Assembly (NCBI GenBank): GCA_964016885.1 | Contig: OZ024743.1 | Location: forward strand, 211,482,001 to 211,546,000 | Direction of reading: 5' to 3' | DNA from: Eledone cirrhosa | Taxonomy: Eukaryota | DNA: 64,000 nucleotides | Shown: positions 1-64,000 of the stretch, in pieces | Numbering within the stretch: the first letter of the stretch is position 1 | Layout: each line of letters begins with the position of its first letter | Translations under genes and position numbers: made by a program | The notes under the pieces: generated by a model | The model's input: only the letters and a program-made list of their open reading frames with translations | The model's database searches: none | Told to the model about the DNA's origin: nothing

Positions 1-3000
1 TTAGAATGTCTGAGGAAAGAATAACTATAGAGCTGTTCCAGGTAGAGCCACTAATTCACTGAATTGAGAGATCACAGCTCTGATACTACAGACATGTGGT
101 TAGAATTTCTGAGGAAAGAATAACTAGAGAGCTGTTCCATGTAGAGCCACTAATTCACCAAATTGAGAGATCATAGCTCTGATACTACAGACATGTGCTT
201 AGAATGTCTGAGGAAAGAATCACTAGAGAGCTGTTCCAGGTAGAGCTACTAATTCACTGAATTGAGAGATCATAGCTCTGATATTACAGACATGTGGTTA
301 GAATGTCTGAGGAAAGAATCACTAGAGAGCTGTTCCAGGTAGAGCCACTAATTCACTGAATTGAGAGATCACAGCTCTGATACTACAGACATGTGGTTAG
401 AATTTCTGAGGAAAGAATAACTAGAGAGCTGTTCCATGTAGAGCCACTAATTCGCCAAATTGAGAGATCATAGCTCTGATACTACAGATATGTGCTTAGA
501 ATGTCTGAGGAAAGAATCACTAGAGAGCTGTTCCAGGTAGAGCTACTAATTCACTGAATTGAGAGATCATAGCTCTGATATTACAGACATGTGGTTAGAA
601 TGTCTGAGGAAAGAATCACTGGAGAGCTGTTCCAGGTAGAGCCACTAATTCACTGAATTGAGAGATCACAGCTCTGATATTACAGACATGAGGTTAGAAT
701 GTCTGAGGAAAGAATCACTGGAGAGCTGTTCCAGGTAGAGCCACTAATTCACTGAATTGAGAGATCACAGCTCTGATATTACAGACATGTGGTTAGAATG
801 TCTCAGGAAAGAATCACTGGAGAGCTGTTCCAGGTAGAGCCACTAATTCACTGAATTGAGAGATCACAGCTCTGATATTACAGACATGTGGTTAGAATGT
901 CTGAGGAAAGAATCACTAGAGAGCTGTTCCAGGTAGTGCCACTAATTCACTGAATTGAGAGATAATAGCTCTGATATTACAGACATGTGGTTAGAATGTC
1001 TGAGGAAAGAATCACTAGAGAGCTGTTCCAGGTAGAGCCACTAATTCACTGAATTGAGAGATCACAGCTCTGATATTACAGACATGTGGTTAGAATGTCT
1101 CAGGAAAGAATCACTAGAGAGCTGTTCCAGGTAGAGCCACTAATTCACCGAATTGAGAGATCACAGCTCTGATATTACAGACATGTGGTTAGTATGTCTG
1201 AGTAAAGAATCACTGGAGAGCTGTTCCAGGTAGAGCCACTAATTCACTGAATTGAGAGATCACAGCTCTGATATTACAGGCATGTGGTTAGAATGTCTGA
1301 GGAAAGAATCACTAGAGAGCTATTTCAGGTAGAGCCACTAATTCACTGAATTGAGAGATCACAGCTCTGATATTACAGACATGTGGTTAGAATGTCTGAG
1401 GAAAGAATCACTAGCGAGCTGTTCCAGATAGAGCCGCTAATTCATTGAATTGAGAGATCACAGCTCTGATACTACAGACATGTGGTTAGAATGTCTAAGG
1501 AAAAAATCACTAGAGAGCTGTTCCAGGTAGAGCCACTAATTCACTGAATTGAGAGATCACAGCTCTGATACTACAGACATGTGGTTAGAATGTCTGAGGA
1601 AAGAATAACTAGAGAGCTGTTCCATGTAGAGCCACTAATTCACCAAATTGAGAGATCATAGCTCTGATACTACAGACATGTGCTTAGAATGTCTGAGGAA
1701 AGAATCACTAGAGAGCTGTTCCAGGTAGAGCTACTAATTCACTGAATTGAGAGATCATAGCTCTGATATTACAGACATGTGGTTAGAATGTCTGAGGAAA
1801 GATTCACTAGAGAGCTGTTCCAGGTAGAGCCACTAGTTCACTGAATTGAGAGATCACAGCTCTGATACTACAGACATGTGGTTAGAATGTCTGAGGAAAG
1901 AATCACTAGAGAGCTGTTCCAGGTAGAGCCACTAATTCACTGAATTGAGAGATAATAGCTCTGATACTACAGACATGTGGTTAGAATGTCTGAGGAAAGA
2001 ATCACTGGAGAGCTGTTCCAGGTAGAGCCACTAATTCACTGAATTGAGAGATCACAGCTCTGATATTACAGACATGTGGTTAGAATGTCTGAGGAAAGAA
2101 TCACTGGAGAGCTGTTCCAGGTAGAGCCACTAATTCACTGAATTGAGAGATCACAGCTCTGATATTACAGACATGTGGTTAGAATGTCTGAGGAAAGAAT
2201 CACTAGAGAGCTGTTCCAGGTAGTGCCACTAATTCACTGAATTGAGAGATAATAGCTCTGATATTACAGACATGTGGTTAGAATGTCTGAGGAAAGAATC
2301 ACTAGAGAGCTGTTCCAGGTAGAGCCACTAATTCACTGAATTGAGAGATCACAGCTCTGATATTACAGACATGTGGTTAGAATGTCTGAGGAAAGAATCC
2401 CTAGAGAGCTGTTCCAGGTAGAGCCACTAATTCACTGAATTGAGAGATCATAGCTCTGATATTACAGACATGTGGTTAGAATGTCTGAGGAAAGAATCAC
2501 TGGAGAGCTGTTCCAGGTAGAGCCACTAATTCACTGAATTGAGAGTTCACAGCTCTGATATTACAGACATGTGGTTAGAATGTCTGAGGAAAGAATCACT
2601 AGAGAGCTGTTCCAGGTAATGCCACTAATTCACTGAATTGAGAGATAATAGCACTGATATTACAGACATGTGGTTAGAATGTCTGAGGAAAGAATCACTA
2701 GAGAGCTGTTCCAGGTAGAGCCACTAATTCACTGAATTGAGAGATCACAGCTCTGATATTACAGACATGTGGTTAGAATGTCTGAGGAAAGAATCACTAG
2801 AGAGCTGTTCCAGGTAGTGCCACTAATTCACTGAATTGAGAGATAATAGCTCTGATATTACAGACATGTGGTTAGAATGTCTGAGGAAAGAATAACTAGA
2901 GAGCTGTTCCATGTAGAGCCACTAATTCACCAAATTGAGAGATCATAGCTCTGATACTACAGACATGTGCTTAGAATGTCTGAGGAAAGAATCACTAGAG

Positions 3001-6000
3001 AGCTGTTCCAGGTAGAGCTACTAATTCACTGAATTGAGAGATCATAGCTCTGATATTACAGACATGTGGTTAGAATGTCTGAGGAAAGATTCACTAGAGA
3101 GCTGTTCCAGGTAGAGCCACTAGTTCACTGAATTGAGAGATCACAGCTCTGATACTACAGACATGTGGTTAGAATGTCTGAGGAAAGAATCACTAGAGAG
3201 CTGTTCCAGGTAGAGCCACTAATTCACTGAATTGAGAGATAATAGCTCTGATACTACAGACATGTGGTTAGAATGTCTGAGGAAAGAATCACTGGAGAGC
3301 TGTTCCAGGTAGAGCCACTAATTCACTGAATTGAGAGATCACAGCTCTGATATTACAGACATGTGGTTAGAATGTCTGAGGAAAGAATCACTGGAGAGCT
3401 GTTCCAGGTAGAGCCACTAATTCACTGAATTGAGAGATCACAGCTCTGATATTACAGACATGTGGTTAGAATGTCTGAGGAAAGAATCACTAGAGAGCTG
3501 TTCCAGGTAGTGCCACTAATTCACTGAATTGAGAGATAATAGCTCTGATATTACAGACATGTGGTTAGAATGTCTGAGGAAAGAATCACTAGAGAGCTGT
3601 TCCAGGTAGAGCCACTAATTCACTGAATTGAGAGATCACAGCTCTGATATTACAGACATGTGGTTAGAATGTCTGAGGAAAGAATCCCTAGAGAGCTGTT
3701 CCAGGTAGAGCCACTAATTCACTGAATTGAGAGATCATAGCTCTGATATTACAGACATGTGGTTAGAATGTCTGAGGAAAGAATCACTGGAGAGCTGTTC
3801 CAGGTAGAGCCACTAATTCACTGAATTGAGAGTTCACAGCTCTGATATTACAGACATGTGGTTAGAATGTCTGAGGAAAGAATCACTAGAGAGCTGTTCC
3901 AGGTAATGCCACTAATTCACTGAATTGAGAGATAATAGCACTGATATTACAGACATGTGGTTAGAATGTCTGAGGAAAGAATCACTAGAGAGCTGTTCCA
4001 GGTAGAGCCACTAATTCACTGAATTGAGAGATAATAGCTCTGATATTACAGACATGTGGTTAGAATGTCTGAGGAAAGAATCACTAGAGAGCTGTTCCAG
4101 GTAGAGCCACTAATTCAATGAATTCAGAGATCACAACTCTGATATTACAGACATGTGGTTAGAATGTCTCTGGAAAGAATCACTAGAGAGCTGTTCCAGG
4201 TAGAGTCAATAATTCACTGAATTGAGAGATCACAGCTCTGATATTACAGACATGTGGTTAGTATGTCTCAGTAAAGAATCACTGGAGAGCTGTTCCAGGT
4301 AGAGCCACTAATTCACTGAATTGAGAGATCACAGCTCTGATATTACAGACATGTGGTTAGAATGTCTCAGGAAAGAATCACTAGAGAGCTGTTTCATGTA
4401 GAGCCACTAATTCACTGAATTGAGAGATCACAGCTCTGATATTACAGACATGTGGTTAGAATGTCTGAGGAAAGAATCACTAGAGATCTGTTCCAGGTAG
4501 AGCCACTAATTCACTGAATTGAGAGATCACAGCTCTGATACTACATACATGTGGTTAGAACGTCTGAGGAAAGAATCACTAGAGATCTGTTCCAGGTAGA
4601 GCCGTTAATTCACCAAATTGAGAGATCATAGCTCTGATACTACAGACATGTGGTTAGAATGTCTGAGGAAAGAATCACTAGAGAGCTGTTCCAGGTAGAG
4701 CCACTAATTCACTGAATTGAGAGATCATTGCTCTGATACTACAGACATGTGCTTAGAATGTCTGAGGAAAGAATCACTAGAGAGCTGTTCCAGGTAGAGC
4801 TACTAATTCACTGAATTGAGAGATCATAGCTCTGATATTACAGACATGTGGTTAGAATGTCTGAGGAAAGAATCACTAGAGAGCTGTTCCAGGTAGAGCC
4901 ACTAGTTCACTGAATTGAGAGATCACAGCTCTGATACTACACACATGGGGTTAGAATTCCTGAGGAAAGAATAACTAGTGAGCTGTTCCAGGTAGAGCCA
5001 CTAATTCACCAAATTGAGAGATCATAGCTCTGATACTACAGACATGTGGTTAGAATGTCTGAGGCAAGAATCACTAGAGAGCTGTTCCAGGTAGAGCCAC
5101 TAATTCACTGAATTGAGAGATCACAGCTCTGATATTACAGACATGTGGTTAGAATGTCTGAGGAAAGAATCAATAGAGAGCTGTTCCAGGTAGAGCCAGC
5201 AGTTCACTGAATTGAGAGATCACAGCTCTGATACTACAGACATGTGGTTAGAATGTCTGAGGAAAGAATCACTAGAGAGCTGTTCCAGGTAGAGCCACTA
5301 ATTCACTGAATTGAGAGATAACAGCTCTGATATTACAGACATGTGGTTAGAATGTCTGAGGAAAGAATCACTGGAGAGCTGTTCCAGGTAGAGCCACTAA
5401 TTCACTGAATTGAGAGATCACAGCTCTGATATTACAGACATGTGGTTAGAATGTCTGAGGAAAGAATCACTAGAGAGCTGTTCCAGGTAGTGCCACTAAT
5501 TCACTGAATTGAGAGATAATAGCTCTGATATTACAGACATGTGGTTAGAATGTCTGAGGAAAGAATCACTAGAGAGCTGTTCCAGGTAGAGCCACTAATT
5601 CACTGAATTGAGAGATCACAGCTCTGATATTACAGACATGTGGTTAGAATGTCTCAGGAAAGAATCACTAGAGAGCTGTTTCACGTAGAGCCACTAATTC
5701 ACTGAATTGAGAGATCACAGCTCTGATATTACAGACATGTGGTTAGAATGTCTGAGGAAAGAATCACTAGAGAGCTGTTCCAGGTAGTGCCGCTAATTCA
5801 CTGAATTGAGAGATCATAGCTCTGATACTACAGACATGTGCTTAGAATGTCTGAGGAAAGAATCACTAGAGAGCTGTTCCAGGTAGAGCTACTAATTCAC
5901 TGAATTGAGAGATCATAGCTCTGATATTACAGACATGTGGTTAGAATGTCTGAGGAAAGATTCACTAGAGAGCTGTTCCAGGTAGAGCCACTAGTTCACT

Positions 6001-9000
6001 GAATTGAGAGATCACAGCTCTGATACTAGAGACATGTGGTTAGAATGTCTGAGGAAAGAATCACTAGAGAGCTGTTCCAGGTAGAGCCACTGATTCACTG
6101 AATTGAGAGATCATCGCTCTGATACTACAGACATGTGGTTAGAATGTCTGAGGAAAGAATCACTGGAGAGCTGTTCCAGGTAGAGCCACTAATTCACTGA
6201 ATTGAGAGATCACAGCTCTGATATTACAGACATGTGGTTAGAATGTCTGAGGAAAGAATCACTAGAGAGCTGTTCCAGGTAGTGCCACTAATTCACTGAA
6301 TTGAGAGATAATAGCTCTGATATTACAGACATGTGGTTAGAATGTCTGAGGAAAGAATCACTAGAGAGCTGTTCCAGGTAGAGCCACTAATTCACTGAAT
6401 TGAGAGATCACAGCTCTGATATTACAGACATGTGGTTAGAATGTCTCAGGAAAGAATCACTAGAGAGCTGTTCCAGGTAGAGCCACTAATTCACTGAATT
6501 GAGAGATCACAGCTCTGATATTACAGACATGTGGTTAGAATGTCTCAGGAAAGAATCACTAGAGAGCTGTTTCACGTAGAGCCACTAATTCACTGAATTG
6601 AGAGATCACAGCTCTGATATTACAGACATGTGGTTAGAATGTCTGAGGAAAGAATCACTAGAGAGCTGTTCCAGGTAGTGCCGCTAATTCACTGAATTGA
6701 GAGATCATAGCTCTGATACTACAGACATGTGGTTAGAATGTCTGAGGAAAGAATCACTAGAGAGCTGTTCCAGGTAGAGCCACTAATTCACTGAATTGAG
6801 AGATCACAGCTCTGATACTACAGACATGTGGTTAGAATTTCTGAGGAAAGAATAACTAGAGAGCTGTTCCATGTAGAGCCACTAATTCACCAAATTGAGA
6901 GATCATAGCTCTGATACTACAGACATGTGCTTAGAATGTCTGAGGAAAGAATCACTAGAGAGCTGTTCCAGGTAGAGCTACTAATTCACTGAATTGAGAG
7001 ATCATAGCTCTGATATTACAGACATGTGGTTAGAATGTCTGAGGAAAGAATCACTAGAGAGCTGTTTCAGGTAGAGCCACTAATTCACTGAATTGAGAGA
7101 TCACAGCTCTGATACTACAGACATGTGGTTAGAATTTCTGAGGAAAGAATAACTATAGAGCTGTTCCATGTAGAGCCACTAATTCACCAAATTGAGAGAT
7201 CATAGCTCTGATACTACAGACATGTGCTTAGAATGTCTGAGGAAAGAATCACTAGAGAGCTGTTCCAGGTAGAGCTACTAATTCACTGAATTGAGAGATC
7301 ATAGCTCTGATATTACAGACATGTGGTTAGAATGTCTGAGGAAAGAATCACTAGAGAGCTGTTCCAGGTAGAGCCACTAATTCACTGAATTGAGAGATCA
7401 TCGCTCTGATACTACAGACATGTGGTTAGAATGTCTGAGGAAAGAATCACTGGAGAGCTGTTCCAGGTAGAGCCACTAATTCACTGAATTGAGAGATCAC
7501 AGCTCTGATATTACAGACATGTGGTTAGAATGTCTGAGGAAAGAATCACTGGAGAGCTGTTCCAGGTAGAGCCACTAATTCACTGAATTGAGAGATCACA
7601 GCTCTGATATTACAGACATGTGGTTAGAATGTATGAGGAAAGAATCACTGGAGAGCTGTTCCAGGTAGAGCCACTAATTCACTGAATTGAGAGATCACAG
7701 CTCTGATATTACAGACATGTGGTTAGAATGTCTAAGGAAAGAATCACTAGAGAGCTGTTCCAGGTAGTGCCACTAATTCACTGAATTGAGAGATAATAGC
7801 TCTGATATTACAGACATGTGGTTAGAATGTCTGAGGAAAGAATCACTAGAGAGCTGTTCCAGGTAGAGCCACTAATTCACTGAATTGAGAGATCACAGCT
7901 CTGATATTACAGACATGTGGTTAGAATGTCTGAGGAAAGAATCACTAGCGAGCTGTTCCAGATAGAGCCGCTAATTCATTGAATTGAGAGATCACAGCTC
8001 TGATACTACAGACATGTGGTTAGAACGTCTGAGGAAAGAATCACTAGAGAGCTGTTCCAGGTAGAGCCACTAATTCACTGAATTGAGAGATCACAGATCT
8101 GATATTACAGACATGTGGTTAGAATGTCTGAGTAAAGAATCAATGGAGTGCTGTTCCAGGTAGAGCCACTAATTCACTGAATTGAGAGATCACAGCTCTG
8201 ATATTACAGACATGTGGTCAGAATGTCTGAGCAAAGAATCACTAGAGAGCTGTTCCAGGTAGTGCCGCTAATTCACTGAATTGAGAGATCATAGCTCTGA
8301 TACTACAGACATGTGGTTAGAATGTCTGAGGAAAGAATAACTATAGAGCTGTTCCAGGTAGAGCCACTAATTCACTGAATTGAGAGATCACAGCTCTGAT
8401 ACTACAGACATGTGGTTAGAATTTCTGAGGAAAGAATAACTAGAGAGCTGTTCCAGGTAGAGCTACTAATTCACTGAATTGAGAGATCATAGCTCTGATA
8501 TTACAGACATGTGGTTAGAATGTCTGAGGAAAGAATCACTAGAGAGCTGTTCCAGGTAGAGCCACTAATTCACTGAATTGAGAGATCACAGCTCTGATAC
8601 TACAGACATGTGGTTAGAATTTCTGAGGAAAGAATAACTAGAGAGCTGTTCCATGTAGAGCCACTAATTCGCCAAATTGAGAGATCATAGCTCTGATACT
8701 ACAGATATGTGCTTAGAATGTCTCAGGAAAGAATCACTAGAGAGCTGTTCCAGGTAGAGCTACTAATTCACTGAATTGAGAGATCATAGCTCTGATATTA
8801 CAGACATGTGGTTAGAATGTCTGAGGAAAGAATCACTGGAGAGCTGTTCCAGGTAGAGCCACTAATTCACTGAATTGAGAGATCACAGCTCTGATATTAC
8901 AGACATGAGGTTAGAATGTCTGAGGAAAGAATCACTGGAGAGCTGTTCCAGGTAGAGCCACTAATTCACTGAATTGAGAGATCACAGCTCTGATATTACA

Positions 9001-12000
9001 GACATGTGGTTAGAATGTCTCAGGAAAGAATCACTGGAGAGCTGTTCCAGGTAGAGCCACTAATTCACTGAATTGAGAGATCACAGCTCTGATATTACAG
9101 ACATGTGGTTAGAATGTCTGAGGAAAGAATCACTAGAGAGCTGTTCCAGGTAGTGCCACTAATTCACTGAATTGAGAGATAATAGCTCTGATATTACAGA
9201 CATGTGGTTAGAATGTCTGAGGAAAGAATCACTAGAGAGCTGTTCCAGGTAGAGCCACTAATTCACTGAATTGAGAGATCACAGCTCTGATATTACAGAC
9301 ATGTGGTTAGAATGTCTCAGGAAAGAATCACTAGAGAGCTGTTCCAGGTAGAGCCACTAATTCACCGAATTGAGAGATCACAGCTCTGATATTACAGACA
9401 TGTGGTTAGTATGTCTGAGTAAAGAATCACTGGAGAGCTGTTCCAGGTAGAGCCACTAATTCACTGAATTGAGAGATCACAGCTCTGATATTACAGGCAT
9501 GTGGTTAGAATGTCTGAGGAAAGAATCACTAGAGAGCTATTTCAGGTAGAGCCACTAATTCACTGAATTGAGAGATCACAGCTCTGATATTACAGACATG
9601 TGGTTAGAATGTCTGAGGAAAGAATCACTAGCGAGCTGTTCCAGATAGAGCCGCTAATTCATTGAATTGAGAGATCACAGCTCTGATACTACAGACATGT
9701 GGTTAGAATGTCTAAGGAAAAAATCACTAGAGAGCTGTTCCAGGTAGAGCCACTAATTCACTGAATTGAGAGATCACAGCTCTGATACTACAGACATGTG
9801 GTTAGAATGTCTGAGGAAAGAATAACTAGAGAGCTGTTCCATGTAGAGCCACTAATTCACCAAATTGAGAGATCATAGCTCTGATACTACAGACATGTGC
9901 TTAGAATGTCTGAGGAAAGAATCACTAGAGAGCTGTTCCAGGTAGAGCTACTAATTCACTGAATTGAGAGATCATAGCTCTGATATTACAGACATGTGGT
10001 TAGAATGTCTGAGGAAAGATTCACTAGAGAGCTGTTCCAGGTAGAGCCACTAGTTCACTGAATTGAGAGATCACAGCTCTGATACTACAGACATGTGGTT
10101 AGAATGTCTGAGGAAAGAATCACTAGAGAGCTGTTCCAGGTAGAGCCACTAATTCACTGAATTGAGAGATAATAGCTCTGATACTACAGACATGTGGTTA
10201 GAATGTCTGAGGAAAGAATCACTGGAGAGCTGTTCCAGGTAGAGCCACTAATTCACTGAATTGAGAGATCACAGCTCTGATATTACAGACATGTGGTTAG
10301 AATGTCTGAGGAAAGAATCACTGGAGAGCTGTTCCAGGTAGAGCCACTAATTCACTGAATTGAGAGATCACAGCTCTGATATTACAGACATGTGGTTAGA
10401 ATGTCTGAGGAAAGAATCACTAGAGAGCTGTTCCAGGTAGTGCCACTAATTCACTGAATTGAGAGATAATAGCTCTGATATTACAGACATGTGGTTAGAA
10501 TGTCTGAGGAAAGAATCACTAGAGAGCTGTTCCAGGTAGAGCCACTAATTCACTGAATTGAGAGATCACAGCTCTGATATTACAGACATGTGGTTAGAAT
10601 GTCTGAGGAAAGAATCCCTAGAGAGCTGTTCCAGGTAGAGCCACTAATTCACTGAATTGAGAGATCATAGCTCTGATATTACAGACATGTGGTTAGAATG
10701 TCTGAGGAAAGAATCACTGGAGAGCTGTTCCAGGTAGAGCCACTAATTCACTGAATTGAGAGTTCACAGCTCTGATATTACAGACATGTGGTTAGAATGT
10801 CTGAGGAAAGAATCACTAGAGAGCTGTTCCAGGTAATGCCACTAATTCACTGAATTGAGAGATAATAGCACTGATATTACAGACATGTGGTTAGAATGTC
10901 TGAGGAAAGAATCACTAGAGAGCTGTTCCAGGTAGAGCCACTAATTCACTGAATTGAGAGATCACAGTTCTGATATTACAGACATGTGGTTAGAATGTCT
11001 GAGGAAAGAATCACTAGAGAGCTGTTCCAGGTAGTGCCACTAATTCACTGAATTGAGAGATAATAGCTCTGATATTACAGACATGTGGTTAGAATGTCTG
11101 AGGAAAGAATCACTAGAGAGCTGTTCCAGGTAGAGCCACTAATTCAATGAATTCAGAGATCACAACTCTGATATTACAGACATGTGGTTAGAATGTCTCT
11201 GGAAAGAATCACTAGAGAGCTGTTCCAGGTAGAGTCAATAATTCACTGAATTGAGAGATCACAGCTCTGATATTACAGACATGTGGTTAGTATGTCTCAG
11301 TAAAGAATCACTGGAGAGCTGTTCCAGGTAGAGCCACTAATTCACTGAATTGAGAGATCACAGCTCTGATATTACAGACATGTGGTTAGAATGTCTCAGG
11401 AAAGAATCACTAGAGAGCTGTTTCATGTAGAGCCACTAATTCACTGAATTGAGAGATCACAGCTCTGATATTACAGACATGTGGTTAGAATGTCTGAGGA
11501 AAGAATCACTAGAGATCTGTTCCAGGTAGAGCCACTAATTCACTGAATTGAGAGATCACAGCTCTGATACTACATACATGTGGTTAGAACGTCTGAGGAA
11601 AGAATCACTAGAGATCTGTTCCAGGTAGAGCCGTTAATTCACCAAATTGAGAGATCATAGCTCTGATACTACAGACATGTGGTTAGAATGTCTGAGGAAA
11701 GAATCACTAGAGAGCTGTTCCAGGTAGAGCCACTAATTCACTGAATTGAGAGATCATTGCTCTGATACTACAGACATGTGCTTAGAATGTCTGAGGAAAG
11801 AATCACTAGAGAGCTGTTCCAGGTAGAGCTACTAATTCACTGAACTGAGAGATCATAGCTCTGATATTACAGACATGTGGTTAGAATGTCTGAGGAAAGA
11901 ATCACTAGAGAGCTGTTCCAGGTAGAGCCACTAGTTCACTGAATTGAGAGATCACAGCTCTGATACTACACACATGGGGTTAGAATTCCTGAGGAAAGAA

Positions 12001-15000
12001 TAACTAGTGAGCTGTTCCAGGTAGAGCCACTAATTCACCAAATTGAGAGATCATAGCTCTGATACTACAGACATGTGGTTAGAATGTCTGAGGCAAGAAT
12101 CACTAGAGAGCTGTTCCAGGTAGAGCCACTAATTCACTGAATTGAGAGATCACAGCTCTGATATTACAGACATGTGGTTAGAATGTCTGAGGAAAGAATC
12201 AATAGAGAGCTGTTCCAGGTAGAGCCAGCAGTTCACTGAATTGAGAGATCACAGCTCTGATACTACAGACATGTGGTTAGAATGTCTGAGGAAAGAATCA
12301 CTAGAGAGCTGTTCCAGGTAGAGCCACTAATTCACTGAATTGAGAGATAACAGCTCTGATATTACAGACATGTGGTTAGAATGTCTGAGGAAAGAATCAC
12401 TGGAGAGCTGTTCCAGGTAGAGCCACTAATTCACTGAATTGAGAGATCACAGCTCTGATATTACAGACATGTGGTTAGAATGTCTGAGGAAAGAATCACT
12501 AGAGAGCTGTTCCAGGTAGTGCCACTAATTCACTGAATTGAGAGATAATAGCTCTGATATTACAGACATGTGGTTAGAATGTCTGAGGAAAGAATCACTA
12601 GAGAGCTGTTCCAGGTAGAGCCACTAATTCACTGAATTGAGAGATCACAGCTCTGATATTACAGACATGTGGTTAGAATGTCTCAGGAAAGAATCACTAG
12701 AGAGCTGTTTCACGTAGAGCCACTAATTCACTGAATTGAGAGATCACAGCTCTGATATTACAGACATGTGGTTAGAATGTCTGAGGAAAGAATCACTAGA
12801 GAGCTGTTCCAGGTAGTGCCGCTAATTCACTGAATTGAGAGATCATAGCTCTGATACTACAGACATGTGCTTAGAATGTCTGAGGAAAGAATCACTAGAG
12901 AGCTGTTCCAGGTAGAGCTACTAATTCACTGAATTGAGAGATCATAGCTCTGATATTACAGACATGTGGTTAGAATGTCTGAGGAAAGATTCACTAGAGA
13001 GCTGTTCCAGGTAGAGCCACTAGTTCACTGAATTGAGAGATCACAGCTCTGATACTAGAGACATGTGGTTAGAATGTCTGAGGAAAGAATCACTAGAGAG
13101 CTGTTCCAGGTAGAGCCACTGATTCACTGAATTGTGAGATCATCGCTCTGATACTACAGACATGTGGTTAGAATGTCTGAGGAAAGAATCACTGGAGAGC
13201 TGTTCCAGGTAGAGCCACTAATTCACTGAATTGAGAGATCACAGCTCTGATATTACAGACATGTGGTTAGAATGTCTGAGGAAAGAATCACTAGAGAGCT
13301 GTTCCAGGTAGTGCCACTAATTCACTGAATTGAGAGATAATAGCTCTGATATTACAGACATGTGGTTAGAATGTCTGAGGAAAGAATCACTAGAGAGCTG
13401 TTCCAGGTAGAGCCACTAATTCACTGAATTGAGAGATCACAGCTCTGATATTACAGACATGTGGTTAGAATGTCTCAGGAAAGAATCACTAGAGAGCTGT
13501 TCCAGGTAGAGCCACTAATTCACTGAATTGAGAGATCACAGCTCTGATATTACAGACATGTGGTTAGAATGTCTCAGGAAAGAATCACTAGAGAGCTGTT
13601 TCACGTAGAGCCACTAATTCACTGAATTGAGAGATCACAGCTCTGATATTACAGACATGTGGTTAGAATGTCTGAGGAAAGAATCACTAGAGAGCTGTTC
13701 CAGGTAGTGCCGCTAATTCACTGAATTGAGAGATCATAGCTCTGATACTACAGACATGTGGTTAGAATGTCTGAGGAAAGAATCACTAGAGAGCTGTTCC
13801 AGGTAGAGCCACTAATTCACTGAATTGAGAGATCACAGCTCTGATACTACAGACATGTGGTTAGAATTTCTGAGGAAAGAATAACTAGAGAGCTGTTCCA
13901 TGTAGAGCCACTAATTCACCAAATTGAGAGATCATAGCTCTGATACTACAGACATGTGCTTAGAATGTCTGAGGAAAGAATCACTAGAGAGCTGTTCCAG
14001 GTAGAGCTACTAATTCACTGAATTGAGAGATCATAGCTCTGATATTACAGACATGTGGTTAGAATGTCTGAGGAAAGAATCACTAGAGAGCTGTTTCAGG
14101 TAGAGCCACTAATTCACTGAATTGAGAGATCACAGCTCTGATACTACAGACATGTGGTTAGAATTTCTGAGGAAAGAATAACTATAGAGCTGTTCCATGT
14201 AGAGCCACTAATTCACCAAATTGAGAGATCATAGCTCTGATACTACAGACATGTGCTTAGAATGTCTGAGGAAAGAATCACTAGAGAGCTGTTCCAGGTA
14301 GAGCTACTAATTCACTGAATTGAGAGATCATAGCTCTGATATTACAGACATGTGGTTAGAATGTCTGAGGAAAGATTCACTAGAGAGCTGTTCCAGGTAG
14401 AGCCACTAGTTCACTGAATTGAGAGATCACAGCTCTGATACTACAGACATGTGGTTAGAATGTCTGAGGAAAGAATCACTAGAGAGCTGTTCCAGGTAGA
14501 GCCACTAATTCACTGAATTGAGAGATCATCGCTCTGATACTACAGACATGTGGTTAGAATGTCTGAGGAAAGAATCACTAGAGAGCTGTTCCAGGTAGAG
14601 CCACTAATTCACTGAATTGAGAGATCACAGCTCTGATATTACAGACATGTGGTTAGAATGTCTGAGGAAAGAATCACTGGAGAGCTGTTCCAGGTAGAGC
14701 CACTAATTCACTGAATTGAGAGATCACAGCTCTGATATTACAGACATGTGGTTAGAATGTATGAGGAAAGAATCACTGGAGAGCTGTTCCAGGTAGAGCC
14801 ACTAATTCACTGAATTGAGAGATCACAGCTCTGATATTACAGACATGTGGTTAGAATGTCTAAGGAAAGAATCACTAGAGAGCTGTTCCAGGTAGTGCCA
14901 CTAATTCACTGAATTGAGAGATAATAGCTCTGATATTACAGACATGTGGTTAGAATGTCTGAGGAAAGAATCACTAGAGAGCTGTTCCAGGTAGAGCCAC

Positions 15001-18000
15001 TAATTCACTGAATTGAGAGATCACAGCTCTGATATTACAGACATGTGGTTAGAATGTCTGAGGAAAGAATCACTAGCGAGCTGTTCCAGATAGAGCCGCT
15101 AATTCATTGAATTGAGAGATCACAGCTCTGATACTACAGACATGTGGTTAGAACGTCTGAGGAAAGAATCACTAGAGAGCTGTTCCAGGTAGAGCCACTA
15201 ATTCACTGAATTGAGAGATCACAGCTCTGATATTACAGACATGTGGTTAGAATGTCTGAGTAAAGAATCAATGGAGTGCTGTTCCAGGTAGAGCCACTAA
15301 TTCACTGAATTGAGAGATCACAGCTCTGATATTACAGACATGTGGTTAGAATGTCTGAGCAAAGAATCACTAGAGAGCTGTTCCAGGTAGTGCCGCTAAT
15401 TCACTGAATTGAGAGATCATAGCTCTGATACTACAGACATGTGGTTAGAATGTCTGAGGAAAGAATAACTATAGAGCTGTTCCAGGTAGAGCCACTAATT
15501 CACTGAATTGAGAGATCACAGCTCTGATACTACAGACATGTGGTTAGAATTTCTGAGGAAAGAATAACTAGAGAGCTGTTCCATGTAGAGCCACTAATTC
15601 ACCAAATTGAGAGATCATAGCTCTGATACTACAGACATGTGCTTAGAATGTCTGAGGAAAGAATCACTAGAGAGCTGTTCCAGGTAGAGCTACTAATTCA
15701 CTGAATTGAGAGATCATAGCTCTGATATTACAGACATGTGGTTAGAATGTCTGAGGAAAGAATCACTAGAGAGCTGTTCCAGGTAGAGCCACTAATTCAC
15801 TGAATTGAGAGATCACAGCTCTGATACTACAGACATGTGGTTAGAATTTCTGAGGAAAGAATAACTAGAGAGCTGTTCCATGTAGAGCCACTAATTCGCC
15901 AAATTGAGAGATCATAGCTCTGATACTACAGATATGTGCTTAGAATGTCTGAGGAAAGAATCACTAGAGAGCTGTTCCAGGTAGAGCTACTAATTCACTG
16001 AATTGAGAGATCATAGCTCTGATATTACAGACATGTGGTTAGAATGTCTGAGGAAAGAATCACTGGAGAGCTGTTCCAGGTAGAGCCATTAATTCACTGA
16101 ATTGAGAGATCACAGCTCTGATATTACAGACATGAGGTTAGAATGTCTGAGGAAAGAATCACTGGAGAGCTGTTCCAGGTAGAGCCACTAATTCACTGAA
16201 TTGAGAGATCACAGCTCTGATATTACAGACATGTGGTTAGAATGTCTCAGGAAAGAATCACTGGAGAGCTGTTCCAGGTAGAGCCACTAATTCACTGAAT
16301 TGAGAGATCACAGCTCTGATATTACAGACATGTGGTTAGAATGTCTGAGGAAAGAATCACTAGAGAGCTGTTCCAGGTAGTGCCACTAATTCACTGAATT
16401 GAGAGATAATAGCTCTGATATTACAGACATGTGGTTAGAATGTCTGAGGAAAGAATCACTAGAGAGCTGTTCCAGGTAGAGCCACTAATTCACTGAATTG
16501 AGAGATCACAGCTCTGATATTACAGACATGTGGTTAGAATGTCTCAGGAAAGAATCACTAGAGAGCTGTTCCAGGTAGAGCCACTAATTCACCGAATTGA
16601 GAGATCACAGCTCTGATATTACAGACATGTGGTTAGTATGTCTGAGTAAAGAATCACTGGAGAGCTGTTCCAGGTAGAGCCACTAATTCACTGAATTGAG
16701 AGATCACAGCTCTGATATTACAGGCATGTGGTTAGAATGTCTGAGGAAAGAATCACTAGAGAGCTATTTCAGGTAGAGCCACTAATTCACTGAATTGAGA
16801 GATCACAGCTCTGATATTACAGACATGTGGTTAGAATGTCTGAGGAAAGAATCACTAGCGAGCTGTTCCAGATAGAGCCGCTAATTCATTGAATTGAGAG
16901 ATCACAGCTCTGATACTACAGACATGTGGTTAGAATGTCTGAGGAAAGAATCACTAGAGATCTGTTCCAGGTAGAGCCACTAATTCACTGAATTGAGAGA
17001 TCACAGCTCTGATATTACAGACATGTGGTTAGAATGTCTGAGGAAAGAATCACTAGAGAGCTGTTCCAGGTAGAGCCGCTAATTCACTGAATTGAGAGAT
17101 CATAGCTCTGATACTACAGACATGTGGTTAGAATGTCTAAGGAAAAAATCACTAGAGAGCTGTTCCAGGTAGAGCCACTAATTCACTGAATTGAGAGATC
17201 ACAGCTCTGATACTACAGACATGTGGTTAGAATGTCTGAGGAAAGAATAACTAGAGAGCTGTTCCATGTAGAGCCACTAATTCACCAAATTGAGAGATCA
17301 TAGCTCTGATACTACAGACATGTGCTTAGAATGTCTGAGGAAAGAATCACTAGAGAGCTGTTCCAGGTAGAGCTACTAATTCACTGAATTGAGAGATCAT
17401 AGCTCTGATATTACAGACATGTGGTTAGAATGTCTGAGGAAAGATTCACTAGAGAGCTGTTCCAGGTAGAGCCACTAGTTCACTGAATTGAGAGATCACA
17501 GCTCTGATACTACAGACATGTGGTTAGAATGTCTGAGGAAAGAATCACTAGAGAGCTGTTCCAGGTAGAGCCACTAATTCACTGAATTGAGAGATAATAG
17601 CTCTGATACTACAGACATGTGGTTAGAATGTCTGAGGAAAGAATCACTGGAGAGCTGTTCCAGGTAGAGCCACTAATTCACTGAATTGAGAGATCACAGC
17701 TCTGATATTACAGACATGTGGTTAGAATGTCTGAGGAAAGAATCACTGGAGAGCTGTTCCAGGTAGAGCCACTAATTCACTGAATTGAGAGATCACAGCT
17801 CTGATATTACAGACATGTGGTTAGAATGTCTGAGGAAAGAATCACTAGAGAGCTGTTCCAGGTAGTGCCACTAATTCACTGAATTGAGAGATAATAGCTC
17901 TGATATTACAGACATGTGGTTAGAATGTCTGAGGAAAGAATCACTAGAGAGCTGTTCCAGGTAGAGCCACTAATTCACTGAATTGAGAGATCACAGCTCT
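1..18000. repeat. HOR domain A of the 99-mer: unit of about 71-73 monomers (7.0-7.2 kb), about 2.4 copies; right boundary approximate
   Basis: Rare variants recur in order. AATTCAGAGATCACAACT at 4121 and 11150 (7029 = 71x99). Monomer starting TTAGAATTCC at 4951 and 11980 (7029). GCCAAAT at 454, 8671 and 15898 (83 and 73 monomers). ATAACTATAG-CCAGG monomers start at 1, 8317 and 15445. Confidence 0.9.
1585..4059. repeat. Local tandem duplication with a 13-monomer (1287 bp) period inside the first HOR-A copy
   Basis: The CCC of GAATCCCTA lies at 2399 and 3686, and the GAGAGTTCAC and GGTAATGCC variants show the same 1287 bp offset. The next HOR copy carries these markers only once (about 10616). 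Confidence 0.9.
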
Positions 18001-19503
18001 GATATTACAGACATGTGGTTAGAATGTCTCAGGAAAGAATCACTAGAGAGCTGTTCCAGGTAGAGCCACTAATTCACTGAATTGAGAGATCACAGCTCTG
18101 ATATTACAGACATGTGGTTAGAATGTCTGAGGAAAGAATCACTAGCGAGCTGTTCCAGATAGAGCCGCTAATTCACTGAATTGAGAGATCACAGCTCTGA
18201 TACTACAGACATGTGGTTAGAATGTCTGAGGAAAGAATCACTAGCGAGCTGTTCCAGATAGAGCCGCTAATTCATTGAATTGAGAGATCACAGCTCTGAT
18301 ACTACAGACAAGTGGTTAGAATGTCTGAGGAAAGAATCACTAGAGAGCTGTTCCAGGTAGAGCCACTAATTCACTGAATTGAGAGATCACAGCTCTGATA
18401 TTACAGACATGTGGTTAGAATGTCTGAGGAAAGATTCACTAGAGAGCTGTTCCAGGTAGAGCCACTAGTTCACTGAATTGAGAGATCACAGCTCTGATAC
18501 TACAGACATGTGGTTAGAATGTCTGAGGAAAGAATCACTAGAGAGCTGTTCCAGGTAGAGCCACTAATTCACTGAATTGAGAGATCATCGCTCTGATACT
18601 ACAGACATGTGGTTAGAATGTCTGAGGAAAGAATCACTGGAGAGCTGTTCCAGGTAGAGCCACTAATTCACTGAATTGAGAGATCACAGCTCTGATATTA
18701 CAGACATGTGGTTAGAATGTCTGAGGAAAGAATCACTGGAGAGCTGTTCCAGGTAGAGCCACTAATTCACTGAATTGAGAGATCACAGCTCTGATATTAC
18801 AGACATGTGGTTAGAATGTCTCAGGAAAGAATCACTGGAGAGCTGTTCCAGGTAGAGCCACTAATTCACTGAATTGAGAGATCACAGCTCTGATATTACA
18901 GACATGTGGTTAGAATGTCTGAGGAAAGAATCACTAGAGAGCTGTTCCAGGTAGTGCCACTAATTCACTGAATTGAGAGATAATAGCTCTGATATTACAG
19001 ACATGTGGTTAGAATGTCTGAGGAAAGAATCACTAGAGAGCTGTTCCAGGTAGAGCCACTAATTCACTGAATTGAGAGATCACAGCTCTGATATTACAGA
19101 CATGTGGTTAGAATGTCTCAGGAAAGAATCACTAGAGAGCTGTTCCAGGTAGAGCCACTAATTCACCGAATTGAGAGATCACAGCTCTGATATTACAGAC
19201 ATGTGGTTAGTATGTCTGAGTAAAGAATCACTGGAGAGCTGTTCCAGGTAGAGCCACTAATTCACTGAATTGAGAGATCACAGCTCTGATATTACAGGCA
19301 TGTGGTTAGAATGTCTGAGGAAAGAATCACTAGAGAGCTGTTTCAGGTAGAGCCACTAATTCACTGAATTGAGAGATCACAGCTCTGATATTACAGACAT
19401 GTGGTTAGAATGTCTGAGGAAAGAATCACTAGCGAGCTGTTCCAGATAGAGCCGCTAATTCATTGAATTGAGAGATCACAGCTCTGATACTACAGACATG
19501 TGG

Positions 19504-22473
19504 TTAGAATGTCTGAGGAAAGAATCACTAGAGATCTGTTCCAGGTAGAGCCACTAATTCACTGAATTGAGAGATCACAGCTCTGATATTACAGACATGT
19601 GGTTAGAATGTCTGAGGAAATAATCACTAGAGAGCTGTTCCAGGTAGAGCCGCTAATTCACTGAATTGAGAGATCATAGCTCTGATACTACAGACATGTG
19701 GTTAGAATGTCTGAGGAAAAAATCACTAGAGAGCTGTTCCAGGTAGAGCCACTTATTCACTGAATTGAGAGATCACAGCTCTGATACTACAGACATGTGG
19801 TTAGAATTTCTGAGGAAAGAATAACTAGAGAGCTGTTCCATGTAGAGCCACTAATTCACCAAATTGAGAGATCATAGCTCTGATACTACAGACATGTGCT
19901 TAGAATGTCTGAGGAAAGAATCACTAGAGAGCTGTTCCAGGTAGAGCTACTAATTCACTGAATTGAGAGATCATAGCTCTGATATTACAGACATGTGGTT
20001 AGAATGTCTGAGGAAAGATTCACTAGAGAGCTGTTCCAGGTAGAGCCACTAGTTCACTGAATTGAGAGATCACAGCTCTGATACTACAGACATGTGGTTA
20101 GAATGTCTGAGGAAAGAATCACTAGAGAGCTGTTCCAGGTAGAGCCACTAATTCACTGAATTGAGAGATCATAACTCTGATACTACAGACATGTGGTTAG
20201 AATGTCTGAGGAAAGAATCACTGGAGAGCTGTTCCAGGTAGAGCCACTAATTCACTGAATTGAGAGATCACAGCTCTGATATTACAGACATGTGGTTAGA
20301 ATGTCTGAAGAAAGAATCACTGGAGAGCTGTTCCAGGTAGAGCCACTAATTCACTGAATTGAGAGATCACAGCTCTGATATTACAGACATGTGGTTAGAA
20401 TGTCTGAGGAAAGAATCACTAGAGAGCTGTTCCAGGTAGTGCCACTAATTCACTGAATTGAGAGATAATAGCTCTGATATTACAGACATGTGGTTAGAAT
20501 GTCTGAGGAAAGAATCACTAGAGAGCTGTTCCAGGTAGAGCCACTAATTCACTGAATTGAGAGATCACAGCTCTGATATTACAGACATGTGGTTAGAATG
20601 TCTCAGGAAAGAATCACTAGAGAGCTGTTCCAGCTAGAGCCACTAATTCACTGAATTGAGAGATCACAGCTCTGATATTACAGACATGTGGTTAGAATGT
20701 CTGAGGAAAGAATCACTAGCGAGCTGTTCCAGATAGAGCCGCTAATTCACTGAATTGAGAGATCACAGCTCTGATACTATAGACATGTGGTTAGAATGTC
20801 TGAGGAAAGAATCACTAGCGAGCTGTTCCAGATAGAGCCGCTAATTCATTGAATTGAGAGATCACAGCTCTGATACTACAGACATGTGGTTAGCATGTCT
20901 CAGGAAACAATCACTAGGGAGCTGTTCCAGGTAGAGCCACTAATTCACTGAATTGAGAGATCACAGCTCTGATACTACAGACATGTGGTTAGAATGTCTG
21001 AGGAAAGAATCACTAGAGATCTGTTCCAGGTAGAGCCACTAATTCACTGAATTGAGAGATCACAGCTCTGATATTACAGACATGTGGTTAGAATGTCTGA
21101 GGAAATAATCACTAGAGAGCTGTTCCAGGTAGAGCCGCTAATTCACTGAATTGAGAGATCATAGCTCTGATACTACAGACATGTGGTTAGAATGTCTGAG
21201 GAAAAAATCACTAGAGAGCTGTTCCAGGTAGAGCCACTTATTCACTGAATTGAGAGATCACAGCTCTGATACTACAGACATGTGGTTAGAATTTCTGAGG
21301 AAAGAATAACTAGAGAGCTGTTCCATGTAGAGCCACTAATTCACCAAATTGAGAGATCATAGCTCTGATACTACAGACATGTGCTTAGAATGTCTGAGGA
21401 AAGAATCACTAGAGAGCTGTTCCAGGTAGAGCTACTAATTCACTGAATTGAGAGATCATAGCTCTGATATTACAGACATGTGGTTAGAATGTCTGAGGAA
21501 AGATTCACTAGAGAGCTGTTCCAGGTAGAGCCACTAGTTCACTGAATTGAGAGATCACAGCTCTGATACTACAGACATGTGGTTAGAATGTCTGAGGAAA
21601 GAATCACTAGAGAGCTGTTCCAGGTAGAGCCACTAATTCACTGAATTGAGAGATCATAACTCTGATACTACAGACATGTGGTTAGAATGTCTGAGGAAAG
21701 AATCACTGGAGAGCTGTTCCAGGTAGAGCCACTAATTCACTGAATTGAGAGATCACAGCTCTGATATTACAGACATGTGGTTAGAATGTCTGAAGAAAGA
21801 ATCACTGGAGAGCTGTTCCAGGTAGAGCCACTAATTCACTGAATTGAGAGATCACAGCTCTGATATTACAGACATGTGGTTAGAATGTCTGAGGAAAGAA
21901 TCACTAGAGAGCTGTTCCAGGTAGTGCCACTAATTCACTGAATTGAGAGATAATAGCTCTGATATTACAGACATGTGGTTAGAATGTCTGAGGAAAGAAT
22001 CACTAGAGAGCTGTTCCAGGTAGAGCCACTAATTCACTGAATTGAGAGATCACAGCTCTGATATTACAGACATGTGGTTAGAATGTCTCAGGAAAGAATC
22101 ACTAGAGAGCTGTTCCAGCTAGAGCCACTAATTCACTGAATTGAGAGATCACAGCTCTGATATTACAGACATGTGGTTAGAATGTCTGAGGAAAGAATCA
22201 CTAGCGAGCTGTTCCAGATAGAGCCGCTAATTCACTGAATTGAGAGATCACAGCTCTGATACTATAGACATGTGGTTAGAATGTCTGAGGAAAGAATCAC
22301 TAGCTAGCTGTTCCAGATAGAGCCGCTAATTCATTGAATTGAGAGATCACAGCTCTGATACTACAGACATGTGGTTAGCATGTCTCAGGAAACAATCACT
22401 AGGGAGCTGTTCCAGGTAGAGCCACTAATTCACTGAATTGAGAGATCACAGCTCTGATACTACAGACATGTGG
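19504..22473. repeat. Near-identical tandem duplication of 15 monomers (1485 bp)
   Basis: TAGCATGTCTCAGGAAACAATCACTAGGGA at 20891 and 22376 (1485 = 15x99). The CCACTTATT, CATAACT and CCAGCTAG variants are duplicated at the same offset. Confidence 0.9.
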
Positions 22474-25400
22474 TTAGAATGTCTGAGGAAAGAATCACTG
22501 GAGAGCTGTTCCAGGTAGAGCCACTAATTCACTGAATTGAGAGATCACAGCTCTGATATTACAGACATGTGGTTAGAATGTCTGAGTAAAGAATCACTGG
22601 AGAGCTGTTCCAGGTAGAGCCACTAATTCACTGAATTGAGAGATCACAGCTCTGATATTACAGACATGTGGTTAGAATGTCTCAGGAAAGAATCACTAGA
22701 GAGCTGTTTCAGGTAGAGCCACTAATTCACTGAATTGAGAGATCACAGCTCTGATATTACAGACATGTCGTTAGAATGTCTGAGGAAAGAATCAATAGCG
22801 AGCCTTTCCAGATAGAGCCGCTAATTCACTGAATTGAGAGATCACAGCTCTGATACTACAGACATGTGGTTAGAATGTCTGAGGAAAGATTCACTAGAGA
22901 GCTGTTCCAGGTAGAGCCACTAATTCACTGAATTGAGAGACCACAGCTCTGATATTACAGACATGTGGTTAGAATGTCTGAGGAAAGAATCACTGGAGAG
23001 CTGTTCCAGGTAGAGCCACTAATTCACTGAATTGAGAGATCACAGCTCTGATATTACAGACATGTGGTTAGAATGTCTGATGAAAGAATCACTAGAGAGC
23101 TGTTCCAGGTAGAGCCACTAATTCACTGAATTGAGAGATAATAGCTCTGCTATTACAGACATGTGGTTAGAATGTCTGAGAAAAGAATCACTAGAGAGCT
23201 GTTTCAGGTAGAGCCACTAATTCACTGAATTGAGAGATCATAGGTCTGATACTACAGACATGTGGTTAGAATGTCTGAGGAAAGAATCACCAGACAGCTG
23301 TTCCAGGTAGAACCACTAATTCACTGAATTGAGAGATCACAGCTCTGATACTACAGACATGTGGTTAGAATGTCTGAGGAAAGAATCACTAGAGAGCTGT
23401 TCCAGGTAGAGCCACTAATTCACTGAATTGAGAGATCATAGCTCTGATACTACAGACATGTGGTTAGAATGTCTAAGGAAAGAATCACTAGAGAGCTGTT
23501 CCAGGTAGAGCCAAGAATTCACTGAATTGAGAGATCACAGCTCTGATACTACAGACATGTGGTTAGAATGTCTGAGGATATAATCACTGGAGAGCTGTTC
23601 CAGGTAGAGCCACTAATTCACTGAATTGAGAGATCACAGCTCTGATATTACGGACATGTGGTTAGAATGTCTGAGGAAAGAATCACTGGAGAGCTGTTCC
23701 AGGTAGAGCCACTAATTCACTGAATTGAGAGATCAGAGCTCTGATATTACAGACATGCGGTTAGAATGTCTGAGGAAAGACTCACTGGAGAGCTGTTCCA
23801 CGTAGAGCCACTAATTCACTGAATTGAGGGATCACAGCTCTCATATTACAGACATGTGGTTAGAAAGTCTGAGGAAAGAATCACTAGAGAGCTGTTCCAG
23901 GAAGTGCCACTAATTCACTGAATTGAGAGATAATACCTATGATATTACAGACATGTGGTTAGAATGTCTGAGGAAAGAATCACTAGAGAGTTGTTCCAGG
24001 TAGCGCCACTAATTCACTGAATTGAGAGATCACAGCTCTGATATTACAGACATGTGGTTAGAATGTCTCAGGAAAGAATCACTAGAGAGCTGTTCCAGGT
24101 AGAGCCACTAATTCACTGAATTGAGAGATCACAGCTCTGATATTACGGACATGTGGTTAGAATGTCTGAGTAAAGAATCACTGGAGTGCTGTTCCAGGTA
24201 GAGCCACTAATTCACTGAATTGAGAGATCACAGCTCTGATATTACAGACATGTGGTTAGAATGTCTCAGGAAAGAATCACTAGAGAGCTGTTTCAGGTAG
24301 AGCAACTAATTCACTGAATTGAGAGATCACAGCTCTGATATTACAGACATGTGGTTAGAATGTCTGAGGAAAGAATCACTAGAGAGCTGTTCCAGGTAGA
24401 GCCACTAGTTCACTGAATTGAGAGATCACAGCTCTGATACTACAGACATGTGGTTAGAATGTCTGAGGAAAGAATCACTAGAGGGCTGTTCCAGGTAGAG
24501 CCACTAATTCACTGAATTGAGAGATAATAGCTCTGATATTACAGACATGTGGTTAGAATGTCTGAGGAAAGAATCACTAGAGAGCTGTTCCAGGTAGAGC
24601 CACTAATTCACTGAATTGAGAGATCACAGCTCTGATATTACAGACATGTGGTTAGAATGTCTCAGGAAAGAATCACTAGAGAGCTGTTCCAGGTAGAGCC
24701 ACTAATTCACTGAATTGAGAGATCACAGCTCTGATACTACAGACATGTGGTTAGAATGTCTGAGGAAAGAATCACTGGAGAGCTGTTCCAGGTAGAGCCA
24801 CTAATTCACTGAATTGAGATATCACAGCTCTGATATTACAGACATGTGGTTAGAATGTCTCAGGAAAGAATCACTAGAGAGTTGTTCCAGGTAGAGCCAC
24901 TAATTCACTGAATTGAGAGATCACAGCTCTGATATTACAGACATGTGGTTAGAATGTCTGAGTAAAGAATCACTGGAGAGCTGTTCCAGGTAGAGCCACT
25001 AATTCACTGAATTGAGAGATCACAGCTCTGATATTACAGACATGTGGTTAGAATGTCTCAGGAAAGAATCACTAGAGAGCTGTTTCAGGTAGAGCCACTA
25101 ATTCACTGAATTGAGAGATCACAGCTCTGATATTACAGACATGTCGTTAGAATGTCTGAGGAAAGAATCACTAGAGAGCTGTTCCAGGTAGAGCCACTAA
25201 TTCACTGAATTGAGAGATAATAGCTCTGATATTACAGACATGTGGTTAGAATGTCTGAGAAAAGAATCACACAGAGCTGTTTCAGGTAGAGCCACTAATT
25301 AACTGAATTGAGAGATCATAGCTCTGATACTACAGACATGTGGTTATAATGTCTGAGGTATGAATCACTAGAGAGCTGTTCCAGGTAGAGCCACTAATTC

Positions 25401-28400
25401 ACTGAATTGAGAGATCACAGCTCTGATACTACAGACATGTGGTTAGAATGTCTGAGGAAAGAATCACTAGATAGCTGTTCCAGGTAGAGCCACTAATTCA
25501 CTGAATTGAGAGATCATAGCCCTGATACTAGAGACATGTGGTTAGAATGTCTGATGAAAGAATCACTAGAGAGCTGTTCCAGGTAGAGCCACTAATTAAC
25601 TGAATTGAGAGATCATAGCTCTGATGTTACAGACATGTGGTTAGAATGTCTGAGGAAAGAATCACTAGAGAGCTGTTCCAGGTAGAGCCACTAGTTCACT
25701 GAATTGAGAGATCACAGCTCTGATACTACAGACATGTGGTTAGAATGTCTGAGGAAAGAATCACTGGAGAGCTGTTCCAGGTAGAGCCACTAATTCACTG
25801 AATTGAGAGATCACAGCTCTGATATTACAGACATGTGGTTAGAATGTCTGAAGAAAGAATCACTGGAGAGCTGTTCCAGGTAGAGCCACTAATTCACTGA
25901 ATTGAGAGATCACAGCTCTGATATTACAGACATGTGGTTAGAATGTCTGAGGAAAGAATCACTAGAGAGCTGTTCCAGGTAGTGCCACTAATTCACTGAA
26001 TTGAGAGATAATAGCTCTGATATTACAGACATGTGGTTAGAATGTCTGAGGAAAGAATCACTAGCGAGCTGTTCCAGATAGAGCCGCTAATTCACTGAAT
26101 TGAGAGATCACAGCTCTGATACTATAGACATGTGGTTAGAATGTCTGAGGAAAGAATCACTAGCGAGCTGTTCCAGATAGAGCCGCTAATTCATTGAATT
26201 GAGAGATCACAGCTCTGATACTACAGACATGTGGTTAGCATGTCTCAGGAAACAATCACTAGGGAGCTGTTCCAGGTAGAGCCACTAATTCACTGAATTG
26301 AGAGATCACAGCTCTGATACTACAGACATGTGGTTAGAATGTCTGAGGAAAGAATCACTGGAGAGCTGTACCAGGTAGAGCCACTAATTCACTGAATTGA
26401 GAGATCACAGCTCTGATATTACAGACATGTGGTTAGAATGTCTGAGTAAAGAATCACTGGAGAGCTGTTCCAGGTAGAGCCACTAATTCACTGAATTGAG
26501 AGATCACAGCTCTGATATTACAGACATGTGGTTAGAATGTCTCAGGAAAGAATCACTAGAGAGCTGTTTCAGGTAGAGCCACTAATTCACTGAATTGAGA
26601 GATCACAGCTCTGATACTACAGACATGTGGTTAGAATGTCTGAGGAAAGAATCACCAGAGAGCTGTTCCAGGTAGAACCACTAATTCACTGAATTGAGAG
26701 ATCACAGCTCTGATACTACAGACATGTGCTTAGAATGTCTGAGGAAAGAATCACTAGAGAGCTGTTCCAGGTAGAGCCACTAATTCACTGAATTGAGAGA
26801 TCATAGCTCTGATACTACAGACATGTGGTTAGAATGTCTAAGGAAAGAATCACTAGAGAGCTGTTCCAGGTAGAGCCAAGAATTCACTGAATTGAGAGAT
26901 CACAGCTCTGATACTACAGACATGTGGTTAGAATGTCTGAGGAAATAATCACTGGAGAGCTGTTCCAGGTAGAGCCACTAATTCACTGAATTGAGAGATC
27001 ACAGCTCTGATATTACGGACATGTGGTTAGAATGTCTGAGGAAAGAATCACTGGAGAGCTGTTCCAGGTAGAGCCACTAATTCACTGAATTGAGAGATCA
27101 GAGCTCTGATATTACAGACATGCGGTTAGAATGTCTGAGGAAAGACTCACTGGAGAGCTGTTCCACGTAGAGCCACTAATTCACTGAATTGAGGGATCAC
27201 AGCTCTCATATTACAGACATGTGGTTAGAAAGTCTGAGGAAAGAATCACTAGAGAGCTGTTCCAGGAAGTGCCACTAATTCACTGAATTGAGAGATAATA
27301 CCTATGATATTACAGACATGTGGTTAGAATGTCTGAGGAAAGAATCACTAGAGAGTTGTTCCAGGTAGCGCCACTAATTCACTGAATTGAGAGATCACAG
27401 CTCTGATATTACAGACATGTGGTTAGAATGTCTCAGGAAAGAATCACTAGAGAGCTGTTCCAGGTAGAGCCACTAATTCACTGAATTGAGAGATCACAGC
27501 TCTGATATTACGGACATGTGGTTAGAATGTCTGAGTAAAGAATCACTGGAGAGCTGTTCCAGGTAGAGCCACTAATTCACTGAATTGAGAGATCACAGCT
27601 CTGATATTACAGACATGTGGTTAGAATGTCTCAGGAAAGAATCACTAGAGAGCTGTTTCAGGTAGAGCAACTAATTCACTGAATTGAGAGATCACTGCTC
27701 TGATATTACAGACATGGAGTTAGAATGTCTGAGGAAAGAATCACTAGCGAGCTCTTCCAGATAGAGCCGCTAATTCACTGAATTGAGCGATCATTGCTCT
27801 GATACTACAGACATGTGGTTAGAATGTCTGAGGAAAGAATCACTAGAGAGCTGTTCCAGGTAGAGCCACTAGTTCACTGAATTGAGAGATCACAGCTCTG
27901 ATATTACAGACATGCGGTTAGAATGTCTGAGGAAAGAATCACTAGAGGGCTGTTCCAGGTAGAGCCACTAATTCACTGAATTGAGAGATCATAGCTCTGA
28001 TACTACAGACATGGGGTTAGAATGTCTAAGGAAAGAATCACTAGAGAGCTGTTCCAGGTAGAGCCACTAATTCACTGAATTGAGAGATCACAGCTCTGAT
28101 ACTACAGACATGTGGTTAGAATGTCTGAGGAAAGAATCACTGGAGAGCTGTTCCAGGTAGAGCCACTAATTCACTGAATTGAGACATCACAGCTCTGATA
28201 TTACAGACATGTGGTTAGAATGTCTGAGGAAAGATTCACTAGAGAGCTGTTCCAGGTAGAGCCACTAATTCACTGAATTGAGAGATCACAGCTCTGATAT
28301 TACGGAAATGTGGTTAGAATGTCTCAGGAAAGAATCACTAGAGAGTTGTTCCAGGTAGCGCCACTAATTCACTGAATTGAGAGATCACAGCTCTGATATT

Positions 28401-31400
28401 ACAGACATGAGGTTAGAATGTCTGAGTAAAGAATCACTGGAGAGCTGTTCCAGGTAGAGCCACTAATTCACTGAATTGAGAGATCACAGCTCTGATATTA
28501 CAGACATGTGGTTAGAATGTCTCAGGAAAGAATCACTAGAGAGCTGTTTCAGGTAGAGCCACTAATTCACTGAATTGAGAGATCACAGCTCTGATATTAC
28601 AGACATGTCGTTAGAATGTCTGAGGAAAGAATCACTAGAGAGCTGTTCCAGGTAGAGCCACTAATTCACTGAATTGAGAGATAATAGCTCTGATATTACA
28701 GACATGTGGTTAGAATGTCTGAGAAAAGAATCACACGGAGCTGTTTCAGGTAGAGCCACTAATTAACTGAATTGAGAGATCATAGCTCTGATACTACAGA
28801 CATGTGGTTATAATGTCTGAGGTATGAATCACTAGAGAGCTGTTCCAGGTAGAGCCACTAATTCACTGAATTGAGAGATCACAGCTCTGTTACTACAGAC
28901 ATGTGGTTAGAATGTCTGAGGAAAGAATCACTAGATAGCTGTTCCAGGTAGAGCCACTAATTCACTGAATTGAGAGATCATAGCTCTGATACTAGAGACA
29001 TGTGGTTAGAATGTCTGATGAAAGAATCACTAGAGAGCTGTTCCAGGTAGAGCCACTAATTAACTGAATTGAGAGATCATAGCTCTGATGTTACAGACAT
29101 GTGGTTAGAATGTCTGAGGAAAGAATCACTAGAGAGCTGTTCCAGGTAGAGCCACTAGTTCACTGAATTGAGAGATCACAGCTCTGATACTACAGACATG
29201 TGGTTAGAATGTCTGAGGAAAGAATCACTGGAGAGCTGTTCCAGGTAGAGCCACTAATTCACTGAATTGAGAGATCACAGCTCTGATATTACAGACATGC
29301 GGTTAGAATGTCTGAGGAAAGAATCACTGGAGAGCTGTTCCACGTAGAGCCACTAATTCACTGAATTGAGGGATCACAGCTATGATATTACAGACATGTG
29401 GTTAGAATGTCTGAGGAAAGAATCACTAGAGAGCTGTTCCAGGTAGAGCCACTAATTCACTGAATTGAGAGATCACAGCTCTGATATTACAGACATGTTG
29501 TTAGAATGTCTCAGGAAAGAATCACTAGAGAGCTGTTCCAGGTAGAGCCACTAATTCACTGAATTGAGAGATCACAGCTCTGATATTACAGACATGTGGT
29601 TAGAATGTCTGAGTAAAGAATCACTGGAGAGCTGTTCCAGGCAGAGCCACTAATTCACTGAATTGAGAGATCACAGCTCTGATATTACAGACATGTTGTT
29701 AGAATGTCTCAGGAAAGAATCACTAGAGAGCTGTTCCAGGTAGAGCCACTAATTCACTGAATTGAGAGATCACAGCTCTGATATTACAGACATGTGGTTA
29801 GAATGTCCGAGGAAAGAATCACTAGAGAGCTGTTCCAGGTAGAGCTGCTAATTCACTGAATTGAGAGATCATAGGTCTGATACTACAGACATGTGGTTAG
29901 AATGTCTGAGGAAAGAATCAGCAGAGAGCTGTTCCAGGTAGAGCCACTAATTCACCAAATTGAGAGATCATAGCTCTGATACTACAGACATGTGGTTAGA
30001 ATGTCTGAGGAAAGAATCACTAGAGAGCTGTTCCAGGTAGAGCCACTAATTCACTGAATTGAGAGATCATAGCTCTGATACTACAGACATGTGGTTAGAA
30101 TGTCTGAGGTATGAATCACTAGAGAGCTGTTCCAGGTAGAGCCACTAATTCACTGAATTGAGAGATCACAGCTCTGATACTACAGACATGTGGTTAGAAT
30201 GTCTGAGGAAAGAATCACTAGATAGCTGTTCCAGGTAGAGCCACTAATTCACTGAATTGAGAGATCATAGCTCTGATACTAGAGACATGTGGTTAGAATG
30301 TCTGATGAAAGAATCACTAGAGAGCTGTTCCAGGTAGAGCCACTAATTAACTGAATTGAGAGATCATAGCTCTGATGTTACAGACATGTGGTTAGAATGT
30401 CTGAGGAAAGAATCACTAGAGAGCTGTTCCAGGTAGAGCCACTAGTTCACTGAATTGAGAGATCACAGCTCTGATACTACAGACATGTGGTTAGAATGTC
30501 TGAGGAAAGAATCACTGGAGAGCTGTTCCAGGTAGAGCCACTAATTCACTGAATTGAGAGATCACAGCTCTGATATTACAGACATGTGGTTAGAATGTCT
30601 GAGGAAAGAATCACTGGAGAGCTGTTCCAGGTAGAGCCACTAATTCACTGAATTGAGAGATCACAGCTCTGATATTACAGACATGCGGTTAGAATGTCTG
30701 AGGAAAGAATCACTGGAGAGCTGTTCCACGTAGAGCCACTAATTCACTGAATTGAGAGATCACAGCTCTGATATTACAGACATGTGGTTAGAAAGTCTGA
30801 GGAAAGAATCACTAGAGAGCTGTTCCAGGAAGTGCCACTAATTCACTGAATTGAGAGATAATAACTATGATATTACAGACATGTGGTTAGAATGTCTGAG
30901 GAAAGAATCACTAGAGAGCTGTTCCAGGTAGAGCCACTAATTCACTGAATTGAGAGATCACAGCTCTGATATTACAGACATGTTGTTAGAATGTCTCAGG
31001 AAAGAATCACTAGAGAGCTGTTCCAGGTAGAGCCACTAATTCACTGAATTGAGAGATCACAGCTCTGATATTACAGACATGTGGTTAGAATGTCTGAGTA
31101 AAGAATCACTGGAGAGCTGTTCCAGGTAGAGCCACTAATTCACTGAATTGAGAGATCACAGCTCTGATATTACAGACATGTGGTTAGAATGTCTCAGGAA
31201 AGAATCACTAGAGAGCTGTTTCAGGTAGAGCAACTAATTCACTGAATTGAGAGATCACTGCTCTGATATTACAGACATGTGGTTAGAATGTCTGAGGAAA
31301 GAATCACTAGCGAGCTGTACAGATAGAGCCGATAATTCAATGAATTGAGCGATCATTGCTCTGATACTACAGACATGTGGTTAGAATGTCTGAGGAAAGA

Positions 31401-34400
31401 ATCATTAGAGAGCTGTTCCAGGTAGAGCCACTAATTCACTGAATTGAGAGATCATGGCTCTGATACTACAGACGTGTGGTTAGAATGTCTCAGGAAAGAA
31501 TCACTAGAGAGCTGTTTCAGGTAGAGCAACTAATTCACTGAATTGAGAGATCACTGCTCTGATATTACAGACATGGGGTTAGAATGTCTGAGGAAAGAAT
31601 CACTAGCGAGCTCTTCCAGATAGAGCCGCTAATTCACTGAATTGAGCGATCATTGCTCTGATACTACAGACATGTGGTTAGAATGTCTGAGGAAAGAATC
31701 ACTAGAGAGCTGTTCCAGGTAGAGCCACTAGTTCACTGAATTGAGAGATCACAGCTCTGATACTACAGACATGTGGTTAGAATGTCTGAGGAAAGAATCA
31801 CTAGAGGGCTGTTCCAGGTAGAGCCACTAATTCACTGAATTGAGAGATCATAGCTCTGATACTACAGACATGGGGTTAGAATGTCTAAGGAAAGAATCAC
31901 TAGAGAGCTGTTCCAGGTAGAGCCACTAATTCACTGAATTGAGAGATCACAGCTCTGATACTATAGACATGTGGTTAGAATGTCTGAGGAAAGAATCACT
32001 GGAGAGCTGTTCCAGGTAGAGCCACTAATTCACTGAATTGAGACATCACAGCTCTGATATTACAGACATGTGGTTAGAATGTCTGAGGAAAGATTCACTA
32101 GAGAGCTGTTCCAGGTAGAGCCACTAATTCACTGAATTGAGAGATCACAGCTCTGATATTACAGAAATGTGGTTAGAATGTCTCAGGAAAGAATCACTAG
32201 AGAGTTGTTCCAGGTAGAGCCACTAATTCACTGAATTGAGAGATCACAGCTCTGATATTACAGACATGTGGTTAGAATGTCTGAGTAAAGAATCACTGGA
32301 GAGCTGTTCCAGGTAGAGCCACTAATTCACTGAATTGAGAGATCACAGCTCTGATATTACAGACATGTGGTTAGAATGTCTGAGGAAAGAATCACTAGAG
32401 AGCTGTTTCAGGTAGAGCCACTAATTCACTGAATTGAGAGATCACAGCTCTGATATTACAGACATGTCGTTAGAATGTCTGAGGAAAGAATCACTAGAGA
32501 GCTGTTCCAGGTAGAGCCACTAATTCACTGAATTGAGAGATAATAGCTCTCATATTACAGACATGTGGTTAGAATGTCTGAGAAAAGAATCACACGGAGC
32601 TGTTTCAGGTAGAGCCACTAATTAACTGAATTGAGAGATCATAGCTCTGATACTACAGACATGTGGTTATAATGTCTGAGGTATGAATCACTAGAGAGCT
32701 GTTCCAGGTAGAGCCACTAATTCACTGAATTGAGAGATCACAGCTCTGATACTACAGACATGTGGTTAGAATGTCTGAGGAAAGAATCACTAGATAGCTG
32801 TTCCAGGTAGAGCCACTAATTCACTGAATTGAGAGATCATAGCTCTGATACTAGAGACATGTGGTTAGAATGTCTGATGAAAGAATCACTAGAGAGCTGT
32901 TCCAGGTAGAGCCACTAATTAACGGAATTGAGAGATCATAGCTCTGATGTTACAGACATGTGGTTAGAATGTCTGAGGAAAGAATCACTAGAGAGCTGTT
33001 CCAGGTAGAGCCACTAGTTCACTGAATTGAGAGATCACAGCTCTGATACTACAGACATGTGGTTAGAATGTCTGAGGAAAGAATCACTGGAGAGCTGTTC
33101 CAGGTAGAGCCACTAATTCACTGAATTGAGAGATCACAGCTCTGATATTACAGACATGCGGTTAGAATGTCTGAGGAAAGAATCACTGGAGAGCTGTTCC
33201 ACGTAGAGCCACTAATTCACTGAATTGAGGGATCACAGCTATGATATTACAGACATGTGGTTAGAATGTCTGAGGAAAGAATCACTAGAGAGCTGTTCCA
33301 GGTAGAGCCACTAATTCACTGAATTGAGAGATCACAGCTCTGATATTACAGACATGTTGTTAGAATGTCTCAGGAAAGAATCACTAGAGAGCTGTTCCAG
33401 GTAGAGCCACTAATTCACTGAATTGAGAGATCACAGCTCTGATATTACAGACATGTGGTCAGAATGTCTGAGTAAAGAATCACTGGAGAGCTGTTCCAGG
33501 TAGAGCCACTAATTCACTGAATTGAGAGATCACAGCTCTGATATTACAGACATGTGGTTAGAATGTCCGAGGAAAGAATCACTAGAGAGCTGTTCCAGGT
33601 AGAGCTGCTAATTCACTGAATTGAGAGATCATAGGTCTGATACTACAGACATGTGGTTAGAATGTCTGAGGAAAGAATCACCAGAGAGCTGTTCCAGGTA
33701 GAGCCACTAATTCACCAAATTGAGAGATCATAGCTCTGATACTACAGACATGTGGTTAGAATGTCTGAGGAAAGAATCACTAGAGAGCTGTTCCAGGTAG
33801 AGCCACTAATTCACTGAATTGAGAGATCATAGCTCTGATACTACAGACATGTGGTTAGAATGTCTGAGGTATGAATCACTAGAGAGCTGTTCCAGGTAGA
33901 GCCACTAATTCACTGAATTGAGAGATCACAGCTCTGATACTACAGACATGTGGTTAGAATGTCTGAGGAAAGAATCACTAGATAGCTGTTCCAGGTAGAG
34001 CCACTAATTCACTGAATTGAGAGATCATAGCTCTGATACTAGAGACATGTGGTTAGAATGTCTGATGAAAGAATCACTAGAGAGCTGTTCCAGGTAGAGC
34101 CACTAATTAACTGAATTGAGAGATCATAGCTCTGATGTTACAGACATGTGGTTAGAATGTCTGAGGAAAGAATCACTAGAGAGCTGTTCCAGGTAGAGCC
34201 ACTAGTTCACTGAATTGAGAGATCACAGCTCTGATACTACAGACATGTGGTTAGAATGTCTGAGGAAAGAATCACTGGAGAGCTGTTCCAGGTAGAGCCA
34301 CTAATTCACTGAATTGAGAGATCACAGCTCTGATATTACAGACATGTGGTTAGAATGTCTGAGGAAAGAATCACTGGAGAGCTGTTCCAGGTAGAGCCAC

Positions 34401-37400
34401 TAATTCACTGAATTGAGAGATCACAGCTCTGATATTACAGACATGCGGTTAGAATGTCTGAGGAAAGAATCACTGGAGAGCTGTTCCACGTAGAGCCACT
34501 AATTCACTGAATTGAGGGATCACAGCTCTGATATTACAGACATGTGGTTAGAAAGTCTGAGGAAAGAATCACTAGAGAGCTGTTCCAGGAAGTGCCACTA
34601 ATTCACTGAATTGAGAGATAATAACTATGATATTACAGACATGTGGTTAGAATGTCTGAGGAAAGAATCACTAGAGAGCTGTTCCAGGTAGAGCCACTAA
34701 TTCACTGAATTGAGAGATCACAGCTCTGATATTACAGACATGTTGTTAGAATGTCTCAGGAAAGAATCACTAGAGAGCTGTTGCAGGTAGAGCCACTAAT
34801 TCACTGAATTGAGAGATCACAGCTCTGATATTACAGACATGTGGTTAGAATGTCTGAGTAAAGAATCACTGGAGAGCTGTTCCAGGTAGAGACACTAATT
34901 CACTGAATTGAGAGATCACAGCTCTGATATTACAGACATGTGGTTAGAATGTCTCAGGAAAGAATCACTAGAGAGCTGTTTCAGGTAGAGCAACTAATTC
35001 ACTGAATTGAGAGATCACTGCTCTGATATTACAGACATGTGGTTAGAATGTCTGAGGAAAGAATCACTAGCGAGCTGTACAGATAGAGCCGATAATTCAA
35101 TGAATTGAGCGATCATTGCTCTGATACTACAGACATGTGGTTAGAATGTCTGAGGAAAGAATCATTAGAGAGCTGTTCCAGGTAGAGCCACTAATTCACT
35201 GAATTGAGAGATCATGGCTCTGATACTACAGACGTGTGGTTAGAATGTCTCAGGAAAGAATCACTAGAGAGCTGTTTCAGGTAGAGCAACTAATTCACTG
35301 AATTGAGAGATCACTGCTCTGATATTACAGACATGGGGTTAGAATGTCTGAGGAAAGAATCACTAGCGAGCTCTTCCAGATAGAGCCGCTAATTCACTGA
35401 ATTGAGCGATCATTGCTCTGATACTACAGACATGTGGTTAGAATGTCTGAGGAAAGAATCACTAGAGAGCTGTTCCAGGTAGAGCCACTAGTTCACTGAA
35501 TTGAGAGATCACAGCTCTGATACTACAGACATGTGGTTAGAATGTCTGAGGAAAGAATCACTAGAGGGCTGTTCCAGGTAGAGCCACTAATTCACTGAAT
35601 TGAGAGATCATAGCTCTGATACTACAGACATGGGGTTAGAATGTCTAAGGAAAGAATCACTAGAGAGCTGTTCCAGGTAGAGCCACTAATTCACTGAATT
35701 GAGAGATCACAGCTCTGATACTACAGACATGTGGTTAGAATGTCTGAGGAAAGAATCACTGGAGAGCTGTTCCAGGTAGAGCCACTAATTCACTGAATTG
35801 AGACATCACAGCTCTGATATTACAGACATGTGGTTAGAATGTCTGAGGAAAGATTCACTAGAGAGCTGTTCCAGGTAGAGCCACTAATTCACTGAATTGA
35901 GAGATCACAGCTCTGATATTACAGAAATGTGGTTAGAATGTCTCAGGAAAGAATCACTAGAGAGTTGTTCCAGGTAGAGCCACTAATTCACTGAATTGAG
36001 AGATCACAGCTCTGATATTACAGACATGTGGTTAGAATGTCTGAGTAAAGAATCACTGGAGAGCTGTTCCAGGTAGAGCCACTAATTCACTGAATTGAGA
36101 GATCACAGCTCTGATATTACAGACATGTGGTTAGAATGTCTGAGGAAAGAATCACTAGAGAGCTGTTTCAGGTAGAGCCACTAATTCACTGAATTGAGAG
36201 ATCACAGCTCTGATATTACAGACATGTCGTTAGAATGTCTGAGGAAAGAATCACTAGAGAGCTGTTCCAGGTAGAGCCACTAATTCACTGAATTGAGAGA
36301 TAATAGCTCTCATATTACAGACATGTGGTTAGAATGTCTGAGAAAAGAATCACACGGAGCTGTTTCAGGTAGAGCCACTAATTAACTGAATTGAGAGATC
36401 ATAGCTCTGATACTACAGACATGTGGTTATAATGTCTGAGGTATGAATCACTAGAGAGCTGTTCCAGGTAGAGCCACTAATTCACTGAATTGAGAGATCA
36501 CAGCTCTGATACTACAGACATGTGGTTAGAATGTCTGAGGAAAGAATCACTAGATAGCTGTTCCAGGTAGAGCCACTAATTCACTGAATTGAGAGATAAT
36601 GGCTCTGATACTAGAGACATGTGGTTAGAATGTCTGATGAAAGAATCACTAGAGAGCTGTTCCAGGTAGAGCCACTAATTAACTGAATTGAGAGATCATA
36701 GCTCTGATGTTACAGACATGTGGTTAGAATGTCTGAGGAAAGAATCACTAGAGAGCTGTTCCAGGTAGAGCCACTAGTTCACTGAATTGAGAGATCACAG
36801 CTCTGATACTACAGACATGTGGTTAGAATGTCTGAGGAAAGAATCACTGGAGAGCTGTTCCAGGTAGAGCCACTAATTCACTGAATTGAGAGATCACAGC
36901 TCTGATATTACAGACATGCGGTTAGAATGTCTGAGGAAAGAATCACTGGAGAGCTGTTCCACGTAGAGCCACTAATTCACTGAATTGAGGGATCACAGCT
37001 ATGATATTACAGACATGTGGTTAGAATGTCTGAGGAAAGAATCACTAGAGAGCTGTTCCAGGTAGAGCCACTAATTCACTGAATTGAGAGATCACAGCTC
37101 TGATATTACAGACATGTTGTTAGAATGTCTCAGGAAAGAATCACTAGAGAGCTGTTCCAGGTAGAGCCACTAATTCACTGAATTGAGAGATCACAGCTCT
37201 GATATTACAGACATGTGGTTAGAATGTCTGAGTAAAGAATCACTGGAGAGCTGTTCCAGGTAGAGCCACTAATTCACTGAATTGAGAGATCACAGCTCTG
37301 ATATTACAGACATGTGGTTAGAATGTCCGAGGAAAGAATCACTAGAGAGCTGTTCCAGGTAGAGCTGCTAATTCACTGAATTGAGAGATCATAGGTCTGA

Positions 37401-38200
37401 TACTACAGACATGTGGTTAGAATGTCTGAGGAAAGAATCACCAGAGAGCTGTTCCAGGTAGAGCCACTAATTCACCAAATTGAGAGATCATAGCTCTGAT
37501 ACTACAGACATGTGGTTAGAATGTCTGAGGAAAGAATCACTAGAGAGCTGTTCCAGGTAGAGCCACTAATTCACTGAATTGAGAGATCATAGCTCTGATA
37601 CTACAGACATGTGGTTAGAATGTCTGAGGTATGAATCACTAGAGAGCTGTTCCAGGTAGAGCCACTAATTCACTGAATTGAGAGATCACAGCTCTGATAC
37701 TACAGACATGTGGTTAGAATGTCTGAGGAAAGAATCACTAGATAGCTGTTCCAGGTAGAGCCACTAATTCACTGAATTGAGAGATCATAGCTCTGATACT
37801 AGAGACATGTGGTTAGAATGTCTGATGAAAGAATCACTAGAGAGCTGTTCCAGGTAGAGCCACTAATTAACTGAATTGAGAGATCATAGCTCTGATGTTA
37901 CAGACATGTGGTTAGAATGTCTGAGGAAAGAATCACTAGAGAGCTGTTCCAGGTAGAGCCACTAGTTCACTGAATTGAGAGATCACAGCTCTGATACTAC
38001 AGACATGTGGTTAGAATGTCTGAGGAAAGAATCACTGGAGAGCTGTTCCAGGTAGAGCCACTAATTCACTGAATTGAGAGATCACAGCTCTGATATTACA
38101 GACATGTGGTTAGAATGTCTGAGGAAAGAATCACTGGAGAGCTGTTCCAGGTAGAGCCACTAATTCACTGAATTGAGAGATCACAGCTCTGATATTACAG
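22474..38200. repeat. HOR domain B of the 99-mer: 35-39 monomer unit, most regular as a 38-mer of 3760 bp; boundaries approximate
   Basis: 1-bp-deletion marker CACAC(A/G)GAG at 25268, 28732, 32591 and 36351 (spacings 3464, 3859, 3760). Second deletion marker GCTGTACAGATAG near 31320, 35080 and 38840 (3760, 3760). The variant set (GGTATGAATC, CTGATGAAA, GATGTTAC) is not seen in domain A. Confidence 0.88.
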
Positions 38201-41200
38201 ATATGTGGTTAGAATATCTCAGGAAAGAATCACTATAGAGCTGTTCCTGGTAGAGCCGCTAATTCACTGAATTGAGAGATCATAGCTCTGATACTACAGA
38301 CATGTGGTTAGAATGTCTGAGGGAAGAATCACTAGAGAGCTGTTCCAGGTAGAGCCACTAATTCACTGAATTGAGAGATCACAGCTCTGATACTACAGAC
38401 ATGTGGTTAGAATGTCTGAGTAAAGAATCACTAGAGAGCTGTTCCAGGTAGAGCCACTAATTCACTGAATTGAGAGATCACAGCTCTGATATTACAGACA
38501 TGTTGTTAGAATGTCTCAGGAAAGAATCACTAGAGAGCTGTTCCAGGTAGAGCCACTAATTCACTGAATTGAGAGATCACAGCTCTGATATTACAGACAT
38601 GTGGTTAGAATGTCTGAGTAAAGAATCACTGGAGAGCTGTTCCAGGTAGAGCCACTAATTCACTGAATTGAGAGATCACAGCTCTGATATTACAGACATG
38701 TGGTTAGAATGTCTCAGGAAAGAATCACTAGAGAGCTGTTTCAGGTAGAGCAACTCATTCACTGAATTGAGAGATCACTGCTCTGATATTACAGACATGT
38801 GGTTAGAATGTCTGAGGAAAGAATCACTAGCGAGCTGTACAGATAGAGCCGCTAATTCAATGAATTGAGCGATCATTGCTCTGATACTACAGACATGTGG
38901 TTAGAATGTCTGAGGAAAGAATCATTAGAGAGCTGTTCCAGGTAGAGCCACTAATTCACTGAATTGAGAGATCATGGCTCTGATACTACAGACGTGTGGT
39001 TAGAATGTCTGAGGAAAGAATCACTGGAGAGCTGTTCCAGGTAGAGCCACTAATTCACTGAATTGAGAGATCACAGCTCTGATATTACAGACATGTGGTT
39101 AGAATGTCTGAGGAAAGAATCACTAGAGAGCTGTTCCAGGTAGAGCCACTAATTCACTGAATTGAGAAATAATAGCTCTGATATTACAGACATGTGGTTA
39201 GAATGTCTGAGGAAAGAATCACTAGAGAGCTGTTCCAGGTAGAGCCACTAATTCACTGAATTGAGAGATCACAGCTCTGATATTACAGACATGTGGTTAG
39301 AATGTCTCAGGAAAGAATCACTAGAGAGCTGTTCCAGGTAGAGCCACTAATTCACTGAATTGAGAGATCACAGCTCTGATATTACAGACATGTGGTTAGA
39401 ATGTCTGAGTAAAGAATCACTGGAGAGCTGTTCCAGGTAGAGCCACTAATTCACTGAATTGAGAGATCACAGCTCTGATATTACAGACATGTGGTTAGAA
39501 TGTCTGAGGAAAGAATCACAAGAGAGCTGTTTCAGGTAGAGCCACTAATTCACTGAATTGAGAGATCACAGCTCTGATATTACAGACATATGGTTAGAAT
39601 GTCTGAGGAAAGAATCACTAGAGAGCTGTTCCAGGTAGAGCCGCTAATTCACTGAATTGCGAGATCATAGCTCTGATACTACAGGCATGGGGTTAGAATG
39701 GCTGAGGAAAGAATCACTAGAGAGCTGTTCCAGGTAGAGCCACTAATTCACTGAATTGAGAGATCACAGCTCTGATACTACAGACATGTGGTTAGAATTT
39801 CTGAGGAAAGAATAACTAGAGAGCTGTTCCAGGTAGAGCCACTAATACACCGAATTGAGAGATCATAGCTCTGATACTACAGACATGTGGTTAGAATGTC
39901 TGAGGAAAGAATCACTAGAGAGCTGTTCCAGGTAGAGCCACTAATTCACTGAATTGAGAGATCATAGCTCTGATACTACAGACATGTGGTTAGAATGTCT
40001 GAGGAAAGAATCACTGGAGAGCTGTTCCAGGTAGAGCCATTAATTCACTGAATTGAGAGATCACAGCTCTGATATTACAGACATGTGGTTAGAATGTCTG
40101 AGGAAAGAATCACTGGAGAGCTGTTCCATGTAGAGCCACTAATTCACTGAATTGAGAGATCACAGCTCTGATATTACAGACATGTGGTTAGAATGTCTGA
40201 GGAAAGTATCACTAGAGAGCTGTTCCAGGTAGAGCCACTAATTCACTGAATTGAGAAATAATAGCTCTGATATTACAGACATGTGGTTAGAATGTCTGAG
40301 GAAAGAATCATTGGAGAGCTGTTCCAGGTAGAGCCACTAATTCACTGAATTGAGAGATCACAGCTCTGATATTACAGATATGTGGTTAGAATGTCTCAGG
40401 AAAGAATCACTATAGAGGTGTTCCTGGTAGACCCGCTAATTCACTGAATTGAGAGATCATAGCTCTGATACTACAGACATGTGGTTAGAATGTCTGAGGG
40501 AAGAATCACTAGAGAGCTGTTCCAGGTAGAGCCACTAATTCACTGAATTGAGAGATCACAGCTCTGATACTACAGACATGTGGTTAGAATGTCTGAGTAA
40601 AGAATCACTAGAGAGCTGTTCCAGGTAGAGCCACTAATTCATTGAATTGAGAGATAATAGCTCTGATATTACAGACATGTGGTTAGATTGTCTGAGGAAA
40701 GAATCACTAGAGAGCTTTTTCAGGTAGAGCCACTAATTCACTGAATTGAGAGATCACAGCTCTGATATTACTGACATGGAGTTAGAATGTCTGAGGAAAG
40801 AATCACTAGAGAGCTGTTCCAGGTAGAGCCACTAGTTCACTGAATTGAGATATCACAGCTCTGATATTACAGACATGTGGTTAGAATGTCTGAGGAAAGA
40901 ATCACTGGAGAGCTCTTCCAGGTAGAGCCACTAATTCACTGAATTGAGAGATCACAGCTCTGATCCAGGATTACTGGATATATGTCATATATACCAGGAT
41001 AACTGGATATATGTCATATATACTAGGATTACTGGATATATGTCATATGTACCAGGATTACTGGATATATGCCATATATACCAGGATTACTGGATATATC
41101 TCATATATACCAGGATTACTGGATATATTCTTATATATACCAGGAATACTGGATTTATGTCATATATACCAGGATTACTGGATATATGTCATATATAGCA

Positions 41201-42399
41201 GGATTACTGCATATATGTCATATATACAGGATTACTGGATATATGTCATATATACCAAGATTTTTGGATATATGTCATATATACCAGGATTACTGGATAT
41301 ATGTCATATATACCAGGATTACTGGATATATCTCATATATACCAGGATTACTGGATATATGTCATATATACCAGGATTACTGGATATATCTCATATGCCA
41401 GGATTACTGGATATATCTCATATACCAGGATTATTGGATATATCTCATATATCAGGATTACTGGATATATCTCATATACCAGGATTACTGGATATATATC
41501 ATATATACCAGGATTACTGGATATATGTCATATACCAGGATTACTAGATATATCTCATATATACCAGGATTACTGGATATATGACATACATACCAGGATT
41601 ATTAGATATATGTCATATATACCAGGATTACTGGATATATCTCATATATACCAGGATTACTGGATATATGTCATATATACCAGGATTATTGGATATATGT
41701 CATATATACCAGGATTACTGGATATGTGTCATATATACCAGGATTACTGGATATATGTCATATATACGAGGATTACTGGATATATGTCATATATACCAAG
41801 ATTATTGGATATATGTCATATATACCAGGATTACTGGATATATGTCATATTTACAATGAATAATGGATATTACTGGATATATGTCATATATACCAGGATT
41901 ACTGGATATATGTCATATATACCAGGATTACTGGATATAAGTCATATATACCTGGATTACTGGATATATGTCATATATACCAGGATTACTGGATATATGT
42001 CATATATACCAGGAACACTGGATATATGTCATATATACCAGGAGTACTGGATATATCTCATATATACCAGGATTACTGGATATATGTCATATATACCAGG
42101 ATTACTGGATATAACTCATATACCAGGATTACTGTATATATCTCATATACCAGGATTACTGGATATATATCATATATACCAGGATTACTGGATATATGTC
42201 ATATACCAGGATTACTGGATATATCTCATATATACCAGGATTACTGGATATATGACATATATACCAGGATTATTAGATATATGTCATATATACCAGGATT
42301 ATTGGATATATGTCATATATACGAGGATTACTGGATATATGTCGTATATACCAGGATTATTGGTTATATGTCATATATACCAGGATTACTGGATATATG

Positions 42400-45300
42400 T
42401 CATATATACCAGGATTACTGGATATATCTCATATATACCAGGATTACTGGATATATGTCATATATACCAGGATTACTGGATATATGTCATATATACCAGG
42501 ATTTCTGGATATATCTCATATATACCAGGATTACTGGATATATGTCATATATCCAGTAATACTAGTATATATGACATATATACCAGGATTACTGGATATA
42601 TGTCATATATACCAGGATTACTGGATATATGTCATATATAGCAGGATTACTGCATATATGTCATATATACAGGATTACTGGATATATGTCATATATACCA
42701 AGATTTTTGGATATATGTCATATATACCAGGATTACTGGATATATGTCATATATACTAGGATTACTGGATATATGTCATATATACAAGGTTTACTGAATA
42801 TATGTCATATATACCAGGATTACTGGATATATGTCATATATACCAGGATTACTAGATATATCTCATATAGACCAGGATTACTGGATATATGTCATATATA
42901 CCAGGATTACTGGATATATCTCATATATACCAGGATTACTGGATATATGTCATATATACCAAAATGACTGAATATAGCTCATATATACCAGGATTACTGG
43001 ATATATGTCATGTATATCAGGATTACTGGATATATCTCACATATACCAGGATTACTGGATATATGTCATATATACCAGGAATACTGGATATATGTCATAT
43101 ATACCAGGATTACTGGATATATCTCATATATACCAGGATTACTGGAGATATGTCATATATACCAGGAATACTGGATATATGTCATATATACCAGGATTAC
43201 TGGATATATCTCATATATACCAGGATTACTGGATATATGTCATATATACCAGGATTACTGGATATATGTCATATATACCTGGATTACTGGATATATGTCA
43301 TATATACAGGATTACTGGATATATGTCATATATACCAGGATTACTGGATATATGTCATATATACCAGGATTACAGGATATATCTCATATACCAGGATTAC
43401 TGGATATATCTCATATACCAGGATTACTGGATATATCTCATATACCAGGATTATTGGATATATATCATATATACCAGGATTACTGGATATATGTCATATA
43501 TACCAGGATTACTGGTTATATGTCATACATACTAGGATTACTGGATATGTCATATATACCAGGATTACTGGATATATGTCATATATACCAGGATTACTGG
43601 ATATATGTCATATATACCAGGATTACTGGATATATGTCATATATACCAGGATTACTGGATATATGTCATATATACTTGGATTTTTGGATATATGTCATAT
43701 ATACCAGAATTACTGGATATATGTCATATATACCAGGATTACTGGATATATCTCACATATACTAGGATTACTGGATTTATGTCATATATACCAGGAATAC
43801 TCGATATATGTCATATATACCAGGATTACTGGATATATCTCATATATACCAGGATTACTGGATATATGTCATATATACCATGAATACTGGATATATGTCA
43901 TATAGACCAGGATTACTGGATATATGTCATATATACCAGGATTACTAGATATATGTCATATATACAAGGATTACTGGATATATGTCATATATACCAGGAT
44001 TACTGGATATATGTCATATATACCAGAATTACTGGATATATGTCATATATACCAGGAATACTGGATATATGTCATATATACCAGGATTACTGGATATATC
44101 TCATATATACCAGGATTACTGGATATATGTCATATATACCAGGATTAATGAATATATGTCATATATACTAGGATTACTGGATATGTCATATATACCAGGA
44201 TTACTGGATATATGTCATATATTCTAGGATTACTGGATATGTCATATATACCAGGATTACAGGATATATGTCATATATACCAGGATTACTGGATATATGT
44301 CATATATACTAGGATTACTGGATATATCTGATATATACCAGGATTACTGGATATATGTCATATATAACAGGATTACTGGATATAAGTCATATATACCAGG
44401 ATTACTGGATATATCTCATATATACCAGGATTACTGGATATATGTCATATATACCAGGATTACTGGATATATGTCATATATACCAGGAATACTGGATATA
44501 TGTCGTATATACCAGGATTACTGGATATATGTCATATATACCAGGATTACTGGATATATGTCATATATACCTGGATTACTGATATATGTCATATATACCA
44601 GGATTACTGAATATATGTTATATATACCAGGAATACTGGATATATGTCATATATAACAGGATTACTGGATATGTCTCATATATAGAAGGATTACTGGATA
44701 TATGTCATATATACCAGGATTACTGGATATATCTCATATACCAGGATTACTGGATATATCTCATATACCAGGATTACTGGATATATATCATATATACCAG
44801 GATTACTGGATATATGTCATATACCAGGATTACTGGATATATCTCAGATATACCAGAATTACTGGATATATGACATATATACCAGGATTATTAGCTATAT
44901 GTCATATAAACCAGGATTACTGGATATGTCATATATACCAGGATTACTGGATATATGTCATATATACTAGGATTACTGGATATGTCATATATACCAGGAT
45001 TACTGGATATATGTCATATATACCAGGATTACTGGATATATGTCATATATCCAGTAATCCTAGTATATATGACATATATACCAGGATTTCTGGATATATG
45101 TCATATATCCAGTAATCCTAGTATATATGACATATATACCAGGATTACTGGATATATGTCATATACCAGGATTACTGGATATATCTCAGATATACCAGGA
45201 TTACTGGATATATGTCATATATACCAGGATTAGTGGATATATGTCATATACACCAGGATTACTGGATATATCTCATACATACCAGGATTAATGGATATAT

Positions 45301-48300
45301 GTCATATATACCAGGATTACTGGATATATGTCATATATTCCAAGATTACTGGATATATCTCATATAAACCAGGATTACTGGATATGTGTCATATATACCA
45401 GGATTACTGGATATATGTCATATATACCAGGATTAGTGGATATATGTCATATATACCAGGATTACTGGATATATCTCATACATACCAGGATTACTGGATA
45501 TATGTCATATATACCAGGATTACTGGATATATGTCATATATACCAGGAATACTGGATATATGTCATATATACCAGGATTACTGGATATATGTCATATATA
45601 CCAGGATTACCGGATATATGTCATATATACCAGGATTACTGGATATATGTCATATAGACTAGGATTACTAGATATATGTCATATGTACCAGGATTACTGG
45701 ATATATGCCATATATACCAGGATTACTGGATATATCTCATATATACCAGGATTACTGGATATATTCTTATATATACCAAGAATACTGGATATATGTCATA
45801 TATACCAGGATTACTGGATATATGTCATATATACCAAGATTACTGGATATATGTCATATATACCAGGATTACTGGATATATCCCATATATACCAGGATTA
45901 CTGGATATATGTCATATATACCAAGAATACTCGATATATGTCATATATACCAGGATTACTGGATATATGTCATATATACCAAGATTACTGGATATATGTC
46001 ATATATACCAGGATTACTGGATATATCCCATATATACCAGGATTACTGGATATATGTCATATATACCAGGATTACTGGATATATGTCATATATACCAGGA
46101 TTTCTGGATATATCTCATATATACCAGGATTACTGGATATATGTCATATATCCAGTAATACTAGTATATATGACATATATACCAGGATTACTGGATATAT
46201 GTCATATATACCAGGATTACTGGATATATGTCATATATAGCAGGATTACTGCATATATGTCATATATACAGGATTACTGGATATATGTCATATATACCAA
46301 GATTTTTGGATATATGTCATATATACCAGGATTACTGGATATATGTCATATATACTAGGATTACTGGATATATGTCATATATACAAGGTTTACTGGATAT
46401 ATGTCATATATACCAGGATTACTGGATATATGTCATATATACCAGGATTACTAGATATATCTCATATAGACCAGGATTACTGGATATATGTCATATATAC
46501 CAGGATTACTGGATATATCTCATATATACCAGGATTACTGGATATATGTCATATATACCAAAATGACTGAATATAGCTCATATATACCAGGATTACTGGA
46601 TATATGTCATGTATATCAGGATTACTGGATATATCTCACATATACCAGGATTACTGGATATATGTCATATATACCAGGAATACTGGATATATGTCATATA
46701 TACCAGGATTACTGGATATATCTCATATATACCAGGATTACTGGAGATATGTCATATATACCAGGAATACTGGATATATGTCATATATACCAGGATTACT
46801 GGATATATCTCATATATACCAGGATTACTGGATATATGTCATATATACCAGGATTACTGGATATATGTCATATATACCTGGATTACTGGATATATGTCAT
46901 ATATACAGGATTACTGGATATATGTCATATATACCAGGATTACTGGATATATATCATATATACCAGGATTACAGGATATATCTCATATACCAGGATTACT
47001 GGATATATCTCATATACCAGGATTACTGGATATATCTCATATACCAGGATTATTGGATATATATCATATATACCAGGATTACTGGATATATGTCATATAT
47101 ACCAGGATTACTGGTTATATGTCATACATACTAGGATTACTGGATATGTCATATATACCAGGATTACTGGATATATGTCATATATACCAGGATTACTGGA
47201 TATATGTCATATATACCAGGATTACTGGATATATGTCATATATACCAGGATTACTGGATATATGTCATATATACTTGGATTACTTGATATATGTCATATA
47301 TACCAGAATTACTGGATATATGTCATATATACCAGGATTACTGGATATATCTCACATATACCAGGATTACTGGATATATGTCATATATACCAGGAATACT
47401 GGATATATGTCATATATACCAGGATTACTGGATATATCTCATATATACCAGGATTACTGGATATATGTCATATATACCATGAATACTGGATATATGTGAT
47501 ATAGACCAGGATTACTGGATATATGTCATATATACCAGGATTACTAGATATATGTCATATATACAAGGATTACTGGATATATGTCATATATACCAGGATT
47601 ACTGGATATATGTCATATATACCAGAATTACTGGATATATGTCATATATACCAGGAATACTGGATATATGTCATATATACCAGGATTACTGGATATGTCT
47701 CATATATACCAGGAATACTGGTTATATGTCATATATACCAGGATTACTGGATATGTCTCATATATAGCAGGATTACTGGATATATCTCATATACCAGGAT
47801 TACTGGATATATGTCATATATACTAGGATTACTGGATATATCTGATATATACCAGGATTACTGGATATATGTCATATATAACAGGATTACTGGATATAAG
47901 TCATATATACCAGGATTACTGGATATATCTCATATATACCAGGATTACTGGATATATGTCATATATACCAGGATTACTGGATATATGTTATATATACCAG
48001 GAATACTGGATATATGTCGTATATACCAGGATTACTGGATATATGTCATATATACCAGGATTACTGGATATATGTCATATATACCTGGATTACTGATATA
48101 TGTCATATATACCAGGATTACTGAATATATGTTATATATACCAGGAATACTGGATATATGTCATATATAACAGGATTACTGGATATGTCTCATATATAGA
48201 AGCATTACTGGATATATGTCATATATACCAGGATTACTGGATATATCTCATATACCAGGATTACTGGATATATCTCATATACCAGAATTACTGGATATAT

Positions 48301-49300
48301 CTCATATACCAGGATTACTGGATATATATCATATATACCAGGATTACTGGATATATGTCATATACCAGGATTACTGGATATATCTCAGATATACCAGAAT
48401 TACTGGATATATGACATATATACCAGGATTACTGGATATGTCATATATACCAGGATTACTGGATATATGTCATATATACTAGGATTACTGGATATGTCAT
48501 ATATACCAGGATTACTGGATATATGTCATATATACCAGGATTACTGGATATATGTCATATATCCAGTAATCCTAGTATATATGACATATATACCAGGATT
48601 TCTGGATATATGTCATATATCCAGCAATCCTAGTATATATGACATATATACCAGGATTACTGGATATATGTCATATACCAGGATTACTGGATATATCTCA
48701 GATATACCAGGATTACTGGATATATGTCATATATACCAGGATTAGTGGATATATGTCATATACACCAGGATTACTGGATATATCTCATACATACCAGGAT
48801 TAATGGATATATGTCATATATACCAGGATTACTGGATATATGTCATATATTCCAAGATTACTGGATATATCTCATATAAACCAGGATTACTGGATATGTG
48901 TCATATATACCAGGATTACTGGATATATGTCATATATACCAGGATTAGTGGATATATGTCATATATACCAGGATTACTGGATATATCTCATACATACCAG
49001 GATTACTGGATATATGTCATATATACCAGGATTACTGGATATATGTCATATATACCAGGAATACTGGATATATGTCATATATACCAGGATTACTGGATAT
49101 ATGTCATATATACCAGGATTACCGGATATATGTCATATATACCAGGATTACTGGATATATGTCATATAGACTAGGATTACTAGATATATGTCATATGTAC
49201 CAGGATTACTGGATATATGCCATATATACCAGGATTACTGGATATATCTCATATATACCAGGATTACTGGATATCCTGGTATATATGAGATATATCCAGT
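42400..49300. repeat. About 3.5-3.6 kb HOR of the 29-mer (two copies); boundaries approximate
   Basis: AAAATGACTGAATATAGCTC at 42961 and 46560 (3599). Inverted monomer at 42553 and 46152 (3599). Inverted doublets at 45051 and 48563 (3512). The ORF track shows the same offsets (42889/46488 and 44955/48467). Confidence 0.88.
45007..45079. other. Near-perfect 73-bp palindrome (36-bp arms, 1-nt spacer) formed by a reverse-oriented 29-mer
   Basis: The left arm 45007-45042 ATATATGTCATATATACCAGGATTACTGGATATATG and right arm 45044-45079 CATATATCCAGTAATCCTAGTATATATGACATATAT are reverse complements except for one mismatch at 45062. Confidence 0.93.
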
Positions 49301-49303
49301 AAT
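49234..49303. other. Perfect 31-bp inverted repeat with an 8-nt spacer (fold-back)
   Basis: 49234-49264 ATTACTGGATATATCTCATATATACCAGGAT is the exact reverse complement of 49273-49303 ATCCTGGTATATATGAGATATATCCAGTAAT. Confidence 0.95.
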
Positions 49304-51399
49304 TACTGGATATATGTCATATATACCAAGATTACTGGATATATGTCATATATACCAGGATTACTGATATATCCCATATATACCAGGATTACTGGATATA
49401 TGTCATATATACCAGGAATACTGGATATATGTCATATATACCAGGATTACTGGATATATCTCATATATACCAGGATTACTGAATATATGTCATATATACC
49501 AGGAATGCTGTATATATGTCATATATACAAGGATTACTGGATATATGTCATATATACCAGGATTACTGGATATATCTCATATGCCAGGATTACTGGATAT
49601 ATCTCATATACCAGGATTATTGGATATATCTCATATATCAGGATTAATGGATATATCTCATATGCCAGGATTACTGGATATATATCATATATAGCAGGAT
49701 TACTGGATATATGTCATATACCAGGATTACTAGATATATCTCATATATACCAGGATTACTGGATATATGTCATATGTACCAGGATTACTGGATATATGTC
49801 ATATATACCTGGATTACTGGATATATGTCATATATACAGGATTACTGGATATATGTCATATATACCAGGATTACTGGATATATCTCATATATACCAGGAT
49901 TACTGGATATATGTCATATATACCAGGATTACAGGATATATCATATATACCAGGATTACTGGATATATGTCATATACCAGGATTACTGGATATATCTCAT
50001 ATATACCAAGATTACTGGATATATGACATATATACCAGGATTATTAGATATATGTCATATATACCAGGATTACTGGATATATGTAATATATACCAGGATT
50101 ACTGGATATATGTCATACATACTAGGATTACTGGATATGTCATATATACCAGGATTACTGGATATATGTCATATATACCAGATTACTGGATATATGTCAT
50201 ATATACCAGGATTACTGGATATATGTCATATATACCAGGATTACTGGATATATGTCATATATACTTGGATTTCTGGATATATGTCATATATACCAGAATT
50301 ACTGGATATATGTCATATATACCAGGATTACTGGATATATCTCACATATACTAGGATTACTGGATTTATGTCATATATACCAGGAATACTGGATATATGT
50401 CATATATACCAGGATTACTGGATATATCTCATATATACCAGGATTACTGGATATATGTCATATATACCATGAATACTGGATATATGTCATATAGACCAGG
50501 ATTACTGGATATATGTCATATATACCAGGATTACTAGATATATGTCATATATACAAGGATTACTGGATATATGTCATATATACCAGGATTACTGGATATA
50601 TGTCATATATACCAGAATTACTGGATATATGTCATATATACCAGGAATACTGGATATATGTCATATATACCAGGATTACTGGATATATCTCATATATACC
50701 AGGATTACTGGATATATGTCATATATACCAGGATTAATGAATATATGTCATATATACTAGGATTACTGGATATGTCATATATACCAGGATTACTGGATAT
50801 ATGTCATATATTCTAGGATTACTGGATATGTCATATATACCAGGATTACAGGATATATGTCATATATACCAGGATTACTGGATATATGTCATATATACTA
50901 GGATTACTGGATATATCTGATATATACCAGAATTACTGGATATATGTCATATATAACAGGATTACTGGATATAAGTCATATATACCAGGATTACTGGATA
51001 TATCTCATATATACCAGGATTACTGGATATATGTCATATATACCAGGATTACTGGATATATGTTATATATACCAGGAATACTGGATATATGTCGTATATA
51101 CCAGGATTACTGTATATATGTCATATATACCAGGATTACTGGATATATGTCATATATACCTGGATTACTGATATATGTCATATATACCAGGATTACTGAA
51201 TATATGTTATATATACCAGGAATACTGGATATATGTCATATATAAGAGGATTACTGGATATGTCTCATATATAGAAGGATTACTGGATATATGTCATATA
51301 TACCAGGATTACTGGATATATCTCATATACCAGGATTACTGGATATATCTCATATACCAGAATTACTGGATATATCTCATATACCAGGATTACTGGATA

Positions 51400-54300
51400 T
51401 ATATCATATATACCAGGATTACTGGATATATGTCATATATCCAGTAATCCTAGTATATATGACATATATACCAGGATTTCTGGATATATGTCATATATCC
51501 AGTAATCCTAGTATATATGACATATATACCAGGATTACTGGATATATGTCATATACCAGGATTACTGGATATATCTCAGATATACTAGGATTACTGGATA
51601 TATGTCATATATACCAGGATTAGTGGATATATGTCATATACACCAGGATTACTGGATATATCTCATACATACCAGGATTACTGGATATATGTCATATATA
51701 CCAGAATTACTGGATATATGTCATATATACCAGGATTACTGGATATATCTCATATATACCAGGATTACTGGATATATGTCATATATACCAGGTTTACTGG
51801 ATATATGTCATATATACCAGGATTAGTGGATATATGTCATATATATCAGGATTACTGGATATATTCATATATACCAGGATTACTGGATATATTCTTATAT
51901 ATACCAAGAATACTGGATATATGTCATATATACCAGGATTACTGGATATATGTCATTTATACCAAGATTACTGGATATATGTCATATATACCAGGATTAC
52001 TGGATATATCCCATATATACCAGGATTACTGGATATATGTCATATATACCAGGAATACTGGATATATGTCATATATACCAGGATTACTGGATATATCTCA
52101 CATATACCAGGATTACTGGATATATGTCATATATACCAGGAATACTGGAATATGTCATATATACCAGGATTACTGGATATATCTCATATATACCAGGATT
52201 ACTGAATATATGTCATATATAGCAGGAATTACTGTATATATGTCATATATACCAGGATTACTGGATATATGTCATATATACCAGGATTACTGGATATATC
52301 TCATATGCCAGGATTACTGGATATATCTCATATACCAGGATTATTGGATATATCTCATATATCAGGATTAATGGATATATCTCATATACCAGGATTACTG
52401 GATATATATCATATATACCAGGATTACTGGATATATGTCATATACCAGGATTACTAGATATATCTCATATATACCAGGATTACTGGATATATGTCATATG
52501 TACCAGGATTACTGGATATATGTCATATATACCAGGATTACTGGATATATCTCATATATACCAGGATTACTGGATATATGTCATATATACCAGGATTACA
52601 GGATATATCTCATATACCAGGATTACTGGATATATCTCATATACCAGGATTACTGGATATATCTCATATACCAGGATTACTGGATATATATCATATATAC
52701 CAGGATTACTGGATATATGTCATATACCAGGATTACTGGATATATCTCATATATACCAAGATTACTGGATATATGACATATATACCAGGATTATTAGATA
52801 TATGTCATATATACCAGGATTACTGGATATATGTAATATATACCAGGATTACTGGATATATGTCATACATACTAGGATTACTGGATATGTCATATATACC
52901 AGGATTACTGGATATATGTCATATATACCAGGATTACTGGATATATGTCATATATACCAGGATTACTGGATATATGTCATATATACCAGGATTACTGGAT
53001 ATATGTCATATATACTTGGATTACTTGATATATGTCATATATACCAGAATTACTGGATATATGTCATATATACCAGGATTACTGGATATATCTCACATAT
53101 ACCAGGATTACTGGATATATGTCATATATACCAGGAATACTGGATATATGTCATATATACCAGGATTACTGGATATATCTCATATATACCAGGATTACTG
53201 GATATATGTCATATATACCATGAATACTGGATATATGTCATATAGACCAGGAATACTGGATATATGTCATATATACCAGGATTACTAGATATATGTCATA
53301 TATACAAGGATTACTGGATATATGTCATATATACCAGGATTACTGGATATATGTCATATATACCAGAATTACTGGATATATGTCATATATACCAGGAATA
53401 CTGGATATATGTCATATATACCAGGATTACTGGATATATCTCATATATACCAGGATTACTGGATATATGTCATATATACCAGTATTAATGAATATATGTC
53501 ATATATACTAGGATTACTGGATATGTCATATATACCAGGATTACTGGATATATGTCATATATTCTAGGATTACTGGATATGTCATATATACCAGGATTAC
53601 AGGATATATGTCATATATACCAGGATTACTGGATATATGTCATATATACCAGGATTACTGGATATATCTCATATATACCAGGATTACTGGATATATGTCA
53701 TATATACCAGGTTTACTGGATATATGTCATATATACCAGGATTAGTGGATATATGTCATATATATCAGGATTACTGGATATATCTCATATATACCAGGAT
53801 TACTGGATATATTCTTATATATACCAAGAATACTGGATATATGTCATATATACCAGGATTACTGGATATATGTCATTTATACCAAGATTACTGGATATAT
53901 GTCATATATACCAGGATTACTGGATATATCCCATATATACCAGGATTACTGGATATATGTCATATATACCAGGAATACTGGATATATGTCATATATACCA
54001 GGATTACTGGATATATCTCACATATACCAGGATAACTGGATATATGTCATATATACCAGGAATACTGGATATATGTCATATATACCAGGATTACTGGATA
54101 TATCTCATATATACCAGGATTACTGAATATATGTCATATATAGCAGGAATACTGTATATATGTCATATATACCAGGATTACTGGATATATGTCATATATA
54201 CCAGGATTACTGGATATATCTCATATGCCAGGATTACTGGATATATCTCATATACCAGGATTATTGGATATATCTCATATATCAGGATTAATGGATATAT

Positions 54301-57300
54301 CTCATATACCAGGATTACTGGATATATATCATATATACCAGGATTACTGGATATATGTCATATACCAGGATTACTAGATATATCTCATATATACAGGATT
54401 ACTGGATATATGTCATATGTACCAGGATTACTGGATATATGTCATATATACCAGGATTACTGGATATATCTCATATATACCAGGATTACTGGATATATGT
54501 CATATATACCAGGATTACAGGATATATCTCATATACCAGGATTACAGGATATATCTCATATACCAGGATTACTGGATATATCTCATATACCAGGATTACT
54601 GGATATATATCATATATACCAGGATTACTGGATATATGTCATATACCAGGATTACTGGATATATCTCATATATACCAAGATTACTGGATATATGACATAT
54701 ATACCAGGATTATTAGATATATGTCATATATACCAGGATTACTGGATATATGTAATATATACCAGGATTACTGGATATATGTCATACATACTAGGATTAC
54801 TGGATATGTCATATATACCAGGATTACTGGATATATGTCATATATACCAGGATTACTGGATATATGTCATATATACCAGGATTACTGGATATATGTCATA
54901 TATACCAGGATTACTGGATATATGTCATATATACTTGGATTACTTGATATATGTCATATATACCAGAATTACTGGATACATGTCATATATACCAGGATTA
55001 CTGGATATATCTCACATATACCAGGATTACTGGATATATGTCATATATACCAGGAATACTGGATATATGTCATATATACCAGGATTACTGGATATATCTC
55101 ATATATACCAGGATTACTGGATATATGTCATATATACCATGAATACTGGATATATGTGATATAGACCAGGATTACTGGATATATGTCATATATACCAGGA
55201 TTACTAGATATATGTCATATATACAAGGATTACTGGATATATGTCATATATACCAGGATTACTGGATATATGTCATATATACCAGAATTACTGGATATAT
55301 GTCATATATACCAGGAATACTGGATGTATGTCATATATACCAGGATTACTGGATATATCTCATATATACCAGGATTACTGGATATATGTCATATATACCA
55401 GGATTAATGAATATATGTCATATATACTAGGATTACTGGATATGTCATATATACCAGGATTACTGGATATATGTCATATATTCTAGGATTACTGGATATG
55501 TCATATATACCAGGATTACAGGATATATGTCATATATACCAGGATTACTGGATATATGTCATATATACTAGGATTACTGGATATATCTGATATATACCAG
55601 GATTACTGGATATATGTCATATATGCCAGGATTACTGGATATATGTCATATATACCTGGATTACTGGATATATGTCATATATACCAGGATTACTGCATAT
55701 ATGTCATATATACCAGGAATACTGGTTATATGTCATATATACCAGGATTACTGGATATGTCTCATATATAGCAGGATTACTGGATATATCTCATATACCA
55801 GGATTACTGGATATATCTCATATACCAGGATTACTGGATATATATCATATATACCAGGATTACTGGATATATGTCATATACCAGGATTACTGGATATATC
55901 TCAGATATACCAGAATTACTGGATATATGACATATATACCAGGATAATTAGATATATGTCATATATACCAGGATTACTGGATATGTCATATATACCAGGA
56001 TTACTGGATATATGTCATATATACTAGGATTACTGGATATGTCATATATACCAGATTACTGGATATATGTCATATAAACCAGGATTACTGGATTATATGT
56101 CATATATCCAGTAATCCTAGTATATATGACATATATACCAGGATTTCTGGATATATGTCATATATCCAGTAATCCTAGTATATATGACATATATACCAGG
56201 ATTACTGGATATATGTCATATACCAGGATTACTGGATATATCTCAGATATACCAGGATTACTGGATATATGTCATATATACCAGGATTAGTGGATATATG
56301 TCATATACACCAGGATTACTGGATATATCTCATACATACCAGGATTACTGGATATATGTCATATATACCAGAATTACTGGATATATGTCATATATACCAG
56401 GATTACTGGATATATCTCATATATACCAGGATTACTGGATATATGTCATATATACCAGGTTTACTGGATATATGTCATATATACCAGGATTAGTGGATAT
56501 ATGTCATATATATCAGGATTACTGGATATATCTCATATATACCAGGATTACTGGATATATTCTTATATATACCAAGAATACTGGATATATGTCATATATA
56601 CCAGGATTACTGGATATATGTCATTTATACCAAGATTACTGGATATATGTCATATATACCAGGATTACTGGATATATCCCATATATACCAGGATTACTGG
56701 ATATATGTCATATATACCAGGAATACTGGATATATGTCATATATACCAGGATTACTGGATATATCTCACATATACCAGGATTACTGGATATATGTCATAT
56801 ATACCAGGAATACTGGATATATGTCATATATACCAGGATTACTGGATATATCTCATATATACCAGGATTACTGAATATATGTCATATATAGCAGGAATAC
56901 TGTATATATGTCATATATACCAGGATTACTGGATATATGTCATTATATACCAGGATTACTGGATATATCTCATATGCCAGATTACTGGATATATCTCATA
57001 TACCAGGATTATTGGATATATCTCATATATCAGGATTAATGGATATATCTCATATACCAGGATTACTGGATATATATCATATATACCAGGATTACTGGAT
57101 ATATGTCATATACCAGGATTACTGGATATATATCATATATACCAGGATTACTGGATATATGTCATATACCAGGATTACTGGATATATCTCATATATACCA
57201 AGATTACTGGATATATGACATATATACCAGGATTATTAGATATATGTCATATATACCAGGATTACTGGATATATGTAATATATACCAGGATTACTGGATA

Positions 57301-60300
57301 TATGTCATACATACTAGGATTACTGGATATGTCATATATACCAGGATTACTGGATATATGTCATATATACCAGGATTACTGGATATATGTCATATATACC
57401 AGGATTACTGGATATATGTCATATATACCAGGATTACTGGATATATGTCATATATACTTGGATTACTTGATATATGTCATATATACCAGAATTACTGGAT
57501 ATATGTCATATATACCAGGATTACTGGATATATCTCACATATACCAGGATTACTGGATATATGTCATATATACCAGGAATACTGGATATATGTCATATAT
57601 ACCAGGATTACTGGATATATCTCATATATACCAGGATTACTGGATATATGTCATATATACCATGAATACTGGATATATGTCATATAGACCAGGAATACTG
57701 GATATATGTCATATATACCAGGATTACTAGATATATGTCATATATACAAGGATTACTGGATATATGTCATATATACCAGGATTACTGGATATATGTCATA
57801 TATACCAGAATTACTGGATATATGTCATATATACCAGGAATACTGGATATATGTCATATATACCAGGATTACTGGATATATCTCATATATACCAGGATTA
57901 CTGGATATATGTCATATATACCAGTATTAATGAATATATGTCATATATACTAGGATTACTGGATATGTCATATATACCAGGATTACTGGATATATGTCAT
58001 ATATTCTAGGATTACTGGATATGTCATATATACCAGGATTACAGGATATATGTCATATATACCAGGATTACTGGATATATGTCATATATACCAGGATTAC
58101 TGGATATATCTCATATATACCAGGATTACTGGATATATGTCATATATACCAGGTTTACTGGATATATGTCATATATACCAGGATTAGTGGATATATGTCA
58201 TATATATCAGGATTACTGGATATATCTCATATATACCAGGATTACTGGATATATTCTTATATATACCAATAATACTGGATATATGTCATATATACCAGGA
58301 TTACTGGATATATGTCATTTATACCAAGATTACTGGATATATGTCATATATACCAGGATTACTGGATATATCCCATATATACCAGGATTACTGGATATAT
58401 GTCATATATACCAGGAATACTGGATATATGTCATATATACCAGGATTACTGGATATATCTCACATATACCAGGATAACTGGATATATGTCATATATACCA
58501 GGAATACTGGATATATGTCATATATACCAGGATTACTGGATATATCTCATATATACCAGGATTACTGAATATATGTCATATATAGCAGGAATACTGTATA
58601 TATGTCATATATACCAGGATTACTGGATATATGTCATATATACCAGGATTACTGGATATATCTCATATGCCAGGATTACTGGATATATCTCATATACCAG
58701 GATTATTGGATATATCTCATATATCAGGATTAATGGATATATCTCATATACCAGGATTACTGGATATATATCATATATACCAGGATTACTGGATATATGT
58801 CATATACCAGGATTACTAGATATATCTCATATATACCAGGATTACTGGATATATGTCATATGTACCAGGATTACTGGATATATGTCATATATACCAGGAT
58901 TACTGGATATATCTCATATATACCAGGATTACTGGATATATGTCATATATACCAGGATTACAGGATATATCTCATATACCAGGATTACTGGATATATCTC
59001 ATATACCAGGATTACTGGATATATCTCATATACCAGGATTACTGGATATATATCATATATACCAGGATTACTGGATATATGTCATATACCAGGATTACTG
59101 GATATATCTCATATATACCAAGATTACTGGATATATGACATATATACCAGGATTATTAGATATATGTCATATATACCAGGATTACTGGATATATGTAATA
59201 TATCCCAGGATTACTGGATATATGTCATACATACTAGGATTACTGGATATGTCATATATACCAGGATTACTGGATATATGTCATATATACCAGGATTACT
59301 GGATATATGTCATATATACCAGGATTACTGGATATATGTCATATATACCAGGATTACTGGATATATGTCATATATACTTGGATTACTTGATATATGTCAT
59401 ATATACCAGAATTACTGGATATATGTCATATATACCAGGATTACTGGATATATCTCACATATACCAGGATTACTGGATATATGTCATATATACCAGGAAT
59501 ACTGGATATATGTCATATATACCAGGATTACTGGATATATCTCATATATACCAGGATTACTGGATATATGTCATATATACCATGAATACTGGATATATGT
59601 CATATAGACCAGGATTACTGGATATATGTCATATATACCAGGATTACTAGATATATGTCATATATACAAGGATTACTGGATATATGTCATATATACCAGG
59701 ATTTCTGGATATATGTCATATATACCAGAATTACTGGATATATGTCATATATACCAGGAATACTGGATATATGTCATATATACCAGGATTACTGGATATA
59801 TCTCATATATACCAGGATTACTGGATATATGTCATATATACCAGTATTAATGAATATATGTCATATATACTAGGATTACTGGATATGTCATATATACCAG
59901 GATTACTGGATATATGTCATATATTCTAGGATTACTGGATATGTCATATATACCAGGATTACAGGATATATGTCATATATACCAGGATTACTGGATATAT
60001 GTCATATATACTAGGATTACTGGATATATCTGATATATACCAGGATTACTGGATATATATCATATATGCCAGGATTACTGGATATATGTCATATATACCT
60101 GGATTACTGGATATATGTCATATATACCAGGATTACTGAATATATGTCATATATACCAGGAATACTGGATATATGTCATATATACCAGGATTACTGGATA
60201 TGTCTCATATATAGCAGGATTACTGGATATATCTCATATACCAGGATTACTGGATATATCTCATATACCAGGATTACTGGATATATATCATATATACCAG

Positions 60301-60950
60301 GATTACTGGATATATGTCATATACCAGGATTACTGGATATATCTCAGATATACCAGAATTACTGGATATATGACATATATACCAGGATTATTAGATATAT
60401 GTCATATATACCAGGATTACTGGATATGTCATATATACCAGGATTACTGGATATATGTCATATATACTAGGATTACTGGATATGTCATATATACCAGGAT
60501 TACTGGATATATGTCATATAAACCAGGATTACTGGATATATGTCATATATCCAGTAATCCTAGTATATATGACATATATACCAGGATTTCTGGATATATG
60601 TCATATATCCAGTAATCCTAGTATATATGATATATATACCAGGATTACTGGATATATGTCATATACCAGGATTACTGGATATATCTCAGATATACCAGGA
60701 TTACTGGATATATGTCATATATACCAGGATTAGTGGATATATGTCATATACACCAGGATTACTGGATATATCTCATACATACCAGGATTACTGGATATAT
60801 GTCATATATACCAGAATTACTGGATATATGTCATATATACCAGGATTACTGGATATATCTCATATATACCAGGATTATTGGATATATGTCATATATACCA
60901 GGTTTACTGGATATATGTCATATATACCAGGATTAGTGGATATATGTCAT
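51400..60950. repeat. About 4.44 kb HOR of the 29-mer containing an internal ~1.92 kb duplication; boundaries approximate
   Basis: Equivalent ORF starts just after the CCATGAATAC marker fall at 53264, 55183, 57706 and 59626 (offsets 1919, 1920, 4442, 4443). Inverted doublets at 56108 and 60551 (4443). Confidence 0.85.
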
Positions 60951-63900
60951 ATATACCAGGATTACTGGATATATCTCATACATACCAGGATTACTGGATA
61001 TATGTCATATATACCAGGATTACTGGATATATGTCATATATACCAGGATTACTGGATATATGTCATATATACCAGGATTACTGGATATATGTCATATATA
61101 CCAGGATTACTGGATGTATGTCATATATACCAGGATTACTGGATATATGTCATATAGACTAGGATTACTGGATATATGTCATATGTACCAGGAAAACTGG
61201 ATATATGCCATATATACCAGGATTACTGGATATATCTCATATATACCAGGATTACTGGATATATTCTTATATATACCAAGAATACTGGATATATGTCATA
61301 TATACCAGGATTACTGGATATATGTCATATATACCAAGATTACTGGATATATGTCATATATACCAGGATTACTGGATATATCCCATATATACCAGGATTA
61401 CTGGATATATGTCATATATACCAGGAATACTGGATATATGTCATATATACCAGGATTACTGGATATATCTCACATATACCAGGATTACTGGATATATGTC
61501 ATATATACCAGGAATACTGGATATATGTCATATATACCAGGATTACTGGATATATCTCATATATACCAGGATTACTGAATATATGTCATATATACCAGGA
61601 ATACTGTATATATGTCACATATACCAGGATTACTGGATATATGTCATATATACCAGGATTAATGGATATATCTCATATGCCAGGATTACTGGATATATCT
61701 CATATACCAGGATTATTGGATATATCTCATATATCAGGATTACTGGATATATCTCATATACCAGGATTACTGAATATATATCATATATACCAGGATTACT
61801 GGATATATGTCATATACCAGGATTACTAGATATATCTCATATATACCAGGATTACTGGATATATGACATACATACCAGGATTATTAGATATATGTCATAT
61901 ATACCAGGATTACTGGATATATGTCATATATACCAGGATTATTGGATATATGTCATATATACCAGGATTACTGGATATGTGTCATATATACCAGGATTAC
62001 TGGATATATGTCATATATACGAGGATTACTGGATATATGTCATATATACCAGGATTATTGGATATATGTCATATATACCAGGATTACTGGATATATGTCA
62101 TATATACAATGAATAATGGATATTACTGGATATATGTCATATATACCAGGATTACTGGATATATGTCATATACACCAGGATTACTGGATATAAGTCATAT
62201 ATACCTGGATTACTGGATAAATGTCATATATACCAGGATTACTGGATATATGTCATATATACCAGGAATACTGGATATATGTCATATATACCAGGAGTAC
62301 TGGATATATCTCATATATACCAGGATTACTGGATATATGTCATATATACCAGGATTACTGGATATATCTCATATACCAGGATTACTGGATATATCTCATA
62401 TACCAGGATTACTGGATATATATCATATATACCAGGATTACTGGATATATGTCATATACCAGGATTACTGGATATATCTCATATATACCAGGATTACTGG
62501 ATATATGACATATATACCAGGATTATTAGATATATGTCATATATACCAGGATTATTGGAGATATGTCATATATACGAGGATTACTGGATATATGTCATAT
62601 ATACCAGGATTATTGGATATATGTCATATATACCAGGATTACTGGATATATGTCATATATACCAGGATTACTGGATATATGTCATATATACCAGGATTAC
62701 TGGATATATCTCATATATACCAGGATTACTGGATATATGTCATATATACCAGGATTACTGGATATATGTCATATATACCAGGATTTCTGGATATATCTCA
62801 TATATACCAGGATTACTGGATATATGTCATATATCCAGTAATACTAGTATATATGACATATATACCAGGATTACTGGATATATGTCATATAGACCAGGAT
62901 TACTGGATATATGTCATATATAGCAGGATTACTGCGTATATGTCATATATACAGGATTACTGGATATATGTCATATATACCAAGATTTTTGGATATATGT
63001 CATATATACCAGGATTACTGGATATATATCATATATACTAGGATTACTGGATATATGTCATATATACAAGGTTTACTGGATATATGTCATATATACCAGG
63101 ATTACTGGATATATGTCATATATACCAGGATTACTAGATATATCTCATATAGACCAGGATTACTGGATATATGTCATATATACCAGGATTACTGGATATA
63201 TCTCATATATACCAGGATTACTGGATATATGCCATATATACCAAAATGACTGGATATAGCTCATATATACCAGGATTACTGGATATATGTCATGTATATC
63301 AGGATTACTGGATATATCTCACATATACCAGGATTACTGGATATATGTCATATATACCAGGAATACTGGATATATGTAATATATACCAGGATTACTGGAT
63401 ATATCTCATATATACCAGGATTACTGGATATATGTCATATATACCAGGAATACTGGATATATGTCATATATACCAGGATTACTGGATATATCTCATATAT
63501 ACCAGGATTACTGGATATATGTCATATATACCAGGATTACTGGATATATGTCATATATACCTGGATTACTGGATATATGTCATATATACAGGATTACTGG
63601 ATATATGTCATATATACCAGGATTACTGGATATATCTCATATATACCAGGATTACTGGATATATGTCATATATACCAGGATTACAGGATATATCTCATAT
63701 ACCAGGATTACTGGATATATCTCATATACCAGGATTACTGGATATATCTCATGTACCAGGATTACTGGATATATATCATATATACCAGGATTACTGGATA
63801 TATGTCATATACCAGGATTACTGGATATATCTCATATATACCAAGATTACTGGATATATGACATATATACCAGGATTATTAGATATATGTCATATATACC

Positions 63901-64000
63901 AGGATTACTGGATATATGTCATATATACCAGGATTACTGGATATATGTCATACATACTAGGATTACTGGATATGTCATATATACCAGGATTACTGGATAT

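What the first reader, a model, noticed from the sequence alone, without database searches (positions are those of the whole stretch)
42547..62865. Family of 13 reverse-oriented monomers that look like quasi-palindrome correction, amplified from one founder
Seen: in an otherwise unidirectional array, CCAGTAAT(C/A)CTAGTATATATGAC units start at 42553, 45051, 45109, 46152, 48563, 48621 (CCAGCAAT), 51441, 51499, 56108, 56166, 60551, 60609 and 62835. They preserve phase (28+30 = 2x29). They are not simple in-place flips: both dyad loops are swapped (GATTA to TAATC, GTC to GAC) while the flanks stay in forward register, so the unit is the reverse complement of the monomer just upstream. The result is a ~73-bp palindrome centred on the T of ATATATG-T-CATATAT. 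All 13 share a CTAG variant. Established: replication template switching at quasi-palindromes converts imperfect inverted repeats into more perfect ones. Inference: one template switch was propagated by HOR amplification, seeding the array with strong cruciform-prone sites every 1-5 kb.
Basis: partly seen in the sequence, partly recalled or inferred. Interest (0 to 1): 0.75.

Follow-up and report, generated by a model that had tools for sequence, protein, structure and literature searches.

The report
One reversed satellite unit, copied fiftyfold
In a long array of 29-base repeats, 50 single units read backwards; they likely descend from one DNA-copying slip at a small palindrome inside the repeat and were likely multiplied as passengers when the array duplicated, a known kind of mutation with no sign of a function.

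Summary
The 13 reversed units are real, at the stated coordinates. The family has 50 units at 39 sites in 111 kb of array. One founder is well supported: all 50 share junctions and loop bases, 49 of 50 carry CTAG, and a rare flank variant links two contexts.

Three claims need correcting:
- No unit (0 of 50) is the exact reverse complement of its upstream neighbour; the single-mismatch 73-bp palindrome exists at 2 of 13 window units.
- No copy has been corrected to a perfect palindrome.
- There is no fixed higher-order period.

The founder's template is unresolved: a perfect 33-nt match lies 2-3 units upstream at 17 of 39 sites.

This is an ordinary short-range template-switch scar, amplified passively. 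The scan has reported the same kind of thing in several other satellites of this genome. Raw reads were not examined.

The parts
40965..64000 (+). 29-bp AT-rich satellite array; the monomer has two dyads (CCAG-GATTA-CTGG and ATATATG-T-CATATAT). It continues about 88 kb past the window to an assembly gap
42546..42574 (-). reversed unit, single, flank class beta, TAATA sub-variant
45044..45072 (-). reversed unit, first of a doublet, flank class alpha; centre of a one-mismatch 73-bp palindrome at 45007-45079
45102..45130 (-). reversed unit, second of a doublet
46145..46173 (-). reversed unit, single, class beta, TAATA sub-variant
48556..48584 (-). reversed unit, first of a doublet; one-mismatch 73-bp palindrome at 48519-48591
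48614..48642 (-). reversed unit, second of a doublet, private CCAGC variant
51434..51462 (-). reversed unit, first of a doublet (left flank recombined)
51492..51520 (-). reversed unit, second of a doublet
56101..56129 (-). reversed unit, first of a doublet; the upstream unit has a 1-nt insertion
56159..56187 (-). reversed unit, second of a doublet
60544..60572 (-). reversed unit, first of a doublet
60602..60630 (-). reversed unit, second of a doublet
62828..62856 (-). reversed unit, single, class beta, TAATA sub-variant
44959..44985 (+). forward 27-bp CTAG unit, three units upstream; with the preceding bases it is a perfect 33-nt inverted match to the reversed unit (candidate template). Paralogues at 48471, 56016 and 60459
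49273..49303 (-). independent 14th inversion: a 31-nt exact reverse complement of 49234-49264 with an 8-nt spacer; 47 ancestral nt are replaced by 27; single copy in 111 kb
49234..49264 (+). template arm of the 14th inversion, carrying the CTC variant that was copied

Best explanation
The 50 reversed units likely descend from one short template switch, in which a polymerase likely left its template at the monomer's ATATATG-T-CATATAT dyad, copied about one unit of the opposite strand, and returned at the same dyad; the product was then likely carried along passively by irregular block duplications and exchanges. SHOWN: orientation, shared junctions, shared CTAG, T-then-A loops, flank sharing and the lack of a fixed period. 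INFERRED: the switch itself, the single origin and passive spread. UNRESOLVED: the template. My rough odds are a CTAG unit 2-3 places upstream 0.45; the adjacent unit, with one later change (this includes an inverted triplication) 0.35; an in-place flip plus T>A 0.15; other 0.05.
For: (1) All 50 have loops T then A, and 49 of 50 have CTAG; the one CAAG copy is one step from it. Forward CTAG units are 155 of 3852, so repeated independent capture is unlikely. (2) 24 of 27 units with the rare GATTTC variant sit 1-2 units upstream of a reversed unit, in both the beta singles and the doublets. (3) Within a flank class, window sites share ungapped blocks of up to 0.4-1.6 kb on the right. (4) A copy number of 50 is within the range of other complex markers: 19, 64, 81, 83, 259. 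(5) Flank diversity is not above controls: 9 left and 4 right classes for 39 sites, against 8 and 11 for a marker with 39 copies. (6) The 14th event shows inverted local copying in this same array. 8 of 9 other paralogues carry the un-inverted allele; the insert matches the adjacent upstream stretch with 0 mismatches, the deleted stretch with 2 at best, and a reversed-not-complemented control with 15. (7) Precedent: four-point types (PMC5453318) and 'many VNTRs evolving through template switching' (10.1101/2021.11.26.470150, passage).
Against: No pre-inversion allele of the founder site was identified, so the switch points cannot be placed. The adjacent upstream unit never carries CTAG (0 of 50). 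No perfect template lies within 6 units for 22 of 50 units. Between flank classes shared sequence falls to about 60 bp, which is what consensus similarity alone gives, so the single origin rests on the unit and on one linking variant. The 18-of-39 association with an upstream CTAG unit (background 12%) is one inherited lineage, not independent events. For the 14th event, 287 of 3852 units would match equally well. Raw reads were not examined.
Confidence: 0.78

Rival explanations
1. In-place microinversion. The 28-bp segment between CATATAT and ATATATG, itself a bulged hairpin, flipped where it stood (four-point type 1-3-2-4, or inversion of a spacer). The second loop was already A or became A later. 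Amplification followed as above.
For: The flipped segment is bounded by 7-bp inverted repeats (sequence). A-loop forward units are 100 of 3852 and CTAG units 155 of 3852. Type 1-3-2-4 was the commonest class, 45%, in the human-chimpanzee set (PMC5453318 passage).
Against: It needs CTAG and the A loop in one unit. Only 1 of 3852 forward units has both, and it is a private variant in an unrelated context. A-loop units are nearly always followed by the ATTATTAG unit, which never follows a reversed unit. T>A at that loop was 0 of 39, 0 of 63 and 0 of 76 recent substitutions under three settings.
Confidence: 0.13
2. Break repair rather than a fork switch. A cut near a hairpin was repaired by end-joining with stem-loop (snap-back) templated synthesis of the polymerase-theta type. 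The sequence product is the same; the trigger differs. This fits the 14th event best.
For: The 14th event is a 47-nt loss with a 27-nt inverted insert copied from the flank and 2-nt AT microhomology at both ends. Pol theta primes stem-loop synthesis from two terminal base pairs (PMC11292364, abstract). The 39-bp units share the same exit and re-entry register, and an interspersed-repeat fragment is inserted in the same GGAT/ATTA loop.
Against: Sequence alone cannot name the enzyme. The main family has both junctions in the long dyad and keeps phase. The AT dinucleotide is common in this monomer, so shared registers are partly expected.
Confidence: 0.2
3. Many independent or ongoing corrections at a hot quasi-palindrome, or selection for evenly spaced cruciform sites with a chromatin or centromere role.
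For: Hairpin energy at the junctions is stronger than native: median -23.6 and -21.8 kcal/mol (n=50 each) against -12.8 (n=400). Conserved inversion sites in Tribolium satellites have been proposed to be functional (PMC13081366, passages).
Against: Every copy has the same private variant. 0 of 50 are corrected. Four pre-chosen dyad-related substitutions are not enriched among recent changes: 4 observed against 1.8-3.5 expected, P 0.11-0.46. Fold-backs at the short dyad have 0 matches genome-wide. Spacing runs from 0.8 to 9.2 kb, and a deletion that removed a unit was itself copied four times. The 13-unit array on contig C24 has no reversed unit.
Confidence: 0.06
4. Sequencing or assembly artefact (fold-back chimeras).
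For: Palindromic AT-rich DNA is prone to such errors (own knowledge). The array ends in an assembly gap. No reads were laid here.
Against: A chimera would copy its neighbour exactly, whereas all 50 differ from it at the same base. Sub-variants (TAATA in 5 copies, CCATT in 2) follow flank lineages.
Confidence: 0.02

Closest known systems
Short-range template-switch mutations, four-point model, type 3-2-1-4 / 1-4-3-2 (PMC5453318, passages read; PMC7954356, passages read; 10.1101/2021.11.26.470150, passages read)
   Same: A short reverse-complement copy of nearby sequence creates an inverted repeat, in AT-rich DNA with pre-existing structure. The 14th event fits point for point. The 2022 preprint states that many VNTRs evolve this way.
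   Different: The great-ape and human-haplotype surveys filtered out masked or tandem repeats (passages). Here the product sits in a satellite, was multiplied to 50 copies, and at 29-33 nt is longer than the median 12-nt fragment reported. The founder's template cannot be fixed.
Quasi-palindrome correction of Ripley type (as described in PMC5453318, passages)
   Same: There is a pre-existing imperfect inverted repeat (the monomer is 6 edits from its own reverse complement), and the product is a much better palindrome.
   Different: The product is not perfect in any of 50 copies, and no later correction is seen.
Small inverted triplications, DUP/IN/DUP (PMC13334657, abstract and section 2.6 read)
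   Same: A forward-reverse-forward layout with short inverted-repeat junctions gives exactly the T-then-A loop pattern.
   Different: Reported sizes average about 150 bp per part with a 30-bp spacer; here it is one 29-bp unit with a 1-nt spacer. Neither neighbour shares CTAG. In a tandem array a net gain of two units cannot be told from a replacement.
Conserved, amplified inversion sites in Tribolium satellites (PMC13081366, PMC12581902, passages read)
   Same: A few stereotyped inversion junctions are present in many near-identical copies with predicted hairpins.
   Different: There, multi-kilobase subarrays change direction on many chromosomes. Here single monomers are reversed in one 111-kb array.

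Membership tests
Short-range template switch, type 3-2-1-4 (main family of 50) | Inserted piece is an exact reverse complement of nearby upstream sequence | tested here: inconclusive
   Adjacent unit: 0 of 50 exact. A perfect 33-nt match lies 2-3 units upstream for 17 units, one per site, of 39 sites; there is none within 6 units for 22 of 50 units.
Short-range template switch, type 3-2-1-4 (main family of 50) | Ancestral allele available to place switch points 1-4 | tested here: inconclusive
   The search for empty sites found no context joining a left and a right flank without the unit, apart from a larger deletion.
Short-range template switch, type 3-2-1-4 (main family of 50) | Event creates an inverted repeat | tested here: met
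   36-bp and 28-bp arm palindromes on either side of the unit.
Short-range template switch, type 3-2-1-4 (14th event) | Exact reverse-complement source upstream, ancestral allele known, control orientation fails | tested here: met
   0 mismatches over 31 nt upstream, 2 inside the deleted stretch, 15 for the reversed control; 8 of 9 other paralogues carry the un-inverted allele.
Ripley quasi-palindrome correction | Pre-existing imperfect inverted repeat | tested here: met
   Forward and reverse consensus differ by 6 edits; native 73-mers fold at a median of -12.8 kcal/mol.
Ripley quasi-palindrome correction | Arms become perfectly complementary across the copied tract | tested here: not met
   Mismatch at arm position 19 in 50 of 50; 0 copies with CTGG in the unit or CTAG in the upstream arm.
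Small inverted triplication (DUP/IN/DUP) | Both flanking copies identical to the inverted copy; net gain of two copies | tested here: inconclusive
   The loop pattern fits, but neither neighbour carries CTAG; a net gain cannot be measured in a tandem array without the ancestral allele.
Regular higher-order repeat (HOR) array | A fixed multi-monomer period | tested here: not met
   Best autocorrelation of derived monomer types is 4.7% (lag 167) over lags 2-399; blocks between sites differ in length.
Tribolium-type macro-dyad symmetry | Multi-kilobase inverted subarrays | tested here: not met
   Every satellite-derived reversed run in 111 kb is about one unit long.
Polymerase-theta templated insertion (14th event) | Deletion plus short inverted insert templated from the flank, with microhomology | tested here: met
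   47 nt replaced by 27, with AT at both ends.
Polymerase-theta templated insertion (14th event) | Dependence on polymerase theta | not testable with these tools
   Needs genetics.
Cruciform-extruding AT-rich palindrome | Extrusion under supercoiling | not testable with these tools
   Only single-strand folding energies were computed.

The most novel reading that the evidence does not exclude
Mismatch-licensed survival. The single CTAG change interrupts both palindromes that a reversed unit makes (arm positions 19 and 10), and this would be what let this lineage reach 50 copies. Perfect products, such as the single-copy 14th event with 31-bp perfect arms, would be purged. The GGAT/ATTA hairpin loop would be a recurrent cut site that seeds inversions, deletions and retroelement insertion. 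The array would then be a natural record of how satellite DNA filters palindromes by arm perfection.
Probability: 0.12. Interest if true: 0.55.

Novelty: new member of a known kind. Interest (0 to 1): 0.27.

Why it matters
As it stands, this is a tidy example of a known mutation class inside satellite DNA, where some published surveys filter such events out. It gives a lineage marker for reconstructing how this array grew. Fifty long, near-perfect palindromes with not one corrected copy is a mild bound on how often hairpin-templated correction happens in such heterochromatin-like DNA; the bound is not statistically significant. It would matter more if perfect palindromes proved to be selectively lost, or if the sites extrude cruciforms at a functional centromere. 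Neither is shown.

Tried and rejected
(1) Point-mutation drift: rejected; there are no intermediates between the forward and reverse classes.
(2) Reversed units as recombination hot spots: not supported; flank-class counts lie within those of 15 control markers. This is a rough test, sensitive to threshold and to marker age.
(3) General enrichment of dyad-perfecting substitutions: not found (small numbers, 39-76 events in 283-349 paralogous columns).
(4) CCAG>CTAG as a strong mutation hot spot: 1 of 39, 3 of 63 and 2 of 76 events, so no clear support.
(5) Other arrays as replicates: exact three-monomer matches occur only in this array (56) and in a 13-unit array on contig C24 (5), which has no reversed unit. 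The DNA search scored 40 of 209 candidates, so diverged arrays may be missed.
(6) Fold-backs at the short dyad: 0 matches.
(7) The forward unit with both CTAG and the A loop as a pre-inversion allele: rejected; its context is unrelated.
Read-level confirmation is open.
(9) Literature searches listed no paper on single reversed monomers amplified in this satellite. I saw listings only for most hits, and the library is partial, so this is not proof of absence. Fig. S2 of 10.1101/2021.11.26.470150 (VNTR template switches) is a preprint supplement I could not see; it may show the same pattern.
Full report
SETTING. The window is G000:C4:211,482,001-211,546,000 of a 3.0-Gb assembly; the contig is 379 Mb long. 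A 99-bp satellite (1-40964) abuts a 29-bp satellite (40965-64000). I fetched the next 200 kb. The 29-bp array runs on to an assembly gap, 111 kb in all and 3852 units; a third, GC-richer satellite lies beyond the gap. The only other copy found is a 13-unit array on contig C24. A cluster of three satellites at 56% of a chromosome-scale contig is compatible with a pericentromere; that is inference only.

OBSERVATION. A two-orientation Viterbi decomposition recovers all 13 units at the stated places and 50 in the whole array, at 39 sites of which 11 are doublets. Reversed units lie 1-2 edits from the reverse consensus and 6-8 from the forward one, with no intermediates. The two junction patterns match only in this array genome-wide (36 and 25 forward matches; controls 0).

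No unit is the exact reverse complement of its upstream neighbour: arm position 19 mismatches in 50 of 50, and only 13 of 50 (2 of 13 in the window) have that as the sole mismatch. Each unit also pairs with its downstream neighbour over 28 bp, with CTAG mismatching at position 10. Computed single-strand folding is a median of -23.6 and -21.8 kcal/mol at the two junctions, against -12.8 for 400 native 73-mers. There is no regular HOR: the best lag explains 4.7% of derived monomer types, and the array is a patchwork of duplicated blocks.

ONE FOUNDER. All 50 have T at the first loop and A at the second; 49 have CTAG and one has CAAG. In the window the 8 sites fall into two flank classes, three beta singles and five alpha doublets. 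Sites share up to 0.4-1.6 kb on the right within a class, but only about 60 bp between classes. The classes are tied by a rare variant: 24 of 27 GATTTC units lie 1-2 places upstream of a reversed unit, in both the beta singles and the doublets. Flank diversity (9 left and 4 right classes) and copy number are within the range of other markers. The units therefore behave like passengers, with no sign of a hot spot.

WHICH EVENT. Four histories give this sequence. (A) Fold-back on the adjacent unit, followed by one G>A in the copy or by loss of CTAG from the left arm. (A2) The same double switch returning one unit earlier, which is a small inverted triplication (PMC13334657, abstract and section 2.6; the lead came from an earlier scan note). 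It gives the same loops and keeps phase, so phase says nothing about replacement. (C) Copying from a forward CTAG unit 2-3 places upstream, which matches perfectly over 33 nt at 17 of 39 sites and needs no further change; these sites are one lineage. (B) An in-place flip of the 28-bp hairpin plus T>A. Only 1 of 3852 forward units has both CTAG and the A loop, and A-loop units have different neighbours.

RATES. In paralogous columns, a given new substitution occurred at 0.0016-0.0026 per site, and apparent returns to consensus at 0.057-0.076 per derived site, 23-35 times more often. Majority-based polarity makes the second figure an upper bound. Local exchange therefore turns flanks over quickly, which is why the founder's context is lost. 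My odds (C 0.45, A/A2 0.35, B 0.15) are judgement guided by these rates, not a fitted model. [quoted passage not shown]

NO ONGOING CORRECTION. A long palindrome with one mismatch is the textbook substrate for correction, yet 0 of 50 copies have CTGG in the unit or CTAG in the left arm. By hand: four private substitution lineages over 29 sites imply about 0.14 changes per site on the family's tree. That predicts 1-1.6 corrections if they ran at the direct-orientation return rate, so zero is not significant. Four pre-chosen dyad-related substitutions are not enriched (P 0.11-0.46).

THE MISSED 14TH EVENT. At 49273-49303 a 31-nt stretch is the exact reverse complement of 49234-49264, with an 8-nt spacer. 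It occurs once in 111 kb. Of 10 places sharing its left anchor, one is the event, 8 carry the un-inverted allele and one has recombined. Against the paralogue at 45707, 47 nt are replaced by 27 (net -20), with AT microhomology at both ends. The source order is 3-2-1-4; the best match inside the deleted stretch has 2 mismatches and the reversed control 15. 287 of 3852 units would also match exactly, so the adjacent source is favoured at about 13 to 1, not proven. This event, not the 13, is the clean evidence for fold-back copying here. It fits a fork switch or polymerase-theta stem-loop insertion equally well (PMC11292364, abstract and opening paragraphs).

PRECEDENT. Short template switches are established (PMC5453318, PMC7954356; passages), and were noted as common in VNTRs but filtered out (10.1101/2021.11.26.470150, passages; its Fig. 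S2 not seen). Amplified stereotyped inversion sites are described in Tribolium satellites (PMC13081366, PMC12581902; passages). Mixed-orientation arrays of short dyad-bearing monomers are described in Chionographis (10.1101/2022.11.23.516916; passages). Unreviewed notes of this scan describe like events in several other satellites of this genome; I did not test them and they are not support. Nothing was on file near this place.

VERDICT. The feature is real and larger than reported, a single founder is likely, the mechanism class is known, the exact template is unresolved, and there is no evidence of function or of continuing correction. New member of a known kind; interest 0.27.

Noticed in passing
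L012-L015 region, first at extended position 100276 (about C4:211,582,276); 8 copies up to extended position 132886: A roughly 100-bp non-satellite fragment is inserted in the GGAT/ATTA loop and was amplified eightfold with the array. A similar sequence lies in reverse orientation near the start of L033, so it is an interspersed repeat. From recall only, it resembles an octopod SINE; no call tested that.
   Followed up: partly
window 41846-41884 and 62099-62137; 19 copies array-wide: 39-bp units read as a 10-bp duplication or a 19-bp deletion at AT microhomology. They have the same exit and re-entry register as the 14th inversion, hinting at a preferred break or slip path around the short dyad.
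   Followed up: partly
L032:9060-9440 (contig C24): A lone 13-unit array of the same monomer in unique DNA, including the 27-bp and CTC variants; it ends in a partial unit with CTAG. It could be a seed or a dispersed copy.
   Followed up: partly
window 40964/40965: The 99-bp satellite joins the 29-bp satellite directly, with no intervening sequence, at the start of the CCAG dyad.
   Followed up: no
window 1-40964: A 99-bp satellite of about 414 copies, with 94% neighbour matches, on one strand throughout the window.
   Followed up: no
L017:7955 onward through L028: After a 200-N gap a third satellite (about 48% G+C, longer and with several subunit variants) runs for at least 110 kb.
   Followed up: no
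whole 29-bp array: T>A at the centres of both dyad loops gives two common old variants (288 and 112 units, the latter counting forward units only), but neither is enriched among recent changes.
   Followed up: partly
paralogous columns across the array: Apparent returns to consensus are 23-35 times more frequent per site than a given new substitution, suggesting active short-tract exchange; polarity is uncertain.
   Followed up: partly
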